DNA of 64,000 nt from a phage, in sequence record PZ452610.1; one strand, written 5' to 3'. Position 1 is the first letter of the stretch; the number at the start of each line of letters is the position of its first letter. The translations under genes and the position numbers were made by a program. Shown here one piece after another: positions 1-64,000 of this stretch. Under the pieces are notes generated by a model. The model had not been told where the DNA came from and did not search any database. It saw only the letters and a list, made by a program, of their open reading frames with translations.

Positions 1-1739
1 TTAACTACGTCGTACACAGGGTTCTGAATCATTTCACGATATTCTGACTTTTCAAGGGAGCCTAATCCCTTGATGTATCGAATACTATGCTTAGGCAGTG
101 TATCTTTAACTTCTTCATACTCAGCTACAGTATAAAACCATTTTTGAGCTTTGCCAATTTGTGCAATAATTACAGGCGTTTTAACAAAGCGAATACGTCC
201 TTGTTCAAACAATTCAGGCCAATTACTAAAGAAAGCAAGCAAAGCCGGATAGATACTTCCAAGACCGTCGTGATCTGCATCAGTCATAATTGCAATATTA
301 CGATAGTTCGTATTCTCTGCCTTTTCACCAAGAATAAGACCTGTGATAGCACAGATATCAAAGAGCTCTTTGTTCTTCATCATATCAGCATATGACATAC
401 CCCAGCTATTCATCACCTTACCACGTAATGGGAATCCGCCGTGTAGTTCACGGTCACGAACATCAATGAGATAACCAATTGCAGAATCACCTTCTGTTAA
501 GAACAATGTCGTATCTGCATCTTTACCACATTGGTTAGCTTTAATATGCTTATGAACCTTAGCTTTAGTTGCCTTTTTAGCTGCTTTAGTTTCTGCAGCC
601 TTTTCTGCTGCCAATTTACGAGCTAATGCTGCTTCAACAATAGGCATAATCAAGGCTTCGTTTTTAAGAAGTGCCTGAGCAATTTTCTTAGCATCTAATT
701 GGATATGATTACGAATATCACCATACGTTGACGTTAAACGTTCTTTAGTCTGAGAATCAAAACGCATGTTGCTCATGTCTCTAATAAACATCAACATTGT
801 GAGGCATTCTTTAACACGAGCTTTAGTGACTTCAATACCCTTATATTTCTTTTTAATACCCGGCAAAAGATGTTCGCAGATATCGTCCATTACACATTCA
901 ACATGATGACCACCATTTTTAGTATGGATGTTATTCACATAAGTTAAATGACGGAAGCCATCTGGTGATGTTGTGAATGCTATAGAGACTTTATCATTTT
1001 CTTGAATGATGTTATCTTCACCAAATTGTTTAGCAAATCGTTTAAAATTACCATCAACCTTTTTACCATTAAATGTGAACTTGATATCAGGATAAACGAC
1101 TGCCAATGTTTGAAGTCGGTCTAAAGTAATATCTAAATAAATTTGAGATAAATTATGCTCTTCAAATGAAGAGAAATCAGGAGTGAAGATTACTTTAGTG
1201 CCTTTACCTTTAGATTTCTTAGAAGACCATGATTTGTTTTCCATTCCGTTTGAACAGTTAACAGTGATTTCATTTTCGCCATCTGACGTGATGCCTGTAA
1301 ACAACGTAGAGAAGATATTAGTTAAACTACTCCCGACGCCGTTCATACCACCAGTCTTGCGTTCAGAATCATCGCCAAAGTTACCACCAGCTTTTGGAAT
1401 AGTCCAGGCTGCTACAGGCCCAGGAATTTGTTCACCTGTTTGGTCGGTAACTAAACCTTGAGGAATACCACGTCCGTTATCTTCCACCGAAACTTGATTA
1501 TTTTTAATTTGCACATCAATTTTATTTGCAAACTTAAATGATGTACGAATAGCTTCATCAACCGAGTTGTCAATAATCTCATCGATTAATTTAACCAGAC
1601 CAGGAACATATTCAACTTGTTGATATTTACCAAACAAAAAACGCTCGTGGGCTTCTTTGGCCGAAGAACCAATATACATGCCACTACGTTTCTTAATATG
1701 TTCTACATCTGACAGTACCTTAATTTCATTTTTAATCAT
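1..1739 (-). CDS. 39: DNA topoisomerase II large (ATPase) subunit gp39, partial; C-terminal part runs off the window
   Basis: ATG at 1739 with SD GAGGAG; translation MIKNEIKVLSDVEHIKKRSGMYIGS... is a GyrB/ParE-type ATPase N-terminus; no in-frame stop to window edge. Confidence 0.85.
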   Translation of the reverse strand, partial: MIKNEIKVLSDVEHIKKRSGMYIGSSAKEAHERFLFGKYQQVEYVPGLVKLIDEIIDNSVDEAIRTSFKFANKIDVQIKNNQVSVEDNGRGIPQGLVTDQTGEQIPGPVAAWTIPKAGGNFGDDSERKTGGMNGVGSSLTNIFSTLFTGITSDGENEITVNCSNGMENKSWSSKKSKGKGTKVIFTPDFSSFEEHNLSQIYLDITLDRLQTLAVVYPDIKFTFNGKKVDGNFKRFAKQFGEDNIIQENDKVSIAFTTSPDGFRHLTYVNNIHTKNGGHHVECVMDDICEHLLPGIKKKYKGIEVTKARVKECLTMLMFIRDMSNMRFDSQTKERLTSTYGDIRNHIQLDAKKIAQALLKNEALIMPIVEAALARKLAAEKAAETKAAKKATKAKVHKHIKANQCGKDADTTLFLTEGDSAIGYLIDVRDRELHGGFPLRGKVMNSWGMSYADMMKNKELFDICAITGLILGEKAENTNYRNIAIMTDADHDGLGSIYPALLAFFSNWPELFEQGRIRFVKTPVIIAQIGKAQKWFYTVAEYEEVKDTLPKHSIRYIKGLGSLEKSEYREMIQNPVYDVV

Positions 1740-1777
1740 GTTGTCTCCTCGTTATGAAGGTATTCTATCATCCGAAA

Positions 1778-1800
1778 TCTAAAGCAAAAAGGGCCGAAGC
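1778..1800 (-). terminator. Hairpin AAGGGC-TTCG-GCCCTT followed by T-rich tract
   Basis: Perfect 6-bp stem with UUCG-type loop, TTTGCTTT tail on minus strand, right after the 1803..2225 gene. Confidence 0.5.
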
Positions 1801-1802
1801 CC

Positions 1803-2225
1803 TTATTTAAATTTAATTTTCTGAAGTGCATCAATTGCAGCCAAACGCCCTTGTTCACTTTTAACTGTAATGACCACATCACCTGATACGATCACCGAAC
1901 CATCAACAAATTCTATAGAGCCTTTTTTGAAATCGACAGCTGTATCTGGTTCCGGAACTTCTTCAAAGAATTTAAATTCTGCACCATAAATCAGAATATC
2001 ACCTTGCATACTAATGATTGTACGTCCAGGTCCATCGGTTTCAGCGGCAATCATTGAAACACCGTAGCCAATCATCTCTTCTACAATAAAATCTCTTGAT
2101 AATAAAACCGTATGCAGAGTAGTGTTAAGACGTTTACCAGTCGTATTAAGAATTCTCAAGAAATTATCTTCCTGTCCTTTGATAATACGATATTTCTTAC
2201 CAACTTCAAAACCTTTAAAAGCCAT
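1803..2225 (-). CDS. Hypothetical protein, 140 aa (39.x/goF region of T4 map)
   Basis: ORF with ATG start, tightly packed after the upstream gene; position only. Confidence 0.55.
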   Translation of the reverse strand: MAFKGFEVGKKYRIIKGQEDNFLRILNTTGKRLNTTLHTVLLSRDFIVEEMIGYGVSMIAAETDGPGRTIISMQGDILIYGAEFKFFEEVPEPDTAVDFKKGSIEFVDGSVIVSGDVVITVKSEQGRLAAIDALQKIKFK

Positions 2226-2227
2226 AA

Positions 2228-2407
2228 TTAACCCTTCTTAAGTAAGTCGTAAAAACCACCGTTCACATGTTTAGGAGCAGAAACCCGACGAGTAGACAGA
2301 CGATGACATTCAGGGCAAACATCGTTTTCTCGTTCAGAAATCCTTTTAATTTTTTCATATTCATGACCACAATCTTCAGATTGACATTTATAATCGTATA
2401 ACGGCAT
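2228..2407 (-). CDS. FmdB-family zinc-ribbon protein, 59 aa (below ORF-track cutoff)
   Basis: Hand translation MPLYDYKCQSEDCGHEYEKIKRISERENDVCPECHRLSTRRVSAPKHVNGGFYDLLKKG; CxxC...CPxC ribbon; SD AAGGAA before ATG 2407. Confidence 0.6.
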   Translation of the reverse strand: MPLYDYKCQSEDCGHEYEKIKRISERENDVCPECHRLSTRRVSAPKHVNGGFYDLLKKG

Positions 2408-2409
2408 TA

Positions 2410-2820
2410 TTATTCCTTAAAATGTGCTTTCAACATTTGATACAAAGACCATGCCTGGTCATTATTTTTGATAGTAATCGTCATCACAGGAAATTCAGAC
2501 AATTCATCAAGTTCACCAGAATCTTGCTCTTCGGACGCTTGATATGGATTTCCAACTTCGTCAAAGAACTCTGCTTCATTAGTGGAGAGCCAAATAAAGT
2601 TTTCATCAAGAATATCACCGCCTGTTGCGTATCCAACTGTGCCAGTAGATGTCACAATTTTAGTAGGACGACCAAGATGGTCAACATCTAATACTTTAAA
2701 TGGTTCCATGCCAAGACGTCGTGCATAAATCCCATTATCAGTGTGGTCTTTAATAAACTCTTCTTGGGCACGTTTATCTTTAAATTGGTACCATGAGTTA
2801 ACGCGGAATTTATTAGCCAT
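2410..2820 (-). CDS. Hypothetical acidic protein, about 136 aa
   Basis: Track ORF starts at TTG 2838; ATG at 2820 (MANKF...) has SD GAAGGAAA, preferred start. Confidence 0.55.
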
Positions 2821-3047
2821 TAGTAAGTTTCCTTCCAATAAGTTGTACCGTTTTCAGTGATTTCACGGAAGATACCATAGATGGGCATTTCATCGCCAAG
2901 TTTTTCGTAAACGTAAACCACTTCGGTGTAGCATAAAAATTCGGTCCAGTTTTTCTGTACAACAACTAAATCAGGATTAAACAGAACATCTTCAAACTCA
3001 TCGATGTTTGAATCGGTAGTTACGTTTTTAATGATTTGACGTTTCAT
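2820..3047 (-). CDS. Hypothetical protein, about 75 aa
   Basis: ATG at 3047 (MKRQIIKN...) preceded by SD AGAGGAGA; stop overlaps next start. Confidence 0.5.
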
Positions 3048-3104
3048 AATATTCTCCTCTTGTTTTGATAGGTCTATAGTATCATAGACCATAGTTGTTG
3101 TACA

Positions 3105-3629
3105 TCATTTTAGCAAAATAAAATCAACTTGTTCTGCCAATGAACGTCTAAACATTAATTGACAACTTCCGAGTATGAAATCAGGTGCTTCATAGACCGC
3201 GATGTAGTATCCTTTAGCTTTCAAGAGTTCAACATCCACTTGGTCATCAAACCATGCATAAACCGCGTCAACACTTTCAAATCCAAAATAGAACCCTTGA
3301 GCCCAATCTTCACTCAATTCAAATGTGTACTCAATTCTATGGTATCTTAAGATATTTTGTTCAAGGAGTTTGTCTTCATTTACTGTAGGACGATTAGGGA
3401 CATTATAGTTGTCGCCGTGATGGTAGAAGTTACCTGAGAGTATTCCATGCTTATCAAGGAATTCCCATGTTTCTTCAGAGTTGTCGGTGCCTGACCAACC
3501 GTACGGCGAGCGAGGTTCTTTATTCCAAGAGGTTTCCCAAATTCTGACGGCTTTACCGTCTTCGATAGCAATTCCTGGTAATGATTCACGTTGAGTACAA
3601 AAACTACGTTCTACGCGGTAAACTAACAT
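3105..3629 (-). CDS. Hypothetical protein, 174 aa
   Basis: ATG 3629 with SD GAGGAG; early promoter immediately upstream. Confidence 0.6.
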   Translation of the reverse strand: MLVYRVERSFCTQRESLPGIAIEDGKAVRIWETSWNKEPRSPYGWSGTDNSEETWEFLDKHGILSGNFYHHGDNYNVPNRPTVNEDKLLEQNILRYHRIEYTFELSEDWAQGFYFGFESVDAVYAWFDDQVDVELLKAKGYYIAVYEAPDFILGSCQLMFRRSLAEQVDFILLK

Positions 3630-3655
3630 ATTATTCTCCTCTGGTTGATATGGTT

Positions 3656-3684
3656 ATAATATCAAATCCAGAGGAGAAGTAAAC
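3656..3684 (-). promoter_or_regulatory. T4-type early promoter (GTTTAC - 17 nt - TATTAT)
   Basis: Minus strand GTTTACTTCTCCTCTGGATTTGATATTAT; spacer TCCTCTGG is complementary to the downstream SD region CCAGAGGAG. Confidence 0.55.
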
Positions 3685-3688
3685 AACT

Positions 3689-4108
3689 TTATGCGAAAGC
3701 AGCTGGGCTATATTTTTTAATTTGGAATTCAGGAACTACCATGAACTGTCCAGCGAAAACAATGTTATAAAGCTTAACACCATCTTCTACCCAACGGTCG
3801 CTAATAAATCCGGCGATTTGCTTAGTTTTCCACGGTGTTCCATCAGTTGCCGCAGCAATAGTGAATTCATGGTCTTTTTCAACAGAAACTGATCTGCATA
3901 ATCCCCATTTGAACGCTTTTTCTTCCGGTTCAATGAATTGGCTTTTAACGTAACCAATGTTACCATCAGCGTCACGAACTTTAACTTCGTTACGTCCAAA
4001 AACAGGATCACTCACAGAAAGAACTTCAACCAACTTCCCGGCAACTTTAGAGCGAGAAGCAACAGATACATATACGTAATCACCTGTAGAGAGATTTACA
4101 ATATTCAT
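3689..4108 (-). CDS. Hypothetical protein, 139 aa; member A of a 3-gene tandem paralog family
   Basis: Shares C-terminal motif GFISDRWVEDGVKLYNIVFAGQF with the next two ORFs; SD AAGGAA. Confidence 0.6.
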   Translation of the reverse strand: MNIVNLSTGDYVYVSVASRSKVAGKLVEVLSVSDPVFGRNEVKVRDADGNIGYVKSQFIEPEEKAFKWGLCRSVSVEKDHEFTIAAATDGTPWKTKQIAGFISDRWVEDGVKLYNIVFAGQFMVVPEFQIKKYSPAAFA

Positions 4109-4117
4109 AATAATTCC

Positions 4118-4573
4118 TTAAGCTTTACGAGGAGACACATAGCGAGTGATTTCAGATTCTTTAACAACTCGGAAGTCACCTAAGAATACGATATTGTATA
4201 ACTTTTCACCATCTTCAACCCATTGGTCACTAATGAAGCCACACATGGTATCAGTTGTGCTTGGATAGCCGTATTCATCGATGAAGTCAAATTCTTTATC
4301 AGTCTGGAATTCAACACCTTTACACAAGGCCCATTTGAACTGTGCATTAGGTTCAGTAGAAGCAAAATGAGCGCTCACATGAGTTTCCAAGAATTTAGGA
4401 CTTACGTAAGCATATTGAGTATCCTGACGTCCAAAACTAGGAATGATTCGAACTTTAACTTCTTTAATACGTCCCATGCCATTTGTGCGAAGTCCGACAA
4501 CTTCAACCAGACGACCTGCGGCTTTAGAACGGGATGCAGTTGATACACGCTTAATTTCACCAATAGTAATCAT
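4118..4573 (-). CDS. Hypothetical protein, 151 aa; paralog B
   Basis: C-terminal motif GFISDQWVEDGEKLYNIVFLGDF; ATG 4573 with SD AAGAGAGA; own promoter. Confidence 0.6.
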   Translation of the reverse strand: MITIGEIKRVSTASRSKAAGRLVEVVGLRTNGMGRIKEVKVRIIPSFGRQDTQYAYVSPKFLETHVSAHFASTEPNAQFKWALCKGVEFQTDKEFDFIDEYGYPSTTDTMCGFISDQWVEDGEKLYNIVFLGDFRVVKESEITRYVSPRKA

Positions 4574-4601
4574 AATTTCTCTCTTTGTTTAAATTGAATT
4601 C

Positions 4602-4630
4602 ACTATACTCCATCCATCCTTGGATGTACA
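4602..4630 (-). promoter_or_regulatory. Early promoter variant (TGTACA - spacer - TATAGT) for paralog B
   Basis: Minus strand GTACATCCAAGGATGGATGGAGTATAGT; same CCAAGGATGG spacer family as the 5159, 47180 and 48200 promoters. Confidence 0.45.
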
Positions 4631-4633
4631 ACA

Positions 4634-5128
4634 TTAATTTAGAATATTAACCACAGCACTACGTGGAACTACACTAAAATCACCTGCATGAACAACGTTC
4701 AGAAGTTCAACACCGTCTTCAATCCACTGGTCAGTTACCCAGCCACTTACCGGTCCAGCGAATGGTCGACGAATTGAAACTGCTTTACACAACAAGTCTG
4801 TAGGCTCGATAGGTTTAACTAAAGTACCGTACATAGAAGCGATGTCCATATCAAAGTGGAGACCATCTTTAACAGGTGCTTCTCCAATCAACAGTTCAAA
4901 GTCGGTGCTTGGAAGGGCGGTAGTAGAAATTGTACCATATGAATTTTTAATTTCTAAGAATAACCAAGGGCCTTCAGCTTGTTTGATGAAGTTAACAATA
5001 GTGAAACTATTACCTTGAGTGGCACCTAAAATTTCACAAAACTTTTCATAAGCTCGCACTGAAGCACCGTACCAGTTGATTTGTTTTTCGTCTTTCAGGA
5101 TGTAAGTGGCCGTAGTATTGATATTCAT
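4634..5128 (-). CDS. Hypothetical protein, about 164 aa; paralog C
   Basis: C-terminal motif GWVTDQWIEDGVELLNVVHAGDF; track start is TTG 5170, ATG 5128 (MNINTT...) preferred. Confidence 0.55.
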   Translation of the reverse strand: MNINTTATYILKDEKQINWYGASVRAYEKFCEILGATQGNSFTIVNFIKQAEGPWLFLEIKNSYGTISTTALPSTDFELLIGEAPVKDGLHFDMDIASMYGTLVKPIEPTDLLCKAVSIRRPFAGPVSGWVTDQWIEDGVELLNVVHAGDFSVVPRSAVVNILN

Positions 5129-5158
5129 AATGGTTTCCAGTTTGGTTAAGATAGAAAG

Positions 5159-5188
5159 ATTATACTCCAACCATCCTTGGTTGTAAAC
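5159..5188 (-). promoter_or_regulatory. T4-type early promoter (GTTTAC - 18 nt - TATAAT)
   Basis: Minus strand GTTTACAACCAAGGATGGTTGGAGTATAAT; near-identical copies at about 47180 and 48200. Confidence 0.55.
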
Positions 5189-5193
5189 TGTTT

Positions 5194-5871
5194 TTATCGC
5201 TGTTTTACACTTAACGGGTCAGGATTCTCAGGGACATCTTCAAGGCCAAGCGCATAACGCTGAGCATATTTTAACATCAAAATATCTTTAGCACAATCAT
5301 GAATACTATCATGGGCAACGAATCCTTTTAGCGTACCCATCGGTAATGGACACATACTTAATCCTCGTGTCAACGAGTAAGCTTCGATTGCTGTACGAAT
5401 ATCACGTTGAGCCCAGAATTTAACCGGTTCTAATTTATCAGTATCAATATCTGGTTCAAGAACACCTTCATCACGATAGAGGTCACGAATCAAATCGACC
5501 AAGATCGGGAAGTCAAAGCTCATACCACGGCACCACATCTGTGATTTCCATTGGTCAACTTTATTAGCTCGACAATAATCTAAAAAGATTTTAATGCCTT
5601 CAAGCGTAGTGACATCGTCTTCAGACGGAGCCAAGTTTTTACGTGCTTCAGCCGATTGTTCTTTCCACCATTTCATAGTGGATTTAGCGAAAACTCGCTT
5701 CCCTTTCTGAGAAGCTAAATTAAATTTAATTCGCTTACCTCGTTGAACAAGTTCTTCAAATGATTCAACAACTTCAGGGTCGGAATTATATGCAATAACC
5801 GCAAGGTCAATAACAGCCGCTTTTGATGTATTGCCGAATGTTTCAAAGTCTATAATAACATCAGTGCTCAT
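5194..5871 (-). CDS. dexA: Exonuclease A (DexA), 3'-5' exonuclease
   Basis: 225 aa, N-terminus MSTDVIIDFETFGN (DEDD exonuclease motif I); immediately downstream of dda as in T4. Confidence 0.85.
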   Translation of the reverse strand: MSTDVIIDFETFGNTSKAAVIDLAVIAYNSDPEVVESFEELVQRGKRIKFNLASQKGKRVFAKSTMKWWKEQSAEARKNLAPSEDDVTTLEGIKIFLDYCRANKVDQWKSQMWCRGMSFDFPILVDLIRDLYRDEGVLEPDIDTDKLEPVKFWAQRDIRTAIEAYSLTRGLSMCPLPMGTLKGFVAHDSIHDCAKDILMLKYAQRYALGLEDVPENPDPLSVKQR

Positions 5872-5880
5872 AATTTTCTC

Positions 5881-7194
5881 TCAAATAAAATGGACGTCAA
5901 AACGACCACGAGTCGTGCCGACATACAATAACTGTTTAGCTAATTCTGAATCGGCATAATGGATACACGGTGTATAAACAAAGGCCGTGTCAACAGACAT
6001 ACCCTGGGCCTTATGGAAGGTTGATACAGGTAGTGCCTTCACCTTAGTGAACATACGTTTAGCATCCCAGAATTCGCTCCATGGAGCTTTACCGCCTTTA
6101 TTCCAGAATTTATATGTTTCTGCGGTCTTAGCCAAAAACAAATTGAATTTATAAAGCTCTTCTTCAGAAGAAATAACCTTTATATCTTCACGGATGTATT
6201 CTTCATCATCACTATATGTTTCTACTGTAAGATTCCAGTATCGTATCATATATTCGCCTGAAACACCGCGTGCTTTAACGAATGTAGACGTTTCTACAGC
6301 ATCTCGAATACGAACGAATTGCCCGTTATTGAAAAGCATTTCGGTCATATTTTTGCCATCTAGCTTATATGTCTTAGTAAATGGCTCTTGTAGAACAATG
6401 ACTTCGTCTTTAATAAATGGCTTTTCTGTTTCGAGAAGTTTTCGGCGAATAATTGAATTTAACTTGTCCACCGACTTATTTGTGAATGCCATCATTCGAT
6501 TTTCGAAAAGGTCTTCAGGAGTTTTAACGACGTTAAAATAGTTCATCATATACGATTTAAGGTCTGTATATCCATGAACACCGTGCCCATCAACTACTTT
6601 ATCGTAAATCCATTTGCCATTACGAATATCAGTCGCAACATCAATAATTGGCGCATTGCTACGTTTAACTTCTGTAAGGTTGCATTGCACGAAGTCTTTG
6701 TGAGTGAAGAAAGGACTTAGATACGCAGTTGATTCGCCTGGGTCTACCGGACGAATCTGGCATCGGTCGCCGATTCCAATTACTGTGCACCATTTAGGGA
6801 TACTAGCTAACATTATTTTAAACAGAGGACGGTCGCACATTGACGCTTCATCAAATAACAGTACACGACACAAGGCTAAGTCGGGAACCTTTTTCTGTTC
6901 AAACAATACGTTTTCTTCGTATGTAGTTGGGTTGATTTTAAGAATGCTATGAATAGTCGATGCTTCTTGACCCGCAAGTTTGCTTAGAACCTTTTTAGCA
7001 GCATGTGTAGGGGCTGCTAAAATAATACCTGATTCTCCGGCAGAAATAAGAGCTTCAACGATGAATCTAGTAAGGGTTGTTTTACCTGTACCAGCAGGCC
7101 CATTAATAGTTACGTGATGTTTCTTTTCTTTAATAGCGTTCATAACAACGTTGAAGGCGTTTTTCTGGCCTTCAGTCAAATCATCAAATGTCAT
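5881..7194 (-). CDS. dda: Dda DNA helicase (SF1B)
   Basis: 437 aa; N-terminus MTFDDLTEGQKNAFNVVMNAIKEKKHHVTINGPAGTGKTT closely matches T4 Dda as I recall it; Walker A present. Confidence 0.95.
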   Translation of the reverse strand: MTFDDLTEGQKNAFNVVMNAIKEKKHHVTINGPAGTGKTTLTRFIVEALISAGESGIILAAPTHAAKKVLSKLAGQEASTIHSILKINPTTYEENVLFEQKKVPDLALCRVLLFDEASMCDRPLFKIMLASIPKWCTVIGIGDRCQIRPVDPGESTAYLSPFFTHKDFVQCNLTEVKRSNAPIIDVATDIRNGKWIYDKVVDGHGVHGYTDLKSYMMNYFNVVKTPEDLFENRMMAFTNKSVDKLNSIIRRKLLETEKPFIKDEVIVLQEPFTKTYKLDGKNMTEMLFNNGQFVRIRDAVETSTFVKARGVSGEYMIRYWNLTVETYSDDEEYIREDIKVISSEEELYKFNLFLAKTAETYKFWNKGGKAPWSEFWDAKRMFTKVKALPVSTFHKAQGMSVDTAFVYTPCIHYADSELAKQLLYVGTTRGRFDVHFI

Positions 7195-7502
7195 CGTAAA
7201 GTCCCTGCAATTGGAATACTAACAATACGGCCTGTGTCCAGGATTCGTTGATACAATCTTTGCGTCTCCGCATCTAGTTTAACGTGTTTCATTTCAAGCT
7301 TATTAAACCAGAACTTACGCGGAGTTTCGACCATTCTTAGAACTCCCATTTTTAAATCTGTTTTATACTGTGTTTTCAAAGTATCGAAAACTTTATCTGC
7401 AATATCCTTTCTAAAAAATACTGCAGGACGATGCTCATCAAGTGGAACCGGGACAGTAAATCCTTCCATATCTCGATAAACTATTGCATATACATAAACC
7501 AT
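7191..7502 (-). CDS. Hypothetical protein, 103 aa (dda.1 position)
   Basis: ORF between dda and the srd-like gene; start overlaps dda... stop. Confidence 0.5.
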   Translation of the reverse strand: MVYVYAIVYRDMEGFTVPVPLDEHRPAVFFRKDIADKVFDTLKTQYKTDLKMGVLRMVETPRKFWFNKLEMKHVKLDAETQRLYQRILDTGRIVSIPIAGTLR

Positions 7503-7504
7503 AA

Positions 7505-8251
7505 TTAACCTTTAATCAGTTGGAATAATGATGCGCTAAGTGGTAAGCCACGTTTCAATTTTAATTTACCAATGAAACCAATCTTTTCAAAACGTTGCAG
7601 ACCTTGGATAACTTTATCATATGTATCGAAAAGCGATTCAGCGTCAGTTAATTTAGTTTTAGTTTTCCAGTCAGAGCCTTTAAGAAGAACGTTGAGTTTA
7701 GTAAGTTCATGGCCTTCTGCTTGATGTGAGCCATTAATGCGTGCTTTCAAAGCAACAATTCTAAGTTTAGATTCGTTAGATAAAGGTTGATTTTTCATCA
7801 TGTTCGCCATATGCTTAACACGATTTTCACGTTTTGCTCGGATTTTTAAAATAGTACCATAAACCTTTTTGATTTGGGCCCATTTCTTCTCGTCGAGATT
7901 AAGTTTCTCTACTTTACGGGCCGAAGGATTGGCGATACGTCTTGCAATGGCATCGCGTTTCCCAATAAGCTCTTCTAATGTTAAATCAGAACGAGCGGTG
8001 TTATATTTTTTCTTAACCGGGATAACATTACCTTTAATGTAGCCTATATCATTATTAAAACGTTCTAAGGATAATTTCTCACCTTCAACAGAGTTATTAA
8101 AAGATTCACCTGAGTAAGCGCAGACCTTTTGATCAAGAATGTTTTTAAGGTAATTAAAGTCTAAGTTAAAATCCTTAGAGCGTCTCTTCGCAGAAGCTCT
8201 GGTGTGGTCAAGACGACGATTGATTTTGTTAATTTTATTATTTGATAACAT
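7505..8251 (-). CDS. Basic 248-aa protein at the T4 srd position; possible Srd-like factor
   Basis: Lys/Arg-rich; size and position match T4 srd (about 250 aa); contains a CxYSG...N..K segment resembling a degenerate HNH motif. Confidence 0.4.
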   Translation of the reverse strand: MLSNNKINKINRRLDHTRASAKRRSKDFNLDFNYLKNILDQKVCAYSGESFNNSVEGEKLSLERFNNDIGYIKGNVIPVKKKYNTARSDLTLEELIGKRDAIARRIANPSARKVEKLNLDEKKWAQIKKVYGTILKIRAKRENRVKHMANMMKNQPLSNESKLRIVALKARINGSHQAEGHELTKLNVLLKGSDWKTKTKLTDAESLFDTYDKVIQGLQRFEKIGFIGKLKLKRGLPLSASLFQLIKG

Positions 8252-8304
8252 AATATTTTCCTCTGTCTTACGGACGTTAAGGTCATTTAGCTGATAAGCT
8301 TATA

Positions 8305-8335
8305 ATATCATGCCCTCAGGTAGTGTACACTCTTT
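8305..8335 (-). promoter_or_regulatory. Early promoter variant (GTGTAC - 17 nt - TATTAT) upstream of the srd-like gene
   Basis: Minus strand GTGTACACTACCTGAGGGCATGATATTATAAG. Confidence 0.4.
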
Positions 8336-8404
8336 TTTCGTAAAATGCTTTAATTTTTTATGTGTTATAATGGTTCTGAGTTCCATCCGGTTATTCCAAT
8401 TCAG

Positions 8405-9013
8405 TCAGTAACTGACAATAGACAGATTCCAGATTGTATAACGTCCATCTTGAATAATAGAATCTACACGCAGTGTAGTCCCTATAGGGAGCATAAATTC
8501 ACATTCGTCAGATATAAGTCTAGCATTAGACCGTCTTGTCGCTTCAGGGAAAGCTCCATTGAACTCACAAGATGGCGCAGCCAGAATCATGTTAAGCATA
8601 TGTTCACGGAAGTTGAAAGCAAATGGTGCATCTTTGATGCAGAACATATTAAATGTTCCGTAAAAATTATACGAAGCAAAGTTACGTGCTACACCGAACA
8701 CTGGACTGAAGCTCATTACTCTGTCAAATTTAATAATACTACCAATGCCTTTATCATCAAGTGTAGCCATAGTTTTCTTAGAGATTCCACGATACATTGT
8801 CTCAGGAACAGAAGACGACCAATTTCTACGAACAATTGCACTTAAATCTTTTTGGATGCTATCAGGCTTGTTTTCCATACACTGCCATAGTACACTTTGT
8901 TCAATGTCACTGAATTGCTCATCGATTTTGTACTGAAGCATATCTTGATAATCCGGGCATTGAGCACGACGAACCATTTCTTCAATTTCACACTCGTTAT
9001 ACGGCATAAACAT
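8405..9013 (-). CDS. modA: ADP-ribosyltransferase ModA-like
   Basis: 202 aa; R (YRGIS) ... S (SFSP) ... E-x-E (DECEF) arrangement of R-S-E ARTs; paralog of next gene; T4 map position. Confidence 0.6.
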   Translation of the reverse strand: MFMPYNECEIEEMVRRAQCPDYQDMLQYKIDEQFSDIEQSVLWQCMENKPDSIQKDLSAIVRRNWSSSVPETMYRGISKKTMATLDDKGIGSIIKFDRVMSFSPVFGVARNFASYNFYGTFNMFCIKDAPFAFNFREHMLNMILAAPSCEFNGAFPEATRRSNARLISDECEFMLPIGTTLRVDSIIQDGRYTIWNLSIVSY

Positions 9014-9070
9014 TTAGGTTTCTCCTGTGGTTGATAAAGGTATAGTATCATCATCGGAAGAGTTTGTACA

Positions 9071-9652
9071 CTAAAAATTCAACATTTTCAAATGAATGAT
9101 TTTGTATAATCGAGATAAAGGGTCATATTCTAAGTCTTCAATTTCCACAATCTCAAATCTAGAGATACCTGAGACCATGTACTCTTGTTCAGATTCAATC
9201 ATATCTAGGACGTCAACACGCGTTTCTTCCATAACATGCTTAGGGTTCTTTCCGGCGAGTACAATGTTAATCATGTTTTGGTAGTAATCAAAAATGAATG
9301 GAGCATTCCTGAGACTAAGAATAGTGTACGTCTGATACTCCCAACTCCCAGAGAATTGACGAGCTGTACTGAAATCAGTTGTGAACGATGTTACTCGTCC
9401 AGGAGACCAATGGCATCCAACAGAAAGAAGGGAAAGACGTTCTACTTCTTCTGGAGTTACACCACGGTAGAGTTCTACTGGTACTGTAGAAGACATATGC
9501 TTACGAACAAGATGGTCTAATTCATAGTGGAAATCCGGGTCTTCCTTAGAATCGGTGCAAGCCCAGAGAATGTTTTGTTCTTGGCGGGTGAATTTGCTAT
9601 CAATCAGATTTGTTAGGTATTCGCGTTCTTGAAGTTCAGATTGACATGTCAT
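9071..9652 (-). CDS. modB: ADP-ribosyltransferase ModB-like
   Basis: 193 aa; YRGV ... SFTTDFS ... SEQEY motifs; paralogous to modA-like ORF. Confidence 0.6.
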   Translation of the reverse strand: MTCQSELQEREYLTNLIDSKFTRQEQNILWACTDSKEDPDFHYELDHLVRKHMSSTVPVELYRGVTPEEVERLSLLSVGCHWSPGRVTSFTTDFSTARQFSGSWEYQTYTILSLRNAPFIFDYYQNMINIVLAGKNPKHVMEETRVDVLDMIESEQEYMVSGISRFEIVEIEDLEYDPLSRLYKIIHLKMLNF

Positions 9653-9679
9653 GATAGACCTCCATTTAAAGATAAGCCT

Positions 9680-9708
9680 ATCATAACACGAGAGGAGGGA
9701 ATGTAAAC
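9680..9708 (-). promoter_or_regulatory. T4-type early promoter (GTTTAC - 17 nt - TATGAT) for modB
   Basis: Minus strand GTTTACATTCCCTCCTCTCGTGTTATGAT. Confidence 0.45.
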
Positions 9709-9872
9709 TACTTTTTAAGCTTTCCTACTAAAGGTCCATCAGGACCAGGTTGTTCTAACATGAATAACGATGCTTTAAAAAGCAATGCCAACCCTTTCAC
9801 CATTCGATACCATGTCTCAAAGTCTTTTTCCTTGATTTCTAGTAAGAATTTCTCTTTCAATTTCTCTTTCAT
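9708..9872 (-). CDS. Possible small ORF, 54 aa (not in ORF track)
   Basis: ATG overlaps stop of upstream ORF (ATGA coupling); translation MKEKLKEKFLLEIKEKDFETWYRM... Confidence 0.3.
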   Translation of the reverse strand: MKEKLKEKFLLEIKEKDFETWYRMVKGLALLFKASLFMLEQPGPDGPLVGKLKK

Positions 9873-10057
9873 TTCCAAGGACTCCATGGCGGAGGGTCGT
9901 CATAATAAGAGGCAAGGTCTTTCAGGGCTTCAACAGGTAAACTAAAGCCGTGTCGTTGTATAATACTATCTAGTTCATCGACAAGTTCACTACGATGAAC
10001 TTTAGGAGCCTCAACTTCAGGCTCATCAAACATACTCATCAAGTCCATATTATTCAC
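9869..10057 (-). CDS. Hypothetical acidic protein, 62 aa
   Basis: ORF in operon context. Confidence 0.45.
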   Translation of the reverse strand: MNNMDLMSMFDEPEVEAPKVHRSELVDELDSIIQRHGFSLPVEALKDLASYYDDPPPWSPWK

Positions 10058-10514
10058 CGAGATAAAAACTAGCCGGTTCAGAAAATGTTTCTAGTGCTAC
10101 ACCTTTTGTCTTAAAAAATTTCCAAATAGCTCGTTGCAAATGGATTAAATCTGCTAATGACGTAATAAAGTATTTTTTGGCAAAATACTTATGGTCTCGC
10201 TTTTCAAACAAGTCTAAACGCTTTTCAGGATTCACATAAACGGCATTTTCCGTAGATTCATAACCTAAGTCCTTTATGCCTTCTTCAAGACTAAACGGAG
10301 AATTTTTAGAATGAGTAATAGCTCCAACTCGCTCTACACGAATTTTGTAACCTTTAGGAATCTGCAATTTGCAGAATTCTTCTACGATATATTGCGGATT
10401 ATTTAGACTTTTGTTAATGAGAATAGCTATTTCTAGTGGAGTCTTATCTTCCACTGGTATATGTTTAAATGACTTGGCTTCAAGCAAATACATTTTAAAT
10501 AGCATAGCATCCAT
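10050..10514 (-). CDS. Hypothetical protein, 154 aa (mrh region of T4 map)
   Basis: ORF in operon context; start overlaps upstream stop. Confidence 0.5.
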   Translation of the reverse strand: MDAMLFKMYLLEAKSFKHIPVEDKTPLEIAILINKSLNNPQYIVEEFCKLQIPKGYKIRVERVGAITHSKNSPFSLEEGIKDLGYESTENAVYVNPEKRLDLFEKRDHKYFAKKYFITSLADLIHLQRAIWKFFKTKGVALETFSEPASFYLGE

Positions 10515-10720
10515 TATAATTTCCTCGATGGTTCACCCATATAAAGTTTTACAATACGTTCGCCTTCATCTTCGACGAGCTTTTCTTCATGTTTCTGGAA
10601 TTCTTTAGCCATATTCTCTTCAAGAACATCCAGCCAATCTTCTGGACCGACACCATCGTCCCAGCTTTTAAACCATTTAACTATCTTGTTCATTCGCAGC
10701 TCCCTGAGCTTGAACCACAA
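10514..10720 (-). CDS. Hypothetical protein, 68 aa
   Basis: ORF in operon context. Confidence 0.45.
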   Translation of the reverse strand: MWFKLRELRMNKIVKWFKSWDDGVGPEDWLDVLEENMAKEFQKHEEKLVEDEGERIVKLYMGEPSRKL

Positions 10721-10938
10721 TCAGAATAACTTGACCCGGAATCACCAGGCCAAGACGATACGTATGAATGATTATAACTTGAAGAGCTTGAAGCATTAAC
10801 CTGTTTTGTTTTTTGACGAACAACTTCTTCCATCATGCCGTCACCGATATATTCCCAACTTTTTTCGTGTGTATCAGGAATAGGCATCATACCTTCGCCT
10901 GGTTTAACAGCAAACAACTTCTTCAGTATCGTAAGCAT
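10690..10938 (-). CDS. Hypothetical protein with Ser-rich C-terminal tail, about 82 aa
   Basis: ATG 10938 after SD GAGGAA; C-terminus SSSSSYNHSYVSSWPGDSGSSYSDCGSSSGSCE; overlaps upstream gene by 35 nt. Confidence 0.4.
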   Translation of the reverse strand: MLTILKKLFAVKPGEGMMPIPDTHEKSWEYIGDGMMEEVVRQKTKQVNASSSSSYNHSYVSSWPGDSGSSYSDCGSSSGSCE

Positions 10939-11131
10939 TAATTGTTCCTCGAACAAAACGAACACCACCGTCATCCCAGCGGATTTCAGCATTAAATTTG
11001 ACGTCTTCACCATCCATCATGAATGAGTGTACGACTACATCATCGTAATATCCAAGACCGTATTTCAACGAAACTTCTTGAGCAATCAAAGCACCTAATG
11101 TGTTATTAGGTTTAATCCAACGATTTAACAT
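10904..11131 (-). CDS. Hypothetical protein, about 75 aa
   Basis: ATG 11131 (MLNRWIKPNN...) with SD AGAGGAG; track ORF extends upstream to a non-ATG start. Confidence 0.5.
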   Translation of the reverse strand: MLNRWIKPNNTLGALIAQEVSLKYGLGYYDDVVVHSFMMDGEDVKFNAEIRWDDGGVRFVRGTINAYDTEEVVCC

Positions 11132-11189
11132 ATTGTTCTCCTCTTGAGTAAGTAAGAATATCTTAACACAGTTTTTAGTGGTTGTAAAC

Positions 11190-11216
11190 TGTAGAAACAA
11201 AAAAAAAGGAATCCCG
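11190..11216 (-). terminator. Rho-independent terminator after soc
   Basis: Minus strand GGAATCC-TTCG-GGATTCC followed by TTTTTTTTT. Confidence 0.7.
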
Positions 11217-11234
11217 AAGGATTCCTTAAATTAT

Positions 11235-11471
11235 TTAACCACTTACTGGTGTAGGGGTAAACATTGCAGCGTTCTTAGTTTTCCAAGTTGCTGCATCAGA
11301 AACGACATCAGAATAAGCTGCCTTTTCTGACGGAAAGATTTGGTAATGAGAATCAGCAATCCGATGTTCGTTTGAATAAATCTCAAACGGAACAGAAACT
11401 TCCATACCTTTAACTTCTTTGCCTTCACCAGCAGGATGCGTAAAGGTTTTTATGTTTACATAACCACCCAT
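11235..11471 (-). CDS. soc: Small outer capsid protein Soc
   Basis: 78 aa; GYVNIKTF...HYQIFPSEKAAYS matches T4 Soc as I recall it; late promoter upstream. Confidence 0.85.
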   Translation of the reverse strand: MGGYVNIKTFTHPAGEGKEVKGMEVSVPFEIYSNEHRIADSHYQIFPSEKAAYSDVVSDAATWKTKNAAMFTPTPVSG

Positions 11472-11473
11472 AA

Positions 11474-11812
11474 TTAACTCCTTTGTTGTTTAATTACAGG
11501 TGTATTTATAATGAATTCCTGTGGAACAGTAAAATATCCGAATTTAGCTAATACAACAACATCACCATTAATGATTACTGGAGAATAATCATCTGAGTTA
11601 TTAAATTTCCAATGAAGCCTGTCATCATATCCATCAGAACCAAATGCTCGAGTAGCCGGTCTCCCGGCTTTTTGCCATGCATAAAAATCAAGTTTCATTT
11701 GCAACCCAATCAACCATATGTAGATGGTCTGATAATTGACTAACATGCTGAAGCTGATTAGACAGGAGCTTACAAATAAGCTCACTGTTATCATTTTTAA
11801 ATAGTTGGTCAA
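11474..11812 (-). CDS. Possible hypothetical ORF (soc.1/soc.2 region); start unclear
   Basis: Open frame only; internal ATGs lack clear SD; overlaps soc late promoter. Confidence 0.3.
   Translation of the reverse strand: MTNYLKMITVSLFVSSCLISFSMLVNYQTIYIWLIGLQMKLDFYAWQKAGRPATRAFGSDGYDDRLHWKFNNSDDYSPVIINGDVVVLAKFGYFTVPQEFIINTPVIKQQRS
11503..11510 (-). promoter_or_regulatory. T4 late promoter TATAAATA for soc
   Basis: Exact TATAAATA on minus strand about 32 nt upstream of soc ATG, followed by SD AAGGAG. Confidence 0.65.
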
Positions 11813-11860
11813 TACGTTTCTTATGAGCTTTCTTAAGCTGACGTTTATTTAAACGAGCCA

Positions 11861-12382
11861 TTAATAACCTCGGTCTTGACGAGCAAAGTTTTCAGCATTC
11901 TTCAGATAATACAGTTTAAAGATTTCTTCAGCAGAAAGACCCAGACCTTGGAACATGTTCAGAACGAAGTGCAGAATATCAATCATTTCGAATTTAATTT
12001 CGAGCTGGTCTTCGGGAGACAGTTCATCAATACGACGATTACGATATTCAGCATGTTGTGCTTTCCATGGCTTCCACACAGAGCTGGCAGCTTTTTCACC
12101 GTTGGACATACCACCAAGTGAAGTCAGCAGTTCACGGAATTCATCATCAATATAATCTTTCTGATTACGCAGCCAATCAACAACATCGCCAGCAGTAGCC
12201 AATTCATCAGGATGTTTGTTATGTTCAGGCTTGTCATTTGCCAGACGAACCTGTAAAGATTTCTGCATATCAAGCATTACCTGCAGTGGGTCTTTATCTT
12301 CGTGAATCAGAGCATTAAAATAAGCTTCTTCTGCTTTATCAACACCAGAAATAAGTTGTGAACATTCGTTAAAGTGTGCCAT
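11861..12382 (-). CDS. 56: dCTP pyrophosphatase gp56 (MazG-like dCTPase/dUTPase)
   Basis: MAHFNECSQL... with C-terminus EIFKLYYLKNAENFARQD matches T4 gp56; ATG 12382 with SD AAAGGAAAAA. Confidence 0.9.
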   Translation of the reverse strand: MAHFNECSQLISGVDKAEEAYFNALIHEDKDPLQVMLDMQKSLQVRLANDKPEHNKHPDELATAGDVVDWLRNQKDYIDDEFRELLTSLGGMSNGEKAASSVWKPWKAQHAEYRNRRIDELSPEDQLEIKFEMIDILHFVLNMFQGLGLSAEEIFKLYYLKNAENFARQDRGY

Positions 12383-12470
12383 TATTTTTCCTTTCAATTC
12401 AGTATAAGAGAATTAATTCTAACATTAATTTTATAAAGCGTAATAAATAATAGGTAACTAAGGAGATATT

Positions 12471-12668
12471 ATGTTTAAACTTCCATCGTTAATCAACGCT
12501 ATTAAAGGCAATAAAAAGAAAACTGCTATCGCTGCAATAGTTGTAGGTGGCATTATTTCATGGAACTTCGGGATTGCACCATTGTTAGTTGCCCATGGTA
12601 TTATAGTTCCTTCTGTTCCATTGGATACTGTAGTTGATTTGGCCTTTGCTATTATAGGGCTTGTTTAA
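12471..12668 (+). CDS. Small hydrophobic protein, 65 aa; only plus-strand gene candidate
   Basis: ATG preceded by strong SD AAGGAG at 5-nt spacing; predicted TM segment; stop overlaps the stop of convergent gene 61. Confidence 0.45.
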   Translation: MFKLPSLINAIKGNKKKTAIAAIVVGGIISWNFGIAPLLVAHGIIVPSVPLDTVVDLAFAIIGLV

Positions 12669-13687
12669 ATCTTCGAATAACGAGATAATCTCATTTTAGC
12701 ATGCAACCCACTTGAAATATTCTGTTTCATATATTCTAAAATTTCTTGTGGTGTTGCATTTTCTTTCATTACCATATCATTCACATCCTTTGATCTCCAT
12801 GGAGCTCGATCCCAGAACATGACACGTTCGCCTGCATCAACTAATCGCTTCATGCGAGCTATAGTATCTGGATGCCTAGGTTCATTATCCATTACCCATA
12901 CCCGACGTTCTTTAAATGGTACCACATCTAAATCTATTGAGCCGCCTGTAATAGCGATTGCATTGGGTATGAATAAACTATCAATAGGGCCTTCCATTAC
13001 CCAGACGTCTCCTTCCTTAACACGTTCAACACCATAAATTTTTGTTGCAGACTCAAACGCTTTAATAGTGATATATTTCTGAGGAGCATCTTTGCGAAGT
13101 GCACGTCCTTGAAATGACTCAGCCTTCCCGTCTTTATTAAAAATAGGAATCACTAAACGTGGTTCGGGAATCTCTTTCTTATACGTACCAGGTTGAATCT
13201 TGTTGACCAATTTAGGCCATTCTAATGTGAACCATAATCTGTTCCACGATTCTTTAGGAATACACCGAGACTTAACATATTTCACAATAGGATGCTCTTC
13301 AGGCAGCTTGTCCAGACGAGAACAAGACGGCAAAGAATTTATAGTCTTTTTCTCCGGTTCTGGTTTATGTTCAGGAACCTTTTCAATCTTTGGTTCCATT
13401 CTAGCTTTTTCTTTACGAACTTCCATTAGATATTCGCGATAAAGCTCTTCATCATACTCTTTTAAGTATCCAGAAATTGTATTGTGGTATTGACAGTTAT
13501 AGCAATGCACATTACCTGGAGTACCACCGTAATACCATCCGCGAGCTTTCATTGCATCTGTCTGGGAGTCGCCACAAACTGGACAACGAAACGTTAATTT
13601 AAATGTGCTTGAATTATTGATTTGTCTAAAACGAGGGAGGTGAGAAAACGCACGATAAGCAAATTCATTATCTATCCATTCAGCCAT
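12665..13687 (-). CDS. 61: DNA primase gp61
   Basis: 340 aa; N-terminal zinc ribbon (CPVCGDS...CYNCQYH), primase core; SD GGAGAAT before ATG 13687. Confidence 0.95.
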   Translation of the reverse strand: MAEWIDNEFAYRAFSHLPRFRQINNSSTFKLTFRCPVCGDSQTDAMKARGWYYGGTPGNVHCYNCQYHNTISGYLKEYDEELYREYLMEVRKEKARMEPKIEKVPEHKPEPEKKTINSLPSCSRLDKLPEEHPIVKYVKSRCIPKESWNRLWFTLEWPKLVNKIQPGTYKKEIPEPRLVIPIFNKDGKAESFQGRALRKDAPQKYITIKAFESATKIYGVERVKEGDVWVMEGPIDSLFIPNAIAITGGSIDLDVVPFKERRVWVMDNEPRHPDTIARMKRLVDAGERVMFWDRAPWRSKDVNDMVMKENATPQEILEYMKQNISSGLHAKMRLSRYSKI

Positions 13688-13726
13688 AGTATTCTCCAGA
13701 GGCCTTAAATTAATAAGGCCATCATA

Positions 13727-14221
13727 TCACAACTTATTAATATTTACTTTAATTCGCTTTCTTTTCTTGGAAGGAATTTGTTCTGGACCTTTATTTACGA
13801 CTGCACCTGTAGTTGTTCCTGATGCAATAGCTTGAGGGCTGCCACCTGAATCACCAGCCACCATATCCTCAAATAAAGGGAGTTCTTTAAATATTTCTTT
13901 CTGTTGTTCTTCTGTAATGTTATAGCGGGATGCTACGGCACTCCAGGCAGACATCATTGAGGCCATTCCATTAAGACCTGGAACAGTGCTCATCATTCGC
14001 TTCATTGAACGAACTGAAGCATGAAAAGGTGTATAAGCCGCTTTCTCTTCAGGAGTGGAAGGACGTTTAAGAACACTTCCACGTTCATCGATGATTTTGG
14101 CTTCGTATGCTTTCCATTCGGTAAAAGGTTTTTGCATTAGTCGAATAAACTTATATGCATAAACAGAATCTATTGCAGTGTTAATAATACCCATAGGTAC
14201 CTCCTGAGTATATTTAATCAA
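13727..14221 (-). CDS. Hypothetical protein, 164 aa (61.1 position)
   Basis: ORF; basic C-terminal tail KKRKRIKVNINKL. Confidence 0.5.
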   Translation of the reverse strand: MIKYTQEVPMGIINTAIDSVYAYKFIRLMQKPFTEWKAYEAKIIDERGSVLKRPSTPEEKAAYTPFHASVRSMKRMMSTVPGLNGMASMMSAWSAVASRYNITEEQQKEIFKELPLFEDMVAGDSGGSPQAIASGTTTGAVVNKGPEQIPSKKRKRIKVNINKL

Positions 14222-14411
14222 TTACAAAGATTGCTTTGTCACCATTTATATCTGTGACTTCATATGTAGTGCCTTCATACTGTGGAATATTCCAAATTAC
14301 ACCGTCATTAGCTTTTACGCTAATATGGCATTGGTGTTTTGAAACAACTTCATAATCTTCAAAACTTGTAAAAACACTAATTTTAGAACCAGTGCAAATT
14401 GCAGTAGTCAT
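14214..14411 (-). CDS. Hypothetical protein, 65 aa
   Basis: ORF in operon context. Confidence 0.4.
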   Translation of the reverse strand: MTTAICTGSKISVFTSFEDYEVVSKHQCHISVKANDGVIWNIPQYEGTTYEVTDINGDKAIFVID

Positions 14412-14412
14412 T

Positions 14413-15072
14413 TTAACCTCGATTCATAAATGCATTAAATATTTGGTCATCAACAGAAATTTCTAATTCGACTTCAATTGCTTCGGCCTTTTCTTCAGGT
14501 GGTAATTCGTATCCACACACTACAATTTTTTCATCGATATCAAAATATACAGAAGCAATACGATTAATGTTATTTTCAGTTAAGTCCAAATCAACATCAA
14601 CATCTTTTTGGCCTACACTTAGAGGATAACTAATACGGGTTATTTTATTATCTTTAACAAAGAGTCCACCAACATACTCTGTACTACGTTTGAAGTTTAC
14701 ACGTTTCCGAATTGAAAGATATGATACATCTTTACCGTGAGCTCGGCTCATAGGACATAATGAATAGCTAGAATAAGAGATGTCAAATCCTACACCTTCA
14801 ATATGAGCCAACGCGTCATGATTAAACCAATTATAATCATATGCCAAATCCATTATATTGTAATATGTGAAAGGCACAGGATTAACATCATATGTTGTAC
14901 CTTTAAAATCTGCCCAGGCAACGATTTCGTTATCTTTAACAATTACAAAAATTACACCAATATGGTATCCTTTATTATTTTCATTCGGCGTTATATTATA
15001 ACATTGTGCATTAGGAAATTTACCATATTTAAATGGTGCGTTTTTGTGCATATAATAAATCATATTATTCAC
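14413..15072 (-). CDS. Hypothetical protein, 219 aa (61.2 position; candidate AdfA-like anti-DarT factor by synteny only)
   Basis: Position between 61 and sp as for T4 61.2; no motif recognised. Confidence 0.5.
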   Translation of the reverse strand: MNNMIYYMHKNAPFKYGKFPNAQCYNITPNENNKGYHIGVIFVIVKDNEIVAWADFKGTTYDVNPVPFTYYNIMDLAYDYNWFNHDALAHIEGVGFDISYSSYSLCPMSRAHGKDVSYLSIRKRVNFKRSTEYVGGLFVKDNKITRISYPLSVGQKDVDVDLDLTENNINRIASVYFDIDEKIVVCGYELPPEEKAEAIEVELEISVDDQIFNAFMNRG

Positions 15073-15358
15073 CTGTGATTTCGGTTACGATATCTTTGTT
15101 ATCGAAATTAGGGTCACAATACAAAACATAGTTGTACTGCATGATACCGCCAGACTTAAGTTGTTCAACAACTTTATTAACCATATTAGGACGGTCTCGT
15201 TTAGTGATGTTCATGATATCAGAGAAGATTTGTTGTTCAACATCTTCTTGATTTGCAGTCATTGACCACTCACAGAGGTCTTTATCATAACCTGCCGTAA
15301 CTGGAGCCGGTGCACATGATACTGCAAGTAAGATTGCTGCCAATGATAACTTTTTCAT
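15065..15358 (-). CDS. sp: Spackle-like periplasmic protein
   Basis: 97 aa with N-terminal signal peptide MKKLSLAAILLAVSCAPAP; length and position match T4 sp (61.3). Confidence 0.55.
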   Translation of the reverse strand: MKKLSLAAILLAVSCAPAPVTAGYDKDLCEWSMTANQEDVEQQIFSDIMNITKRDRPNMVNKVVEQLKSGGIMQYNYVLYCDPNFDNKDIVTEITGE

Positions 15359-15387
15359 TTTAACTCCTTAGTTGATTTGATAGGACT

Positions 15388-15417
15388 ACTATACTATAGT
15401 CCATCTATAATGTAAAC
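15388..15417 (-). promoter_or_regulatory. Early promoter (GTTTAC - 18 nt - TATAGT)
   Basis: Minus strand GTTTACATTATAGATGGACTATAGTATAGT then SD AAGGAG. Confidence 0.45.
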
Positions 15418-15421
15418 AAGT

Positions 15422-15670
15422 TTATTCTTTTTCGCGAATAATAATTACTTGTTGAGGCTGCTGAGCCGATTTCTTTTCGGCAACGATAGACCAAATTAAA
15501 GTTCCAATCCAACCAATCATCGTCCAGTTAAAGAGTAAAGATACAAAGAAGATTGCTGTTGTGCTTTTTGTGCCACGAATAAGTGCGATTACCCAAGGCA
15601 ACATGTAAATGATGATTGAACCAATACCTGCGATTAAAACTGCTACTGAACTAGCTACGAATAATTCCAT
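15422..15670 (-). CDS. Imm_superinfect-family small membrane protein (superinfection immunity-like)
   Basis: 82 aa, two TM segments; motif AIFFVSLLFNWTMIGWIGTLIW resembles the GWxGIGWI signature of the superinfection-immunity family. Confidence 0.55.
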   Translation of the reverse strand: MELFVASSVAVLIAGIGSIIIYMLPWVIALIRGTKSTTAIFFVSLLFNWTMIGWIGTLIWSIVAEKKSAQQPQQVIIIREKE

Positions 15671-15697
15671 GTTAATTTCCTCTTGATTTGTTATGTT

Positions 15698-15727
15698 TAT
15701 AATATCTTGTTTTAACTTTGGCGTAAA
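15698..15727 (-). promoter_or_regulatory. Early promoter (GTTTAC - 18 nt - TATTAT)
   Basis: Minus strand GTTTACGCCAAAGTTAAAACAAGATATTAT. Confidence 0.5.
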
Positions 15728-15731
15728 CCAA

Positions 15732-16100
15732 TTAATTAAATTTGTTTAAACGTTCAATACACTGGACGTAGTTATTCGCGATTTGTTTCTGGGTAGGCTC
15801 TTTACCAGTTGTTTCAACATAACGAATGAATGCGATTTCAGTAGCCTGTAGACAATGTTCTTTAACGCGTTGTTCTTTTGACAATGCTACAGTATCAGAG
15901 TCACGATAACGTTGAGCATGGGCATCAGCTTGAATCATTCGATTACCTACAGTAACCGGGTCTTCCACTTCAACTTTAGGTTGGTCGTACTGTTTAACAT
16001 TCGGATTGTAAATCAATTGGCCAACGTTATTAGGGATAAAGCCATGGGCACCACATCCGGTTAATCCAAATACCATTGCTAAAGCGATTAATTTTTTCAT
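15732..16100 (-). CDS. Putative lipoprotein, 122 aa
   Basis: Signal peptide with lipobox LTGC (MKKLIALAMVFGLTGCGA). Confidence 0.55.
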   Translation of the reverse strand: MKKLIALAMVFGLTGCGAHGFIPNNVGQLIYNPNVKQYDQPKVEVEDPVTVGNRMIQADAHAQRYRDSDTVALSKEQRVKEHCLQATEIAFIRYVETTGKEPTQKQIANNYVQCIERLNKFN

Positions 16101-16128
16101 TTCAATTTCCTCTGTAGTTGATAGAAAG

Positions 16129-16158
16129 ATAGTAACACAGTATGTGGGGCTTGTAAAC
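16129..16158 (-). promoter_or_regulatory. Early promoter (GTTTAC - 18 nt - TACTAT)
   Basis: Minus strand GTTTACAAGCCCCACATACTGTGTTACTAT. Confidence 0.45.
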
Positions 16159-16171
16159 AGTTATTTTAAAA

Positions 16172-16381
16172 TTATCGAAAATCTGCTTCGAAAACTTTCT
16201 CGTCATTAACAAATGCTTTAACTAATGCTTTGTTCACTTCAGCAAGTTGTACCGTAACCCACTCGATTTCTTCGCGATCACCTGATAACATGATATCTTT
16301 AGTGAACATCTCACCGCTTTTAAACCAACCGATAAAAGTAACTTTAGTTAATTTGCTCATATTTCCTCGCAAAATGCCCAT
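16172..16381 (-). CDS. Hypothetical protein, 69 aa
   Basis: ORF; likely true start at internal Met MSKLTKV. Confidence 0.4.
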   Translation of the reverse strand: MGILRGNMSKLTKVTFIGWFKSGEMFTKDIMLSGDREEIEWVTVQLAEVNKALVKAFVNDEKVFEADFR

Positions 16382-16674
16382 TCAGCGTGATAAACTGTAG
16401 CGCCTTTAGTATCATTCATTTGAACTACATCTACCGGAGAAATTACTCGATAGAGACGTGGTTCACCTCCATAAGAGCGTGCTGCTCGTCCTGCATAAAT
16501 CTTTGCTAAACCGATATCTTCAGTAAAGAATACACGATCCAAGTTTTTCTTACGTCCAGTTTCAGACAGAACTCCTGTTTCTTCAGGAGGACAAAGCATG
16601 TTTTCGATGTTAGCTGAACTACTTGAACCGTGATAAAAAATCTTAAATTCTGCTTTACAATCAATGGTTTTCAT
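16357..16674 (-). CDS. Hypothetical protein, 105 aa, with H-G-S ... IYAG motif (possible minimal ART-like fold)
   Basis: ATG 16674 with SD GGAG; FYHGSSS followed about 40 aa later by GLAKIYAGRAA. Confidence 0.5.
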   Translation of the reverse strand: MKTIDCKAEFKIFYHGSSSSANIENMLCPPEETGVLSETGRKKNLDRVFFTEDIGLAKIYAGRAARSYGGEPRLYRVISPVDVVQMNDTKGATVYHAEWAFCEEI

Positions 16675-16700
16675 TTTGTTCTCCGGTAGTTGATAGGTCT

Positions 16701-16729
16701 ATAATAACACAACTACCGGAGAAGTAAAC
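16701..16729 (-). promoter_or_regulatory. Early promoter (GTTTAC - 17 nt - TATTAT) with spacer/SD inverted repeat
   Basis: Spacer CTCCGGTAGTTG is the exact complement of leader CAACTACCGGAG, which contains the SD. Confidence 0.6.
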
Positions 16730-17104
16730 TTAAAAACGTAATTTAGATATATCTGCGTTGATTTCGTTTTGGTTTGCGTCGTATGCAATTAAACGAACCG
16801 CTTTAGATGGGTCATTCAATGCATAGAAATGATGGAACATTGCTCGAACGATATCACCATTTACGAGTTCTACCTGGATAGGAGAACCTTTTTCGAGTTG
16901 GAAATGTTCATAAGCTTTGATGGTTCGCAGATAATCAAGTTTTTGATTTCCAGCTCCAACAATTTGTACGATACGTTTGCCCATGTTTTCCATACGAGAT
17001 ACAATAGTTTTAGGAGCAAGAATAACGTAGGTTGCCAGTGGAGAAACTACTTCAACAGTTGTGTTTTCGGTGATTGCAGTAAAAATTGCTTGAGACATAT
17101 TCAT
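16730..17104 (-). CDS. Hypothetical protein, 124 aa
   Basis: ATG with SD AAGAGGAAAAC; own early promoter. Confidence 0.55.
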   Translation of the reverse strand: MNMSQAIFTAITENTTVEVVSPLATYVILAPKTIVSRMENMGKRIVQIVGAGNQKLDYLRTIKAYEHFQLEKGSPIQVELVNGDIVRAMFHHFYALNDPSKAVRLIAYDANQNEINADISKLRF

Positions 17105-17164
17105 AATGTTTTCCTCTTGGTTGGTGTAAGTACATCATATCATGCCTAGAGGAAGATGTAAACC

Positions 17165-17195
17165 CAGAAAGGAGACCGAAGTCTCCTTTTTATTA
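17165..17195 (-). terminator. Hairpin GGAGAC-TTCG-GTCTCC after gene 41
   Basis: Perfect 6-7 bp stem with UUCG loop; T-rich flank on both strands. Confidence 0.55.
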
Positions 17196-18635
17196 AAATT
17201 TTAACTCATTGGCTAAGCTATCTAGGTCAGCACGTGTTGCTTTGGCTTTACCTACGCGTTCCGTACGATTCACCTCTGCCTGACGCATCTGAGCACCTGC
17301 GTTTTCATTTACTGTGTTAGGTGTGTTCATGCCTTCTTGCTCAATCTCAATCCATTTCTGGTTGCCTTTACGTACACCCATCAGGAATTTATTCCACTTA
17401 TTCTTATCGCCGTATCGTGATTTGATTTGTTTGATAAGTTGTTGTTCAGCTTGTGCAAGTTCTTCGGTTTCAATTACAGCCAACATGAAATCCGCCGTTG
17501 CTGGTAAACCTGCTGATTCTGCAATATCACTCATGTTCATGTCTGAAGCATCCCATGCTGCACGTCCTACTTGAGCTGCAGTCCATAGAACTGTTTCAGA
17601 TTCTACTGCTAATGCACGAAGTTCTTCTGCGATAGCTTTAACTAATGTGTAGCTATTTTCAGTGTAAACTCTGATACGACAAGACCCACAAATACCTAAG
17701 TAATCAACCATGATTACAGATGGTACAAAGTTCTTCTTAAGTTTTAACTCATTAAGCAATGCACGAAATGTATTAGCATTAGCTCCACCAGTAGGATACT
17801 GTTTAACTACTAAACGTCCTAATGTTGTTTTTGAACGCCATTTTTCCATCTTGGCTTTATATTCAGCATAAGATACGTTACCATCATCAATATCATCAAG
17901 TGATACGTCAAGCATGTTTGCATCTATACGCTTAGCACAAACTTCTTCAGCCATTTCCATAGAAATATAAAGAACGTTATGACCTGTTTGAAGATAATCT
18001 GCAGCAAGTGAACAAAGGCCTAAAGATTTACCAACGTTAACACCGGCCATTAAAACGTTCAGTGTACCTGTTTCTGCACCACCTTTGGTGATTTTATTCA
18101 GAATGTTTAATTTGAACGGGACCTTACGTGCTTTATTTAGATAAGAAAGCCAGCGTGCTTCATAATCTTCCATCCAGTCATGGCCAACATAACTATCAAA
18201 CGAAATTGAAAGTGCTTGACGCATAATATCAGGAATAGCTCCTACGTCAGGCATTTTCTTGTTACGTTGTTCTGGAGGTAGTTCAGCATTAGACTGAATC
18301 TCAATGATTTTGGATGTAGCATTATACATCGCTTTTTGCTGGACATATTTCTCAGTTTCTTTAACCAACCATTCATGGTCTTCAGGAGTATCAGCCAATT
18401 TTTCAATTAGGTCTGAAGTTCCTTTATATTCGGCTTCAGTTAAAGAACTGTTATCTAAAGCCACCTTTAACGCATTGATAGATGGCATTGCATTATATTC
18501 GTTAACGTGGCTCTTTATAATTTTAAAGACATTTTTTGCCGGTCCACGCTCAAAATACTCAGAATCCATATAAGGCCAGACCTTAGAAAAATAAGCCTGG
18601 TCATATACGAGATGAGACAAAATAATTTCTACCAC
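17193..18635 (-). CDS. 41: Replicative DNA helicase gp41 (DnaB family)
   Basis: 480 aa; MVEIILSHLVYDQAYFSKVWPYMD... and Walker A GVNVGKS match T4 gp41; start codon appears to be GTG. Confidence 0.95.
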   Translation of the reverse strand: MVEIILSHLVYDQAYFSKVWPYMDSEYFERGPAKNVFKIIKSHVNEYNAMPSINALKVALDNSSLTEAEYKGTSDLIEKLADTPEDHEWLVKETEKYVQQKAMYNATSKIIEIQSNAELPPEQRNKKMPDVGAIPDIMRQALSISFDSYVGHDWMEDYEARWLSYLNKARKVPFKLNILNKITKGGAETGTLNVLMAGVNVGKSLGLCSLAADYLQTGHNVLYISMEMAEEVCAKRIDANMLDVSLDDIDDGNVSYAEYKAKMEKWRSKTTLGRLVVKQYPTGGANANTFRALLNELKLKKNFVPSVIMVDYLGICGSCRIRVYTENSYTLVKAIAEELRALAVESETVLWTAAQVGRAAWDASDMNMSDIAESAGLPATADFMLAVIETEELAQAEQQLIKQIKSRYGDKNKWNKFLMGVRKGNQKWIEIEQEGMNTPNTVNENAGAQMRQAEVNRTERVGKAKATRADLDSLANELKF

Positions 18636-18644
18636 GATAACTCC

Positions 18645-19007
18645 TTAAAAGAATTTAAATTTTTTCTTGGTTCGTTCATTAAAAGCTTGTTGTACTTGCA
18701 TTGTAACACATTTTTCAACATGTGGTGCAAGTTCTGCTTTTCTGTCCTGGTCAAGAACTGCAAAGTCCATTACGATTTTACCATCAACCCAGTCTAGTTT
18801 TGTAATATAGACTATATGATGAGAACCATCTTCAAGTGTAATCAGAATCTCTTGAATGACATTTTCCATTGCTGAACGGATAATTTTAAGAGATTCATTA
18901 AACACTCGTTCTTTGCGAATGTCTTCCCCTTCCGAAGAAGGGGATTCATCAACGATTTCTAGATTTAAATCATCGAGATTATTCATCGAAATCTTCCATT
19001 TCGTCAA
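18645..19007 (-). CDS. 40: gp40-like head vertex assembly protein
   Basis: 120 aa ORF between uvsX and 41 as in T4; start may be internal Met overlapping uvsX stop. Confidence 0.5.
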   Translation of the reverse strand: MTKWKISMNNLDDLNLEIVDESPSSEGEDIRKERVFNESLKIIRSAMENVIQEILITLEDGSHHIVYITKLDWVDGKIVMDFAVLDQDRKAELAPHVEKCVTMQVQQAFNERTKKKFKFF

Positions 19008-20151
19008 GGTCGTTTTCTATATCTGCTGCAGACGGAGCATCAGAAGTTTTAACCGGAACTTTAGTTGTTGCTTTGCAATTAATAAGGTCGTTAACAGCGT
19101 CATCAACTTCTTTAATAGAAGAGATAGCACCTAGTTTATATTTAGTTTCAATTGCATCTCGGAAAGGTTTGTGTTTAAACAAAGGTCCCCAGAATTCTAC
19201 ACAATCGGTAGCTTTAGCACGCCATGATTTCTCTTCACGAATCATTTCGCCTGTTTCTTCGTCAAGGAATTCGCGAGCATACCACCCGGCTTTAGGCTTA
19301 ACAACAAATCCAATTTCAGTTGCCATTTCTAACAAGCCACTGAATGGGTCAATACCGCCATCAAAATTAACCGTGATCGGGAAAGTAGATTTCTCTTTAA
19401 CTGTACGAGATTTTTCCGCTTTCAACGTAAAGTCATAACCGGTCAATTCTGTACCTTCTTTAACCTGACGTTTAGAGATAAAAAATACCGTGTTGGCAGA
19501 ATAAAGAATACCTGTACCACCGCCCATAATCTCTTTAGGATACAATCCGCCGATTTCCATTGCTGTATGGTTGATTGCAACACATGGAATATCTTTAATA
19601 GTCAGATAAGGAGTCACAATGCGGAACAGAGATTTAAGTGCCTTAGCACGAGACATATCACCTACAACTTTCTCGTTCAATGCATCTTCGGTTTCTTTCT
19701 TAGATGCAGTATTACCAATCGAGTCAATAAAGATAATAACTTTATCACCGCGTTCAATAGCGTCAAGCTGATTAGTCATATCAACTTTAAGTTGTTCGAC
19801 AGATTGAATCGGAGTATGAACTACACGGTCTAAATCAACACCCATTGAACGAAAATAAGATTCCGAAGCACCGAATTCTGAGTCATAAAACAAACAGATT
19901 GCATCTTTATATTTCTTCATATACGCTGCAACCATAGTTAGTCCAAACAACGTTTTAAAGTGTTTAGAAGGAGCAGCAAAAATAGTTAAGCCTGATTGCA
20001 ACCCGGCATTCAGTGCACCACCTAATGCAATATTCAACATCGGAATACGAGTAGGGACTTCATCGCGATTATTAAACAGCTTAGACTTAGTCAAGTCTGC
20101 AGTCATTTTAGAAGTAGAAGCTTTAATCAGACGAGATTTTAAATCAGACAT
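18979..20151 (-). CDS. uvsX: UvsX recombinase (RecA-like)
   Basis: 390 aa; RecA-fold ATPase (Walker A in FAAPSKHFKT region); acidic C-terminal tail; T4 position. Confidence 0.95.
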   Translation of the reverse strand: MSDLKSRLIKASTSKMTADLTKSKLFNNRDEVPTRIPMLNIALGGALNAGLQSGLTIFAAPSKHFKTLFGLTMVAAYMKKYKDAICLFYDSEFGASESYFRSMGVDLDRVVHTPIQSVEQLKVDMTNQLDAIERGDKVIIFIDSIGNTASKKETEDALNEKVVGDMSRAKALKSLFRIVTPYLTIKDIPCVAINHTAMEIGGLYPKEIMGGGTGILYSANTVFFISKRQVKEGTELTGYDFTLKAEKSRTVKEKSTFPITVNFDGGIDPFSGLLEMATEIGFVVKPKAGWYAREFLDEETGEMIREEKSWRAKATDCVEFWGPLFKHKPFRDAIETKYKLGAISSIKEVDDAVNDLINCKATTKVPVKTSDAPSAADIENDLDEMEDFDE

Positions 20152-20249
20152 TGTATTTTTCCATAGGCATCATTATATTTTACTCATGTTTAAAAGATAA
20201 GATGATTATATACTAAGGGTTATACAGCATTTAAAACTTTAAATGACTC

Positions 20250-20798
20250 TTAACGAGCCCATTTGATGATTTCTGTAATCAAATCATTACGTTCGCTTGC
20301 ATTAAATCCTATAACTTTGTTAGCACCATCATGATTAAGTAATTGATACGTTTGGATTTTGTTATGAATTGCAAACTCTTCAAAATGTGAAATGACTGTA
20401 TTAAAACCGAATGAAGACAAAGTGATAAGGTCGTCTTCAAAACTTTCAGTCATTTCGTTACGTGTTAAAATAATTGTGAACACATCATGGTTTTGGCAAA
20501 GACGAACATAATCCTGTTCATAAACGTCAAGAACCGAGTCCGCATCTTGTCGAATACGTCCATAAACCCAGTTACTAATATATCCACGGTCTAACAGATA
20601 AATCTTAGTAGGGTCTAAATAATTCAACATCGTTTCGAAACAGCCAACTTCATTTCGAGACTTAACATCGAAACGTCCATCAACTGTTCGTTTAGGGAAA
20701 TCAATCTTTACATATCTTTCACTAATTTCCATTATGTCATTAATGAAAGTTGTTTTACCAGCATTATCCGGGCCATCTACTAAAATAATTTTAGCCAT
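20250..20798 (-). CDS. P-loop nucleotide kinase, thymidylate-kinase-like
   Basis: 182 aa; Walker A GPDNAGKTT and downstream LDRGYISNWVYG resembling the TMK DRY...S motif. Confidence 0.55.
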   Translation of the reverse strand: MAKIILVDGPDNAGKTTFINDIMEISERYVKIDFPKRTVDGRFDVKSRNEVGCFETMLNYLDPTKIYLLDRGYISNWVYGRIRQDADSVLDVYEQDYVRLCQNHDVFTIILTRNEMTESFEDDLITLSSFGFNTVISHFEEFAIHNKIQTYQLLNHDGANKVIGFNASERNDLITEIIKWAR

Positions 20799-20799
20799 T

Positions 20800-21699
20800 T
20801 TATTCCTCGATTACGACATCTTCATATTTAGGTATATTATACGGTGAAGAAATTAAAGCATTAAAGTAGATGAACTCACCAAGACCTGGATGAAATACTT
20901 CTTCAGGATTTTCGAAATATTGAATCTTCGGACGTCCTTTAAGAATTTGATAGTACTCAGTTTTAGTTGGTTTAAAAATTCGAATCAACGCTTCTTCAGG
21001 ATACTTATTTCTGTCGAAGCTATTATTTGGATCGGTTATATAAAGCGGTTGACCTAATTGAATTGCGCATTCAACAACTTGTTCAAAACGATAGCATGGG
21101 TCACTAATTCGAAATGGATGAAAAATACCATCTAGATGAATAGGAGCCAAATCACCTACAAGACGCTGCATGATGGAAGGACGTATAACTTTCTGCGTTA
21201 CGATAATCTTATTACCATCTGCACCTGCGTTAACCAGCACTTCTTTTTGACGTTCATTCAACACAGTAGTTTGAAGTGAACGATTAACCGACAACATATC
21301 AGTTTTTAAGAATTCGTCAATATAAAAACGTGGTTTATTAGGGTCTGCAGTGATATTGAAATTGAATTCCACATCAAAAGCGCCGTCATATCCAGTGATA
21401 TCTGTGATTAAAAAATCACAATCATAATAAGCAATTAATGAATCAACAACAAATTCATTTTCAGACCAGAAATATTTACGAGTGTTATACGCGTTATCTT
21501 TATACCATAATGGAACAAACTTAAATTCTGGAAAAAGACGTTCGCATTCTTTAATATCAGATGCATTACGTGGATATGTAATCACATCACCCGGATTAGC
21601 ACGGTGCAAATGAAGTTGGAAGTTGCCATCCTTAAGGATAGCATACTGTCCAGTTTCATAAGACCGCATACTCAAGATTGGTACGCGGAAAATAGCCAT
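20800..21699 (-). CDS. Hypothetical protein, 299 aa, at the T4 beta-gt position
   Basis: ORF between uvsX and 42 where T4 encodes beta-glucosyltransferase; no similarity to beta-gt recognised. Confidence 0.55.
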   Translation of the reverse strand: MAIFRVPILSMRSYETGQYAILKDGNFQLHLHRANPGDVITYPRNASDIKECERLFPEFKFVPLWYKDNAYNTRKYFWSENEFVVDSLIAYYDCDFLITDITGYDGAFDVEFNFNITADPNKPRFYIDEFLKTDMLSVNRSLQTTVLNERQKEVLVNAGADGNKIIVTQKVIRPSIMQRLVGDLAPIHLDGIFHPFRISDPCYRFEQVVECAIQLGQPLYITDPNNSFDRNKYPEEALIRIFKPTKTEYYQILKGRPKIQYFENPEEVFHPGLGEFIYFNALISSPYNIPKYEDVVIEE

Positions 21700-22415
21700 T
21701 AGTCAAGGAATCCTTTAACATAATCAAAATCACGTTCAAACACATGGGCACTTACCATGGTATGAGTATAATCACCAACTTCTACCCCACATTCGTTAGC
21801 GATATAATGAAGTAATTTTCCTTGGAGATAAAAATCCAACTGCATAACAACAGCACAGTTCTGAGAACGCATATGACAGTGGGTATAAAGCTTACCATCA
21901 CGAATATAATAAGTCACTGAGTCAGTACATGGATATTCAAGCGTTTCGTCCGAATCAAGCAAAGCCTGATCAGAACTTTCTAGAATTTGGAACACAACTC
22001 TTCGAGAGTTAGGCTTCTCTTTAAGTTCTTTTAGAAGAGCTGGTAATTGGGCCGCAATGCGAGGACCATAGAAAGTGTTGAAGTTCGCCGGCAAAACATC
22101 TGATTTTGGTTTAGAAATAAATTTAGCGACATTAGGATATGCCTTAAACGCTTCTTCTGCGTTGGTACCACCAGAAATCATAAACTTCCAGAAGTCTTCG
22201 GCATATTCATAAGAGATGCGGTTAATACGTGGGTCGGTCATTTTGAATGATGATGGAGTGTCAACAACTACTGTCATAGACCCAATTTCATTACAACGTC
22301 CAATACGAGAATCAGTTACGAATTCCGGGTTTTCTAAAATTTCACGATTGACTGCTTTAAATGCGGTTTGAAAATCTGCGGCTTTGATATATTTCATTGT
22401 GTTATGTTTTCCCAT
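21699..22415 (-). CDS. 42: dCMP hydroxymethylase gp42 (thymidylate synthase family)
   Basis: 238 aa; TS-family motifs SRRVVF, active-site PC (EYPCTDS), MRSQN; T4 position. Confidence 0.8.
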   Translation of the reverse strand: MGKHNTMKYIKAADFQTAFKAVNREILENPEFVTDSRIGRCNEIGSMTVVVDTPSSFKMTDPRINRISYEYAEDFWKFMISGGTNAEEAFKAYPNVAKFISKPKSDVLPANFNTFYGPRIAAQLPALLKELKEKPNSRRVVFQILESSDQALLDSDETLEYPCTDSVTYYIRDGKLYTHCHMRSQNCAVVMQLDFYLQGKLLHYIANECGVEVGDYTHTMVSAHVFERDFDYVKGFLD

Positions 22416-22457
22416 GTTTACCTCAATACAATTTATTATATACTCAATTCGTAAAGC

Positions 22458-22697
22458 TTATTTGAATTTCTTGACAATGTTGATATAACGTAAAGCTTCA
22501 GCATCGATACTTCCAAGAACACTATGAAGAAATGCATCAGCGTAGTATTCCAATTGAACAGGTTCTTTAATCACTTTAGCCGCTTTAGTTTCAAACAGGC
22601 CCATCAGGGCCTTTTTAAGAATTTGTTCGTTGCTGTTAATTTTCATAGTCAAAATCTCTTCATTAAGTTGGTGGTTAAAAGTTTTTCTAGAAATCAT
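22458..22697 (-). CDS. Hypothetical protein, 79 aa
   Basis: ORF in operon context. Confidence 0.45.
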   Translation of the reverse strand: MISRKTFNHQLNEEILTMKINSNEQILKKALMGLFETKAAKVIKEPVQLEYYADAFLHSVLGSIDAEALRYINIVKKFK

Positions 22698-23869
22698 TCC
22701 GGGTACCTCAAAGCGTCATCAGAGTTAGTTATATCAATAATAGATATAGAGTTTTCTGCTAACCCGTTTTTAGATAATTGACGTTTATAATATCTTTCAC
22801 AATATGTACACGTCGTCCCGCAGATTTCATTAGCACAATCGAAATCTGGATGTCTGAACCACCTTTTTTCTAAAAAGCCATCTAACAAAGAGGTTTCAAT
22901 ATTTACTGTATGTGAAAACTCAGTTTCGTTTTCAAGAGTGAAAATAGTCTCTAAAGGCTTCCACAGTTCTAACAAATTACCTTCAAACTTTTCAGAAGCG
23001 TATGCTTCAAGAACTTTCAAAATGTAGTCTGTGCTACCTGTACGTCCTGAAACTTTGAATTGAGTGATACCAATATCATTATAAAGTTTCAAATCTTGAG
23101 GACGAACAAAACGAGTTCTCAACCAGTTAAATGGGTCTGTATCACGAGCTTTAATACAGTGCTGCATAGGATATCCGTTTAAGGATTTAGCATCATCAGC
23201 TGTAACATCAGTACTATGGAAAATATAGCAAGAGTCACGATAGCTACAATGTGTTGTATACCCTTTACCAGCATTAGAACAGAACTCATTTACAAGAACT
23301 TCAAATATTATATTGTTCTTATTGCAAAACTCTGCTGCACGCTTCAGGAAAGAAACTGAACGGTTCTTATGAATTCCACAGCAGACCTTTTTGATATTAT
23401 ACTGGTCATGCAAGTATTTGATTTGAGTTACAGCATCGACATGTAGAATTGTTGAAACTTCAATCTCAATGTCTTTATTGACTTCACGAACAATTTCCAT
23501 AACAACAGGGTTAGCGATAGTAATACGCCATACGCCTATTGACCAAAGATACTGAACATAATCCTGAATAGCTTTCTTCTTCCACCCAACTAGTTCTCTT
23601 TTTGAACCAGGATTTATCGTGTTGAGTGTATAGTTAAAGCAAATACCTAATTCGTTACAACGTTTAACGTAATCTTCTAACATCTTTTTGTCAACGTCAG
23701 GAAGCCTAAAATCAGGTCTGGCTGCTACAAAAGCCATTTCTCTTGTAGAGCCGTATACTTCGTTTATCAAGCTATTAGGATAAGTTTTATTGAGCTCTAC
23801 GATTTTATCAAGAAGAGCTAAATCAAAATTCGTTCCAATTTTAAAAGTATTCATTTTTTTGCATCTCAC
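22694..23869 (-). CDS. Hypothetical protein, 391 aa, with C-terminal Cys cluster
   Basis: C-terminal CANEICGTTCTYC (C-x4-C-x3-C-x2-C); family not recognised; sits inside the sugar-nucleotide cassette. Confidence 0.6.
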   Translation of the reverse strand: MRCKKMNTFKIGTNFDLALLDKIVELNKTYPNSLINEVYGSTREMAFVAARPDFRLPDVDKKMLEDYVKRCNELGICFNYTLNTINPGSKRELVGWKKKAIQDYVQYLWSIGVWRITIANPVVMEIVREVNKDIEIEVSTILHVDAVTQIKYLHDQYNIKKVCCGIHKNRSVSFLKRAAEFCNKNNIIFEVLVNEFCSNAGKGYTTHCSYRDSCYIFHSTDVTADDAKSLNGYPMQHCIKARDTDPFNWLRTRFVRPQDLKLYNDIGITQFKVSGRTGSTDYILKVLEAYASEKFEGNLLELWKPLETIFTLENETEFSHTVNIETSLLDGFLEKRWFRHPDFDCANEICGTTCTYCERYYKRQLSKNGLAENSISIIDITNSDDALRYPE

Positions 23870-23910
23870 GTTAATTGATGCGATGGTTTTTGCAGGTCTT
23901 ACTTAAATTA

Positions 23911-24312
23911 TTATAGATTCGGTTTATATGATTTAAATGTTTCGAATTCGCCTTTATTCATAAGAGCTTTGAATTCGTCAGGACGCATAGCTTTGTCGTC
24001 GATAATCCAATCATATACTGGTTTATGTGTTAGCAAATTATGGTACTTCAAACCAATGTTTTCCAAGTTCTGAATCAGACTTGGGAGAATGTCAATTGCT
24101 ATACGACCAGGACCTACTGACTTCATACCGCGAGCAGTGTAAAGCGTTATGGTATGCCCTGCATCATACAGGGCATTAATAGCAGTCACCATTTCGACGT
24201 CTGGTTTGAAGTTCACGTAATCACGATTGTTATTCCACTCTGTTATACAATCATCGACATCAAAACAAAGATTAAGCATGTTTTCTACACGGTGCATTAG
24301 ATTCGTTCCCAT
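23911..24312 (-). CDS. HAD-superfamily phosphatase-like protein, 133 aa
   Basis: N-terminal FDVDDCIT (HAD motif I-like), TLYTARG (motif II), KPVYDWIIDD (motifs III/IV). Confidence 0.6.
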   Translation of the reverse strand: MGTNLMHRVENMLNLCFDVDDCITEWNNNRDYVNFKPDVEMVTAINALYDAGHTITLYTARGMKSVGPGRIAIDILPSLIQNLENIGLKYHNLLTHKPVYDWIIDDKAMRPDEFKALMNKGEFETFKSYKPNL

Positions 24313-25982
24313 TGATGAGTGATATCGCCACCGATTGGACGATAAGAAACACCAGTTTCTTTATCAGTTAGTACCCATTTACCAGGATTTTTTGTAATCA
24401 GAGTAGCCGTTACAGGTTCTGCTACGTCATAACTAATAGAGCCGTCCTGAAGTACACGGCCCATGTTACGTAATTGCTTAGTCAGAAGTTCCATACCTTT
24501 ATAATATGCGGCTACCGCTTTAAGTGGATTATTCTTGAAATAACCACCTAATGCAATCCAGATAATTGCTACAGCCAAATGATGATACTCGTTAAACGAA
24601 CTCATCTTTCCATATTTGTAAACTAATGGATTGATGTTAATAGTCACATTACAAGTTGTTTCGTCAATAGTAAACTGTCCCCAGGTCGGATTAGCGTTGA
24701 ATTCATCATAACCTGAAACAGCATAAAGCACTTTAGCTTCATCATACAATTTTGGCCCGTAAATCTTGGTTTCGCCAAAATATCCACGAGGGTCGATAAA
24801 CTTGACTTCGCCGTTATCAGTAATCATAGTATTACTGAAGTTCGGGTCACCGTGAATAACAGAGTACTGTCCCTGAGAACGGGTATGATAACGAATAAGA
24901 TGTTCTAAAGCTTGCTTCAGCATTGGCTTCAGACGTCCAATCTTAGTGTAGTTCACGTGTGTGATTTTACCAAATGAATCAATCAATGGCTGAATGCTTT
25001 CACAACGATCAATAACTTTCGTATAGAACTCTTTAGTGAAATCACGGCGAACAGTTTCAGGACTTACAAAATAAGTGTCTGTGCTGAATTTCAGTGCATC
25101 TAAAATTGCATCAACAATTTGTGGACGAGCAAGACTTGATTTGGATTTAATATATTCAAATGCTGGCTTACCTTTAATACGTTCCATTTCAAAATTATTT
25201 TCATTTACCGAAACTAACTGAGGAACTGAATCTGATTTCACTTTCAAATACCATGAAATCTCATCTTTTTGAAGAGCTCGACCTTGTTCGGTTAACGCGA
25301 ATTTAGTTACAGTTTCTTCGCCAATTTCAACTGCATTAAAACTACGATTAAGTTCACGAACTTCATGAGCTTTTTCAAGTTTAGGCATATCACCTAAATC
25401 AATTAGATTCATAAGCTCTGATTTATTGAATGCACTGCCGTAAAGGAATTCTACGAAATCACGTCCTTTGCAGTATTCATGAATTTCCTCATCAGTAGAA
25501 CCCATGTAGAATTCCCAGTCTTTGAACTGATAAATTCCTACAACATTACCGCCTGTTGAACCTACGTTAGTGATATTTTCACCATCGAAATTATATCGAC
25601 ATTCATCACCCTTAACATAGATTGCGTTAACATTCCAAGACCATGAACCAAAATCAGGAATAATATCACACCAGTTAACAATTACGTTATGGCCATCTAA
25701 ATCTTTGTATAATTTAGCAAGAGCATAAGCAGAACCATACGCTTCATCAACTGTACGAATAGTCACATTGAACCCTTCTTGCTCGCAATAAGCTCGAACA
25801 GTTTCAGCAAATTTTGAATGAACTACTACAATAATTTCATCTGCGCCAAGGTCAGAATAAATTGTATACAAATTGCTCAGAATAGTGTCTTGTTTATAGT
25901 TAACAAGAACTTTTGGAATATGATGCGTTATTGGATACAAACGAGTTGCCAGTCCAGCACCAAGAATAACAGCTTTTTTCAT
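24297..25982 (-). CDS. Bifunctional sugar-1-phosphate nucleotidyltransferase / APH-type sugar kinase
   Basis: 561 aa; N-terminus KAVILGAGLATRLYPITHHIPKVLV (NTP-transferase G-x-G-x-R-L); C-terminus HGDPNFSNTMITDNGEVKFIDPRGYFG (APH/ChoK catalytic loop). Confidence 0.75.
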   Translation of the reverse strand: MKKAVILGAGLATRLYPITHHIPKVLVNYKQDTILSNLYTIYSDLGADEIIVVVHSKFAETVRAYCEQEGFNVTIRTVDEAYGSAYALAKLYKDLDGHNVIVNWCDIIPDFGSWSWNVNAIYVKGDECRYNFDGENITNVGSTGGNVVGIYQFKDWEFYMGSTDEEIHEYCKGRDFVEFLYGSAFNKSELMNLIDLGDMPKLEKAHEVRELNRSFNAVEIGEETVTKFALTEQGRALQKDEISWYLKVKSDSVPQLVSVNENNFEMERIKGKPAFEYIKSKSSLARPQIVDAILDALKFSTDTYFVSPETVRRDFTKEFYTKVIDRCESIQPLIDSFGKITHVNYTKIGRLKPMLKQALEHLIRYHTRSQGQYSVIHGDPNFSNTMITDNGEVKFIDPRGYFGETKIYGPKLYDEAKVLYAVSGYDEFNANPTWGQFTIDETTCNVTININPLVYKYGKMSSFNEYHHLAVAIIWIALGGYFKNNPLKAVAAYYKGMELLTKQLRNMGRVLQDGSISYDVAEPVTATLITKNPGKWVLTDKETGVSYRPIGGDITHQWERI

Positions 25983-26023
25983 GTTGTGGTCCTCATTGGT
26001 AAGTAGGTGTATTGTACACTATT

Positions 26024-26167
26024 CTAGTTAAAGCATTCATACTTTGCTTGTAGTCCAATCATAATCCATCCAATTACAAGTGTTGGAATCATTACTGGAG
26101 CCGTTAAGCTCCAGTAGATAGTCATGACAAGCATCAATAGTAAAAGTCCTATTGTTATTGCTTTCAT
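26024..26167 (-). CDS. Possible small membrane peptide, 47 aa (not in ORF track)
   Basis: ATG overlaps the TGA of the SIS gene (ATGA coupling); MKAITIGLLLLMLVMTIYW... hydrophobic. Confidence 0.3.
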   Translation of the reverse strand: MKAITIGLLLLMLVMTIYWSLTAPVMIPTLVIGWIMIGLQAKYECFN

Positions 26168-26799
26168 TGTTCGCCTCGTAACATGGCACCTAGTGCACCG
26201 CCTGGATGGAACTTAAGAAAGTCATTAGAGGTAAATCCACGTTCAGACGAAAGGTTGATAGCAAACGTATCGATAAGCGCTAACAACAATGTAGTGGACA
26301 TAGTCGGAGCCAGAGAATTCTCATCAACCTCTACCGCGATGCCTGTACAGAAAGAGTAATCAAAAAGGGCTTCATTTTCTTGCGGAATGTCTGGGTTACA
26401 ATGCAACAGAATCTGTTTGACATTTGGACGAATCATTTTAAGATGCTTAGCCACGCCTATCATTTCTTCAGTCTTACCAGAACGACTAATATGAATCAAC
26501 ACATCATTAGGCGCAATGAATCCTGCATCACCGTGAGAATAATGCCCAGTGTTCAAGTACATACTCGGGATACCGAGTGAAGCAAATGTCTCAGAAGCTT
26601 TAGTTGCAATATTAGCATTCTTACCAACACCTGTAATAATTACTCGGCTTTCATAATTACTAAGTCCAGGGCGTCGAAGAGTTTCTAGAATAGCATTATA
26701 ACGAGCAGGGTTTTGACTAATTACTTTGGCCATAGCGGCCAAAGAAGAAGCTTGTTTTATGATTGCGTCAATAGCGATAGTAATAGGAGTAGTTTTCAT
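26164..26799 (-). CDS. Arabinose-5-phosphate isomerase-like SIS-domain protein (KdsD/GutQ type, no CBS domains)
   Basis: 211 aa; VIITGVGKNANIATKASETFASLGIPS...HGD...HISRSGKT and C-terminal HPGGALG parallel the E. coli KdsD SIS domain. Confidence 0.8.
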   Translation of the reverse strand: MKTTPITIAIDAIIKQASSLAAMAKVISQNPARYNAILETLRRPGLSNYESRVIITGVGKNANIATKASETFASLGIPSMYLNTGHYSHGDAGFIAPNDVLIHISRSGKTEEMIGVAKHLKMIRPNVKQILLHCNPDIPQENEALFDYSFCTGIAVEVDENSLAPTMSTTLLLALIDTFAINLSSERGFTSNDFLKFHPGGALGAMLRGEQ

Positions 26800-26839
26800 A
26801 TTTCTCTCATTTAATTAGTTTACCGTCCATGACATTATA

Positions 26840-29551
26840 TCAAAAATCGAACATATCGAACAGAGATGCTTTCTTCTCGTAATCGAGTTTCGCTGCTGAT
26901 GTGAATCCTTCAAGTGGTTTAATAAATGTCTTCTCAAGGAGAACAGTGTAGTCCATCCAATGAAGTACGTCATCTTTAATTAAATCTGTGATTTCAGTAC
27001 CAGAAGGCCATGCGATACATTTATCACCGAACGGGTTTCCTTCACGTAAAGGCAGAACATATACTTTTTCACCTTCTACAACTTGTGGAGCATCAATATT
27101 ACCTTTGATAGCTCTGTTATATGTCAGAATTCCACGAATATGGAACGGACATTTAGGACCAGGGAATCCACCTACATCATATTTAGCAATGTTATTCGCA
27201 GAAGATACCGACGCGATGCTAATATAATTCAATTGACGGAATTCTTTTTCAAACTCTTTAAAATATTCTTGTAATGATTCTTCACCTTCTTGAAGCATAC
27301 GACGAATACATTCTTTAAGAGCTTTCTGTACTGCTTTAGGGGTCGAAGATTTCTGAGTCTCTAGACCCATGATTTTGAGTTTAGGCTCAGCGTAACGAGT
27401 ACCTTCCATATCCCACACGTTTAATGCGTAACGTTTCTTACCAGTCCAGAATCCACCAATACCTTTAGAACCGAGCGGAGGACCAGCGATAGCTTCTCGG
27501 TCCATGAACATTAAGTGTTGTTTATTGTTCATGTATTCACACATTTCACGGAAACCTCTATCAATAGCAGGTTCCATACGTTCACGAGCGAACTTATCTA
27601 AGAAGTCTACCCAATGGTTGGTATCACGGAATTTAGATTCACCAACCTTATCGATAATTTTATCAGCAGATACGTAAATAGAGTCTGTATCACCATAAAG
27701 AACGAAAGCTTCACCTTCTGTACCACAAACTTCGTTCAGATATTCATTAACTTTACGTTCAATCCACTGTAAAGCCATTTGACCAAATGTTGTGATTGCA
27801 GTAGCATTACGCAAATCGTAATAACGGAACCAAACGTTGCCAAGTGCACCATAAAGTGAGTTGATAAGCAATTTACGGTTAATTTGTGCAGTCATACCTG
27901 CAACTTCAGTACGTTGAGCTCTAAACAACATTTCATTAAGAGATTTAGCAGACAACTTTTTAATCTTTTCTTTAATCTCGTCAGTGAAGTCGAAACGATA
28001 ATCAACATCTAATGGTTCGTCAACAGAAAGATTAGGATTATGCAACGCCTCTTTAATTATTTCACCATTACGTTGAGCCGCAAGCATATAACCTTTATGT
28101 TCTTTACGTTGATTAAAGACCTTAGTGATTTCAGTTGGAACTACACCATCACGGTCTTTATAATACATCATGCCATTAGGAGAACAACTGTACACATCTG
28201 AAGGACGTTCAGCGATTGCGTTAATATAATCATGCAGTGGAGCTACTTTAAACGTTCCTGCTATTGTTTCCGGGCTAATATTCACTTGGCGAATAATACT
28301 TGGATACAGAGATGTAAGGTCGAAACTCATTACATATTTGTATCGATTTGGAATAGGTTCCTTAACAAAAGCGCCAGGATAAGGTTGAACCGGGTGAGAA
28401 CGACCTTGTGGAATCACCTTGTTCTGCTCTTTAAGGCTATTAAAAATAATAGCATCCCATGTTTTAATTGGGCTAAACACAGATTGAATCTGTATCTTAG
28501 CATAATAACCCATGTCCAAACTCAAGTTGATGAACTGACGCTTAGCATCAATTTGCAATACACGATACACGTCGATAATGTTATAAGAAATATATCGTTG
28601 GTGATTGCTTTCACGAAGCTTAGAAATAGGGCCGTCATATTTCAGTTTACCAACGTTCAATTCAAATTCTGAAATGTAATCTAGAGAATACGACGGTTGA
28701 TTGGTAAAAGAGAATTTTTTGTAAAGGTCGATATAATCAAGAACAGAGATACCGAACAATGTAATGATTTCACGAGAACCATACATGTTTTCGATAACTT
28801 TAACACGAGTTTTACGATGCGGTGATAAACGTTTCGCAGTAGATTCGCCAAAAATATTCTTGATTCGGTTATACACATATGGAATATCAAATGACTCAAC
28901 GTTCCATCCAGTCAAAATGACAGGAGTTTTCTGTTGCCAGAAGTTGAGATATTCCATCAACAATTCTTTTTCGTTATCGAACGGCATATAAATGATTTTA
29001 TCGATAATTTCAGATGGAACTTCATCACCGCCTTGTTCTTGAAGCTTAGCAGCGATTTCAATAGACCATTCTTCTACATTACCATATGGAGAATTCAATA
29101 GATCAAATACGTAGAACCTGTCGTCAATTGAGTCATAATGGGTGATAGCATCAATCGGATGTTTTGCTTGTGATGGCTCAGGGAACCCATCCGGAGATGT
29201 TACTTCGATGTCGAAGTTAGCCACACGAATTTTTGTATGGTCGTATTTGATTTCATAGTTATAAGTGTCAGACAAATACGCCAATTTGAAATCGTCCATG
29301 CCAAGTGCTTCAAGTCCGATATCTTCCATGCGTTTAATCCATTGGGAGGCATCACGCATATTAGCGAACAACTTACGAGTACACGGCTTACCGTAGATAT
29401 CGAAATATTTCGTAGCCTGACTTTCCGGACAATGAGCAAACAGTGATGGTTTATATTCTACTTCACGAGTACGTTCACGGCCATTAGAATCGATGTAACG
29501 TTCAAAAATTGAATCACCAATCTGTTCAACCGTTAAGTAAAATTCTTTCAT
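26840..29551 (-). CDS. 43: DNA polymerase gp43 (family B); matches RB69 gp43 from memory
   Basis: 903 aa; N-terminus MKEFYLTVEQIGDSIFERYIDSNGRERTREVEYKPSLFAHCP..., exo motif FDIEV, pol motifs DTDS and KKRY. Confidence 0.98.
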   Translation of the reverse strand: MKEFYLTVEQIGDSIFERYIDSNGRERTREVEYKPSLFAHCPESQATKYFDIYGKPCTRKLFANMRDASQWIKRMEDIGLEALGMDDFKLAYLSDTYNYEIKYDHTKIRVANFDIEVTSPDGFPEPSQAKHPIDAITHYDSIDDRFYVFDLLNSPYGNVEEWSIEIAAKLQEQGGDEVPSEIIDKIIYMPFDNEKELLMEYLNFWQQKTPVILTGWNVESFDIPYVYNRIKNIFGESTAKRLSPHRKTRVKVIENMYGSREIITLFGISVLDYIDLYKKFSFTNQPSYSLDYISEFELNVGKLKYDGPISKLRESNHQRYISYNIIDVYRVLQIDAKRQFINLSLDMGYYAKIQIQSVFSPIKTWDAIIFNSLKEQNKVIPQGRSHPVQPYPGAFVKEPIPNRYKYVMSFDLTSLYPSIIRQVNISPETIAGTFKVAPLHDYINAIAERPSDVYSCSPNGMMYYKDRDGVVPTEITKVFNQRKEHKGYMLAAQRNGEIIKEALHNPNLSVDEPLDVDYRFDFTDEIKEKIKKLSAKSLNEMLFRAQRTEVAGMTAQINRKLLINSLYGALGNVWFRYYDLRNATAITTFGQMALQWIERKVNEYLNEVCGTEGEAFVLYGDTDSIYVSADKIIDKVGESKFRDTNHWVDFLDKFARERMEPAIDRGFREMCEYMNNKQHLMFMDREAIAGPPLGSKGIGGFWTGKKRYALNVWDMEGTRYAEPKLKIMGLETQKSSTPKAVQKALKECIRRMLQEGEESLQEYFKEFEKEFRQLNYISIASVSSANNIAKYDVGGFPGPKCPFHIRGILTYNRAIKGNIDAPQVVEGEKVYVLPLREGNPFGDKCIAWPSGTEITDLIKDDVLHWMDYTVLLEKTFIKPLEGFTSAAKLDYEKKASLFDMFDF

Positions 29552-29562
29552 TTAATTTCCTT

Positions 29563-29578
29563 TAGACGAGTTATTGTC
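29563..29578 (-). promoter_or_regulatory. Candidate gene 43 translational operator hairpin
   Basis: Minus strand AGAC-AATAACTC-GTCT (4-bp stem, 8-nt loop) directly abutting SD AAAGGAAA and the gp43 ATG. Confidence 0.5.
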
Positions 29579-29600
29579 TTTTGTTTGTTGATGAACTTAT

Positions 29601-29626
29601 TATACTCCAAATGGGACCGAAGTCCC
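29601..29626 (-). terminator. Hairpin ATGGGAC-TTCG-GTCCCAT after regA
   Basis: 7-bp stem with UUCG loop; weak T tail. Confidence 0.4.
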
Positions 29627-29632
29627 ATTGCT

Positions 29633-30001
29633 TTAATTACCAATTGTATATTTTGCTTTCAAAGTCCAGTCATCTTTCTGTTTAAAAGAGATAACACGGA
29701 AGTTATTAGTCAGGCCAAACAGATCTTCACGAGCAGAGTCTTCAATAACAATCAATCCCCAGTCTTCAAGCAACTGAGCAATCGAATCACGTCGCTGATA
29801 GTCTTCACCATCAATATCAACCTGACGTCCGTCCATACGCAGCATTTCTTTAAAGTGGACGATGTAATATTTACCTTGCTTTTGGAGGATATGACAAGAC
29901 TGGTAAAGGACTTTATCCTTGTTATTAGCGATGCCCATACGGGTTAGAGTCTCTTTGACTTTCAGAAAATCTTCAGGGTTCTTCAATTTAATTTCAATCA
30001 T
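29633..30001 (-). CDS. regA: Translational repressor RegA
   Basis: MIEIKLKNPEDFLKVKETLTRMGIANNKDKVLYQSCHILQK... closely matches T4 RegA; start at internal Met of track ORF. Confidence 0.9.
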   Translation of the reverse strand: MIEIKLKNPEDFLKVKETLTRMGIANNKDKVLYQSCHILQKQGKYYIVHFKEMLRMDGRQVDIDGEDYQRRDSIAQLLEDWGLIVIEDSAREDLFGLTNNFRVISFKQKDDWTLKAKYTIGN

Positions 30002-30003
30002 TT

Positions 30004-30567
30004 TTACCATTCCAATGCTAATTTTTTAAATTGTTTTTGTTCTTTTACGTTTTTAGTAACTTCTTTGAGAAATTCATCAGTGACCATGGCCTTCAGTTCT
30101 TTAAGGACTATTGGCAGCTTGTTATTTTTTTCAAGGAGCCGCTTATACTCGGTAGCATCATTCATGTTGATTGTGTAATGTTTCATCAACAGTTTGATAA
30201 CTAGTAACTCTGAAGTGTCTTCGACTAGTTTAGCCCATTTAGAGAATCGACGACCACGCGGAATTGCCGCCATCATATAGTTGAAGTGCGCTTCATCACT
30301 TAATTCAGAACCGACTAAGTTCATCATGTAAACGGCTGGCATACATTCTGGAAACTGGGATAACGAGTTCTCAACCATAAATTTTGAGTAGTCGACCTGA
30401 GCAATTGACATAGATTTCTTTTCATTAATAGCATTAATGATTTTAAAGAATTCATTCTCAGGTTTTTCTTTAAACATATCAGCACATTTTTGAATCGCAT
30501 CAGCGTCATTAGACTTCCATGCAATTTGGTGCTCGTTAAGCTGGACGTCATCATCGAATAAGTTCAT
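30004..30567 (-). CDS. 62: Clamp loader small subunit gp62
   Basis: 187 aa, same length and position as T4 gp62, adjacent to gp44. Confidence 0.85.
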
Positions 30568-30568
30568 A

Positions 30569-31531
30569 TTATTTCCAAGTCAGTTCACAGGTCAGTTGAA
30601 GAAGCATATACATAACATGTAATTCAATATTACTTGCTAGTCCATGAAACTTATTATTTTCGCCTGCAATTTCGTAAAGCGAAATAATACTTTTACCAGG
30701 TGCAACTTGGTCATAACATTCTGAAACTAATTTATCTATGAACCATGAATAATCTGCAGCATATTTTGGAGCTAATGCACGAAGTTGTTTGATATCTTTG
30801 TTCTTCATTGCTTCGATAACATCAGAGACTGTGCCACGGTCATTAGTTACGATAGACAGAATACCTGCATCAAGAACACCTTTAGACGAGTACTGGTCTA
30901 ATTGGCCAATTGTACGACGAAAGTCTGGGAAGTTCTTTTTAACCAGAGCTGCAACAACTTTCATATCAGCGATTTCGATATTTTCGTTCTTACAGATTTC
31001 AACCATACGATGAATCATTTTCTTCATCATCGAGATTTTATCTTCTTCAGTCGGACGACCGAATTCTATAACTCGACAACGGCTACGTAATGGTTCAATA
31101 ATTCCATCAATGTTGTTGGCAGTAATAATAATAGAACAGTTACTAGAGAATTCTTCCATAAACGTACGAAGGTGACGTTGTGATTCGGCGAGGCCACTAC
31201 GGTCAAATTCATCAATAACAATAACTTTAGGCTTGCCTTCCATTGAGACTGAACGAGCGAATGCAGTTAACGGACCACGCACAAAATCAATCTTACAATC
31301 AGAACCGTTGACGAACATCATTTCGGCATTGATATCATTACATAATGCTTTTGCTACGGTTGTTTTACCTGTACCAGGAGAAGGAGAGTGCAAAATAATA
31401 TGAGGAAGTTTTCCTTTAGATACTAAAGACTTGAATGTTTCATGGTCATACGCAGGCAGAATACATTCGTCAATGGAAGAAGGACGATATTTCTGTTCTA
31501 GAATGTGTTCTTTGGAATTGATAGTAATCAT
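30569..31531 (-). CDS. 44: Clamp loader large subunit gp44 (AAA+)
   Basis: 320 aa; Walker [11 protein letters not shown], Walker B VIVIDEFD. Confidence 0.95.
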
Positions 31532-31606
31532 GTAATTTTCCTCATTATCATTAAACTGGAGGATTTCTCCTCCATAATCGTATCACATTAAACGTAAATC
31601 TTTGTC

Positions 31607-32293
31607 TTAGAAGTCGTGAGTAGAATCGGCTTCCATTGCAATAACATAACTTACTTGAGAGCTTTCAAACTTGGCTGCAACTTTATCACCAGCTCCCCAC
31701 AACATTACTTTATAGTTACCTGGCTGGATTTTCATATTAGCCATATTGATTACAAAGTTAAAGTTATTAGAACCATCATAATCGGTAAGAGTCAAAGAAT
31801 ACTTAGGACGAGTTAGTCCGGAATCTTCAACTTTATTGTAACCGTTGATAACAATTTTACCATCTTTATTTGTAATAGCAATTGTATCAATCTGGAGACC
31901 ACGTGAAACTCGAAGCAATTGTTGAAGGTCTTCAGCTTTAATTTCAGTAATCACAGAAGCCACCGGGAATTGAATTGGCTTATTAGGAAAAACAATGGTG
32001 CTCTTGTCGGCAGCAGGCCAATAAACTGTGGAACGTGTATCTGCAATTTTAATATTGCCATCGGTGTGCATTGAAATTTCAGCATCATCAGACACTAGAC
32101 TCAAAATGCTTAAGAAGCTATTCAAATCATAAAGTGCTACGTCAAAATCAATTTCATCGGAGATATTTGCTTCTGCATAAGTGGTGCCATTAACTGCACG
32201 GGTCATAATAAATTTACCTTGACTCAGCAGAATGCCGGAGTTAATAGAGGCAAAGTTTTTCAGAATAGCGATAGTATCTTTAGACAGTTTCAT
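31607..32293 (-). CDS. 45: Sliding clamp gp45
   Basis: MKLSKDTIAILKNFASINSGILL matches T4 gp45 N-terminus; ATG 32293 with SD AAAGGAAA. Confidence 0.9.
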   Translation of the reverse strand: MKLSKDTIAILKNFASINSGILLSQGKFIMTRAVNGTTYAEANISDEIDFDVALYDLNSFLSILSLVSDDAEISMHTDGNIKIADTRSTVYWPAADKSTIVFPNKPIQFPVASVITEIKAEDLQQLLRVSRGLQIDTIAITNKDGKIVINGYNKVEDSGLTRPKYSLTLTDYDGSNNFNFVINMANMKIQPGNYKVMLWGAGDKVAAKFESSQVSYVIAMEADSTHDF

Positions 32294-32335
32294 TTTATTT
32301 CCTTTCAAGACAATTCAAAGTTTATAACAAATTTA

Positions 32336-32752
32336 TTATGCAGCAACCATCTGCTTTTTAATAGCTTCAGGCAGTGATTCAATATATTCTGGAATTTTAG
32401 AAGCAACAATTTCGCCAGCTGCAATTAATTGTTCATCGGCATCAACACAGTAGAAATCTTCCAGACGCTCAGAACCATCTTTATCAAGAACGATTTTTCC
32501 ACCTGCTTCAATAGAATCTTTATAGTGCTTACGCATCAGATGAATCCACATATCAGATACATCGTTATCAATAAAACCATAAATCATAAAACGAGTTTCT
32601 TGTGGCAAAGATTGAAGCTTTTTAGCACTTGCGTCATCACAATGCAGGACCCATGCTTTACGAACACGATTATGGTTATGCGGGTTAGCGTCAGTACGGA
32701 TAGAAGTAACTTTCAGATCAGCAGCAGTGAAACCTTTAGCAGTAGTAAACAT
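32336..32752 (-). CDS. rpbA: RpbA-like RNA polymerase-binding protein
   Basis: 138 aa ORF at the T4 rpbA position between 45 and 45.2. Confidence 0.5.
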   Translation of the reverse strand: MFTTAKGFTAADLKVTSIRTDANPHNHNRVRKAWVLHCDDASAKKLQSLPQETRFMIYGFIDNDVSDMWIHLMRKHYKDSIEAGGKIVLDKDGSERLEDFYCVDADEQLIAAGEIVASKIPEYIESLPEAIKKQMVAA

Positions 32753-32764
32753 ATTATTTCTCTC

Positions 32765-32965
32765 TTATTCGTAGAAGTCAGTAACTGTCCATGCGGAATT
32801 GCGATTAGACATTATTTTATTATACTCATCTTTAAAAGCAGATTTGAGCATTTGTTCAGTAACAATATGTTCTTCACCTGAAAACGTATTGGTCAAAACA
32901 TATTTTTTAATTTCAGGGACAACAAGAAGATGTTGTCCGGTTGAATACTCCATGTTGTTCTCCAT
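32765..32965 (-). CDS. Hypothetical protein, 66 aa (45.2 position)
   Basis: ORF in operon context. Confidence 0.5.
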   Translation of the reverse strand: MENNMEYSTGQHLLVVPEIKKYVLTNTFSGEEHIVTEQMLKSAFKDEYNKIMSNRNSAWTVTDFYE

Positions 32966-33007
32966 TTAATTTGATGTGGTCATTATAACCACATCGTGTT
33001 AAAGCGT

Positions 33008-34696
33008 TTATGAAACAGTCATTACAGTAAATCGTCCAACTTTGCTCATTTGAAGATGTTGTCCATAACGTTGAGGGTCATGGTCTCTATGAGAAATAAT
33101 GAACACGTTAGTATTTTGTAAACTTCCAAGAATGGTATCTATAGCCTTAACAGCCTCAGAATCTACAGCGCCGTCAAAAACTTCGTCAAGAATAAGAGTG
33201 TTGATTTTAACACCAGAGACCTTTTCAGCAATATCTCGCCATGTAAACAACAATGCGATATCGATACGTGCCTTTTCACCTTGACTAAATGAAGCATAAC
33301 TAAAATCTTCACGACCACGTGATTTTATAGATTCATTGAATTCTTCATCAATAGAAAACACGTAATCGGCTTCCATGATTTTAAGATAATGGTTAATCTG
33401 CTTGTTGAACAGAGGCACATATTTTTTAATGATAGCACCTTTAATACCAGAATCTTTTAACATATCTGTGATAATACCACGATGGTATTTTTCAAGAACG
33501 ATATCCGATTTTGTTTTAATGATTTTATCAAGTTCTTTTTGAAGCAAAGCTATCTCATCGGCATGGTCGATAAATTCCGCCGAGGCTTGTTCTATTGCAG
33601 CTTTAACTTTCTTAGCTTTATCAATAGTGGCAATCATTGCTTGTTTCTTGGTACGAATATCAGATGCAAGGTCCTGCTTAGTCTTAACATTAGCTCTATA
33701 TTCGTCCACTAGGACACTCAGATTATCTCTGTGGCAGGTAAGTTGCTCGAATGAGTGATTACATTCATGAAGCTTATCGGTAATCTTAGAGACAATAGGG
33801 TCACCCTGGTGCAACTGTGATGCGCAAGTAGGACATGTACCGCCATCATGATACATCTTAATAACTTTGTTATATGAGTCAATTTTAGATTTAATCAAGA
33901 ATGCTTCTTGTCCTATCTTGTTGAATGCCTCAGTAGGGTCTTCGTCAAGAACGATATTAAGTAGACGCTCGTTAGCTTCTTCGATTTCTGCTTTTAATGA
34001 CCGAGCTTCTTTGGCTAGGTCGTCGTACATATTCTGTAGACGCGCTACATTATCACCAGATAATTTCTTTTGACGTTCGATGTTCTCATTATAAATCTTA
34101 ATTTGTTGGATAATACCATCTTTCTTGGCATCGAGAACTTGTCCCTGGGAATTAAGTTCTCGAACTTGAGACTTATTGATTTTATCCATTTCAGCGAGTG
34201 TGCCAACTTCTAATAAGTCTTCAACAAGCTTTCTGCGAGCAGGGGTGCTAAGAGCCATGAAAGGGGTATACCCTGCCGTCCCAAGCACAACGATTTGTTT
34301 AAAAGACGCGTATGACATTCCGATGCTACGTTCAAATTCTTCTTGGAAGTCACGACTGCTGGCAGATTCATCAAGACGAACACCGTCAACGGAGATTTCG
34401 AAAATATTGGGCTTTTGGCCACGTTTAATGAAGTATTTTTTACCATCGAATTCCATCCAAAGCTCAACTAAGAGCTCTTTCTTGTTCGTGCTATTAATGA
34501 TTTGTCCTTTCTTAACATCACGAAATGGTTTACCGAAAAGTCCGAAAGTGATGGCTTCTAACATCGTAGATTTACCACCGCCGTTTTTACCAGTGATTAA
34601 TGTCTTTTGGACTTTATCTAATTGGATATCAATAGGATTCCCACCTACCGACATGATGTTTTGATAACGAACACGATTTAATTTAAATGATTTCAT
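33008..34696 (-). CDS. 46: Recombination endonuclease subunit gp46 (Rad50/SbcC-like ATPase)
   Basis: 562 aa; Walker A GKNGGGKST, central coiled-coil with CPTC zinc hook, Walker B LILDEV. Confidence 0.95.
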   Translation of the reverse strand: MKSFKLNRVRYQNIMSVGGNPIDIQLDKVQKTLITGKNGGGKSTMLEAITFGLFGKPFRDVKKGQIINSTNKKELLVELWMEFDGKKYFIKRGQKPNIFEISVDGVRLDESASSRDFQEEFERSIGMSYASFKQIVVLGTAGYTPFMALSTPARRKLVEDLLEVGTLAEMDKINKSQVRELNSQGQVLDAKKDGIIQQIKIYNENIERQKKLSGDNVARLQNMYDDLAKEARSLKAEIEEANERLLNIVLDEDPTEAFNKIGQEAFLIKSKIDSYNKVIKMYHDGGTCPTCASQLHQGDPIVSKITDKLHECNHSFEQLTCHRDNLSVLVDEYRANVKTKQDLASDIRTKKQAMIATIDKAKKVKAAIEQASAEFIDHADEIALLQKELDKIIKTKSDIVLEKYHRGIITDMLKDSGIKGAIIKKYVPLFNKQINHYLKIMEADYVFSIDEEFNESIKSRGREDFSYASFSQGEKARIDIALLFTWRDIAEKVSGVKINTLILDEVFDGAVDSEAVKAIDTILGSLQNTNVFIISHRDHDPQRYGQHLQMSKVGRFTVMTVS

Positions 34697-34941
34697 ATGT
34701 ATTCTCTTCGAATGAAGTCCTCTACATATTTTAACATGTCATCTCTATCAGCAAAATACTCATCTAGTTCTGCATACATAACAACACCCGGTGCGTACTC
34801 ACAGGTAACATACATTGTTCCAAAGAAACGAGGAGTTGTCTCCTCATAATTCTCAGTCCATTCAACGATACCAATATAACCGTCACCAATACTAAATTCG
34901 TGACGATGGATTTCATAGTCAGTCTTCGTCATTATACGCAT
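34693..34941 (-). CDS. Hypothetical protein, 82 aa
   Basis: ORF between 46 and 47. Confidence 0.5.
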   Translation of the reverse strand: MRIMTKTDYEIHRHEFSIGDGYIGIVEWTENYEETTPRFFGTMYVTCEYAPGVVMYAELDEYFADRDDMLKYVEDFIRREYI

Positions 34942-35176
34942 CCTCGATACATGCTTCAGCCATTTTAAGAATAGAGCCAGGAGTATCGTTGTCCATTATA
35001 TTAAAGCTAAATTCAATAGCCCAGTCGGTACAGACATGAACGGCTTTAACTTCATTGCCTTCAACGCGTAATGGCTCAATCCAATACTTGATAGTGTTCT
35101 CGAATCCATCATCATCTTTAACGTCTATTTCAACTTCAAGCCCAAGCCCGGCATTGTTAAATTCATCTAAAGTCAT
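34919..35176 (-). CDS. Hypothetical acidic protein, 85 aa
   Basis: ORF between 46 and 47. Confidence 0.5.
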   Translation of the reverse strand: MTLDEFNNAGLGLEVEIDVKDDDGFENTIKYWIEPLRVEGNEVKAVHVCTDWAIEFSFNIMDNDTPGSILKMAEACIEDAYNDED

Positions 35177-36192
35177 TGTGTTGCCTCAATATAAAGTTCG
35201 TTAGAATATTTGACCAGCGCTTCTCTGTCTTCGTCTGAGATATCTGGAATCGCGTCAATATATTCTTTAATGATATCTTGAAGTGATTTAATCTCGATTT
35301 CCTGGTCGTCATCAGATTCAACACTGTTATCAACTTTAGAAACCATACGAAGAGAGTGAACTACTTTTTCAAGTTCAGATTCAAACTTAGTCAACTCTGA
35401 ATCAATTTCTGATACTATAACACGTACGGCTAGATTAGTATAATCAGAATAATTGATTTTGCCTTTAAACGGATAAGTGATTCTTCGATGCCATGTTGTT
35501 TCATTAGGAATAAATTCCATACGTTCAACATCAGTGTCAAATACCCAGAATCCACGCGGGTCGTTCTCATCACCTGCAGTAAGGGTCCACGGTGTTCCAA
35601 TATATTTGACGTTAGCAGCTTCAGAGATTGTGTGGAAGTGGCCTGACCAGACTTGTTTATAAGTCTTTAAGAAATCAGGTTCAAGCCCATGAGACTTCAT
35701 CCCTTTATAGAAATAAAAGCCGTTCAGTTCCCAGTGCCCAACACAATACGCAGCAGAAGAAGTCTTGATGTGCTCTAAGATTTCACCTGTATTTTCTTCA
35801 CACATCCATGGAACGATATCAATCAGACATCCGTCAAAATCTACAGTAGTCGGATGCTCATAAATAGTAAAGTTTTCAAATTGAGTTAACAATTCAGAAA
35901 CAGTGTTAGGTGTTATTGTATTCTTAAACGCCATGTCATGGTTTCCTATCGTGACATGAACGTGAATGCCTGCTTTAGAAATCATATCAACGATTTCACG
36001 ATTGAATTCCATTGTACGATGTGTTATTGCTTTACGGACGTCAAACCAATCACCGTACTGAATCCAAGTTTTAATCCCGTGTTTCTTAGAGTATTCAATT
36101 GCTTGTCGAATACCATCACGTTGAATATCTTGAACCCATGGGTCGTCTTGTTTGACTCCGATATGGAAGTCGCCTAAGTGCAAAATTTTCAT
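35173..36192 (-). CDS. 47: Recombination nuclease subunit gp47 (Mre11/SbcD-like)
   Basis: 339 aa; phosphoesterase motifs LHLGDFH, GNHD, GHWE. Confidence 0.95.
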   Translation of the reverse strand: MKILHLGDFHIGVKQDDPWVQDIQRDGIRQAIEYSKKHGIKTWIQYGDWFDVRKAITHRTMEFNREIVDMISKAGIHVHVTIGNHDMAFKNTITPNTVSELLTQFENFTIYEHPTTVDFDGCLIDIVPWMCEENTGEILEHIKTSSAAYCVGHWELNGFYFYKGMKSHGLEPDFLKTYKQVWSGHFHTISEAANVKYIGTPWTLTAGDENDPRGFWVFDTDVERMEFIPNETTWHRRITYPFKGKINYSDYTNLAVRVIVSEIDSELTKFESELEKVVHSLRMVSKVDNSVESDDDQEIEIKSLQDIIKEYIDAIPDISDEDREALVKYSNELYIEATQ

Positions 36193-36230
36193 ATTATTTC
36201 CTCATTAGTTAATTCATTTTATCATCCGTT

Positions 36231-36262
36231 TATAAAGCAAAAAAGGAACTCCGAAGAGTTCC
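36231..36262 (-). terminator. Rho-independent terminator
   Basis: Minus strand GGAACTC-TTCG-GAGTTCC followed by TTTTTTGCTTTAT. Confidence 0.65.
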
Positions 36263-36435
36263 TATCCACATAGTACACCGTACAGAGGCTCATTTGAACT
36301 TTTAAATCGAATTGGCTTGTACGTAATAGTTCCTTCGGCTTTAGCTTTATCATAAGACTCTTTAAAACGTCTCATTCTTTCTGCTTTGCCTTTACGGATT
36401 TTATCGAAATTTTCAGAAGTCGGGATGTTCGTCAT
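36262..36435 (-). CDS. Small basic protein, 57 aa (below ORF-track cutoff)
   Basis: Hand translation MTNIPTSENFDKIRKGKAERMRRFKESYDKAKAEG...; SD GAGAGG; stop abuts terminator. Confidence 0.45.
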   Translation of the reverse strand: MTNIPTSENFDKIRKGKAERMRRFKESYDKAKAEGTITYKPIRFKSSNEPLYGVLCG

Positions 36436-36474
36436 GCATAAGCACCTCTCAGAAAATGCCTAAATCAATTTCTC

Positions 36475-36696
36475 TCATCGTTTCCACCATTTCTTAACTT
36501 GAAATGAATCGGCCCACACGAGTTGTTTTGGGTCTGCCTTTACAATAGGCGGACAAATTTCTGTAATAGAACCGTCGTGATATTCCTTTTCAGAAATTTT
36601 AACACAAAGAGGACCTCCCAATTTAAGGGTGAACCCTGCGTTCAGCTTCAGACGTTTAAACTTTGTTTGAACTAGCGCCATTAATGATGTCCTCAA
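36475..36696 (-). CDS. Hypothetical protein, 73 aa
   Basis: ORF in the 47-55 interval where T4 carries alpha-gt. Confidence 0.45.
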   Translation of the reverse strand: MRTSLMALVQTKFKRLKLNAGFTLKLGGPLCVKISEKEYHDGSITEICPPIVKADPKQLVWADSFQVKKWWKR

Positions 36697-36979
36697 TAGC
36701 CTGACGAGTAGTAACCCACTGGATTTTAATTAACTTGTCATTGTATGGTTGTCGTAGAATATCCCGAGATTTCTTAATAGCATATTCGTAAGCTTCGAAG
36801 TTGTTTTGAATTGCTGCTTCTTGAGCATGAGCATAAAGACGGTTTAGTTCAAAACGATTCTTTTTAAGAATCTTTTCGGATTTTTTACGTGCTTCAGCTT
36901 CATTTTTCTTTTGGATTTCTTGTAGCATTTTAGCTACTGCATCTTCTGCTTCTTTATTTTCAATAATCTCGGTAGTCAT
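36656..36979 (-). CDS. Hypothetical protein, 107 aa
   Basis: ORF; charged, helical composition. Confidence 0.5.
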   Translation of the reverse strand: MTTEIIENKEAEDAVAKMLQEIQKKNEAEARKKSEKILKKNRFELNRLYAHAQEAAIQNNFEAYEYAIKKSRDILRQPYNDKLIKIQWVTTRQAIEDIINGASSNKV

Positions 36980-36980
36980 A

Positions 36981-37196
36981 TTATCTCATTAAATTAAAAT
37001 AAAAACGTCCATCCTCTTCAATACAGAACTCATACTCAACTGGAGTCCCATTTATCGAAAATGACACGTCATGTGGGTTCAAAGGGTCGATGTCAAAATT
37101 AATTTTAAATTCACGACCCAACAGTTTTACCAAATAAGGGATTGCTTCGTCAAAAGGTTCTTCTAAGTAGTTAGAGATGTCAATTGTCATCCTCAT
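36981..37196 (-). CDS. Hypothetical protein, about 71 aa
   Basis: Track ORF overlaps the gp55 C-terminus; internal Met start about 37196 minimises the overlap. Confidence 0.45.
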
Positions 37197-37755
37197 ATAA
37201 AAAATCCAAACTAGGCGAATCGCTAACAACTTCCTTCTTTTCAGCCCCAGGAGCTTTATAAGCGGATTCTTCATAATGCGTCATTTTATCGTAGATGTCT
37301 TGAATAAACGTTTCATCTACTAACGCTACCATATCATCGTCATGACTGTCGTAGACATTATGAACGAAGTAACTATATTTCTTTGCAACTTCCTTACGTT
37401 CTTTTTTGATACGTTGGACAAAAGCATTAAAACAAGCTCGAGTTATGTATGCATGTGGGTTATTGTACTTAGTTTCGTCGAAATTATGAAGTCCCTTAAT
37501 AGAGGCTTCAATCCCATCTGCAATCATCTCCTGCTTCCAAGACTGGGTATATCCTGAAAAGTTGAAACGTTTGGACAGGCCTTCGGCGATAAGCATAATT
37601 GCTAAACCGATGGTATCATTCTGACGAATAATTTTGTTTGGGTCTTTATTATTTAAGAGCTCCTTTTTCCACTCGATTATAGCGGCGAGAAGCTCTTTAT
37701 TATTCACATAGTTATTTTTAGGTTTTTGTTCAGTCATAAGTACCTCTTGGCTCAA
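37180..37755 (-). CDS. 55: Late-transcription sigma factor gp55
   Basis: 191 aa; [69 protein letters not shown] matches T4 gp55. Confidence 0.95.
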
Positions 37756-37809
37756 TTCATAGGTCTATTATATCATAATATTTAGAGACCTATCTTAAAG
37801 CACGAGATA

Positions 37810-38079
37810 CTATCGGAGCAAACAATAAGCCTGAAACACTTTTTCCATTAAACGTTTGAACTCATGGATATCGATATAAAGCTCAGTAAGACCTGCATTA
37901 TAAAGAAAATCTAAAAAGTTCTCATGTGTTTCGTTATAGTCGCCTTCGTTTAATTGAGATACATGAGTTTCCCAAAAACCAACACCTTTAACGAATGGAA
38001 AATACGTGACTTTCATGTATTCGTCAACATAAAATTCGCCCAGCTTTTCTTCAGTTATACTGATTCGAGTTAATTTCAT
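37810..38079 (-). CDS. Hypothetical protein, 89 aa
   Basis: ORF in 55-nrdH small-gene array. Confidence 0.45.
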   Translation of the reverse strand: MKLTRISITEEKLGEFYVDEYMKVTYFPFVKGVGFWETHVSQLNEGDYNETHENFLDFLYNAGLTELYIDIHEFKRLMEKVFQAYCLLR

Positions 38080-38303
38080 TCTAGTTCCTTTGCTGCTTCA
38101 AGAGCAGCATCCAGCGAATCAAATTGGTCAACGAAATCAATATTCAACGCATCGTCAACCGTAGCATATAACCACCATTGTTTGAATTCGTATTCAAGAA
38201 TAAATCCAGGACCTTCAATCTGAGGAAGACCTAGGCTATTTGTACCAACTTCGTAACCAGCTAGACGCAGGTCATTAATCAAAGTTTCTGTTAATACGCT
38301 CAT
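38076..38303 (-). CDS. Hypothetical acidic protein, 75 aa
   Basis: ORF, start overlaps upstream stop. Confidence 0.45.
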   Translation of the reverse strand: MSVLTETLINDLRLAGYEVGTNSLGLPQIEGPGFILEYEFKQWWLYATVDDALNIDFVDQFDSLDAALEAAKELE

Positions 38304-38671
38304 TTTGCCGCCTTAACAATTTTCAGGTCAACGAATTTTTTCTTACGTTGATTTTTCATACGACGGATAGTCTTTTCAGAGATTTCATGTTTCTGATAAG
38401 CTTTAGATTCAACACCAAATGCAGCAACGTCAAATTCAGAAAGAATATATTGTACTAGAATTTCACGAATAGAATTACGTCCAATTTTCTGGTCGTGTTT
38501 TTGCATGATTTCATAAAGACGGAATTCCCACGCATCAAGAACTTGAGGAGTAACAATATTGCCAGATTCCAGAAGAGCAACAACTTTATCGAAAGCGAAA
38601 GAATTAACTACGTTTTTGATTTTAGTAGACATATTATTTTCCTCGGTTATTTTATTATCCAACGAGGGCAT
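38300..38671 (-). CDS. Hypothetical protein, 123 aa
   Basis: ORF; likely start at internal Met MSTKIKNV. Confidence 0.45.
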   Translation of the reverse strand: MPSLDNKITEENNMSTKIKNVVNSFAFDKVVALLESGNIVTPQVLDAWEFRLYEIMQKHDQKIGRNSIREILVQYILSEFDVAAFGVESKAYQKHEISEKTIRRMKNQRKKKFVDLKIVKAAK

Positions 38672-38698
38672 TATACTCTGCTCTCAAGAGTCTGTACA

Positions 38699-38938
38699 CT
38701 ATTTTTTAAGCATGAAAAGCAAGTAATTTGTATCGCGTGGGCTGATATCGACACCCATATCAAAGATACCTTTATATATTGGGTATTTGTTTTCGGTTGT
38801 ATCGAAGCTGAAACTATTTCCATCACAACTAACAGTAATAGCATCTGTTAAAATGTCATACTCAATCCTAACAATTGAATCCCCAATTTTAACGTCGAGG
38901 TGTTTTTTGAATTTGATAAAATCTAATTCTTGGGCCAT
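38699..38938 (-). CDS. Hypothetical protein, 79 aa
   Basis: ORF. Confidence 0.45.
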   Translation of the reverse strand: MAQELDFIKFKKHLDVKIGDSIVRIEYDILTDAITVSCDGNSFSFDTTENKYPIYKGIFDMGVDISPRDTNYLLFMLKK

Positions 38939-39001
38939 GATATTTTCCTCATTTTAAGACGATAGGAAGTCATGTTATTATCTTCCTATCGTTGTATATT
39001 A

Positions 39002-39202
39002 TTAACCGAACTTTTTAGCGCCTTTCCAGCCTTCGTACATAACTGCGCAAGTCAATAGCACGGCATGTTGGCATTCTTTGTATTTGTAAATCCAGAACCA
39101 GCGTAAAAAGTCTTCATCCTCAACACCGTTGAGTTTCATATTGGCAAAGAATTCGGCACGTTCTTCACGAAGTTGCCATGACACAATATTTTCAGGATTC
39201 AT
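39002..39202 (-). CDS. Hypothetical protein, about 66 aa
   Basis: ATG 39202 overlaps upstream TGA (ATGA coupling). Confidence 0.45.
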   Translation of the reverse strand: MNPENIVSWQLREERAEFFANMKLNGVEDEDFLRWFWIYKYKECQHAVLLTCAVMYEGWKGAKKFG

Positions 39203-39333
39203 TTTGTGTTCCACGCCCCATTTTCATCGATGAACTTAATCCAGTCATTTACAGACCATTTAGTTGTATCACCCTTTGGATTAACATTTAAAGTATATAA
39301 TCCCTGCTTAAAAAGCATTCGTTTGATATTCAT
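39199..39333 (-). CDS. Hypothetical protein, about 44 aa
   Basis: ATG 39333 with SD GAGGAA; track ORF extends upstream in overlap with neighbour. Confidence 0.4.
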   Translation of the reverse strand: MNIKRMLFKQGLYTLNVNPKGDTTKWSVNDWIKFIDENGAWNTK

Positions 39334-39340
39334 AATTTCC

Positions 39341-39661
39341 TCAACTGTAACGATAACATTCGTTAGCTTTACGTTTGGCTTCAGTATGAGAAGTATTATA
39401 ATCATACTCTTCTTTACTGTAAACATCTTTTTTCAACTTACGAACTTCTTTGCGGAGTTGTCGATTCATTTCGTTCTTGACTTCAGAATCAACGCCTTTC
39501 ATACGCTTCCATTTATCAGAGCGGAATATGTTTTCAACCATGTCTTTGTGGCTAACACCGTCAGGAGCTTTACGTTTACCAAAATAGTCATAATCGCGAA
39601 CTTTCAAATCTTTACGACGATACGTTTTACCCATAAGTACCTCAGAGGTTGATTGATACAA
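39341..39661 (-). CDS. Hypothetical basic protein, 106 aa
   Basis: ORF; Lys/Arg-rich. Confidence 0.5.
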   Translation of the reverse strand: MYQSTSEVLMGKTYRRKDLKVRDYDYFGKRKAPDGVSHKDMVENIFRSDKWKRMKGVDSEVKNEMNRQLRKEVRKLKKDVYSKEEYDYNTSHTEAKRKANECYRYS

Positions 39662-39890
39662 CGCGTTTGATAAAATTCACTTCACTTACTGAAAGGTCTT
39701 TAAGACCGATTGATTCTAAACGCTGAGTAAGCGTCAACATCGGGATATAATCCCAATGAGTTTTATTTGCTTGATAAGTACGAACGCCATTAGCAATTTC
39801 AACATGCAAATCGGAAATGGTAACGAATACCGGACGTTCGTCATTAACTTTAAGGGTTAGAACAACTTTCTTTGAATCTAAACTAATCAT
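39642..39890 (-). CDS. Hypothetical protein, 82 aa
   Basis: ORF. Confidence 0.45.
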   Translation of the reverse strand: MISLDSKKVVLTLKVNDERPVFVTISDLHVEIANGVRTYQANKTHWDYIPMLTLTQRLESIGLKDLSVSEVNFIKRVVSINL

Positions 39891-40108
39891 GACTTAATTT
39901 CCTTCGCAATTGAACAGAAGATACCACGGTCACAAAGCATTTCACCAATTTCTGGATATTTGATTGAACGGTACCAAACATCCAGGCTTGAAACTCTGGT
40001 TATCTGTACTGCATTACCGTTGACAGAATAGTACTGGTCAACCTTAATTTCTTTATCTTCAATTGTCATTTTATTTTCCTCTGTGGTAGATGGTGTTAAT
40101 CTTAACAT
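39887..40108 (-). CDS. Hypothetical protein, 73 aa
   Basis: ORF. Confidence 0.45.
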   Translation of the reverse strand: MLRLTPSTTEENKMTIEDKEIKVDQYYSVNGNAVQITRVSSLDVWYRSIKYPEIGEMLCDRGIFCSIAKEIKS

Positions 40109-40236
40109 ATCTATCGAGGATGTAAACTGGTTTTATGAAAATATTTTTGATTTGAGAGGGGCACAAGGAGATAGTGAAGTGAAGATTCCAATGGATTATA
40201 TTAGAAATGAGATAAAGAAGACCAGGCGGCACCTGG

Positions 40237-40560
40237 TCAATCTTCTATGATATCAGAGTCGTATCCTAATGAAATCAAGGACTTTTTAAACTCTGCAATA
40301 TTCTTTTGTTTCTTATCATTTAAAAATATGACAGGATAACGAATATTAAGTGAAGTGAATCCTGCACGTTTAGCAAGAGATACGATTAAAGGTCGGTCAT
40401 ATTCAATCTTACCATTATTAGTGAGGACTTTATAAAATGTATAAGGAGCATTGAGCTCCTTTAAAAGTTTTGTAACAGTATAACATCCTGGACAACGTCC
40501 TACTTCTTCAGGGATGCCATAAATTTCAATCTTGTTCTTTAAGTTCGAGTTTTGTTCCAC
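40237..40560 (-). CDS. Glutaredoxin/NrdH-like redoxin; start uncertain
   Basis: Thioredoxin-fold segment KIEIYGIPEEVGRCPGCYTV (CPGC active site); likely GTG start near 40560 after AAGGA; track ORF extends to 40689. Confidence 0.55.
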   Translation of the reverse strand: MEQNSNLKNKIEIYGIPEEVGRCPGCYTVTKLLKELNAPYTFYKVLTNNGKIEYDRPLIVSLAKRAGFTSLNIRYPVIFLNDKKQKNIAEFKKSLISLGYDSDIIED

Positions 40561-40843
40561 GAGAAATAATTCCTTGGTAAGCCCAATAAGGAGGATTAAC
40601 AGAATCCTCGCCAGAGTTTTCTTCAGGAAAATAAACCTGGATAACAAATCCAGATGCATCAAAGGTAAAATAAACCGTAGGCAGTTCACCTAACAATTCG
40701 GCACGAGCATTAATTTCTTCGAGATCTCGTTCACGTCCAGCCCAAAAACTAGGATTTAGATTACATTCGTAAAAATAATAGTCATTACCGAACATATCAA
40801 ACCCCTTCCAACTCTCTACCACATACCGCTCAAAACTAATCAT
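40526..40843 (-). CDS. Hypothetical protein, 105 aa
   Basis: ORF. Confidence 0.5.
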   Translation of the reverse strand: MISFERYVVESWKGFDMFGNDYYFYECNLNPSFWAGRERDLEEINARAELLGELPTVYFTFDASGFVIQVYFPEENSGEDSVNPPYWAYQGIISRGTKLELKEQD

Positions 40844-40845
40844 AA

Positions 40846-41061
40846 TTAAGCCTTTTTATCAAGAACAGAATTCAGTTTATTAGTAATTTTGTCCAAACGT
40901 TCATTGAATTCGCTGGAGGATAAACCCTTTTCCGGAGAAATTAAACTAATCACGAAAAATACACCAGTAAAAGGAATAAGAAAAATAGCTCCAACTGCCA
41001 TAAACAAAAAGAACGTTACAGTTGTAAGAAAATCAGCTAAACCTTTACGAAATTTATACAT
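40846..41061 (-). CDS. Small membrane protein, 71 aa
   Basis: Hydrophobic TM segments FLFMAVGAIFLIPFTGVFFVISLI. Confidence 0.45.
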   Translation of the reverse strand: MYKFRKGLADFLTTVTFFLFMAVGAIFLIPFTGVFFVISLISPEKGLSSSEFNERLDKITNKLNSVLDKKA

Positions 41062-41172
41062 ATTTACCCTTAATTAATTAACCAAGCATTGATAAGCAAA
41101 CCATATTGCGAATAAAATTCTGGACCAAAATGAAAAATCATATCATTTATAGTATCCATAATGTAGTTCAAT

Positions 41173-41643
41173 TTAATCATGTTTCCACACCCCATTGGTA
41201 TTCGACCAAAGTCGCTGATTATCTGATCCTCGCCACAGTTTTTTGGTCGGAAGATTTTTCTCATACTTCCCATCAATAATAACATCAACATATTTAAGCA
41301 TTTCTAGTTGTTTAATATCTTCAAACTTATATCCTGTCCACAACCAAATGCTTTTATTGGGATAAATATTTTTTACTGTTTGAACAATGCAATGAACAAC
41401 ATCTCTATTATCAGGATAGAGAGGGTCGCCTCCGGTTATAGTCAATCCTTCTATATAATCATTATTCAAACATTCAATTAATTGTTCTAGTGTCTCTCCA
41501 GTGAATGGAGCACCATTTCTAGCGTTCCATGTTGATTTATTATAACACCCTTCACATTTATGCAAACAACCTGTAACGAAAAGAACGACCCTGCAACCAG
41601 GGCCATTCACAAAATCGCAAGGATAAAATCTATCATAATTCAT
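41173..41643 (-). CDS. nrdG: Anaerobic ribonucleotide reductase activating protein NrdG (radical SAM)
   Basis: 156 aa; Cys cluster CLHKCEGCYN; immediately downstream of nrdD. Confidence 0.9.
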   Translation of the reverse strand: MNYDRFYPCDFVNGPGCRVVLFVTGCLHKCEGCYNKSTWNARNGAPFTGETLEQLIECLNNDYIEGLTITGGDPLYPDNRDVVHCIVQTVKNIYPNKSIWLWTGYKFEDIKQLEMLKYVDVIIDGKYEKNLPTKKLWRGSDNQRLWSNTNGVWKHD

Positions 41644-43457
41644 TGGTGTTTAACCCTATGCATGATTTCTTTATTTTTACCGAGATTAAATCCGCGTTCG
41701 TTCGGATTTCCCAAATAACCGCATGTTCTTCTTATGGTGTTCATCTTTTTAGGATCAGTTTCTCCGCAAACTGAACAAACAAATCCGTTTTCAGTAGGAG
41801 TCATTTCATGGGTACTTCCACATGTAAAACATTTATCTACTGGCATATTAACACCAAAATAATCTAAATGTTGTGCAGCATAATCCCAGACAGCCTCAAG
41901 TCCCTTTAAATTGTTTTTCATATCTGGAAGTTCAACATAAGAAATGTGACCACCTGTCGCAATGAAATGATATGGCGCTTCACGAGAAATCTTTTCAAAC
42001 GGAGTAATATTTTCTTCTACTGAAACATGGAAACTATTAGTGTACCAGCCTTTATCTGTAACATCTTTTACACTTCCATATTTTTCTGTGTCTAGTTTAC
42101 AGAAACGATAACAAAGGTTTTCAGCAGGTGTAGAATACAAGCTAAAAGCAAACCCAGTTCTTTCAGTCCATTGTTTAAGAAGAGCATTCATTTTAGTTAA
42201 AATTTCTTGTCCAATATCACGTCCGACAAGAATATTCAATTCGTGGATACCAATGTATCCTAAAGACACTGAACTTCTACCGTTTTTAAATAACTCAATT
42301 ATGTCGTCATCAGGTTTAAGACGAACCCCGAATGCACCTTCTTGGTAAAGAATAGGAGCAACAGTCGCTTTAACTCCTTTTAAGGAACTAATTCTACACA
42401 TCAAGGCTTCAAAACACAGATCCATACGTTCATTGAATAATTCAACAAATTTCTGTTCATTGAACTGTGTTCCAATATAAGAATCTAATGCGATACGAGG
42501 AAGATTCAGTGTTACAACACCGAGATTATTACGTCCATCAAGAATTTCATTACCAGTCGAATCTTTCCATACGCTCAAGAAACTACGGCAACCCATTGGA
42601 GAAACTGGAACTGAAGAACCAGTAATAGCTTTATTATTCTTAGCTGAAATAATATCAGGATACATTCTTTTGCTTGCGCACTCTAGAGCAAGCTGCTTAA
42701 TATCATAGTTCGGATCGTCTTTATAAAGATTAACACCTTCTTCAACGAACATAACAAGCTTAGGGAAAATAGGAGTTATTCCATCACGACCAAGACCTTT
42801 AATGCGGTTTTTAAGAATTGCCTTCTGAATCATTCGTTCAGTCCAATCGGCCCCCGTACCAAATGTAATTGTTACAAAAGGTGTTTGTCCGTTTGAACTA
42901 AAGAGAGTATTTACTTCATATTCATAAGCTTGGAACGCGTCATAGACATCTTTTTCTGTTTTGGATTGAGCATAATTCAACGCATCAGCGATTTGCCATT
43001 TTTCCGCATCTTCAACATGTTTAGCGTATGTGCGTTTAACATAAGGAGAAAGAACTTTATCGACATTTGCAAATGTAGTTCCGCCATACTGATGTGAAGC
43101 AACTTGTGCAGTAATTTGTGCCATAATTGCAGTAGCAACACCAATCGATTTAGGCGTTTCAATTTGAGCATTGCCTAATTTAAATCCGTTCTCAAGCATC
43201 CCCTTTAAATCGACTAAACAACAATTAGTAAACGGAAGAGCAGGAGAATAATCAATATCATGCATGTGGATAATTCCACTTTCATGCGCATTCATAATAA
43301 AAGACGGGACCATATTTTTGGCAATGTGCTTAGACACAATACCAGCCATAAGGTCCCGTTGAGTTGGAAAAACACGAGAATCTTTATTAGCATTCTCGTT
43401 TAAAAGGTCTTTATTAGTTTTATGAATTAATCCTTCAATTTCTTTTTCAATTTTCAT
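41640..43457 (-). CDS. nrdD: Anaerobic ribonucleoside-triphosphate reductase NrdD (glycyl radical enzyme), uninterrupted
   Basis: 605 aa; C-terminal zinc ribbon CFTCGS...CSVCG and glycyl radical motif RRTCGYLGNP; no intron-like interruption. Confidence 0.95.
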   Translation of the reverse strand: MKIEKEIEGLIHKTNKDLLNENANKDSRVFPTQRDLMAGIVSKHIAKNMVPSFIMNAHESGIIHMHDIDYSPALPFTNCCLVDLKGMLENGFKLGNAQIETPKSIGVATAIMAQITAQVASHQYGGTTFANVDKVLSPYVKRTYAKHVEDAEKWQIADALNYAQSKTEKDVYDAFQAYEYEVNTLFSSNGQTPFVTITFGTGADWTERMIQKAILKNRIKGLGRDGITPIFPKLVMFVEEGVNLYKDDPNYDIKQLALECASKRMYPDIISAKNNKAITGSSVPVSPMGCRSFLSVWKDSTGNEILDGRNNLGVVTLNLPRIALDSYIGTQFNEQKFVELFNERMDLCFEALMCRISSLKGVKATVAPILYQEGAFGVRLKPDDDIIELFKNGRSSVSLGYIGIHELNILVGRDIGQEILTKMNALLKQWTERTGFAFSLYSTPAENLCYRFCKLDTEKYGSVKDVTDKGWYTNSFHVSVEENITPFEKISREAPYHFIATGGHISYVELPDMKNNLKGLEAVWDYAAQHLDYFGVNMPVDKCFTCGSTHEMTPTENGFVCSVCGETDPKKMNTIRRTCGYLGNPNERGFNLGKNKEIMHRVKHQ

Positions 43458-43927
43458 TTTAAACTCTTTCTAAGCTGCTTTTTGAATGAAGCTATTAATT
43501 GTGTTTTAGTATCAGATTCATTATATTCAAATCCTCTTTGAAGCATCTCAGTCATCATTTCCTCTTTACCTAGTCTTGAGAACTCTTTAGTTTTGTCTGG
43601 AACAAAATTAGGATGGATATTATTATCAGAATAATCTTGTTTCAAATAAGCAAGAAGAGCTTCAAGCCATTCGAGGTAATCAACGTTTTGACCTTTAAGA
43701 CCAGAACGGTTGAACTTATGCTTCATTTGACCTTCTGCTGCATTGCACAGGTTACATAGTAAACCACGAACCTTACCAGCTTTTGGCCCGTTTAATTCAT
43801 GGTCGTGGTCAAGATGGTTACCTTGAACATCAGGGTCTAATTCACGGTGGCAAATAGGACACTTACCATTCTGTGCATCATAAAATTTTTGTTTTTCTTC
43901 TTTATATTTTGCGCCTGATAATAACAT
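43454..43927 (-). CDS. 49: Endonuclease VII gp49 (Holliday junction resolvase)
   Basis: 157 aa; Cys/His cluster CPICHRELD...HLDHDH...CNLCN. Confidence 0.9.
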   Translation of the reverse strand: MLLSGAKYKEEKQKFYDAQNGKCPICHRELDPDVQGNHLDHDHELNGPKAGKVRGLLCNLCNAAEGQMKHKFNRSGLKGQNVDYLEWLEALLAYLKQDYSDNNIHPNFVPDKTKEFSRLGKEEMMTEMLQRGFEYNESDTKTQLIASFKKQLRKSLK

Positions 43928-43964
43928 GATAAACCCTTACCTTAAATAGATAAGGGTATTTATA
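43928..43964 (-). promoter_or_regulatory. Late promoter TATAAATA plus hairpin upstream of gene 49
   Basis: Exact TATAAATA (minus) 30 nt upstream of ATG; inverted repeat CCCTTA/TAAGGG spans the leader. Confidence 0.6.
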
Positions 43965-44154
43965 ATTTAGTAAACGTTATAAAAGTCTCGATGGAAACGC
44001 TTATACTGACGAATCATTCTTTTAGTAGGACGAGTTTCTGAAATAATTGAAGTCCTCATATTTGGATTGTTTGGGGCCCAATCATAATAAATTTCCAGGA
44101 TTTTTGCCCATTTTTTCTTTCGCCATAAAATAGTTCAGTTTTCATAATAAGCCC

Positions 44155-44568
44155 TTAACTTAAACGTCTTTCTAAATATTCAATGTATTCCGCGGCGGCT
44201 TGCATCAGATTACCTTCATAACCGTCATTATTTTCTTGACCGGCTAATTTAGCTAAAGCATAAGAAATACGTTCACCTTCGAATTCGCCAAGACCACCAT
44301 CACAAACTACTTGGTCAATTTCTTCGAGTTCATCTATTGAATGGGATTCCCAGAAGCACCAAAGAGAAGTATCACGGTCATAGATGCAAAGTTTCTCACC
44401 TGTGTTCAACATCACTTCGATAATGCCATGGTCGCCATAACCATCTTCGGTAGTAGTACCAATTACCTTGATGATTGTTCCTTTCTTTAATTCAGGAAAC
44501 TTGACTTGTAGTTCTTCATCTTCTTTAACAATCTTGAACCATTTACCGCGAGTTTCAGAAATATTCAT
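44155..44568 (-). CDS. Hypothetical acidic protein, about 137 aa
   Basis: ATG 44568 (MNISETRGKWF...) one nt after upstream stop; track ORF extends upstream in overlap. Confidence 0.5.
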   Translation of the reverse strand: MNISETRGKWFKIVKEDEELQVKFPELKKGTIIKVIGTTTEDGYGDHGIIEVMLNTGEKLCIYDRDTSLWCFWESHSIDELEEIDQVVCDGGLGEFEGERISYALAKLAGQENNDGYEGNLMQAAAEYIEYLERRLS

Positions 44569-44569
44569 A

Positions 44570-44740
44570 TCAATATTCTCTATAAAAGTTACGATGAGAA
44601 CGTTTAGCTTTGCGAAGCTGACGTTTAGTAGGACGAACTGTAAATGGTTGTCCAGAGAAAAAATTCGGATCGGTTTTAATAAGCAAATACCAATCATGTT
44701 TGCCATTTTTTAATAAACGGTACAATAATTTAACTTGCAT
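44570..44740 (-). CDS. Small basic protein, about 56 aa
   Basis: Track start is TTG 44767; ATG 44740 with GGGAAGAG upstream; basic tail RQLRKAKRSHRNFYREY. Confidence 0.4.
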   Translation of the reverse strand: MQVKLLYRLLKNGKHDWYLLIKTDPNFFSGQPFTVRPTKRQLRKAKRSHRNFYREY

Positions 44741-44868
44741 AATAATCTCTTCCCATTTCCATATCAATTAATTCATTTATTGAAGGTTCATCATAACACG
44801 TTTCTTCGTCGTTGTAAACTGTTTCGACGTCTGGCTCGACCGTCTCCCATCGAGCCGAATACCACGGT

Positions 44869-45225
44869 TTAACCGCGGAGTTTATTGATCTCTTCATAAT
44901 CAACCCAGGATTCTAGCCCAGATGGCAAATCAGATTCAATTTCCCAAAGAAGCTCTTCAATGGCTTGCAGGCGATTATATTCTTCAACGGTAATGGTAAC
45001 CATTGGTGCAACCGGTTCTGCCTTTTTAACAATCATATCGTTCATCAGGATGTAAAGGTCATCACGAACGACAGTGTCGTTCCAACCCCATGATTTGGCT
45101 TCATAAGCTAATGATGAAGGGAGCACATTTAAAACTTCAATAATAGTTGGAGCATCAGGACCAAGTTCATTGGCACAAACTTCGTATACATCTTGGAAAT
45201 CTTTAAGATTTAATGAATATGTCAT
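44869..45225 (-). CDS. Hypothetical acidic protein, 118 aa
   Basis: ORF. Confidence 0.5.
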   Translation of the reverse strand: MTYSLNLKDFQDVYEVCANELGPDAPTIIEVLNVLPSSLAYEAKSWGWNDTVVRDDLYILMNDMIVKKAEPVAPMVTITVEEYNRLQAIEELLWEIESDLPSGLESWVDYEEINKLRG

Positions 45226-45485
45226 TTAAAATATTCTCGTAGTTGGTCAAAGCCACCGATCGAAGTTCCATCAGGAGCAAACACTTGAGGCATAGTCAAT
45301 CCAACTTGTGATTCACGTCCAAGCTTAACCAGAAGCTCAGCAATTTTCTCATCATCAAAAACACCTTTTTCTGGCATAACGTTAATGAATTCGAATGGTT
45401 GTTTCTTAACAGTCAGCAATCGTTTCGCATTATCACAATAAATGCATTTATGAATAGTAGAGTCATACCCGTACACTTTAAACAT
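45222..45485 (-). CDS. nrdC: Glutaredoxin/thioredoxin NrdC
   Basis: MFKVYGYDSTIHKCIYCDNAKRLLTVKKQPFEFINVMPEKG... closely matches T4 NrdC; CIYC active site. Confidence 0.9.
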   Translation of the reverse strand: MFKVYGYDSTIHKCIYCDNAKRLLTVKKQPFEFINVMPEKGVFDDEKIAELLVKLGRESQVGLTMPQVFAPDGTSIGGFDQLREYFK

Positions 45486-45891
45486 TATTTTTCCTTTCAT
45501 CGATTAAATATGCAACGCCAAATACAATACATGTAATAAAACCTGTGATACAGATAGAAACCAACAACACTGTACCAAAGAACCAAATCAGGTTATCTTT
45601 AGTAGTTTGTTTTATATCCATCTCACGAATTTCTATAGCTATAGTATCACCTTTATTCAGAAGCGTATAAAACGACGGTGATACATGCCTGTCAAAAACT
45701 CGTCCTTGCTCATCTTTATAGACTGCAATAAATTCTAATTTAGAATATTTTCCTGTAGATTGACCTGAGATTAATTCCACTACCTCCACAGGAATTACTT
45801 TAGTTTCCATGTAAGTATTCTGACTGTTCCAAATGAATGGAATAATAGCAAAAACTAAAGCTGCGATAAAACAACGAAGGCTATATCTCAT
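45478..45891 (-). CDS. Membrane protein, 137 aa
   Basis: N- and C-terminal TM segments. Confidence 0.5.
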   Translation of the reverse strand: MRYSLRCFIAALVFAIIPFIWNSQNTYMETKVIPVEVVELISGQSTGKYSKLEFIAVYKDEQGRVFDRHVSPSFYTLLNKGDTIAIEIREMDIKQTTKDNLIWFFGTVLLVSICITGFITCIVFGVAYLIDERKNNV

Positions 45892-46196
45892 TATAATGTT
45901 CTCTCAAATTTGTGGAAGCATTTACGGCATTTCAATTTCAAGTTATCACTGGTCCAGTTAACCAGTTGGACTTGGATAGTTCCACATTCCGGACATGGAT
46001 GTTTTGCTGCCGATTTGGCAGCATTTTCACGTCGTTCAACCATTTTCATGATTTCGTTCCATGCTGGAGGAACGAACTCTTCTTCACCGTGGATTTTATC
46101 TCGCTGAACAAATTCAATCTTTGAACTATCGTCAATAAACTTAACCAAGCGGTGATTAGTGTTCATATCAATATCCTCTAAAAGACGTAGTTTCAT
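45891..46196 (-). CDS. Zinc-ribbon protein, 101 aa
   Basis: C-terminal CPECG...CRKC. Confidence 0.5.
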   Translation of the reverse strand: MKLRLLEDIDMNTNHRLVKFIDDSSKIEFVQRDKIHGEEEFVPPAWNEIMKMVERRENAAKSAAKHPCPECGTIQVQLVNWTSDNLKLKCRKCFHKFERTL

Positions 46197-47140
46197 TATA
46201 ACACCTCAATGGCATTTCGTAAACCATCCGCTTTCGCATTCAGAGCTTTTAACGATTTAGTCTGTTCTTTAATCTGGGCTTCGACTTCTTTCAGACGAGA
46301 TTTGAGATATTCGCGTTCTTCGGCCATGATATCGACCTTTTCTGCTTTAGGTTCTTTAATAGGCTTAAACACATTAGGGTTCTTCAGTTTAATTTTAATT
46401 CGAGAACTGAATAACATTGAACCGTTATCTTCGGTTTCGTCGAACATTTCAACAACATCCATAGTCTGTAACATCATGCGAAGTTTATAAGACAGAGAAC
46501 GAATGGTTTTGTTGCGCTTATTAATTTCTTCGGCTTTCATGGTACCGAGATTACGTGAGTAATAATAAGGAACCTGGATATCAATTGATAACGATGCGTT
46601 ACCATTACCAGTTGGTTTGAATACTGCAGTAACCCAATCTTTAACATGAACTTTATTTGTACGACCATCGCCGCCTGTGAATAATTTACGTGAATGTTTA
46701 AAAAGCATATTCACTTGGTTATTGAATTCACAAGCAAATTTATCAGCAAATTTAGTTTCAGGAATGGTGGAGAACCAATCAGCTAAATGAGTCTTTTTAA
46801 CATCATTAACAATAGTGAATTCAACCAAATCGGTTTTAGATGTCACAGATTTAATAAAGCTCGGTTTCATAAAGTTTTTAATGTTATCACGAGCCACAGT
46901 AGAAGATAATAAACGAGAACGTTTGAACCATTGAAGCAACGTCCCTAATGAATGAGAATATGCATTTTGAGTATCTTTACAGATATGATTTTCTTGGCCT
47001 GTGTATGTACCAAAATCGCGAAGAATACCACTTACTACATCTCGGTGTGGAACATCAAATCCTAATGAACCAGAAGCACGTTGGGCATGAACGTTAGCGA
47101 TAAGACCTGCAAAGTATTCAATGTAATGTGAACGTGTCAT
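46196..47140 (-). CDS. Hypothetical protein, 314 aa, C-terminal coiled coil
   Basis: First of three consecutive 314-331 aa ORFs, each behind a near-identical early promoter. Confidence 0.6.
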   Translation of the reverse strand: MTRSHYIEYFAGLIANVHAQRASGSLGFDVPHRDVVSGILRDFGTYTGQENHICKDTQNAYSHSLGTLLQWFKRSRLLSSTVARDNIKNFMKPSFIKSVTSKTDLVEFTIVNDVKKTHLADWFSTIPETKFADKFACEFNNQVNMLFKHSRKLFTGGDGRTNKVHVKDWVTAVFKPTGNGNASLSIDIQVPYYYSRNLGTMKAEEINKRNKTIRSLSYKLRMMLQTMDVVEMFDETEDNGSMLFSSRIKIKLKNPNVFKPIKEPKAEKVDIMAEEREYLKSRLKEVEAQIKEQTKSLKALNAKADGLRNAIEVL

Positions 47141-47179
47141 AATATTTTCCTCTCGTTAAGATAGATTCATTATACTCCA

Positions 47180-47210
47180 ACCATCCTTGGTTGTAAACTA
47201 TTTTATGATT
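47180..47210 (-). promoter_or_regulatory. Early promoter (GTTTAC - CCAAGGATGG spacer - TATAAT)
   Basis: Plus strand attatactccaaccatccttggttgtaaac; same as the 5159 promoter. Confidence 0.55.
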
Positions 47211-48162
47211 TTAACGCATTCATTGCGTTAAAAAGTTTAGAATACTGCAACTGGAGATTCGTTACAACACTTTGAGCATCACGAAGCTTAGCTTGTGCTT
47301 TGTCAAGTTCAACAGACAGTTGGTCCATAGTGGCCTTGATTTGATTGTAATGGTAATCTTCGGCCGGAAGAAGGTCATTAGAAACATTTAGTTTTACTGC
47401 AGACAGTTTGCACACATTTGGCAAACCTTTAAACATTGATTTACCCGAAGTAGAATAAGCACTTAGGACTTCGGCCTGTTCAATTGGGGTCCCAGTAAGC
47501 GATGCTTCAAACAATGCATTTTCCTTTTTAAGATTTTGATAATATTCGGAGTCTTTGTGCCACCATGGCGCAGGAACCTTTTTACCAATAGATACACGAG
47601 CCTGGATAGCGATATGGCCCTTATTCTTGATAAGGTCGATAATATTAAGCTCACGAGAATAAATCGCTTTAATCTGGTGGATATTATCACCTAAAACTTC
47701 CAACGCTTGGTGGAATACACGAGCGACATTATCATTCTTAGGTTTATACGTAAGAGTGAACTCATTCTCACTGATAACCATGATTTCCAACTTATCGTAA
47801 GTATATTTCAAATGTTTCATGTTAATTGCTTGAGGACGAATACGAGAAGCAATGGCCATCAGATTGTTAAGGTTATTCCGGAACTGCTTAGCGAAATATT
47901 GTCCTTCACCGCCAATACAAAAATTACGAAGTTTCTGTTTGGCCAATAAACGGCTGAACTCACCATTTTTAATGAACTCTTTAACGGGTGTGTTAGTAAC
48001 GCATTCAAATTGAGTAAACTTACGAGAAGTAATCCCATAATATGAACAGATTTCCTCAATCTCTTCAGGAGTCTTTACAGGCATACGGATAGGATTAGGT
48101 CCTGGAGTATATGCGTTCGAGGTAAATTCTTTGATAAGTTCTCTACGTGTAATAAAAGCCAT
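47203..48162 (-). CDS. Hypothetical protein, 319 aa, C-terminal coiled coil
   Basis: ORF with own promoter. Confidence 0.6.
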   Translation of the reverse strand: MAFITRRELIKEFTSNAYTPGPNPIRMPVKTPEEIEEICSYYGITSRKFTQFECVTNTPVKEFIKNGEFSRLLAKQKLRNFCIGGEGQYFAKQFRNNLNNLMAIASRIRPQAINMKHLKYTYDKLEIMVISENEFTLTYKPKNDNVARVFHQALEVLGDNIHQIKAIYSRELNIIDLIKNKGHIAIQARVSIGKKVPAPWWHKDSEYYQNLKKENALFEASLTGTPIEQAEVLSAYSTSGKSMFKGLPNVCKLSAVKLNVSNDLLPAEDYHYNQIKATMDQLSVELDKAQAKLRDAQSVVTNLQLQYSKLFNAMNALKS

Positions 48163-48199
48163 TTTATATTCCTCATGTTGAAAAATTTATTATACTCCA

Positions 48200-48230
48200 A
48201 CCATCCTTGGTTGTACATCATTCCTTAAGA
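48200..48230 (-). promoter_or_regulatory. Early promoter of the same family (TGTACA variant)
   Basis: Plus strand ttatactccaaccatccttggttgtacat. Confidence 0.5.
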
Positions 48231-49213
48231 AGTTTTACTACCTGAATAAGATTAGCTCGTTCTGTTTTATTTTTACCGTTTAAGCCTGCTAATCGTGAGA
48301 TTTCATCGTCAGTCTGTTGAATAGTTACATTAAGTTCGTTAATCAAAGCTTCAAAGTATTTGATTTGCTCAGCATGTTTTGATTCAAATTTCTGAACCGG
48401 AATAACGTCTTGGTTCAGTTCATCAATAAGGTCTTTAAGAGCATCTTCTTGGTTGATATCATATTCAACTTCTTTTATTTCTTCAACGAGCTCGTCTTTA
48501 TATCTAACGTCTTTTAGTCCTGGAGCTGGTCCTGAAATCTCTTCTTTAAGAGTACAAACATACCCAATACGGTATCCAACGCCGTCTCGCTTGATATCAA
48601 CTTCGTCGATAAATCCACAATGTTTAAGTCCAGAGCCGATTATGTCAAAATATCCTTGACGTCGTCCTTCAAACGTTACACGAACTACTAAGACGGTTTT
48701 GCCACCGACCTTTTGAAGCTCACATTTATAAAAGTTTGTTGAACCTGAATAACATGGATGAGTTTTAAAGTTCATCTGACGATCTAGGCCCATTTGTAAA
48801 CGTGCTGTTACGGCCATAAAACGTGTTTGGTTCTCGTTAAGATGAGCAACAATCCATTTCAAAGGCATTTTACCCTGTTCACGGCCGAACAAATCAGTAC
48901 GTCCTAGATTACGCAGGATGTTGTTAGAGTTAATCATCGACAGAACGTTAAGTTTATTCAGCGCGCTGAAGATTCCATCAGCCATTGATTTTCCATAACC
49001 TTTACACGCTTTAATAAGTGCTCGCGGCAGATTAGTATAGATTTCAGACGGCATATGAAAATCAAATTTACTAGTCAGTAATTGATGAACTTGGATAGCA
49101 ATTTGCTCATAATTAAGTGCTCTGCGATCGTTATGGTCTTTAAACCATACTTTAATCTGTGAAGCACATAAACCGTTAATTTCATGTTTTACCGCATCAG
49201 ATGTAATGCTCAT
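48218..49213 (-). CDS. Hypothetical protein, 331 aa, C-terminal coiled coil
   Basis: ORF with own promoter. Confidence 0.6.
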   Translation of the reverse strand: MSITSDAVKHEINGLCASQIKVWFKDHNDRRALNYEQIAIQVHQLLTSKFDFHMPSEIYTNLPRALIKACKGYGKSMADGIFSALNKLNVLSMINSNNILRNLGRTDLFGREQGKMPLKWIVAHLNENQTRFMAVTARLQMGLDRQMNFKTHPCYSGSTNFYKCELQKVGGKTVLVVRVTFEGRRQGYFDIIGSGLKHCGFIDEVDIKRDGVGYRIGYVCTLKEEISGPAPGLKDVRYKDELVEEIKEVEYDINQEDALKDLIDELNQDVIPVQKFESKHAEQIKYFEALINELNVTIQQTDDEISRLAGLNGKNKTERANLIQVVKLLKE

Positions 49214-49275
49214 AACTATTTCCTCGGATTGAATTGGAACTCAAAACCATTATAACCCGTCCTTGGGTAAAGCGT

Positions 49276-49803
49276 TTATGCGTGAACCGACTTTAAACGT
49301 TCTTCAAATTTCCGAAGAGTACTAATACGTTCTGCTTTCTGTTTTGTATAGTTTGCAATACGTTCTGAAGTGAGAGCGTATCGTTCGTTTACTGTTTCTT
49401 TCATGAAGTCAGGGATTTCACGAGAAGCTTTAATTTCATCAAACTTATCGAGTACTGCCTGGTCTTCAGCAATTAAATTTTCGTACATCTCGATATCTTT
49501 CTTGATGAAGTCGATATCTTCCTGGGTTACTTTGGATAAACGAGATGCTTTATCCTTTTTGTACTGCTCGTTAGTTTCACGAGACCAGAATAATGTACGT
49601 TTTTTGTTAGTGTTTTTGTAGACTTCCACAATTCCAACTGAATCGATGATAACAATCCAATTCCAGCGAGATTTGAAAATCTGACCTCCGTCCACGGTAA
49701 TCTCGTTACCATAAGCAATGTCATTAAAGAACTTACTTTGTGCTTCGGATTTAAATTTACCGTCGTTATAATTTACCAGGTTGAAAATATCTTTAGCGTT
49801 CAT
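49276..49803 (-). CDS. Hypothetical protein, 175 aa
   Basis: ORF; promoter GTTTAC - 17 nt - TATTAT at 49824-49858 upstream. Confidence 0.55.
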   Translation of the reverse strand: MNAKDIFNLVNYNDGKFKSEAQSKFFNDIAYGNEITVDGGQIFKSRWNWIVIIDSVGIVEVYKNTNKKRTLFWSRETNEQYKKDKASRLSKVTQEDIDFIKKDIEMYENLIAEDQAVLDKFDEIKASREIPDFMKETVNERYALTSERIANYTKQKAERISTLRKFEERLKSVHA

Positions 49804-49823
49804 GTTTTACCTCCAGTAGTTGA

Positions 49824-49858
49824 TAGGTCTATAATAACATAACCATAGACCTTGTAAA
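49824..49858 (-). promoter_or_regulatory. Early promoter (GTTTAC - 17 nt - TATTAT) with inverted repeat AGGTCTAT/ATAGACCT
   Basis: Minus strand GTTTACAAGGTCTATGGTTATGTTATTATAGACCTATC. Confidence 0.55.
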
Positions 49859-49861
49859 CAA

Positions 49862-50149
49862 CTAAAAGAAACTTTTTTCGGTATTTTTTCCACTGAACCA
49901 AACAGACTTCGGGATTTTTTGTAATTTTTCAGATTTAAGTTTCTCTTCCTGTTCTTTCTTATATACACCCTTGTCGTACTGGAGCATCTCTATGACATTC
50001 TTTTGCAAACGATCTAAGGTAATTAAGGCTTTAGTTTTTCCTTTCAAGGAAGAGTCCTGGCGAACCTCCTCGCTATATTGCATTGTAGAACTAACCATAC
50101 GATGAGCATAGAGTTCGACTGCGGCTTTAATTTTTTGCATAAAATCCAT
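49862..50149 (-). CDS. Hypothetical protein, 95 aa
   Basis: ATG 50149 with SD AGAGGA. Confidence 0.5.
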   Translation of the reverse strand: MDFMQKIKAAVELYAHRMVSSTMQYSEEVRQDSSLKGKTKALITLDRLQKNVIEMLQYDKGVYKKEQEEKLKSEKLQKIPKSVWFSGKNTEKSFF

Positions 50150-50287
50150 AACATATCCTCTTTGATTTGTACATCATTATTTTTAAATATTTCTATGCCC
50201 TCAGTAGGTTCCTGGTGTCCTTCTTTGAGGTAAGCCATATGATTATTCATCTTTATGGCTTTTGTTACCTCAGAACTTCCTATAAGC

Positions 50288-51289
50288 TTATTTCAGTAAA
50301 GTAACTTCCGAGATTTCTTCCCAACCATCTTTATCAGTTGAAATAAAATCTGCTACATAAAGAGCCGTACGTAATGATACATTGCGAAGACGAGATACGT
50401 TAGCCTTCATCCAGGACAATGCTTTATACGTTTCTGCATCCGTCAGACCACGTTTCTGCATCATGTCAGTAGATAATATTACATCTTCAACTCGAACCAT
50501 AATCTCTTCATTAGAGTGTACTCCAAGGTCGAGATACACTGAACGAGATACTAAAGCTTGAAGGTGTGGAGCAAGTTTCGAACCCCGTTCTAACTCTTTA
50601 TCGATATCAACGTTTGTAATGAAAACGATAGTACCTTCAAACTCAAATTCTTTATCAATACCCTTATCCTCGAGATAAGATGACGCAGTGCTCCAACAAA
50701 CTTTGCGTTTATCTCCGGTATCTAATGCTGCTTTAAGAAGGTTCAGGATGTCCATATCTGAGAATACGTCAACGTCATCGATTAAGAGAACGCTGTCTTC
50801 ATCACGGTTGAGCCAAAGTTGTTCGTAAAGGCCAATACCAGAGATTTTACCATTAATGCTTTTGTATTTGATGAAACCATTATCATTAGCATTATTAAGT
50901 GCTTTATCCAGAGAATACGTCTTACCAATACCAGCTGCACCTGAAATAATGAGTGAACGAATTTTGCCATCGATAATGCCATTCGTCATCATGTTCATTA
51001 CTTTAAAGCGTTTGTTGATACGGGTTTTCATATCTTCAGTGCTTTCAACAACTGCAACTGGTGATGTCTCAACTCCTTCCATTACGATGTCTGATTTGAA
51101 GACCCATACTCCACGTTCAGAACCATCAATCATAACGAAAATTTTACCATCACCTAAGTGGGAACATTCAGGATTAAGCTTTGCCGGGAACCAGGTCTTT
51201 GTGGCAACATAAGAACCAGAGATTTCGTTATTACGATAGATACCTTTTTTGATTTGAACGTTGAACATTTTATTCTCCAATTTACTCAT
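50288..51289 (-). CDS. P-loop ATPase, 333 aa
   Basis: Walker A GAAGIGKT, Walker B VLLIDDVD. Confidence 0.65.
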   Translation of the reverse strand: MSKLENKMFNVQIKKGIYRNNEISGSYVATKTWFPAKLNPECSHLGDGKIFVMIDGSERGVWVFKSDIVMEGVETSPVAVVESTEDMKTRINKRFKVMNMMTNGIIDGKIRSLIISGAAGIGKTYSLDKALNNANDNGFIKYKSINGKISGIGLYEQLWLNRDEDSVLLIDDVDVFSDMDILNLLKAALDTGDKRKVCWSTASSYLEDKGIDKEFEFEGTIVFITNVDIDKELERGSKLAPHLQALVSRSVYLDLGVHSNEEIMVRVEDVILSTDMMQKRGLTDAETYKALSWMKANVSRLRNVSLRTALYVADFISTDKDGWEEISEVTLLK

Positions 51290-51357
51290 TTCGTTTCGAT
51301 AGGTCTATAGTATCATATCCTAAAAGCATGTACACTACTTTTTAAAAATATTTTAAC

Positions 51358-51385
51358 CCCCTAAAGGGACCCGAAGGTCCCCACA
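51358..51385 (-). terminator. Hairpin GGGACC-TTCG-GGTCCC
   Basis: Perfect 6-bp GC stem with UUCG loop after the 51387..51653 gene. Confidence 0.55.
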
Positions 51386-51386
51386 T

Positions 51387-51653
51387 TTACTTATCACACT
51401 TAGCAACATAATTAGGCATATCACAGAATACAGAGCGAGTAACTACTCGACCCTTTGACCATGCTTCAGTTGCTTGTCCGGCCGTGCTATTAATATAGCT
51501 TGATTTAATGTTCTCAATACCCTGAGAATGTGATGCATTTACCGAACCGTTAGAAGGCCCAGAAGACTGGTTACCACCAGCTCCTGCGCCCGTGGTAGCA
51601 CCAACAGAGAATGCCATCATTACTGCGAATAAACCAATTACTAATTTTTTCAT
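51387..51653 (-). CDS. Secreted small protein, 88 aa
   Basis: Signal peptide MKKLVIGLFAVMMAFSVGA; Gly/Ser/Asn-rich mature region. Confidence 0.5.
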   Translation of the reverse strand: MKKLVIGLFAVMMAFSVGATTGAGAGGNQSSGPSNGSVNASHSQGIENIKSSYINSTAGQATEAWSKGRVVTRSVFCDMPNYVAKCDK

Positions 51654-51684
51654 ATTTACCTCAAGTTAATGGTTATTTATCTAT

Positions 51685-52674
51685 TTATTTATAGTAAGAA
51701 TTATGATTTTCGAGATAGACTTGCTCAAGGAAGTCATCCCAGAAACTCATATCTACTTTTTGTTGCATACCGTTCTTAGCGGCTTGTTCTGACGCATGTT
51801 CAACTTGGTCAACGATATCTTCTAGGAATTCTTGCACAGTTTTAAACGTATGTTTACCAAGCTTAACATCGAGAATAAATGGAGCATCCTGAAGTGGGTA
51901 AACCAGGTCGCCGGTTTTGTAAATTTCCAATAATTGAAGTCCACCACGACATGCATGACTCAATGCTTTCCAGTCAATACCTTCGTTAGCTTCTGCCTTA
52001 CGAGCACGTTCGCCATAGTTCTCTTCCAGTTTAACCAGGATGGCATTGAACTCTTTATTGGTTAACGTATCTTGGAATTTACGGTCTAACAGATTATAGA
52101 ATGTTTGCTTACCTGTTTTCTCGTTTTCGGTTTCAACCCATGAAGCAAATTCACCTACAGGCAGAACATTCTTCATATGTGATAAACGAATTACTGCACC
52201 ATTATCAAAGTATTGTCCCCATTCATTAGAACGTTTAAGGGCTTGACGAAGAACAGCCAGTCGAGAACCCTTGACACCGTATTTAGAAGCTTGCTTACGG
52301 ACATACCCTAAATAAGATTTCATGTTAGTGGTATAGAAACGAGACCTGTTATCTTGAATATACTTCCATACATCAGGCAAATCAGATTTAACTACTAGAC
52401 TTTGTGGAGTGTGAAGCATATCTAATGCGACGGTTTCACCATCTGCAGCTAGTTTAAAGAAATATTTGAGACTATATAACTCATGGTCCACGTCGTCTTT
52501 TGTGTTCTTAGAAGATGTGTTATTCGTGTTCTTGCTCATGTGTTCTTTAACGTTACCGGTCAAGATATCACGAGCATGAGGGACATAAATTTCTTTAAAA
52601 TCGACGTCAGATTCAGGAGTAGACGTTCCATAAAGGTGGCTACCAAAGTAGCCTTTCATAATTGTTTTCATCAT
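51685..52674 (-). CDS. Pol-beta-superfamily nucleotidyltransferase-like protein, 329 aa
   Basis: N-terminal GSHLYGTSTPESDVDF fits the G-S-x9-13-D-x-D nucleotidyltransferase signature. Confidence 0.6.
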   Translation of the reverse strand: MMKTIMKGYFGSHLYGTSTPESDVDFKEIYVPHARDILTGNVKEHMSKNTNNTSSKNTKDDVDHELYSLKYFFKLAADGETVALDMLHTPQSLVVKSDLPDVWKYIQDNRSRFYTTNMKSYLGYVRKQASKYGVKGSRLAVLRQALKRSNEWGQYFDNGAVIRLSHMKNVLPVGEFASWVETENEKTGKQTFYNLLDRKFQDTLTNKEFNAILVKLEENYGERARKAEANEGIDWKALSHACRGGLQLLEIYKTGDLVYPLQDAPFILDVKLGKHTFKTVQEFLEDIVDQVEHASEQAAKNGMQQKVDMSFWDDFLEQVYLENHNSYYK

Positions 52675-53144
52675 TTAGCCTTATATTCAAGAGTAGGACA
52701 GACTTTTTCTTTACGAGCTTTAAGGTATTCGCCTATTAATGATTTCTTACGTTCAATAGGCTCAAGTCCATTTTTAATTCGTTCTTGGTTTTGCGCAATG
52801 AGCTCAATTTCTTTATAATATTTTCTGTCGTTATATTTGTCTAACAACCAAGACGGACCAATTACCAACCCGGTAGCAATAAAAGCCATGACTGCTACAA
52901 TTAAAATGCCTACACCAATTGAGGCTGGAACTAATGTCCATAGACTGCTAAAAACAAAGAATTTAGTTAAAATTTCCTGGCCAATGATTGTGACTGCTGC
53001 TAAAATCGCAAATCCAATAATTGAAACAGCCAATACCGGGATTAACGTTTTCCAAAAATAAGCACACAACGTTTTCGGACGATTCCATGTACTATTGAAC
53101 GCGGCATAAATTTTAAAGTGCCAAGAGTTTTCATTGATAATCAT
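52671..53144 (-). CDS. Membrane protein, 157 aa
   Basis: Two or more TM segments. Confidence 0.5.
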   Translation of the reverse strand: MIINENSWHFKIYAAFNSTWNRPKTLCAYFWKTLIPVLAVSIIGFAILAAVTIIGQEILTKFFVFSSLWTLVPASIGVGILIVAVMAFIATGLVIGPSWLLDKYNDRKYYKEIELIAQNQERIKNGLEPIERKKSLIGEYLKARKEKVCPTLEYKAK

Positions 53145-53153
53145 AATAATTCC

Positions 53154-53696
53154 TTATTTCAAAGTTGGGATAATAGAATCGAGATAAGCTTTAAGAGCAA
53201 CTGCTTCATCTTTGTCTAATGTAACGATATGTTGACGAAGGTCATCAATTTGACGAATAACTACAACATCGCCATCTTCATAAGAAGGATTAACGCCTAG
53301 GACCGTTGTATAGTCAGGGCGGTCCTGATTTGTAATAAAAGCATTACGGCATTTAGCCCATTGAAGTTTGGCCTTTTTGGCTATTTCAGATTCCATTAAT
53401 TCTTTCACCTTAGTGACGAATGTTTTCCAATTATTGATAGAAAGGCATTCATCTTCTGTTTCGATATTAACCCCACTATAAAGACCGTGATAAAAACGAA
53501 CTTGAAGGTCTTCATCGATGTTAATTACAGATGCATGGCCTGGCGGATTGAGTTTCAAAATCTTGTCCAGTTCCATAGGAAGAATAGTAACAGAATCATC
53601 TTCTTGTGTCAGAACGTAAGCATAACCACGTTTTTCGATACATAAATCACCAAACAACTCGGTTGTTTCAATTACAATTTTCATATTATTCACCAA
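53154..53696 (-). CDS. Hypothetical protein, 180 aa
   Basis: ORF. Confidence 0.5.
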   Translation of the reverse strand: MVNNMKIVIETTELFGDLCIEKRGYAYVLTQEDDSVTILPMELDKILKLNPPGHASVINIDEDLQVRFYHGLYSGVNIETEDECLSINNWKTFVTKVKELMESEIAKKAKLQWAKCRNAFITNQDRPDYTTVLGVNPSYEDGDVVVIRQIDDLRQHIVTLDKDEAVALKAYLDSIIPTLK

Positions 53697-53869
53697 TTAA
53701 AGTTTCAACAAAATTCACCAAAGCATTCTGGCACGCATCAACCTGATTTTCATAAAAGTCTCCGTTATCATTTACCGCGTGATAAGCTACATCATTCAAA
53801 TCTGAATCGGCTTCACGTAGGTCACGGATAAGGTCCATCAATTTATTAGCTTGTTCACGGGTCATTTTA
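53690..53869 (-). CDS. Small acidic protein, 59 aa (below ORF-track cutoff)
   Basis: Hand translation MTREQANKLMDLIRDLREADSDL...; ATG overlaps stop of an upstream 36-aa ORF. Confidence 0.35.
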
Positions 53870-53980
53870 CCATACTCGTTTCAATAAGATTCACTATGCC
53901 GTTTACCATGTTATAAGTAAACATCGGATAATTGTATTGTACTACAACATAAGCGATAAGCAAAAGTTTCATTTTGTTCT
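53870..53980 (-). CDS. Possible 36-aa hydrophobic peptide with own early promoter
   Basis: Promoter GTTTAC - 18 nt - TATAGT at about 53985-54015, SD ACGGAGAA, MKLLLIAYVVVQYNYPMF... Confidence 0.3.
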
Positions 53981-54029
53981 CCGTTTGTTTTGGTAGGACT
54001 ACTATAACATAGTCCTACCAAGATGTAAA

Positions 54030-54236
54030 CTACCGATTGTGTTTTAAATGTTGATAAAGTTCTTCAACTTGTTTTGGGTCTAAAACAATTAGGTCATTTT
54101 CTTGGCGAAGATAAATCCATCCCTTATCCCCAGGACCATTTTTACAAAACATTGCCACCATATCATCATCTTCAGCGCTTTCAGGTAAAAGTTCAAGCAC
54201 ACCGTCTTCAGATTTTCTAGTATAATCGTAAAGCAT
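54030..54236 (-). CDS. Hypothetical acidic protein, about 68 aa
   Basis: ATG 54236 (MLYDYTRK...); track ORF starts at non-ATG upstream. Confidence 0.45.
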   Translation of the reverse strand: MLYDYTRKSEDGVLELLPESAEDDDMVAMFCKNGPGDKGWIYLRQENDLIVLDPKQVEELYQHLKHNR

Positions 54237-54246
54237 AATATCCTCA

Positions 54247-54423
54247 CATAATCTCGTTAACATACATTTGCAATTCAGTGTGGGCGTCGGCCATCTTTTT
54301 CATAGCTCTGTTAATGTCGATGTCTCCATCTTCGCACCCATGAGCATTTTCCCAATCAGATACCGCATTAGCATACTCTTCAATCAAAAACATCAACTTA
54401 GAAATCTTTTCTTTACGTGTCAT
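54247..54423 (-). CDS. Small protein, 58 aa (below ORF-track cutoff)
   Basis: SD AGGAGA before ATG 54423; MTRKEKISKLMFLIEEYANAVSDWENAHG...; own promoter and upstream terminator. Confidence 0.45.
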
Positions 54424-54489
54424 AGCGTTCTCCTATAGTAAGTAAGGACTACTATAACACAACCTGAGGAGAAGTAAACTGATAGATGC

Positions 54490-54520
54490 CAAAAAGCCCC
54501 AACCATAAGGAAGGGGCTAG
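54490..54520 (-). terminator. Terminator after rI
   Basis: Minus strand AGCCCC-loop-GGGGCT followed by TTTTTGG; early promoter GTTTAC - TATAGT just downstream. Confidence 0.55.
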
Positions 54521-54524
54521 TAAA

Positions 54525-54827
54525 TTAGATAGATGTAGGCTCTAATTTTATTTTCATGAACTCGGCAAATTGTCTGGCAGTTTTTATGCCTTGTTCATGA
54601 CATTCAAATGCATCATCACAGGGACTATTTTTGTAATGCTTTGCCATATACTTATAGAATTTTTCAGAATTCTCGACATTTTGAATTTCAAACAAAGTAT
54701 ATACGTTTTTAATCCCTGATTCCATAAAGTTATCAAAATATGGGTCGATATATGCAGTACCAACGATAGGAGTTGTTGCTGCAAAAAACCCCAGCATCGC
54801 CATGACAGCTATCGCTCTTAAGGCCAT
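54525..54827 (-). CDS. rI: Antiholin RI (lysis inhibition)
   Basis: 100 aa; MALRAIAVMAMLGFF... signal-anchor and DPYFDNFMESGI closely match T4 RI. Confidence 0.85.
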   Translation of the reverse strand: MALRAIAVMAMLGFFAATTPIVGTAYIDPYFDNFMESGIKNVYTLFEIQNVENSEKFYKYMAKHYKNSPCDDAFECHEQGIKTARQFAEFMKIKLEPTSI

Positions 54828-54839
54828 ATAGGCCTCCTG

Positions 54840-55052
54840 TTAATTTTGGCCAGTATTTATTTTTCGCCTTTGGACGGCCTTAACATCTGTGAGGTATTTT
54901 TCCAGCTTGCGCTTGCGTGTATAATCAGCTTTAGAACCAGTTTGACGGATATCCTCGTTTAAATGAGAAATAGAATGTCCTAATTCTCTTCGGATTTCAT
55001 CCAATTGGGTTACAGTAAGATTACGAAGTTGTCTTTCGTTTAATTGCTGCAT
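54840..55052 (-). CDS. Hypothetical protein, 70 aa
   Basis: ORF between rI and tk. Confidence 0.45.
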
Positions 55053-55079
55053 ATATACCTCTTGGTTAGATATTAGTAT

Positions 55080-55661
55080 TTATAACAACCCTGTCAAATC
55101 ATTCCAATGCTTCCGGCATAATGACACGTATCTATCGGTATCACCAATTTCAATTTGACTGCCATCTGTAATTGGAAGTCCGTCTTCCGTGACTCTAGCT
55201 ACCATTGTGGCCTTTTTACCGCAATGACAGACACCTTTAAGTTCAACAAGCTTATCGGCAATAGCCATTAATGCTTGAGAACCTTCAAATAGATTACCTT
55301 TAAAATCTGTTCGTAGTCCATATGCCATTACTGGCACATTGTATACGTCAACAATACGACTAAGTTGATACACCTTTTCAGTAGTTAAGAACTGAGCTTC
55401 GTCAACAAATACACAGTGAATATCCTTTTGTGCTGCAGCCCATTTATAGAATTCAAAGATATCCATGTCTTTTGTAATTATATTGGCATCCTGACGAATA
55501 CCAATACGAGAGACTATTTCACCTTTTGAATCACGAGTATCAATAGCCGGTTTAAGAACTAATACACCCATGCCACGTTCTTTATAGTTATGTGCGGCAG
55601 TAAGTAATGAAGAAGACTTACCAGCGTTCATAGCGGCATATGTAAAAATTAAACTAGCCAT
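55080..55661 (-). CDS. tk: Thymidine kinase
   Basis: 193 aa; Walker A AAMNAGKSS, zinc ribbon CHCGKK...CRKHW. Confidence 0.95.
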   Translation of the reverse strand: MASLIFTYAAMNAGKSSSLLTAAHNYKERGMGVLVLKPAIDTRDSKGEIVSRIGIRQDANIITKDMDIFEFYKWAAAQKDIHCVFVDEAQFLTTEKVYQLSRIVDVYNVPVMAYGLRTDFKGNLFEGSQALMAIADKLVELKGVCHCGKKATMVARVTEDGLPITDGSQIEIGDTDRYVSLCRKHWNDLTGLL

Positions 55662-55670
55662 AAGAGTCCC

Positions 55671-55853
55671 TTATAGTGAATTCACGTAGTCAATGAGTTC
55701 TTGTTCTTTCCTGTCAAATGATTCCAACAATGCTTGATATTCTTCATCTGTTAAAGGAGCATATTCATCGTACGCATTGGTGGCTGCTTGCTCATCCAAT
55801 AGGTCATGGATAAGTTCGAATAGTTTAGCTTTCTCTTCTTTAGTTAATTTCAT
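55671..55853 (-). CDS. Hypothetical acidic protein, 60 aa (tk.1 position)
   Basis: ORF. Confidence 0.45.
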   Translation of the reverse strand: MKLTKEEKAKLFELIHDLLDEQAATNAYDEYAPLTDEEYQALLESFDRKEQELIDYVNSL

Positions 55854-56056
55854 TTAGGTTCACCTTCTTTAACGAAATCTGGGTAAGGGTAAAATCCTGA
55901 GTAAAACCCTTCACCTTTATGATTGCTACAACCTTTGTTCGAACAGTAACACCAATAATCAAAATCACAAGCCATTTCGTCATTGCATAAAGCAAAAACT
56001 ACAGGCCATTCGCATTTTTCGCATTTAGCACCTGTAAGAATTTTTGTTTGACTCAT
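55850..56056 (-). CDS. Cys-rich small protein, about 68 aa (tk.2 position)
   Basis: CEKCEWP...CNDEMACDFDYWCYCSNKGCSNH; ATG 56056 overlaps upstream stop. Confidence 0.45.
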   Translation of the reverse strand: MSQTKILTGAKCEKCEWPVVFALCNDEMACDFDYWCYCSNKGCSNHKGEGFYSGFYPYPDFVKEGEPK

Positions 56057-56265
56057 AACCATGTCACCTTTAAGCAATATTCTTCTACATGTTGTTTACG
56101 GCCTTTCTTATCAATAAAGGTATATTCAACGAATGTTCCGATGTAGTCTTTATCTACATCATGTGGACTATTAATTGGACATTTGGTACGACAAATGCGT
56201 TCCCATTGACGAATAATTACTGCCTTATTCTTTGGGTCATATGGATGTGGATAATGTATATTCAT
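56053..56265 (-). CDS. Hypothetical protein, about 70 aa (tk.3 position)
   Basis: ATG 56265 overlaps stop of the macro-domain gene. Confidence 0.45.
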   Translation of the reverse strand: MNIHYPHPYDPKNKAVIIRQWERICRTKCPINSPHDVDKDYIGTFVEYTFIDKKGRKQHVEEYCLKVTWL

Positions 56266-56759
56266 AATAACGGTTCCCAATCAACAATCACAATTTCTAG
56301 TTTAGTGGAATACGTATCTAAAATCTCTTCGATGACATCCCAGTTTCCGCCACCGATACCTGCACCAATTCTTGGCATATAAATTACAGGCTTTGTTATC
56401 TTATTCTTTCCGAATTCATTTAATTCTATTATACAATTCATTAAAGCAGAGTACTCAAAATTAGGTCCCGGCTCAAACTGCGTATAAAGATTAAAGCAAT
56501 AAGCTTTATGGGTCTTAAAATATTTTTCATAAACCGAATAAGTCCCGAGTTTAGACTCGTCTCCGAATTCGGTTTGAAGTTTATCGGCTTCCAGAATTTT
56601 TGGATAAGCCTTTGCTAATTGTCCTGCCACACCGGCGCCCATTGTATGAAAACAATTACACCCATGAGCAATATTATTACCTTTAGAAAACAGGGCGACA
56701 ATATCGCCCTTGATATAGTTTTTAATCACTTGCTGCAAGTCCTCTAGTATAAGAGTCAA
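56262..56759 (-). CDS. Macro-domain protein, putative ADP-ribose binding/hydrolase (tk.4 position); non-ATG start
   Basis: 165 aa; Gly-rich motifs NIAHGCNCFHTMGAGVAGQL and PRIGAGIGGGNW typical of macro domains. Confidence 0.65.
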   Translation of the reverse strand: MTLILEDLQQVIKNYIKGDIVALFSKGNNIAHGCNCFHTMGAGVAGQLAKAYPKILEADKLQTEFGDESKLGTYSVYEKYFKTHKAYCFNLYTQFEPGPNFEYSALMNCIIELNEFGKNKITKPVIYMPRIGAGIGGGNWDVIEEILDTYSTKLEIVIVDWEPLL

Positions 56760-57069
56760 CTAGACGGTCCACCATAGAATTGCATGCTGCCTTATCTTTA
56801 GGTTCCGCCACCGAGCATTCTAATATTTGCCATTTTTTATAGTATCTTTTAATTAAGGTAGACGCCTTGAACCTACTAGACGCCCCATCTTTTTCTCCGT
56901 CTTTATACGCGTATAACAATTTTTGTGAAAAATCTACTTTACACTCTTGACTTTTACCACAATAATCAGACGCCGTTCTGTTTGTATACTCCGTTACATC
57001 AGTATATGTAGTATTAGCAAGAGCGTTAAATGAAACCAAGCTAACTATTAAAGCCAACATTTTGGTCAT
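56722..57069 (-). CDS. vs: Secreted protein, 115 aa, at the T4 vs position
   Basis: Same length as T4 Vs; N-terminal signal peptide MTKMLALIVSLVSFNALA. Confidence 0.45.
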   Translation of the reverse strand: MTKMLALIVSLVSFNALANTTYTDVTEYTNRTASDYCGKSQECKVDFSQKLLYAYKDGEKDGASSRFKASTLIKRYYKKWQILECSVAEPKDKAACNSMVDRLVDSYTRGLAASD

Positions 57070-57608
57070 TCTTTTATTTCCAGTAGTTTATTTGATTTAA
57101 GGTAATTAGCCTTTTCTAGGACTTCAGAAGCATATTTACTTCCAGCACTTGTCTTCCATCCCGCATTATATGAGGATATGGCTTTTCTTATATCCCCGTT
57201 ATGTATATTTAACCAATAAGAAAATTCGATATAAGCCCATCTGGCTGAATTAGACCGCTTAGATAGCATTTTCTTAATTTGGGCATCAGTCATATTATAA
57301 CCAAGCTGGTTAATTCTTGCCCTCATTGTTGGTAGATAGTTTTGGAACATTCCATACGCATGGTGACCTTTCTTATCTTTAAGATTAATACCGGCAGATG
57401 ATTCTTGCCATAGTATTGCGGCCATTATGTATCCAAGTCCTTTCTTATGCATATTTTCATGCGTTTTAAATTTTCCATCCTTAGAAAACTGTTCCCCAAA
57501 CTGATAAGCATAATTCAAGTTATCGAGTTGGACATTACTAAAAGTATGCTCGGAGCTATGTGCTGATAACGAAAGAGCAAATAGACCAGCGAGTAGTGCT
57601 TTTCTCAT
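57066..57608 (-). CDS. vs.1: Secreted lytic-transglycosylase-like protein (vs.1 position)
   Basis: Signal peptide MRKALLAGLFALSLSA; SLT-like catalytic segment AAILWQESSAG. Confidence 0.6.
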   Translation of the reverse strand: MRKALLAGLFALSLSAHSSEHTFSNVQLDNLNYAYQFGEQFSKDGKFKTHENMHKKGLGYIMAAILWQESSAGINLKDKKGHHAYGMFQNYLPTMRARINQLGYNMTDAQIKKMLSKRSNSARWAYIEFSYWLNIHNGDIRKAISSYNAGWKTSAGSKYASEVLEKANYLKSNKLLEIKE

Positions 57609-57616
57609 GTTTACCT

Positions 57617-58075
57617 CTAGATTTTAATCACTGCTTTAGAAGCTTTTCCTGGTAGTCGTTTACTGTTAATAATAGCCATTCTGCATTGAAGAGTCTTCAT
57701 TTTGAATGCTGGATTTTCGCGACAAACTGTAAGTCCTAACCAAAGATTTCCATCAGTTATTTCTAAACGGCCTGGGCGATATTCGACACCTTCGACAAAA
57801 TCTTCATCAACATCTGGACGGGCTGGCATTGATAAAAATTCTGCAACTTCTTTAACATGATTTTTTACTTTATGAAATAATTCAAAAACGTAATTCTCAT
57901 CTATTTCTCTCTGGATGGCACGATCTAAGAGATGTTGAGAATACTTGATATGAAAGCCTGGTAGTCCAAGAGACTTTGCAGCATCTTTTATACTGGCATT
58001 TATTTTGCGGAACTCCGTTTCAAAGATTCGACGGAGTTTATTGCGGCGGATAAAAACGTCTGAATTGATAGTCAT
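57617..58075 (-). CDS. regB: RegB site-specific endoribonuclease
   Basis: 152 aa; MTINSDVFIRRNKLRRIFETEFRKIN... and C-terminal RLPGKASKAVIKI match T4 RegB. Confidence 0.9.
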   Translation of the reverse strand: MTINSDVFIRRNKLRRIFETEFRKINASIKDAAKSLGLPGFHIKYSQHLLDRAIQREIDENYVFELFHKVKNHVKEVAEFLSMPARPDVDEDFVEGVEYRPGRLEITDGNLWLGLTVCRENPAFKMKTLQCRMAIINSKRLPGKASKAVIKI

Positions 58076-58103
58076 TTTGATTTCTCCTCTAGTTGACAGG
58101 TCT

Positions 58104-58132
58104 ATAGTAACACAACTAGAGGAGAAGTAAAC
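58104..58132 (-). promoter_or_regulatory. Early promoter (GTTTAC - 17 nt - TACTAT) for regB with spacer/SD inverted repeat
   Basis: Spacer TCTCCTCTAGTTG is the exact complement of leader CAACTAGAGGAGA; covaries with the 16701-16729 promoter. Confidence 0.6.
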
Positions 58133-58431
58133 TACTCTTTGAAAGGAATTAACTTTTTAACTGCTTTAGATACTTCGTCACGAACCTGGTGGAAGTTCTT
58201 GAGCTGTTCAAGGCGTTGTTCGTAATACGCAATCTCATCTTCTTCAAGACAATCGTCAGCGTCTTCTTTCAGATATGCCTTGTACTCATTAAAGAGGGCC
58301 CATAGGCGGTTCTCAAAGTCATCAAGGCTTTGAATTTTCTTGTGCTTCGGAACAAGGCCAAAAGGATTGCTTTCAGTTATGCGTCGAGATGCTTCATAAT
58401 GAGTTCCAAAGCCTGATAGGATTTGAGCCAT
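58132..58431 (-). CDS. Hypothetical protein, about 99 aa
   Basis: ATG (MAQILSGF...) overlapping upstream stop; track ORF begins further upstream. Confidence 0.45.
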
Positions 58432-58676
58432 TAGTATTTTTCCTCTGGTTGAAATACCGCACGACAAGCCCACATACTAGCTTCCTTTAGGCGTTCTTTA
58501 GCACAGTTCAATTGGGACAAAGCTGTCAAAGCTTCAGGAGTATTCGCAGACGACGCTTCTTCCGCCAAGGCATCGAAAATAAGCCCTAATCGAACTTCTG
58601 CATCTTTAATAGCGTTCACTTTACCGATTTTATCATCGGTATGCGGCTTGTAGCCTTTGATGTCTTCAATCGACAT
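58431..58676 (-). CDS. Hypothetical protein, about 81 aa
   Basis: ATG 58676 with SD GAGGAA; track ORF extends upstream in overlap. Confidence 0.45.
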
Positions 58677-58890
58677 AAGGAATTTCCTCATCGGTGGCAA
58701 GGTCATATTCGACCAATTGGATAGGCTCATTAATACCATATCCACGTACAGTGATATCGGTTGTCGGATATTTTCCAGTAATATCACCCATTCTAAATGC
58801 TTCAGTGAATGATTGCTCGCCTGAGCAACTAAACCAGGCGGCAAAACATTTTAAAACATCTTCAGACCCTTCTATAATCAATTTAGCCAT
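58666..58890 (-). CDS. Hypothetical protein, 74 aa
   Basis: ORF immediately after the GrcA-like gene. Confidence 0.45.
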   Translation of the reverse strand: MAKLIIEGSEDVLKCFAAWFSCSGEQSFTEAFRMGDITGKYPTTDITVRGYGINEPIQLVEYDLATDEEIPYVD

Positions 58891-59252
58891 TATAGACTCT
58901 CAGTAAAGGTACGAGCGATAACGTCGCGCTGCTGTTCCGGGGTCAGAGAGTTAAAGCGAACTGCATAACCGGATACACGGATGGTCAGCTGTGGATATTT
59001 TTCCGGATGCTTAACTGCATCTTCCAGAGTTTCGCGACGCAGAACGTTAACGTTCAGATGTTGACCACCTTCAATTTTAACTTTAGGTTGATGTTCAATT
59101 TCAATTTCACGGGCATTCAAACCGTAGAAAATTTCCGGGTCTACAATAGCGTCTTCTTTAAAAGTCTTAGAGACGATAATCCGGGCTTGAGTACCGTCTT
59201 CAAAATAAATAGTGCCTTTATGTGCACCTTCAAGAATTTGATATGCTTTCAT
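58890..59252 (-). CDS. GrcA/YfiD-like autonomous glycyl radical cofactor
   Basis: 120 aa; C-terminal [25 protein letters not shown] is the glycyl-radical signature; SD GAGGT. Confidence 0.75.
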
Positions 59253-59258
59253 ATAACC

Positions 59259-59567
59259 TCAATTAGAAAATAAATTTATCCAAGTTTTTTCTTTAATCAA
59301 AAATGGGTCAGAACTAAACGCCATTAAACTTTGAGTGATTAATCCCTTAAATGGCCCATCAATAAATTCCATTTTGAAATGCGGAATACTAGTCATCAAC
59401 CGTGCGTTAGGAGCAGTACAAAGAACCTGCTGCCCTGCGAACGGACCTTTAGTCAAACGGTATCGTTTAGGTTTAAAATGGTAAATCTCGTAATTTTCTA
59501 CAAGAGCCCTTTTATTGCATACTGGGCTGTTATAACAATATTCAAAAACTTCAATAGTGGTCATCAT
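59259..59567 (-). CDS. Hypothetical protein, 102 aa
   Basis: ORF. Confidence 0.45.
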   Translation of the reverse strand: MMTTIEVFEYCYNSPVCNKRALVENYEIYHFKPKRYRLTKGPFAGQQVLCTAPNARLMTSIPHFKMEFIDGPFKGLITQSLMAFSSDPFLIKEKTWINLFSN

Positions 59568-60103
59568 TGCATTCCAATCACAAAAAATTGAGGACGAGCA
59601 TTACCGCCGATGCAATATTTGCTTTTGCAGCAGTACTGTACTGTTTTAATATGGACATTGTAAATCTTATCCATATCAGGAGCTTTAATAGGCTCGTCAA
59701 TTATATACAGAATACGAGAAAGCGTTAATCCACGGAATTTAGAACCTTCATTGCCAATAAAACTACGAACAGAATCAGTAAATAAACGGAATCGAATATC
59801 ATCGCTAGAATAACGAGAAAATTCTTTTTCAATGTTACCAGCAGAAATTTTAGCATAAGCTGAAGTATTAGAAAGAACAATAACTGTTCCGCCATCATAC
59901 AGCCAATTAGCAGCAAAGTTAGTCACAGCAATTGATTTACCGGATTGTCTGCCACCGTCTAAACGAAGTGTACAGTACTGCTTGAGTACGTCTTCAAACG
60001 GTGGGATATAACCGTTCTTACAAATTTCTTCTACTCTAGCATCAGAATGGTGTGTAAAAGCATTCATCAGGGATAGATAAGGTCCAGTTAAAAATGTTCT
60101 CAT
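59564..60103 (-). CDS. Hypothetical protein, 179 aa, possible P-loop
   Basis: GGRQSGKS Walker-A-like and ILYIIDEP Walker-B-like segments. Confidence 0.5.
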   Translation of the reverse strand: MRTFLTGPYLSLMNAFTHHSDARVEEICKNGYIPPFEDVLKQYCTLRLDGGRQSGKSIAVTNFAANWLYDGGTVIVLSNTSAYAKISAGNIEKEFSRYSSDDIRFRLFTDSVRSFIGNEGSKFRGLTLSRILYIIDEPIKAPDMDKIYNVHIKTVQYCCKSKYCIGGNARPQFFVIGMQ

Positions 60104-60276
60104 TTAGTTTCTCTTTTATGTTGGGCCATTCCGTGGCACATGTTAGGTCCTTCGACTCGCTATGTAAACCCATTACCGCACTTGGGCTCGACATTATTAC
60201 AGGTTGGAAAAGGTACATCACTCAGAGGACTCGACGTTCATGAGGAGAGGTTGCGTTTCCCTTTATTAGGCAAGAA

Positions 60277-60606
60277 TTATACTCTAGGCTTTTGAGCTTG
60301 TTTGGTATTGGATTCCCATGCGGCTTTGGTAATTTTGTTAGTGGCATAACCAAAGGCATTAGATAGAACACCTTTAGAGTTGAATACATCCAATCCAATA
60401 AGTACACCGGCTGTGTTAAATTTAGGAGCAAAGTACGCATTAGTTTTAGAAAGAGCTTTTTTCAATTCAGGGTCTTGAACCAAACCATCAAAAACGCCTT
60501 TACTATTTACTTTATATGTTACTTTGGGATTTTTACCTTCTTCGATAGCAGCTTTCTGTTCCGCAGATAATGTAACTTCAGTGATAAACTCCTGATATGT
60601 TTTCAT
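60277..60606 (-). CDS. Internal-protein-like head protein with capsid targeting sequence
   Basis: 109 aa; N-terminus MKTYQEFITE matches the T4 IPII/IPIII capsid-targeting leader; adjacent to denV. Confidence 0.65.
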   Translation of the reverse strand: MKTYQEFITEVTLSAEQKAAIEEGKNPKVTYKVNSKGVFDGLVQDPELKKALSKTNAYFAPKFNTAGVLIGLDVFNSKGVLSNAFGYATNKITKAAWESNTKQAQKPRV

Positions 60607-60614
60607 TTTGTTCC

Positions 60615-61028
60615 TTAGTAAATTGATTTACCATAGTATTTGTACCAAGTCGGACGTTGAGCAATTTTTTCATCTAAGCGTGCTTGACTTATCGCAATGG
60701 ACGCTTCGGACGGGACGTAATTATTACGAAATTCTACAGGAATGTCGGAAATATCCTGGACTGTCGTGTCCTTGATTTTGAAACCACGTTTCAAGCATTC
60801 GGCGATTAGCTCGATTTGACGTAAACGTAAAAATTCGAGTTTGTCGTAAAAGAATGTTACGTGACCTGTGCCTAAGATAAATGTTGGAGAGATTTTAAAA
60901 TCCTTTACACGTTTACCGTTTTGAACATGTTTACGGACTGCACCAAATACGCGTGGTAATTCACGATACTCAGCCATAAGATGTTGGTCGGACAGTTCAG
61001 AAACAAGTGTTAAATTGATACGAGTCAT
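60615..61028 (-). CDS. denV: Endonuclease V (DenV), pyrimidine-dimer DNA glycosylase
   Basis: [35 protein letters not shown]... matches T4 DenV; ATG 61028 with SD GGAGGAAA. Confidence 0.95.
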
Positions 61029-61086
61029 AATTTCCTCCAAGTAGTTGATGAATGTATAGTATCAAAACTCTTGGAGGAAGTAAACA

Positions 61087-61368
61087 CTATTTTTCTGAAG
61101 CGCCTGAAATATATTTTTCAAGACGTTGTTTCATCAGCGAGCCGTTCTTAGCGATTTCTTCCGGTTTATCGCACATACGCAACAAGGCTTCAAGCTTAAC
61201 GATATCACTGGTGCGCTCAAATTTGCGAGTATCTATCTTACTGGCAAGTTCAGAAATACGTGCTAATAGACTTTCAGCTTCAACCAAAGCTGCACCTAGC
61301 TTAGTTGCAAATGTGTCAGTAGCTTCGTTAAGAATAGATTCTGATAAAAATTCACTATATGTTTTCAT
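61087..61368 (-). CDS. Internal-protein-like protein, about 93 aa, with capsid targeting sequence
   Basis: ATG 61368 gives [10 protein letters not shown]...; overlaps lysozyme stop (ATGA). Confidence 0.55.
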
Positions 61369-61853
61369 ATATACGCTTTCCAAGTTCCTGTTTTAAATGT
61401 TGAGATTACGCGTTTCGCTCGATTAGGTGTCTGACGGTACCATTTAGATTGGGCTAGATTTACTGCCGCTTCATCCCAACGTTTCTGTTGAAGCATACGA
61501 AGAGAATTAGTAAAACCAGCGACGCCTGCTACACCCATTTGGAAGACCATATTGACCAATGCACATCGACGAACCGCATCTAAAGAATCATATACCGGTT
61601 TAAGTTTAGCATTACCCAAGATTCCGCGAACGGCTTTATCAACGTCTTCATTAAATAGCTTTTCAGCCTCATCAAGGGTAATTGTACCGTTGCATTTACG
61701 TCCGATCATTCTGTCAAGTTCAGCTTTAGCTACGGCTAAAGACGGGTTCTTTGTTACTAAATGGCCTATGCCAATCGTCCAAAAGCCTTCAGTGTCTTTG
61801 TATAAAGTCAGTCTAAGACCTTCGTCATTACGAAGCATTTCAAATATATTCAT
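61365..61853 (-). CDS. e: Lysozyme e (endolysin)
   Basis: [32 protein letters not shown]... matches T4 lysozyme; catalytic E11/D20/T26 context present. Confidence 0.97.
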
Positions 61854-61882
61854 AATACCTCCCACGTTTATAGGAGGTATTT
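61854..61882 (-). promoter_or_regulatory. SD-sequestering hairpin upstream of gene e
   Basis: Minus strand ACCTCC-TATAAACGTG-GGAGGT places SD GGGAGGT in a stem; same arrangement described for T4 gene e. Confidence 0.5.
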
Positions 61883-61887
61883 ATTAC

Positions 61888-62346
61888 TTATAGGATGGTA
61901 GTGAGCACCTTATATAATGATTTACCCATTACATATTCCCATTGAGAAGGTTTAATTAAAGCGAATGCATCAAATTCAGGAATCTGTCGTCCGTCTGGGA
62001 ATGTATGATAGGAATTACAAACACTGTTTCTGAATTGCTCGTGCTCTACAGGGATGGTATATAGGAACAGATGAATATTCTTATTGTCTGAGTAATGATG
62101 TTCACCTAGGTCTTTCAGGAAGGCAGGGTCATATTGTGTAAACCCAGTTTCTTCTTCGCATTCACGAATAGCGGCTTCAATAGGAGATTCGCCAGGTTCG
62201 ACACGGCCTTTAGGAATATCCCACCGATGAGTTAATGCACCTTTAGGACGAGAACCAGTTACACGCCCCATGAATAACTCTTTATCTTCGGTAAGGAAAA
62301 TAATACCGGCTGATAGCTCTTTCACTTTATTTTTCTTACTCATCAT
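61888..62346 (-). CDS. nudE: Nudix hydrolase NudE (e.1)
   Basis: 152 aa; Nudix box GRVEPGESPIEAAIRECEEETG. Confidence 0.9.
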   Translation of the reverse strand: MMSKKNKVKELSAGIIFLTEDKELFMGRVTGSRPKGALTHRWDIPKGRVEPGESPIEAAIRECEEETGFTQYDPAFLKDLGEHHYSDNKNIHLFLYTIPVEHEQFRNSVCNSYHTFPDGRQIPEFDAFALIKPSQWEYVMGKSLYKVLTTIL

Positions 62347-62587
62347 CTCGGTCCCATGATTTGGCCATTAATTCGGACATAAATTCTTCAATGCGCGTTT
62401 CTTTAGATGGACTTTCACTATTAGAGACCGCAAGTTTGTAATCTGCAATAGGACAGAACATATCAAGGTCCGTATTAAGGTCGTCTTTGATTTTTTCTTC
62501 TGACACATCTTTATCGTATGTGTACAGATAACTATCACATGATTCTGATTTAATGTAAATTGCTATACTCATCTCAAATTCCTGCAT
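62336..62587 (-). CDS. Hypothetical acidic protein, 83 aa
   Basis: ORF. Confidence 0.45.
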   Translation of the reverse strand: MQEFEMSIAIYIKSESCDSYLYTYDKDVSEEKIKDDLNTDLDMFCPIADYKLAVSNSESPSKETRIEEFMSELMAKSWDRDDE

Positions 62588-63060
62588 TCGGTAATAAAAC
62601 GTTCAACTTCATTATTCTTGGCCTTTATCTTGTCTTTATGTTCTTGTAAACTACTTTTAATAAGATTAATAATGATGGCGGCGGTACCGCCGCCAATGAT
62701 GCCACCAACAACACTTATGATACTAGATGCTAATAAGATAGCAATAATATCAACAAAACTGAAAGAACTCACCTTAGTACTAAAAAACCATACCGACGGT
62801 GCAAATATAATCCATCCTGTTATCCATTGGCACTTATTGAAAAACTTTTCAAGATCAGCTTGAGTTGTTCGTATTACTTCATCGATAGGTTGATATCCAT
62901 TAATGTATCTGTTCACAATAATACCTGCTGGCTGGTCGATTTTAAATTCTTGGCAAATACGTTTCACTAAGTAGGATGGACATCCTGTCCAATCTACTGA
63001 ATAGTATGAAATACCTTCATTGCCATCGTCTATATTAGACCAATATGTTTTGTTAATCAT
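62569..63060 (-). CDS. Membrane protein, 163 aa
   Basis: Central TM segments IIFAPSVWFF and IIAILLASSIISVVGGIIGGG. Confidence 0.5.
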   Translation of the reverse strand: MINKTYWSNIDDGNEGISYYSVDWTGCPSYLVKRICQEFKIDQPAGIIVNRYINGYQPIDEVIRTTQADLEKFFNKCQWITGWIIFAPSVWFFSTKVSSFSFVDIIAILLASSIISVVGGIIGGGTAAIIINLIKSSLQEHKDKIKAKNNEVERFITECRNLR

Positions 63061-63746
63061 TACCAGCCTTCCATAGGGAATTCCAGATAAACTTGGGTAT
63101 TGACACGAATTTCATTGGTAATCTTTTTAACTCGGTCTGTATTACGAGATACACGTCCGAACCAACGCCATCCATTACTAATTGCACGAGAACCAGTGTG
63201 CCATGTTTGCCAATCAAACTGAAGAAGAGTACGATCTGGAGCTTCCCATTTCTCTAGTTCGCCTTTTTCGATTTTTTCGAGGACTTCTTTGTGCCACTGG
63301 CGATAGATAAGTTCGCCATCAGGAATCTGACTGAACTCTGCAGTTCCTGTTGCAAAATGAGTAGGACACACATCAGCGTTAACAAGACCAAGAATATGTT
63401 CAGACAAATAGCGAGGATTGTCATAGTCAGGTTGTCCTGCAGTAATAAAATGTTGACCAACCGGAATATCCGGGCGTGGTACGTCATCATGGTGATAACC
63501 AGGAATAGCAGGATACCAACCAGGCATCAGCATATGGACTCGTGAATCAAATACTACATCCGAGTCTTTCCAATCGTCAGGGAGATTTTGGATAAAGCTA
63601 CGAGTAATTGGACCGCCGTTATCAAAAGCAAAATTCAAATCGCAATTAAAGAACATAGGCTCGTTTTTAATCTGGTCATTTTTAATCGCATGAGCAAAAC
63701 CACCTACTGCACGAGCTTGACTATTAAACACTTTAGAACTATTCAT
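63060..63746 (-). CDS. Hypothetical protein, 228 aa
   Basis: ORF; Trp/His-rich, no family recognised. Confidence 0.55.
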   Translation of the reverse strand: MNSSKVFNSQARAVGGFAHAIKNDQIKNEPMFFNCDLNFAFDNGGPITRSFIQNLPDDWKDSDVVFDSRVHMLMPGWYPAIPGYHHDDVPRPDIPVGQHFITAGQPDYDNPRYLSEHILGLVNADVCPTHFATGTAEFSQIPDGELIYRQWHKEVLEKIEKGELEKWEAPDRTLLQFDWQTWHTGSRAISNGWRWFGRVSRNTDRVKKITNEIRVNTQVYLEFPMEGW

Positions 63747-63747
63747 A

Positions 63748-63954
63748 TTATTTTCCTCGACATTCTTTAATGAAATTTTCTAGATTGGTAGATTCAATAG
63801 CTTTTTTACGAGCTTCTGCGTGTTCTTCTTCAGACAATTTACATTTATAATTGACCCAGACGTTATGGTCGAAACTAGTCGTGGCATATAATAACAATGC
63901 TCCAACGAATAGCAAAAACGGCGATAAGAATACAAAACCAGGAACACCATCCAT
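63748..63954 (-). CDS. Small membrane protein, 68 aa
   Basis: ATG 63954; N-terminal TM FVFLSPFLLFVGALLLYA. Confidence 0.45.
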   Translation of the reverse strand: MDGVPGFVFLSPFLLFVGALLLYATTSFDHNVWVNYKCKLSEEEHAEARKKAIESTNLENFIKECRGK

Positions 63955-64000
63955 ACTGTAAGCCTTTTGTAATACTGCAACAGAAAGAGCTGCGTAAAAA

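Follow-up and report, generated by a model that had tools for sequence, protein, structure and literature searches.

The DNA of RB69-type phages carries arabinosyl-5-hydroxycytosine (PMC13326640), and the gene cassette around this modification raises the question of what one of its members, an ORF whose product bears four clustered cysteines near its C-terminus, is doing there. An earlier note on the same DNA had left the protein unassigned and offered it as the missing transferase of the pathway, an epimerase/mutase or a metal-dependent accessory enzyme. The window, i.e. the whole stretch of 64,000 nucleotides that was analysed (PZ452610.1), comes from an RB69-like Mosigvirus. The features that matter here, all on the minus strand, are the following:

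20250..20798, minus strand: thymidylate-kinase-like nucleotide kinase (RB69p045 ortholog), by homology
20800..21699, minus strand: arabinosyltransferase 1 (RB69 gp46:47 ortholog), 299 aa, by homology (PMC13326640)
21699..22415, minus strand: ThyA-like protein (RB69 gp48 ortholog, 'gene 42' homolog), flavin/O2-dependent 5-hydroxy-dCMP synthase, by Pfam (PMC13326640)
22458..22697, minus strand: 79-aa ORF (RB69p049 ortholog, phrog_8601), whose start overlaps the stop of the U32 gene (22694..23869) by 4 nt
22694..23869, minus strand: the protein under study, of the U32 family (RB69p050 ortholog), by Pfam, PHROG, GenBank names and start analysis
22799..22837, minus strand: CX4CX3CX2C cluster C345, C350, C354, C357 (CANEICGTTCTYC), by homolog alignment
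23156..23302, minus strand: U32 core motif E190, E195, C197, C208, C214, C238, by alignment to U32 hydroxylases
23911..24312, minus strand: HAD phosphatase (RB69 gp51 / AfhF-like), by homology (PMC13326640)
24297..25982, minus strand: bifunctional NTP-transferase/kinase (RB69 gp52:53 / AfhE-like), which makes NDP-arabinose, by Pfam (PMC13326640)
26164..26799, minus strand: SIS-domain arabinose-5-phosphate isomerase (RB69 gp55 ortholog), by Pfam (PMC13326640)

The cassette and the U32 gene

The gene had been placed between gene 42 and the HAD/kinase genes; this order holds, but the 79-aa ORF intervenes and 'gene 42' is a misnomer, the neighbour being the gp48-type synthase and not a hydroxymethylase. 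RB69 gp48 is the experimentally verified synthase, taking its oxygen from O2, and together with a dNMP kinase it suffices to produce 5hodC in air, the glycosyltransferases of the pathway acting subsequently on DNA (PMC13326640). Therefore, the U32 protein is dispensable at least under aerobic conditions. Gene order in the cassette is otherwise conserved, and the U32 gene, alone or together with a chorismate mutase gene, behaves as an insert that some phages have and others lack. Neither Pfam nor the structural matches returned a glycosyltransferase for the protein, the first sugar being transferred by the product of the neighbouring gene (20800-21699), which disposes of the missing transferase; a fold or Pfam match to an epimerase or mutase was likewise not obtained. 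The third suggestion, a metal-dependent accessory enzyme, comes close in spirit to what is described below, namely a member of an Fe-S family encoded by an optional insert.

The ORF itself is real. It opens with a GTG at 23869, giving at most 391 aa, and is not a chance reading frame, the protein matching phrog_5757 at E=1e-266. Since homologs begin with MNxFK and the GTG is not preceded by a Shine-Dalgarno sequence, the sequence indicates that the true start is probably the ATG at 23854 (Met6), yielding a protein of 386 aa. It is the best-conserved product of the region, with a mean identity of 85% versus 73% for the DNA polymerase. Scanning the cassette for promoters and terminators gave results that did not exceed chance level; one promoter-like site lay immediately ahead of the gene, and terminators were not seen on the minus strand. 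PADLOC returned no match for the protein, which is thus not of a defence or anti-defence family, and a Tn-seq preprint that deals with phages LC53 and Bas46 does not report which of their genes are essential.

Family, fold and cysteine residues of the protein

Pfam Peptidase_U32 (PF01136) matches aa 99-291 with 42.2 bits against a gathering cutoff of 22.4, the domain is carried by all but three of 120 homologs listed, and GenBank records already use the name 'peptidase family U32 protein', so that the protein can no longer be called unassigned. By its sequence it is a member of the U32 family and a 'peptidase' only by label. Those members characterized genetically are involved in the hydroxylation of pyrimidines at C5 and of quinones, and characterized members are Fe-S proteins (PMC5727448, PMC6599085, PMC10990095). 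The earlier note had regarded confident homology to a family unrelated to nucleotide or sugar metabolism as an argument against its suggestions; the homology found is not of that sort, because pyrimidine C5 hydroxylation is nucleotide chemistry. Structure prediction, which the same note had proposed as a check, gave a confident AF2 model (pLDDT 93.5, pTM 0.92) with the U32 TIM barrel 5d88 as the top Foldseek match in the PDB (E=2.4e-7, TM 0.72 on the chain of our protein); 5d88 was the sole specific match, all others being generic barrels, and a sequence search of the PDB returned nothing even at E<=1.

The residues on which U32 hydroxylation depends are conserved. E190, C208 and C214 align with E162, C170 and C177 of TrhP and with E161, C169 and C176 of RlhA, this Glu and the two Cys being essential in both enzymes (PMC5727448, PMC6599085); within the subfamily of 103 sequences, C208 and C214 are invariant and E190 is present in at least 90%. 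C208, C214 and C238 align in turn with the [4Fe-4S] ligands C169, C176 and C193 of UbiU, thereby matching three of the four canonical ligand positions. Family members differ at the fourth position, which in this protein could be taken by the invariant C197. Besides these, the core cysteines kept in all 103 homologs include C163, i.e. C163, C197, C208, C214 and C238. The canonical site, formed by C208, C214, C238 and possibly C197, may thus hold a [4Fe-4S] cluster. At the same time, the protein falls outside the named groups of the family: it scored 17.6 bits with the NCBIfam UbiU equivalog NF047963, whose cutoff is 440, and is therefore not a UbiU member, the TrhP and RlhA equivalogs of NCBIfam did not match it, and DUF3656, which marks the RlhA subfamily, was not found by Pfam in its 391 aa (653 aa in RlhA). 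When the subfamily profile was compared with the four E. coli U32 paralogs, TrhP scored highest and RlhA second, at 19.8 bits.

The four-cysteine cluster noticed previously was borne out by the homologs, C345, C350, C354 and C357 being invariant in 103 of them (47-87% identity) and kept in about 112-118 of 130 more distant representatives. It had been described as the end of the protein; it does lie near the C-terminus, at aa 345-357, but about 34 residues follow CANEICGTTCTYC. We predict from this conservation that the four cysteines form a second site for a metal or an Fe-S cluster, confined to this clade of U32 proteins. A radical SAM site was considered and rejected: the C350-X3-C354-X2-C357 spacing fits, but there is a fourth invariant cysteine, C345, and the motif is located C-terminal of the U32 barrel. 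Pfam detected no Radical_SAM domain in the protein, and the previous reading that it bears no glycosyltransferase or radical-SAM signature stands.

Partner genes and distribution

The gene context in other phages points to a specific co-substrate. In 14 of 17 Straboviridae loci a chorismate mutase gene adjoins the U32 gene, mostly overlapping the U32 stop by 4 nt, an association that is observed here for the first time. The product of chorismate mutase is prephenate. These chorismate mutases score above the cutoff of Pfam CM_2 and retain the key catalytic residues, and the pair has been kept together in the rearranged genome of Thanatos-2. A chorismate mutase was not found in the phage of the window. 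The 79-aa ORF, which overlaps the U32 stop there by 4 nt, was considered as a degenerate version of the enzyme and discarded, CM_2 being absent even at E<=10 and catalytic residues missing: out of the AroQ residues R11, R28, K39, E52 and Q88 only K39 aligns. Moreover, three phages carry the 79-aa ORF and a genuine chorismate mutase together.

Outside the Straboviridae, close members of the subfamily were found in 46 loci of uncultured phages and MAGs of anaerobes. Tmk-like kinases are the most constant partners of the U32 gene in these loci; direct homologs of the AfhE-like enzyme are encoded in 20 of them, of the arabinosyltransferase in 16 and of the SIS isomerase in 12; genes for DAHP synthase and chorismate mutase, some of them fused, accompany it in 6-8 of the 46. 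In the locus termed L003 the U32 start overlaps a gene of the dCMP-deaminase family, and genes for dUTPase, dNK and NT5C are located nearby. A cytosine-modifying ThyA homolog is absent within 8-10 kb on either side of the U32 gene in all 46 loci, the sole ThyA among them being a canonical dTMP synthase, and a ThyA-superfamily match was likewise not obtained in the 26 of 44 kb covered of contig IMGVR_UViG_3300045988_074298. The MAG contigs belong mostly to obligate anaerobes and gut taxa, as judged from MAG titles.

Conversely, the ThyA-like synthase occurs in 57 Acinetobacter and 20 Rhizobium phage records, in Agrobacterium phages and in one Pseudomonas phage. Neither Acinetobacter nor Rhizobium appears among the 222 U32 matches, for which the hosts listed belong without exception to Enterobacterales or Shewanella, and the Agrobacterium phages and the one Pseudomonas phage lack U32 as well; this relation of U32 to host and aerobiosis is drawn from few independent lineages. 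About 45 Escherichia/Shigella phage records (e.g. Dhakavirus VR5) carry the synthase without U32, their host being a facultative anaerobe. NrdD, NrdG and a GrcA-like protein are encoded in the window too, so that the phage is equipped for anaerobic dNTP synthesis. Full-text searches retrieved no literature linking U32 to phage cytosine modification, although He et al. 2026 and Mahler et al. 2025 may treat the gene.

Proposed function and relation to known systems

Our preferred reading, which we hold with about as much confidence as doubt, is that the protein is an anaerobic, prephenate-dependent dCMP C5-hydroxylase that backs up the O2-dependent synthase. It would act as an Fe-S U32 enzyme adding a hydroxyl group to C5 of cytosine without O2, the oxygen atom coming from prephenate, which is the oxygen donor for UbiU/V and on which the formation of ho5C in rRNA by RlhA and of ho5U in tRNA by TrhP also depends (PMC10990095, PMC5727448, PMC6599085). 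The C-terminal four-cysteine site, as a second cluster or metal, could relay the two electrons that hydroxylation takes from the base. The mononucleotide dCMP would be the likeliest substrate, and the resulting 5-hydroxy-dCMP may join the gp48-type route of phosphorylation, polymerisation and then arabinosylation on DNA, thereby providing the phage with two routes to 5-hydroxycytosine, one aerobic of the gp48 type and one anaerobic through U32. We know of no U32 protein whose substrate is DNA or a free nucleotide. As of 2024 no member of the family had been shown to hydroxylate its substrate in vitro (PMC10990095). In a wider and more tentative form, to which we would give slightly less than even credence, phage U32 proteins constitute an O2-independent, prephenate-driven route to 5-hydroxypyrimidine DNA. 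The T4-like phages of enterobacteria would keep it in reserve behind the flavin enzyme, and many uncultured phages infecting anaerobes would have no other hydroxylase, some of the latter making prephenate with their own DAHP-synthase/chorismate-mutase genes.

The substrate might instead be cytosine already present in DNA, hydroxylated after replication or in the proofreading of stray unmodified residues. The gene-context evidence fits this equally well, the characterized pyrimidine-directed U32 enzymes RlhA and TrhP work on polynucleotides (PMC5727448, PMC6599085), and DNA is likewise what the glycosyltransferases of the pathway use (PMC13326640). Nevertheless, we consider it unlikely: the protein is compact, a barrel and Cys tail of about 360 aa without a nucleic-acid-binding domain such as DUF3656, and its Tmk-like kinase partners, the dCMP-deaminase overlap in L003 and the neighbouring dUTPase, dNK and NT5C genes point to mononucleotide metabolism. 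Quite improbable is a role as redox helper, for instance in reducing the flavin of gp48 or modifying the pentose, along the lines of the published label of RB69p050, 'sugar or heterocycle reductase' (PMC13326640 Table 1). The two metal sites predicted here would be appropriate for an electron carrier, but that label was based solely on fold matches to 5d88, no U32 member is known as a reductase, the adjoining chorismate mutase would be left unexplained, and 46 loci carry U32 without a gp48-type partner that it could serve. Activity on host or phage tRNA or rRNA, tuning translation during infection, would be what the nearest characterized relatives do, TrhP ranking first and RlhA next with the subfamily profile; we regard it as very improbable for a protein that lacks an RNA-binding extension and any match to the TrhP or RlhA equivalogs, and whose gene lies in DNA-modification cassettes of very different phages, beside genes for glycosyltransferases, nucleotide kinases and sugar-nucleotide enzymes. 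Genuine proteolysis of the collagenase type is hardly credible. It is what the Pfam, PHROG and GenBank names imply, and two other U32 proteins have been reported to be collagenolytic (reports discussed in PMC5727448), but the family has no known catalytic mechanism for cleaving peptides, and nine invariant cysteines, a chorismate mutase partner and a nucleotide-metabolism context offer no proteolytic rationale.

The sole demonstrated route to phage 5-hydroxycytosine needs O2, yet coliphages of this kind are found largely in the gut, where O2 is absent. If the anaerobic dCMP hydroxylation proposed here is correct, it would explain how such phages replicate there, O2-dependent phenotypes should be expected, of relevance to phage therapy and to studies of defence evasion, and, on the wider form of the reading, glycosylated 5-hydroxypyrimidine genomes would be common in anoxic viromes such as that of the gut. 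The presence of the subfamily in glycosylation cassettes of uncultured phages of anaerobes suggests a large reservoir of hypermodified DNA, the fused or adjacent chorismate mutase points to prephenate as co-substrate, and it is tempting to regard the DAHP synthase–chorismate mutase fusions as a new class of auxiliary metabolic genes. U32 hydroxylases have so far been defined by genetics; this would be the first whose substrate is small and soluble, which would open the U32 mechanism to in vitro tests, and a compact enzyme of one subunit that uses dCMP would be ideally suited as a model. The reading would also correct three misleading names, 'peptidase', 'collagenase-like protease' and 'sugar or heterocycle reductase'.

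Among known systems, RlhA (YdcP), required for 5-hydroxycytidine at C2501 of 23S rRNA, shares with the phage protein the U32 domain and the proposed product, a cytosine hydroxylated at C5; it needs prephenate and Fe-S biogenesis and has essential cysteines in its C-terminal region (PMC5727448), where the phage protein too has cysteines. However, RlhA has 653 aa with DUF3656 and binds 50S precursors, whereas the phage protein has about 386 aa and a different, CX4CX3CX2C motif; the substrate is rRNA in one case and supposedly a deoxynucleotide or DNA in the other, and sequence similarity is low. TrhP (YegQ) is a prephenate-dependent, O2-independent U32 enzyme, as proposed here, and forms with the unrelated, O2-dependent TrhO a dual route to tRNA ho5U34 (PMC6599085) that the U32/gp48 pair would parallel; its substrate is a tRNA uridine, and the phage protein lacks the C-terminal extension of TrhP and has an extra four-Cys tail. 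UbiU and UbiV are U32 Fe-S proteins that represent the anaerobic counterpart to the flavin/O2 hydroxylases UbiI/H/F in ubiquinone synthesis (PMC10990095), but, unlike the phage protein, they work as a heterodimer, with UbiT, on a lipid quinone precursor. RB69 gp48 and DLP3 gp80 belong to the same cassette, are encoded by the adjacent gene and make what would be the same product, 5hodCMP (PMC13326640); gp48 is nonetheless unrelated, with a thymidylate-synthase fold, a flavin and oxygen from O2, and its function is experimentally verified whereas that of the U32 protein is predicted. Mk0906 (PDB 5d88), the U32 'peptidase' of Methanopyrus kandleri, shares the barrel, but with 11% identity, 247 aa and no C-terminal Cys tail. 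Finally, T4-like phages also carry the aerobic NrdAB, and NrdDG in the window provides a precedent for O2-dependent and O2-independent enzymes at the same DNA-precursor step, by analogy only, as the chemistry and the families are others.

Gene and cassette

The 391-aa ORF at 22694..23869 (minus strand, GTG start), which an earlier note had described as unassigned, is present in the window, that of a T4-like phage, and is the ortholog of RB69p050; over a 7-kb stretch around it the DNA shares 100% identity with E. coli O157 typing phages 3, 6 and 13 and 98.4% with RB69. Because homologs start with MNxFK and no RBS-like sequence precedes the GTG, the true start is probably the ATG at 23854, giving 386 aa. 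The surrounding cassette genes are closely spaced on the minus strand, and a scan revealed no terminator-like sites on that strand within the cassette.

Features of the cassette
Gene order, all minus strand: SIS isomerase, NTP-transferase/kinase, HAD, U32 gene (the RB69p050 ortholog), 79-aa ORF, ThyA-like gene, glycosyltransferase, Tmk-like kinase
22458-22697, minus strand: 79-aa ORF, RB69p049 ortholog (phrog_8601), its start overlapping the U32 stop by 4 nt

The HAD stop codon marks the end of a sigma-70-like site (TTTAAA-16-TATAAT; 23910-23937, minus strand; 10/12 matches), which thereby lies ~55 nt upstream of the likely U32 start; such sites are no more numerous in the region than in shuffles. 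In other loci holding homologs (identified by L numbers, with locus-internal coordinates), a 212-aa Seg-like homing endonuclease separates the HAD and U32 genes (L001:5352-5990); Seg-like insertions there also occur in the Straboviridae loci L013, L017, L020 and L021, whereas the window has none between these two genes. The NTP-transferase/kinase of three Enterobacter-type phages (L013, L014, L025) is ~100 aa longer (658-660 aa), with no separate SIS isomerase gene detected near their U32 loci. A 48-52-aa ORF that clusters with the NTP-transferase/kinase lies upstream of its gene in several other loci.

RB69 DNA carries arabinosylated 5-hydroxycytosine, not hydroxymethylcytosine; gp48, the 'gene 42' homolog, is a flavin-binding 5-hydroxy-dCMP synthase taking its oxygen from 18O2, and the remaining cassette genes serve NDP-arabinose synthesis and transfer (Lee et al., NAR 2026, PMC13326640). 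In that work RB69p050 figures in Table 1 only, as 'Sugar or heterocycle reductase' from fold hits to 5d88, and is absent from the text; its discussion, with citation of the RlhA/TrhP work, mentions RNA modification as another setting of pyrimidine hydroxylation and makes no connection to gp50.

U32 fold and conserved cysteines

The protein scores 42.2 bits against Pfam Peptidase_U32 (gathering score 22.4) and matches phrog_5757 'peptidase' at E=1e-266. An AF2 model built from 103 homologs (pLDDT 93.5, pTM 0.92) had the U32 TIM barrel Mk0906 (5d88) as its sole specific PDB match, the others being generic barrels, and no solved structure was found among sequence-detectable relatives. On alignment with the four U32 paralogs of the E. 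coli K-12 genome, E190, C208 and C214 correspond to TrhP E162/C170/C177 and RlhA E161/C169/C176, essential by mutagenesis (PMC6599085, PMC5727448), while C208, C214 and C238 occupy three UbiU [4Fe-4S] ligand positions (C169/C176/C193). The fourth ligand position is variable among known U32s, and the invariant C197, within an NEFC motif, is a candidate for it. The protein clearly belongs to the U32 family, but falls into no characterized subfamily.

Nine Cys are invariant in the 103-sequence subfamily (47-87% identity): C163, C197, C208, C214, C238, C345, C350, C354 and C357. The last four lie in CANEICGTTCTYC (residues 345-357, nt 22799-22837). A profile searched exhaustively against 1.84 billion cluster representatives delimited a small clade of 491 proteins at E<=1e-30. 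Nearly all of its 130 full-length top members have C197, C238 and the four C-terminal Cys; a CX3CX2CX2C tail is seen even in clostridial relatives of 28-30% identity, which are often tandem pairs. Hence the C-terminal four-Cys cluster singled out in the earlier note is real and clade-defining, and is predicted to form a second metal site. The C350-X3-C354-X2-C357 spacing resembles a radical-SAM triad, but the fourth invariant Cys, the C-terminal position and the lack of a Radical_SAM match argue against that family. The reading given in that note is partly right: of the roles it proposed, that of a metal-dependent accessory enzyme is favoured, and those of a transferase and an epimerase are rejected.

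Gene neighbourhoods and distribution

A tblastn search of 50,697 phage records returned 222 hits, every one at least 80% identical, all listed hosts being Enterobacterales or Shewanella. The U32 protein is the region's most conserved, with a mean identity across genera of 85% (DNA polymerase 73%, UvsX 81%, ThyA-like synthase 79%). Erwinia phage Virsaitis27 and Shewanella phage Thanatos-2 encode a type II chorismate mutase (CM_2, 44.6 and 32.8 bits against a cutoff of 27) in the ORF that overlaps the U32 stop by 4 nt; Thanatos-2 keeps the pair despite a rearranged cassette. Chorismate mutase, whose product is prephenate, adjoins the U32 gene in 14 of 17 Straboviridae loci, and these enzymes retain R11, R28, K39, E52, S84 and Q88 of the E. 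coli enzyme; no other prephenate-using enzyme (e.g. a CmoA homolog) was seen among annotated cassette genes. The 79-aa ORF of the window, though in the chorismate mutase position, was rejected as such a mutase, and neither this enzyme nor DAHP synthase was found anywhere in the 64 kb, so the phage, a Mosigvirus, would rely on host PheA and TyrA. The ORF is Cys-free, matches no Pfam family and is possibly a U32 partner; phrog_8601 ORFs lie between the U32 and mutase genes in L018, L020 and L025 and adjoin the U32 gene in L012.

Homologs at 40-58% identity came from uncultured sequences only, among them viral contigs of up to 294 kb and a JGI metagenome contig of 466 kb that carries phage-like genes. 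We clustered the neighbouring genes of 46 non-Straboviridae loci with close subfamily members and searched them with HMMs made from Straboviridae proteins alone. Direct homologs of the first arabinosyltransferase occurred in 16 loci, the NTP-transferase/kinase (AfhE-like) in 20, the SIS isomerase in 12, the Tmk-like kinase in most, and DAHP synthase, usually fused to chorismate mutase (CM_2 <=71.8 bits), in 6-8; [Tmk-like kinase][glycosyltransferase][U32] was a recurrent minimal arrangement. Not one of the 46 had a gp48-type gene within +/-8-10 kb. A six-frame search of distant loci with a ThyA-superfamily HMM (positive control at E=1e-85) yielded a single ThyA, whose L143, D169 and N177 mark it as an ordinary dTMP synthase rather than a cytosine-modifying enzyme. 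On both grounds, U32 appears to take the base-modifying enzyme's slot in these cassettes, as judged within +/-8-10 kb.

The fusions stand beside the U32 gene at L036:8411-9433, L039:7302-8357, L040:8332-9387 and L050:11085-12203, and also in L038 and L062; L006 and L024 have a DAHP-synthase domain without the mutase. As shikimate-pathway auxiliary genes, they would raise prephenate supply. In one phage with the minimal arrangement, the gene after U32 (L033:11101-11994) matches TET-associated glycosyltransferase weakly and below threshold (PF20691, E=1e-4); glycosyltransferases of this type normally come after an O2-dependent base oxidase. A cluster in L004:8001-15428 and L059 (Bacillota MAG) combines two U32 paralogs with a radical SAM/SPASM protein, NT5C nucleotidase, deoxynucleoside kinase, NMN transporter and a nucleoside 2-deoxyribosyltransferase-like gene, adjoins dockerin glycoside hydrolases, and possibly represents a nucleoside-modification system of a cell or a prophage.

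Genome contigs with the U32 subfamily belong mostly to gut taxa or obligate anaerobes (e.g. Erysipelotrichales, Oscillospiraceae, Romboutsia, Lachnospiraceae, Tannerella, Phocaeicola, Gastranaerophilaceae, a water-deer colon Clostridia MAG). Phage records with the ThyA-like synthase number 374, among them those of 57 Acinetobacter, 20 Rhizobium, several Agrobacterium and one Pseudomonas phage; no Acinetobacter or Rhizobium record is among the 222 U32 hits, and Acinetobacter phage AB-Navy71 and Pseudomonas phage PspYZU05 have cassettes syntenic with the window's without the U32 module. Both enzymes are often together in phages of facultative anaerobes, and the pattern is one-directional, ~45 Escherichia/Shigella phage records (e.g. 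Dhakavirus VR5) having the synthase without U32. In a neighbour-joining tree the Straboviridae U32s form one tight clade nested inside anaerobe-associated diversity, suggestive of one acquisition event. The window phage is otherwise equipped for anaerobic DNA-precursor synthesis, as it encodes an oxygen-sensitive, anaerobiosis-adapted set:

Anaerobiosis-adapted enzymes of the window
41173-43457, minus strand: NrdD (605 aa) and its activase NrdG (156 aa)
58890-59252, minus strand: GrcA-like autonomous glycyl-radical protein, 120 aa

Proposed function and the known U32 hydroxylases

The most economical reading, to which we give an even chance, is that of an Fe-S, prephenate-dependent, O2-independent C5-hydroxylase supplying 5-hydroxy-deoxycytidylate, which would be active when the flavin/O2 enzyme cannot work; its Fe-S content, prephenate use, oxygen independence and substrate are all what we infer. 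The main alternative, hydroxylation of cytosine in DNA, is rather unlikely: dCMP is the likelier substrate, and the genes near distant U32 genes (dCMP deaminase, once overlapping the U32 start, dUTPase, dNK and NT5C) point to mononucleotide metabolism. On the 466-kb contig (L003:7447-9086) a dCMP-deaminase-family gene runs 4 nt into the start of the U32 gene; these two genes come after PolIII-alpha, a UDG-family gene and thymidylate kinase, and the Straboviridae-only profiles recognised no glycosylation genes within 8 kb. A redox helper is improbable and an RNA hydroxylase, the role of RlhA and TrhP, slightly more so, both fitting the gene context poorly; a protease, equally at odds with that context, is highly improbable. 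The hydroxylase function proposed here is specific and readily testable and, if true, bears on phage biology in anoxic habitats and on U32 hydroxylase enzymology. Full-text search found no paper proposing it for a phage U32, although it may already have been published.

The U32 family comprises 12 subfamilies, most uncharacterized, with no in vitro assay of hydroxylase activity as of 2024 (PMC10990095). In anaerobic ubiquinone synthesis the [4Fe-4S] proteins UbiU/V stand in for flavin/O2 hydroxylases, with prephenate as oxygen donor by 18O labelling (PMC10990095). TrhP makes 5-hydroxyuridine in tRNA, depends on prephenate and functions without O2, while the unrelated TrhO makes the same product using O2, and organisms that face both oxygen regimes retain the two enzymes (PMC6599085). 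Formation of 5-hydroxycytidine at 23S rRNA position 2501 requires RlhA, which itself depends on prephenate and Fe-S biogenesis (PMC5727448); it too has Cys in its C-terminal region, and in RlhA they are essential.

What the first reader, a model, noticed from the sequence alone, without database searches (positions are those of the whole stretch)
24297..25982. Single-polypeptide nucleotidyltransferase-kinase fusion (anomeric sugar kinase plus NDP-sugar pyrophosphorylase)
The N-terminal about 230 aa carry the sugar-1-P nucleotidyltransferase signature (AVILGAGLATRLYPIT...PKVLV); the C-terminal about 230 aa carry the APH/choline-kinase catalytic loop (HGDPNFSNTMI ... IDPRG). This architecture resembles salvage enzymes that phosphorylate a free sugar at C1 and then activate it (AmgK/MurU-like logic, protozoan arabino/fucokinase-pyrophosphorylases). 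The adjacent HAD gene overlaps its 5' end, suggesting coupled expression.
Basis: partly seen in the sequence, partly recalled or inferred. Interest (0 to 1): 0.75.

Follow-up and report, generated by a model that had tools for sequence, protein, structure and literature searches.

The report
Known phage UDP-arabinose kinase-pyrophosphorylase fusion
This gene is the RB69-type phage enzyme that fuses a sugar-phosphate kinase to a nucleotidyltransferase to make activated arabinose for decorating phage DNA; the fusion is real, but it is already described in the literature.

Summary
Window 24297-25982 (minus strand) is one 561-aa ORF. It has an N-terminal sugar-1-phosphate nucleotidyltransferase domain, a C-terminal APH/choline-kinase-like domain and a 56-residue tail.

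The window is a Mosigvirus, an RB69-like T-even phage. The gene is 100% identical to the 'glmU' gene of E. coli O157 typing phage 3. Its protein is about 99% identical to RB69 ORF53_52c and to its phage Bas47 (AlbertHofmann) homologue.

The fusion was described in 2018. A 2026 paper equates RB69 gp52:53 with AfhE of phage HY126, a bifunctional D-arabinose-5-phosphate 1-kinase and UDP-arabinofuranose pyrophosphorylase. The pathway feeds arabinosylation of 5-hydroxycytosine in phage DNA.

The reported substrate is arabinose 5-phosphate, not free arabinose. The neighbouring HAD phosphatase acts between the two activities. This is the logic of the ADP-heptose pathway (GmhA/HldE/GmhB) rather than AmgK/MurU. 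The HAD gene overlaps the 3' end of the fusion gene, not its 5' end.

Verdict: already known, low interest.

The more interesting lead is a neighbour, the U32-family gene at 22694-23869. It may be an oxygen-independent, prephenate-dependent route to 5-hydroxycytosine.

The parts
24297..25982 (-). 561-aa AfhE-type bifunctional gene (RB69 ORF53_52c orthologue): arabinose-5-P 1-kinase and UDP-arabinofuranose pyrophosphorylase
   Evidence: ORF. 100% DNA identity to O157 typing phage 3/6/13 'glmU'. 555/561 aa identical to frame-corrected RB69 ORF53_52c and 556/561 to Bas47. Full-length match to phrog_4098. Literature assignment.
25353..25982 (-). N-terminal sugar-1-phosphate nucleotidyltransferase domain (residues 1-210)
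24468..25352 (-). APH/choline-kinase-fold kinase domain (residues 211-505)
24297..24467 (-). C-terminal 56-residue tail (residues 506-561, mostly beta) plus stop codon; function unknown
   Evidence: Modelled at pLDDT 81-90. Present only in phage members. Most other family members end at query position about 500-505.
23911..24312 (-). HAD-family phosphatase (AfhF-type; RB69 gp51), start overlapping the fusion gene's stop
   Evidence: TIGR01689 capsule-biosynthesis phosphatase, E 2e-13. 127 of 129 aligned residues identical to solved structure 9iqw, and E 1.9e-10 to 1xpj. Overlap read. RefSeq annotates the TAATG start at 24297. Reported role.
26164..26799 (-). SIS-domain arabinose-5-phosphate isomerase (KpsF/GutQ type; RB69 gp55)
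   Evidence: Pfam SIS E 1e-10. TIGR00393 kpsF E 2e-32 and KdsD E 7e-31. phrog_5670.
26024..26167 (-). 47-aa hydrophobic small ORF between the isomerase and the fusion gene (ATGA overlap with the SIS stop)
   Evidence: Sequence. Full-length phrog_3610 match, E 6.8e-27. Annotated in Bas47 and O157 typing phage 3.
26011..26035 (-). T4 middle-promoter-like site (MotA box TGCTTTA, 12 nt, TACAAT), 29 nt upstream of the fusion gene's ATG
   Evidence: The pattern TGCTTYA-N11-13-TANNNT occurs 14 times in the window against 1.84 expected; 0 of 100 shuffles reach 14. Function is inferred, not shown.
22694..23869 (-). Peptidase_U32-family protein (RB69 gp50), role unassigned; candidate O2-independent pyrimidine C5 hydroxylase
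   Evidence: Pfam U32 E 7.5e-11. E190, C197 and C214 align with the essential E/C/C of TrhP and RlhA. At least 80% identical in all 222 phage records that hold it.
22458..22697 (-). 79-aa ORF (RB69 ORF049c homologue), unknown function; occupies the slot next to U32 where other phages also carry a chorismate mutase
21699..22415 (-). Thymidylate-synthase homologue, the 5-hydroxy-dCMP synthase (RB69 gp48)
   Evidence: Pfam Thymidylat_synt E 2.3e-15. 233/238 identical to solved structures 9iqc/9ir2. Function shown for RB69 gp48 in PMC13326640.
20800..21699 (-). Putative DNA arabinosyltransferase 1 (RB69 gp46:47)
   Evidence: phrog_3891, full length. Assignment from PMC13326640 Table 1.
20250..20798 (-). 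Thymidylate-kinase-like nucleotide kinase (RB69 gp45)
   Evidence: phrog_761 E 1.6e-45. Table 1 of PMC13326640.

Best explanation
The gene encodes the Mosigvirus orthologue of RB69 gp52:53, the AfhE-type enzyme. It is one polypeptide with two active sites and belongs to a phage-encoded four-step pathway.

1. The SIS isomerase (26164-26799) converts host ribulose 5-phosphate to D-arabinose 5-phosphate.
2. The C-terminal APH-fold kinase domain of this protein phosphorylates the anomeric C1 to give arabinofuranose 1,5-bisphosphate.
3. The HAD phosphatase, encoded by the overlapping downstream gene (23911-24312), removes the 5-phosphate.
4. The N-terminal nucleotidyltransferase domain condenses arabinofuranose 1-phosphate with UTP to give UDP-arabinofuranose.

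Phage glycosyltransferases then transfer arabinose to 5-hydroxycytosine in phage DNA, which protects it from host nucleases.

Shown here: the two folds, intact catalytic residues, orthology to RB69 and Bas47, the conserved gene context, and fusions that tie the four activities together. Taken from the literature on close homologues: the sugar, the nucleotide and the order of steps. Inferred: middle-promoter expression and translational coupling to the HAD gene.
For: - Identity: 100% DNA identity to O157 typing phage 3. About 99% protein identity to corrected RB69 ORF53_52c and to Bas47.
- Catalytic residues are invariant over 52 sequences.
- Context: SIS, fusion, HAD, ThyA-like, GT and TMK-like genes lie together in the window. 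The same set occurs in Acinetobacter phage AM101, Erwinia phage Virsaitis27, and large uncultured phages at about 35% identity.
- Rosetta-stone fusions in the same family: SIS-NT-kinase, HAD-NT-kinase and HAD-SIS-NT-kinase. Their SIS domains are of the KpsF/GutQ (arabinose-5-P isomerase) type.
- Literature: the single 561-aa ORF and its link to UDP-arabinose (PMC6024577). [quoted passage not shown]
- Solved structures 98% identical to the window's HAD and ThyA-like proteins exist. This is consistent with the characterised phage being a very close relative.
- The Thanatos homologue TH1_060 is needed for normal phage propagation.
Against: - I could not read the primary biochemical papers: He et al. 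2026 and Mahler et al. 2025 are not held. The step order rests on a secondary description.
- Table 1 of the same NAR paper still lists the alternative order, with HAD making free arabinose and the kinase acting on arabinose.
- The kinase domain does not reach any Pfam threshold on its own, and alone it finds nothing in PDB by sequence.
- Purified Thanatos TH1_060 showed no pyrophosphorylase activity with xylose-1-P and any NTP. That is the wrong sugar, so it is weak evidence.
- Nucleotide specificity (UTP) cannot be read from the sequence.
Confidence: 0.85

Rival explanations
1. Free-sugar salvage order. The HAD phosphatase first makes free D-arabinose from Ara5P. The kinase domain phosphorylates free arabinose at C1, and the nucleotidyltransferase domain activates it directly. 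This is an AmgK/MurU-like two-step on one polypeptide.
For: - Table 1 of PMC13326640 lists gp51 as 'dephosphorylates Araf5p to Ara' and the C-terminal domain as 'phosphorylates Ara to Araf1p'.
- The net stoichiometry and gene set are the same as in the best explanation.
Against: - The text of the same paper, citing the HY126 biochemistry, states that the kinase acts on Araf5P and the phosphatase on Araf-1,5-P2.
- The paper reports that the HAD homologue DLP3 gp81 resembles GmhB, a bisphosphate phosphatase.
- By inference, a free neutral pentose would leak or be metabolised.
- The isomerase / bifunctional enzyme / HAD set mirrors the ADP-heptose pathway, which runs through a bisphosphate (established knowledge).
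Confidence: 0.1
2. Same architecture but a different product: another pentose or heptose, or another nucleotide such as GDP, CDP or dTDP, rather than UDP-D-arabinofuranose.
For: - The best profile hit for the N-terminal domain in PDB is the GDP-heptose enzyme HddC.
- Nucleotide specificity was not testable here.
- The Thanatos paper proposed a deoxypentose.
Against: - Arabinose was identified chemically in RB69, and mono- and di-arabinosylated cytidines were found in the Mosigvirus NP.
- The partner isomerase is of the KpsF/KdsD (Ara5P) type, not GmhA.
- The literature reports UDP.
Confidence: 0.03
3. The public annotations are right. It is a GlmU-like bifunctional enzyme, or a LicC/LicA-type phosphocholine cytidylyltransferase plus choline kinase, or a DNA glycosyltransferase.
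For: - GenBank and RefSeq name it 'bifunctional protein GlmU'.
- LicC and choline kinases are the top structural neighbours.
- CDD once suggested glycosyltransferase family A.
Against: - GlmU equivalog TIGR01173 scores 21.6 bits against a cutoff of 366.85. The match covers only the N-terminal 100 residues, and the C-terminal half is a kinase, not an acetyltransferase.
- No choline-related context. The fusions are with SIS and HAD sugar-phosphate enzymes.
- It scored poorly against phage glucosyltransferase models.
- Thanatos TH1_060 showed no transfer to DNA.
Confidence: 0.02

Closest known systems
AfhE of Escherichia phage HY126 / RB69 gp52:53 (ORF53_52c) / DLP3 gp82
   Same: Same 561-aa two-domain architecture and the same gene neighbourhood. 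About 99% identical to RB69 and Bas47 proteins. PMC13326640 equates RB69 gp52:53 with AfhE.
   Different: Nothing material. The window copy differs from RB69 by a few residues. In GenBank, RB69 is split into two ORFs by a one-base sequencing error.
ADP-heptose pathway: GmhA (SIS isomerase), HldE (bifunctional kinase/adenylyltransferase), GmhB (HAD phosphatase)
   Same: Identical pathway logic. A ketose phosphate is isomerised by a SIS enzyme. A bifunctional protein phosphorylates C1. A HAD phosphatase removes the distal phosphate. The second domain of the same bifunctional protein then makes the NDP-sugar (established knowledge; compare).
   Different: Analogy, not homology (from established knowledge, not tested here). 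HldE uses a ribokinase-like kinase domain and a cytidylyltransferase-like domain in the opposite order. Here the enzyme is an RmlA/MurU-like nucleotidyltransferase followed by an APH-fold kinase. The sugar is a pentose.
AmgK / MurU (MurNAc anomeric kinase plus MurNAc-1-P uridylyltransferase)
   Different: Separate polypeptides. The substrate is a free sugar and there is no phosphatase step. MurU equivalog NF045761 scores 25.1 bits against a cutoff of 250.
LicA / LicC (choline kinase, CTP:phosphocholine cytidylyltransferase)
   Different: The substrate is an amino alcohol, not a sugar phosphate. Sequence identity is 10-20%. The genomic context is unrelated.
L-fucokinase/GDP-fucose pyrophosphorylase (FKP) and Leishmania arabino/fucokinase-pyrophosphorylase (AFKP80)
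   Same: A single polypeptide with pyrophosphorylase and anomeric kinase activities.
   Different: Their kinase domain is of the GHMP family (own knowledge). They use free sugars and GTP. Here the kinase is APH-fold, and the reported substrate is a sugar 5-phosphate.
GlmU (the public annotation of this gene)
   Same: Only the first 100 or so residues of the nucleotidyltransferase fold.
   Different: There is no left-handed beta-helix acetyltransferase domain. The score is far below the curated cutoff.

Membership tests
AfhE-type / RB69 gp52:53 bifunctional Ara5P kinase and UDP-Araf pyrophosphorylase | Full-length orthology to the described phage proteins | tested here: met
   555/561 identical to frame-corrected RB69 ORF53_52c and 556/561 to Bas47. 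Full-length phrog_4098 match, E 1.7e-294.
AfhE-type / RB69 gp52:53 bifunctional Ara5P kinase and UDP-Araf pyrophosphorylase | Nucleotidyltransferase domain followed by an APH-fold kinase domain in one chain | tested here: met
AfhE-type / RB69 gp52:53 bifunctional Ara5P kinase and UDP-Araf pyrophosphorylase | Clustered with an Ara5P isomerase, a HAD phosphatase, a ThyA-like 5hodCMP synthase and a glycosyltransferase | tested here: met
   The same cluster occurs in AM101 and Virsaitis27.
AfhE-type / RB69 gp52:53 bifunctional Ara5P kinase and UDP-Araf pyrophosphorylase | Direct sequence identity to the biochemically characterised HY126 AfhE | not tested
   Neither the HY126 sequence nor the primary paper was available. 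Indirect support: PDB entries 9iqw and 9iqc are 98% identical to the window's HAD and ThyA-like proteins.
AfhE-type / RB69 gp52:53 bifunctional Ara5P kinase and UDP-Araf pyrophosphorylase | Ara5P 1-kinase and UDP-Araf pyrophosphorylase activities | not testable with these tools
   Needs enzyme assays. Reported for HY126 AfhE according to PMC13326640.
Sugar-1-phosphate nucleotidyltransferase (Pfam PF00483) | Score above the curated threshold | tested here: met
   38.4 bits against 21.2.
Sugar-1-phosphate nucleotidyltransferase (Pfam PF00483) | GxGxRL...PK signature and the fold | tested here: met
Sugar-1-phosphate nucleotidyltransferase (Pfam PF00483) | Metal-binding aspartates | tested here: inconclusive
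   D106, D195 and D198 are invariant. Their equivalence to the RmlA Mg ligands is inferred, not superposed.
APH / choline-kinase-like phosphotransferases (Pfam PF01636) | Score above the curated threshold | tested here: not met
   No PF01636 hit. Fructosamin_kin scores 16.7 bits against 22.4. Distant family members do pass, e.g. P0144 at 47.9 bits against 23.2.
APH / choline-kinase-like phosphotransferases (Pfam PF01636) | Bilobal kinase fold with Lys-Glu pair, HxDxxxxN catalytic loop and downstream Mg-binding Asp | tested here: met
GlmU | Curated equivalog score and a C-terminal acetyltransferase domain | tested here: not met
   TIGR01173 scores 21.6 bits against 366.85, covering residues 3-104 only. 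The C-terminal half is a kinase.
MurU | Curated equivalog score | tested here: not met
HldE (ADP-heptose bifunctional enzyme) | Ribokinase-like kinase domain plus cytidylyltransferase-like domain | tested here: not met
   No HldE or PfkB family appears among the Pfam or NCBIfam hits. The folds found are RmlA-like and APH-like. It works like HldE but is not a member.
FKP / AFKP80 (fucokinase-pyrophosphorylase) | GHMP-family kinase domain | tested here: not met
   No GHMP hit in Pfam. The kinase neighbours are APH and choline-kinase folds.

The most novel reading that the evidence does not exclude
This reading concerns the gene module, not the fusion gene itself. The U32-family protein two genes downstream (window 22694-23869) may be an oxygen-independent, prephenate-dependent hydroxylase. 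It would make 5-hydroxycytosine, at nucleotide or DNA level, when the O2/flavin-dependent ThyA-like 5hodCMP synthase cannot work, that is, in anoxic hosts such as gut Enterobacterales. The UDP-arabinose made by the fusion enzyme would then have an acceptor under both oxic and anoxic conditions. This would mirror the TrhO/TrhP dual pathway for ho5U in tRNA.

Support:
- Every characterised member of the U32 family that I know of takes part in an O2-independent hydroxylation. This includes C5 of cytidine (RlhA) and of uridine (TrhP), both prephenate-dependent.
- The three residues essential in TrhP and RlhA are conserved in the phage protein.
- In 54 phage records a CM_2 chorismate mutase, which makes prephenate, is present; in every record whose annotation I saw it lies beside the U32 and/or ThyA-like gene.
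- U32 is absent from the otherwise collinear cluster of the Acinetobacter phage examined (AM101), whose host is a strict aerobe, and no Acinetobacter appears among the named U32-holding genera.
- It is the most conserved protein of the module, at least 80% identical across genera.
- Homologues at about 50-55% identity sit next to deoxynucleotide-metabolism genes in two large metagenomic contigs, one of them a megaphage-like 466-kb contig.

I found no paper in the searchable library making this link. The two key subscription papers could not be read.
Probability: 0.4. Interest if true: 0.7.

Novelty: already known. Interest (0 to 1): 0.15.

Why it matters
The enzyme supplies the activated sugar for arabinosyl-5-hydroxycytosine, a DNA hypermodification. 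This modification lets RB69-like phages, including therapy candidates and the BASEL phages Bas46 and Bas47, resist restriction enzymes and CRISPR nucleases.

For this window the practical value is corrective. The public names of three genes in the module are wrong: 'GlmU' for the fusion, 'phosphoheptose isomerase' for the HAD phosphatase, and 'thymidylate synthase' for the hydroxylase. They should be read in the light of the 2018-2026 literature.

Nothing about the fusion itself is new. The open questions lie beside it. One is the role of the U32 gene. The other is the giant-virus proteins that fuse all four pathway activities into one chain.

Tried and rejected
- He et al. 2026 (Nat Chem Biol) and Mahler et al. 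2025 (Cell Host Microbe) are not held. No preprint turned up.
- I tried to obtain the HY126 sequence. Only a taxonomy entry was found. The NAR paper has no supplements held. Text searches for HY126 and for PDB codes 9iqw and 9iqc gave nothing useful.
- The kinase domain alone against PDB by sequence gave no hit. The whole-family profile found only a weak RIO2 match in the kinase half. The kinase assignment therefore rests on the structure model.
- A single-sequence AlphaFold model of the HAD protein was poor (pLDDT 38). Its Foldseek search was meaningless, so I could not read the titles of the near-identical PDB entries.
- The sigma-70 promoter and terminator scan was not enriched over shuffles: 33 against 36.5, and 4 against 5.9. 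It was discarded in favour of the T4 middle-promoter pattern.
- The 79-aa ORF next to U32 was tested as a divergent chorismate mutase and rejected. It has no Pfam hit and BLAST E 0.16 against a real phage CM. Yersinia and Serratia phages carry both genes side by side.
- A strict 'U32 only in phages of facultative anaerobes' rule was considered and softened. The Dhakavirus examined (phage JS10, host E. coli) has the fusion gene but no U32 gene in the surrounding cluster, and all U32 matches in the phage collection are at least 80% identical.
Full report
WHAT IS THERE

The ORF finder returns one ORF at exactly 24297..25982 on the minus strand: 561 aa with an ATG start. A GAGGA ribosome-binding site lies 8 nt upstream.

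The surrounding genes identify the window as a T4-like phage. They include gp41 helicase, UvsX, a 903-aa gp43 polymerase, RegA, the clamp loader and the clamp. Megablast gives 100% identity over all 1686 bases to E. coli O157 typing phages 3, 6 and 13, and 98% to RB69. There are 175 matching phage records.

After removing the one-base GenBank error that splits the RB69 gene into ORF052c and ORF053c, the protein is 555/561 identical to RB69. It is 556/561 identical to the BASEL phage Bas47.

THE TWO DOMAINS

Pfam finds NTP_transferase at residues 3-99 above its curated cutoff (38.4 bits against 21.2). In the C-terminal half it finds only sub-threshold kinase hints (Fructosamin_kin, 16.7 against 22.4). 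By sequence, the C-terminal half alone finds nothing in the PDB.

I built a 52-sequence alignment spanning 29-75% identity and predicted the structure from it. The model has pLDDT 94.2 and pTM 0.91, with no low-confidence linker. The two domains are therefore predicted to pack in a fixed orientation.

- C-terminal half: choline kinase (15.5), fructosamine-3-kinase (14.7), aminoglycoside phosphotransferases (14.6), glucosamine kinase (14.5), maltokinase (14.4), LicA (14.1), methylthioribose kinase (13.5).

Several of these APH-fold enzymes phosphorylate an anomeric hydroxyl.

The columns that never vary in the alignment are the expected catalytic ones:
- Nucleotidyltransferase signature: G10, R14, K24.
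- Acidic residues: D106, D195, D198.
- Kinase: K227 and E241, D379 and N384 of the HxDxxxxN loop (H377 is nearly invariant), and D397 of IDPRG.

Both active sites therefore look intact. The domain sizes are about 210 and about 295 residues. A 56-residue tail follows and is found only in phage members.

CONTEXT

All genes between gp43 and UvsX are on the minus strand and tightly packed. In order:
- a KpsF/KdsD-type SIS isomerase (kpsF E 2e-32)
- a 47-aa hydrophobic ORF
- the fusion gene
- a small HAD phosphatase (TIGR01689, E 2e-13)
- a U32-family protein
- a 79-aa ORF
- a thymidylate-synthase homologue
- a glycosyltransferase-sized protein
- a thymidylate-kinase-like protein

The HAD start overlaps the fusion gene's stop, by 16 nt from the ATG at 24312 or as TAATG from the ATG at 24297.

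The stop/start overlap between fusion and HAD recurs widely:
- Acinetobacter phage AM101
- Erwinia phage Virsaitis27
- Dhakavirus JS10
- two large uncultured phages at about 35% identity, where the HAD is of a different subtype

A T4 middle-promoter-like site (TGCTTTA, 12 nt, TACAAT) ends 29 nt upstream of the start codon. That pattern occurs 14 times in the window against 1.84 expected. This is a consensus match only.

INDEPENDENT SUPPORT FOR A FOUR-ENZYME PATHWAY

An exhaustive search finds 1408 cluster representatives at E<=1e-3 and 136 at E<=1e-30. Nearly all of those listed keep both domains.

Some relatives carry extra domains in the same chain: SIS-NT-kinase, HAD-NT-kinase and HAD-SIS-NT-kinase. 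Their SIS domains are of the arabinose-5-phosphate isomerase type. One four-domain protein lies between a MutS-HNH gene and an RNA polymerase Rpb2 gene, which is a giant-virus context. These fusions tie isomerase, phosphatase, kinase and nucleotidyltransferase to one pathway without reference to the literature.

WHAT THE LITERATURE ALREADY SAYS

Thomas et al. 2018 (PMC6024577):
- found arabinose in RB69 DNA;
- re-sequenced this region and showed a single 561-residue ORF53_52c;
- listed O157 typing phage 3 among phages with at least 97% identical homologues;
- noted SIS fusions in Butyrivibrio;
- proposed a role in UDP-arabinose synthesis.

Lee et al. 2026 (PMC13326640):
- show that the base is arabosylated 5-hydroxycytosine, made from 5-hydroxy-dCMP by the thymidylate-synthase homologue;
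- model gp52:53 as a nucleotidyltransferase plus kinase;
- equate it with AfhE of phage HY126.

Citing He et al. [quoted passage not shown] AfhF (the HAD) is described as the Mg-dependent phosphatase that converts Araf-1,5-bisphosphate to Araf-1-P.

A Mosigvirus from the Durham collection carries mono- and di-arabinosyl-dC. The Shewanella phage Thanatos homologue is required for propagation.

I could not read He et al. or Mahler et al.. The PDB does hold structures 98% identical to the window's HAD protein (9iqw) and thymidylate-synthase homologue (9iqc, 9ir2, 9iqu). This fits the characterised phage being a close Mosigvirus relative, but that link is my inference.

MECHANISM AND HOW SURE

Best explanation (0.85): ribulose-5-P is converted to arabinose-5-P by the SIS enzyme. 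The kinase domain makes the 1,5-bisphosphate. The HAD enzyme makes the 1-phosphate. The nucleotidyltransferase domain makes UDP-Araf. Transfer to 5-hydroxycytosine in DNA follows.
- Shown here: folds, catalytic residues, orthology, context and fusions.
- Taken second-hand from the literature: the sugar, the nucleotide and the order of steps.

Table 1 of the NAR paper still shows that order.

The pathway logic matches the ADP-heptose route (GmhA, HldE, GmhB) step for step, although the folds differ. The gene is not GlmU, despite its GenBank name (21.6 bits against a cutoff of 366.85).

VERDICT ON THE FINDING

The feature is already described, so interest is low.

A LEAD NOTICED ON THE WAY

The U32-family gene at 22694-23869 has no assigned role. 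The NAR paper lists it only as a 'sugar or heterocycle reductase' and never mentions U32.

The characterised U32 proteins take part in oxygen-independent hydroxylations. RlhA is required for 5-hydroxycytidine in rRNA and TrhP for 5-hydroxyuridine in tRNA. Both depend on prephenate, and TrhP has an O2-dependent partner pathway, TrhO. UbiU and UbiV, the O2-independent ubiquinone hydroxylases, are from my own knowledge.

What I found:
- Aligned with E. coli UbiU, UbiV, RlhA and TrhP, the phage protein keeps the Glu and two Cys shown to be essential in TrhP and RlhA (E190, C197, C214). It also adds further conserved cysteines.
- It is at least 80% identical in all 222 phage records that hold it. 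The hosts are Enterobacterales and Shewanella.
- The fusion gene occurs in 369 records, including 57 Acinetobacter phages. No Acinetobacter appears among the named U32-holding genera, and the collinear cluster of Acinetobacter phage AM101 lacks U32.
- In 54 phage records a genuine CM_2 chorismate mutase, which makes prephenate, is present. In every record whose annotation I saw it lies beside the U32 and/or thymidylate-synthase-homologue gene.
- Homologues at about 50-55% identity sit next to dCMP deaminase in a 466-kb megaphage-like contig, and next to deoxynucleotide salvage genes in another contig.

The phage 5hodCMP synthase uses molecular oxygen. A prephenate-dependent U32 hydroxylase would therefore give these gut phages an anoxic route to the same base.

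Points against, or unresolved:
- Dhakavirus JS10, which infects E. coli, has the fusion gene but no U32 gene in the surrounding cluster.
- The window phage itself has no chorismate mutase. Its 79-aa ORF is a different protein.
- No biochemistry exists for the phage U32 protein.
- The unread papers may already address this.

Noticed in passing
window 22694-23869 (-), with 22458-22697 (-): The U32-family gene inside the arabinosyl-5-hydroxycytosine module keeps the Glu and two Cys that are essential in the prephenate-dependent pyrimidine C5 hydroxylation proteins TrhP and RlhA. It is at least 80% identical across 222 phage records. No Acinetobacter phage appears among the named holders, and the collinear cluster of Acinetobacter phage AM101 lacks it. 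In 54 phage records it is accompanied by a CM_2 chorismate mutase. It may be an O2-independent route to 5-hydroxycytosine.
   Followed up: partly
L002 6001-8781 (P0084); also P0088, P0091, P0093, P0144, P0157: Proteins of 890-1011 aa fuse HAD, KpsF-type SIS, nucleotidyltransferase and kinase in one chain, which is the whole ribulose-5-P to NDP-sugar pathway. P0084 lies between MutS-HNH and RNA polymerase Rpb2 genes, a giant-virus context. P0091 comes from a eukaryotic transcriptome set.
   Followed up: partly
window 21699-22415 (-) and 23911-24312 (-): The PDB holds solved structures 98% identical to these two neighbours: 9iqc, 9ir2 and 9iqu ('Thymidylate synthase') and 9iqw ('Capsule biosynthesis protein'). 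There is none for the 561-aa fusion protein. The 9iqw chain aligns from the MHRVENM start, which corresponds to the TAATG start codon at 24297.
   Followed up: partly
window 24297-25982, 23911-24312, 21699-22415: Public annotations are misleading. The fusion is named 'bifunctional protein GlmU', the HAD phosphatase 'phosphoheptose isomerase' (also the PHROG 1238 label), and the 5hodCMP synthase 'thymidylate synthase'.
   Followed up: yes
window 21699-22415 (-): The thymidylate-synthase homologue reads ...HMRSQNCAVVMQLDF.... By my recollection of E. coli ThyA numbering, this puts Asn at position 169 and Asp at position 177. Asn at 169 is the D169N signature that PMC13326640 gives for 5-hydroxy-dCMP synthases.
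   Followed up: partly
window 26024-26167 (-): A conserved 47-aa, strongly hydrophobic ORF (phrog_3610) sits between the isomerase and the fusion gene, overlapping the isomerase stop by ATGA. The middle-promoter-like site for the fusion gene lies inside its 3' end.
   Followed up: no
whole window, e.g. 26011-26035, 20836-20860, 24705-24730 (all -): T4 MotA-box middle-promoter-like sites (TGCTTYA-N11-13-TANNNT) are strongly enriched: 14 against 1.84 expected, 9 of them on the coding (minus) strand. One lies inside the fusion gene, about 400 nt upstream of the HAD gene.
   Followed up: no
L005 and L009 (uncultured 350-kb and 159-kb phage contigs): Distant relatives of the fusion gene (about 35% identity) sit in a conserved module with SIS, an overlapping HAD of another subtype, a ThyA homologue and a T4 endonuclease-IV-like gene. 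Flavodoxin_2, UDG-like and YAcAr genes are nearby, and L005 also has a dCMP deaminase. The same DNA-modification logic therefore extends well beyond T4-like phages.
   Followed up: no
window 24297-24467 (-), residues 506-561 of the fusion protein: The C-terminal 56-residue, mostly beta tail is confidently modelled. It is restricted to phage members of the family, and most other members stop at about residue 505. Its role is unknown.
   Followed up: no

Follow-up and report, generated by a model that had tools for sequence, protein, structure and literature searches.

A cap-less HAD phosphatase gene in the arabinose cluster of an RB69-like phage, probable orthologue of AfhF

The gene at positions 23911-24312 of a 64,000-nucleotide stretch of phage DNA (PZ452610.1; the window) raises the question of which sugar phosphate its product acts on, and at what point of an arabinose activation pathway. 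The first-pass annotation had described a minimal HAD phosphatase of 133 aa, placed between isomerase and kinase steps, that removes the phosphate of arabinose-5-phosphate so that a kinase can re-phosphorylate the sugar at C1. The DNA of phage RB69 carries mono- and poly-arabinosylated 5-hydroxycytosine, which had initially been taken for arabinosyl-hydroxymethylcytosine (Lee et al., NAR 2026, PMC13326640). Arabinosylated 5-hydroxycytosine guards RB69-like phage DNA against host nucleases and restriction enzymes, which bears on phage therapy, engineering and DNA sequencing, and AfhF is one of three enzymes making the activated sugar. The gene is very probably an AfhF orthologue, encoding a small cap-less Mg2+-dependent HAD phosphatase that converts D-arabinofuranose-1,5-bisphosphate to D-arabinofuranose-1-phosphate as the third step of the route. 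Identity, motifs, fold, synteny and co-occurrence come from the present analysis, while the substrate and the order of steps are taken from the title of a PDB entry and from the summary given by Lee et al.

The maximal open reading frame does comprise 133 codons and runs from 24312 to 23911 on the minus strand, a strand that the first-pass annotation had not named. Three in-frame ATG candidates were identified, at 24312 (133 aa), at M6 (24297; MHRVENM..., 15 nt inside the reported frame) and at M12 (24279). The gene most likely occupies 23911..24297 (-) and encodes 128 aa, not 133. The M6 ATG shares the sequence TAATG with the stop codon of AfhE, the 561-aa gene upstream (see below), is preceded at 9 nt by a weak GGGA, is the annotated start in RB69 (387 nt) and in phage HY126, and encodes the first native residue of the crystallised construct in PDB 9iqw. 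The 133-aa start was rejected because it has no Shine-Dalgarno sequence and lies within the upstream gene. The TAATG overlap of the AfhE stop and AfhF start implies translational coupling. In a 30-sequence alignment, most homologues outside Mosigvirus begin at the equivalent of M12, and residues 1-11 are therefore placed outside the conserved domain. The frame is confirmed as a real gene and not a chance ORF; AfhF homologues were found in 384 phage records by tblastn, and 48 relatives of the HAD protein among 5.8 billion proteins searched. In phage NRG-P0074 (L002, 5753-6514), a homing endonuclease gene lies exactly between the AfhE and AfhF genes and replaces the TAATG junction and the first AfhF residues, and in phages a20 and Gravdalen a homing endonuclease feature stands beside the same N-terminally shortened AfhF match. 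The N-terminal extension of AfhF is therefore dispensable.

All three HAD-like motifs quoted in the first-pass annotation were recovered, FDVDDCIT at residues 17-24, TLYTARG at 56-62 and KPVYDWIIDD at 97-106 (133-aa numbering). The catalytic residues D18, D20, T59, R61, K97, D105 and D106 are invariant across the 30-sequence alignment, in which identity falls to 35%, and are kept in 12 more distant bacterial or metagenomic relatives and in PDB 1xpj. Judged by the four-motif criterion of the superfamily (I, DxDxT/V; II, S/T; III, K/R; IV, DD or DxxxD), motifs I-IV are all present (D18-V-D20-D-C22, T59, K97 and D105-D106), with a cysteine at position 22 of motif I where a threonine is found elsewhere (homologue consensus DIDNT). 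An AF2 model (pLDDT 85) displays the HAD fold with its Rossmann-like alpha/beta core and matches GmhB, the T4 Pnk phosphatase, HisB-N and KdsC. A Pfam scan of the protein returned no family at E<=0.01, and for this reason the classification was drawn from NCBIfam, PHROGs, a PDB sequence search and a fold search. The HMM search against HAD subfamilies suggested in the first-pass annotation did produce a match, to the NCBIfam profile TIGR01689 'capsule biosynthesis phosphatase' (EcbF-BcbF; E=2e-13), but at 50.4 bits this lies under the cut-off of 162; curated HAD thresholds were likewise not reached for TIGR01662 HAD-SF-IIIA (14.1 bits vs cut-off 44.6). The PHROG match is phrog_1238, labelled 'phosphoheptose isomerase' (E=5e-43). 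The protein is too divergent for the general HAD models, and membership is decided by motifs and fold, which together predict a cap-less (C0) phosphatase of the HAD superfamily. The 'very short scaffold' noted in the first pass is explained by the missing cap and is not unprecedented, as 1xpj (126 aa) and 2obb (about 121 aa) are just as short. D18 would serve as the nucleophile and D20 as the acid/base. Compared with the 12 distant relatives and 1xpj, R30, H96, the G67-I71 loop and K115 are invariant in the phage clade only and may together form a site for the second phosphate.

Judged from its sequence, the protein is the orthologue of AfhF of phage HY126 and of RB69 gp51, and thus an already known feature, since structure and activity have been published (2025-2026) for a 98%-identical protein. 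It is identical to HY126 AfhF at 126/128 residues and shares its length, start, position directly downstream of AfhE and cluster order; the two differ by T38S and E79A (128-aa numbering), neither at an invariant position. Chain A of PDB 9iqw, entitled 'phage HY126 encoded D-arabinose 1,5-diphosphate phosphatase AfhF' (released 2025-07-16), was matched at E=1e-86 in the PDB sequence search. RB69 gp51 (RB69ORF051c, NP_861741) is 97.7% identical over 128 aa but bears the label 'phosphoheptose isomerase' in RefSeq; this protein and gp81 of Acinetobacter phage DLP3 were assigned as AfhF analogues by Lee et al. (PMC13326640). Homologues in Acinetobacter phages reach no more than about 57-60% identity and stand in clusters without the U32 gene described below. 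Among better known enzymes, the D-glycero-D-manno-heptose-1,7-bisphosphate 7-phosphatase GmhB (PDB 2gmw, 3l8h, 4pnh) shares the C0 HAD fold and likewise takes the distal phosphate off an anomeric/distal sugar bisphosphate between an anomeric kinase and a nucleotidyltransferase; neither membership in the GmhB sequence family nor its Zn-binding insert was found for the HAD protein. V. cholerae APC26283 (PDB 1xpj) and the TIGR01689 family are related, but the HAD protein falls outside both; R30 and H96, specific to the phage clade, are present in neither, and the G67-I71 loop is missing in most distant relatives. The window adds only one more near-identical copy of AfhF.

Over bases 20000-27000 the window matches E. 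coli O157 typing phages 3, 6 and 13 at 100% identity and RB69 at 98.4%, which places the phage in the genus Mosigvirus, family Straboviridae. The HAD gene lies in the variable cluster between the DNA polymerase gp43 and uvsX, in which all genes are on the minus strand and are listed here as they would be transcribed, first to last:

29551-26840, minus strand: gp43 DNA polymerase
26164..26799, minus strand: SIS-domain D-arabinose-5-phosphate isomerase, 211 aa, RB69 gp55 homologue (Pfam SIS, E=1e-10)
between the isomerase and the 561-aa gene, minus strand: small ORF
24297..25982, minus strand: AfhE orthologue, 561 aa, nucleotidyltransferase and kinase fusion (Pfam, NCBIfam, HY126 identity)
23911..24297, minus strand: AfhF orthologue, 128 aa, maximal ORF to 24312 (HY126 identity, PDB 9iqw)
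22694..23869, minus strand: U32-peptidase-family protein, RB69 gp50 homologue (Pfam PF01136, E=7.5e-11; PHROG 5757)
22697-22458, minus strand: 79-aa ORF
21699..22415, minus strand: thymidylate-synthase homologue, RB69 gp48 homologue (Pfam Thymidylat_synt; PDB 9iqc/9ir2/9iqu, E around 1e-160)
20800..21699, minus strand: glycosyltransferase, 299 aa, RB69 gp46:47 homologue (annotated so in NRG-P0074; assignment in Table 1 of Lee et al.)
20798-20250, minus strand: thymidylate-kinase-like protein
20151-18979, minus strand: uvsX

The HY126 genome (PP658200.1) contains the same cluster in the same order, with proteins 97-99% identical (AfhE 543/562, isomerase 209/211, ThyA homologue 233/238, glycosyltransferase 297/299, and the U32 protein identical to 384/386 HY126 residues). 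The isomerase matches the NCBIfam profiles KpsF/GutQ (E=2e-32) and KdsD (E=7e-31) without reaching the curated cut-off of either. In AfhE, the N-terminal domain matches Pfam NTP_transferase (residues 3-99) and MurU/GlmU-type NCBIfam profiles, and the C-terminal domain has the aminoglycoside/choline-kinase fold, with weak Pfam fructosamine-kinase matches at 354-405; the protein is an arabinose-5-phosphate 1-kinase and UDP-arabinose pyrophosphorylase, as reported in PMC13326640. The gp48 homologue provides the acceptor base 5-hydroxycytosine as a dCMP 5-hydroxylase that depends on flavin and O2, a function confirmed experimentally for RB69 gp48 (PMC13326640), and the 299-aa glycosyltransferase is the putative first DNA arabinosyltransferase and user of UDP-arabinose. 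As a side observation, 14 of the 19 differences between this AfhE and that of HY126 (13 substitutions and an indel of one residue) are gathered in residues 228-265, which separate the nucleotidyltransferase part from the kinase part; this looks like a small recombinant or hypervariable patch. In the RB69 reference (L001, NC_004928), the glycosyltransferase (ORF046/047) and the kinase/transferase (ORF052/053) are each divided into two ORFs. Both genes are intact here and in HY126, and the division is in keeping with sequencing errors that Thomas 2018 and Lee 2026 describe. Thomas et al. 2018 make no mention of ORF051c or a phosphatase and speculate only about 'a kinase and esterase'.

In PMC13326640 the findings of He et al. 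(Nat Chem Biol 2026) are summed up as follows: AfhE first phosphorylates Araf5P to Araf1,5P, and AfhF, whose phosphatase activity requires Mg2+, then turns this Araf-1,5-bisphosphate into Araf-1-phosphate. Applied to the window, the SIS isomerase would convert ribulose-5-phosphate to arabinose-5-phosphate, the C-terminal kinase domain of AfhE would form arabinose-1,5-bisphosphate, AfhF would remove the 5-phosphate to leave arabinose-1-phosphate, and the N-terminal nucleotidyltransferase domain of AfhE would yield UDP-arabinofuranose, from which phage glycosyltransferases would move arabinofuranose onto 5-hydroxycytosine in phage DNA. Free arabinose would be no intermediate of this route, in which the kinase and phosphatase pair would do the work of a phosphopentomutase, leaving the phosphate at C1 instead of C5. 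ADP-heptose synthesis proceeds through the GmhA isomerase, the HldE kinase, the bisphosphate phosphatase GmhB and the HldE adenylyltransferase, and the arabinose route mirrors this order of isomerase, kinase, phosphatase and transferase. Gene order in the window is isomerase, nucleotidyltransferase/kinase and phosphatase, with the HAD gene not between the other two, and this order and the TAATG coupling fit consecutive steps. Much of the first-pass proposal is retained, namely a HAD-type phosphatase in a sugar-activation pathway starting from arabinose-5-phosphate, and the dispensability of a phosphopentomutase. What has to be given up is arabinose-5-phosphate as substrate, with free arabinose re-phosphorylated at C1, since the title of 9iqw names the 1,5-diphosphate and Lee et al., in summarising He et al., place the kinase first; the position between isomerase and kinase steps falls with it, the phosphatase following the kinase both in that summarised route and in gene order.

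That discarded order, in which the HAD enzyme would release free D-arabinose from arabinose-5-phosphate for the kinase to phosphorylate at C1, is nonetheless the closest rival, albeit a very unlikely one. AmgK, a kinase of the same fold that pairs with MurU, phosphorylates free sugars at the anomeric carbon, and MurU is the best match of the AfhE N-terminal domain; cap-less HADs, furthermore, are often promiscuous. Table 1 of Lee et al. (PMC13326640) still prints 'dephosphorylates Araf5p to Ara' for RB69p051 and DLP3_081, an older published guess with which the phosphatase-then-kinase order of the first-pass annotation coincides, an understandable error, whereas the text of the same paper, as updated from He et al., has the kinase before the phosphatase. 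The substrate named in the title of 9iqw, the order of the genes and the precedent for a bisphosphate intermediate in the ADP-heptose pathway all argue for the bisphosphate as well. A mixed situation is unlikely, though less so, in which AfhF is bispecific in vivo and also hydrolyses arabinose-5-phosphate in a parallel free-arabinose route, or becomes specific for the bisphosphate only when it oligomerises or is complexed with AfhE. Were specificity to arise in such an oligomer or complex, R30, H96 and the G67-I71 loop would make up, within a minimal HAD, a second-phosphate site not described before.

Action on nucleotide pools (dCMP, dNMPs) or DNA ends, as a nucleotidase or polynucleotide 3'-phosphatase apart from sugar activation, is a good deal less credible still. 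Some records carry the label 'polynucleotide kinase', and the best AFDB match of RB69p051 in Lee et al. (PMC13326640) is a putative deoxyribonucleotidase; the matches of the HAD protein to such enzymes, however, are at the generic HAD level (11-15% identity) and no better than those to sugar phosphatases. Neither a specific similarity above that level to 5'(3')-deoxyribonucleotidase or the T4 Pnk 3'-phosphatase nor a cap or kinase domain was found. The gene adjoins and co-occurs with a sugar kinase/nucleotidyltransferase gene, the distant bacterial relatives are fused to sugar cytidylyltransferases rather than nucleotide enzymes, and the near-identical HY126 protein was shown to act on a sugar bisphosphate, as Lee et al. 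relate from He et al. The identification that the first-pass annotation had named as fatal to its proposal, namely a nucleotidase with no link to sugar metabolism, is thus not what emerged. Substrate assignment from fold similarity was rejected as a discriminator, GmhB scoring no better than nucleotidases or Pnk. Least credible of all, with almost no probability attached, is a phosphoheptose isomerase or capsule biosynthesis protein, as the labels in RefSeq, PHROGs and UniRef would have it. The RefSeq product names and the matches to PHROG 1238 and TIGR01689 speak for it; against it, no SIS domain (the hallmark of GmhA) was found in the Pfam scan, fold and motifs are those of a HAD enzyme, the SIS protein of the cluster is the 211-aa neighbour, and the TIGR01689 score is far under its cut-off. 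The 'phosphoheptose isomerase' label is refuted by the domain and fold results and represents a propagated misannotation.

Other labels of the cluster are similarly wrong in the databases. AfhF appears as 'phosphoheptose isomerase', 'polynucleotide kinase' or 'capsule biosynthesis protein', AfhE as 'GlmU' or 'dCMP deaminase', and the dCMP 5-hydroxylase as 'thymidylate synthase' or 'dCMP hydroxymethylase'. The practical value of assigning the HAD gene to AfhF is corrective, the database labels and the intuitive phosphatase-then-kinase order both being wrong.

Counts of AfhF and AfhE are equal in each host genus of the phages (Escherichia 177/177, Acinetobacter 57/57, Klebsiella 25/25, Shigella 15/15). 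AfhE/AfhF homologues occur in about 370-384 phage records and the SIS isomerase in 270 only; Klebsiella phages and JS98-like (Dhakavirus) coliphages have kept the kinase and phosphatase while the isomerase is absent. Such phages presumably draw arabinose-5-phosphate from host KdsD/GutQ.

The U32 gene, located between the phosphatase and O2-dependent dCMP 5-hydroxylase genes and outside the three-enzyme route to UDP-arabinose, is the most interesting loose end of the cluster, more so than the phosphatase itself. It is present in 222 phage records and at least 81% conserved across genera. The named hosts of these phages are Enterobacterales (Escherichia, Klebsiella, Shigella, Serratia, Proteus, Yersinia and others) and Shewanella; among the 222 records none is from an Acinetobacter phage, and all 57 Acinetobacter-phage records carry AfhE, AfhF and the isomerase. 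Enterobacterales and Shewanella hosts are facultative anaerobes, and Acinetobacter hosts are strict aerobes. The U32 gene is also missing from the otherwise syntenic cluster of a T4-like phage contig (L009). The U32 proteins RlhA and TrhP are implicated in a C5-hydroxylation of RNA cytidine and uridine that depends on prephenate but not on O2 (PMC6599085), and as a candidate idea the phage U32 protein may provide an anaerobic route to 5-hydroxycytosine. Against this idea, the phage protein gives no clean alignment with the Glu/Cys/Cys motif that is essential in RlhA/TrhP. Pairwise BLAST of phage U32 with RlhA/TrhP was not significant, a PDB sequence search with it gave no match, and, in the literature searched, no paper tied U32 to phage 5-hydroxycytosine.

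Outside the arabinose phages, a search of bacterial genomes for the cassette of isomerase, kinase/nucleotidyltransferase and HAD gene gave one strong match, which is the T4-like phage contig L009 inside a MAG. The relatives of the phosphatase in bacterial MAGs (L010, L012-L014, L016, L017 and L019) are 29-38% identical and mostly not free-standing. At six loci a 344-417-aa protein combines a CTP_transf_3 cytidylyltransferase at its N-terminus with the HAD as its C-terminal domain, in one case beside a NeuB-type synthase (L012), and at L010 the HAD is fused to an NAD-dependent epimerase/dehydratase. These CMP-nonulosonate synthetase-HAD fusions are 30-38% identical to the phage protein and likewise belong to a nucleotide-sugar pathway, but differ in their fusion to a cytidylyltransferase, AfhF being free-standing. 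Their context suggests that the fused HADs are nonulosonate-phosphate phosphatases, probably acting on nonulosonate-9-phosphate. From the CTP_transf_3 fusions beside NeuB, the wider family therefore seems dedicated to terminal-phosphate removal in nucleotide-sugar pathways. Two metagenomic relatives of about 39% identity lie beside a SIS-domain gene, or a PfkB kinase and a cupin, in heptose-pathway-like surroundings (L003, 5390-6282; L006, 1329-2765). T4-like Synechococcus phages (H75-H80) encode 31-39% identical homologues labelled 'phosphoheptose isomerase' that adjoin nucleotidyltransferase, cupin, carbamoyltransferase or ADP-heptose synthase genes, and may serve a different phage sugar-activation pathway.
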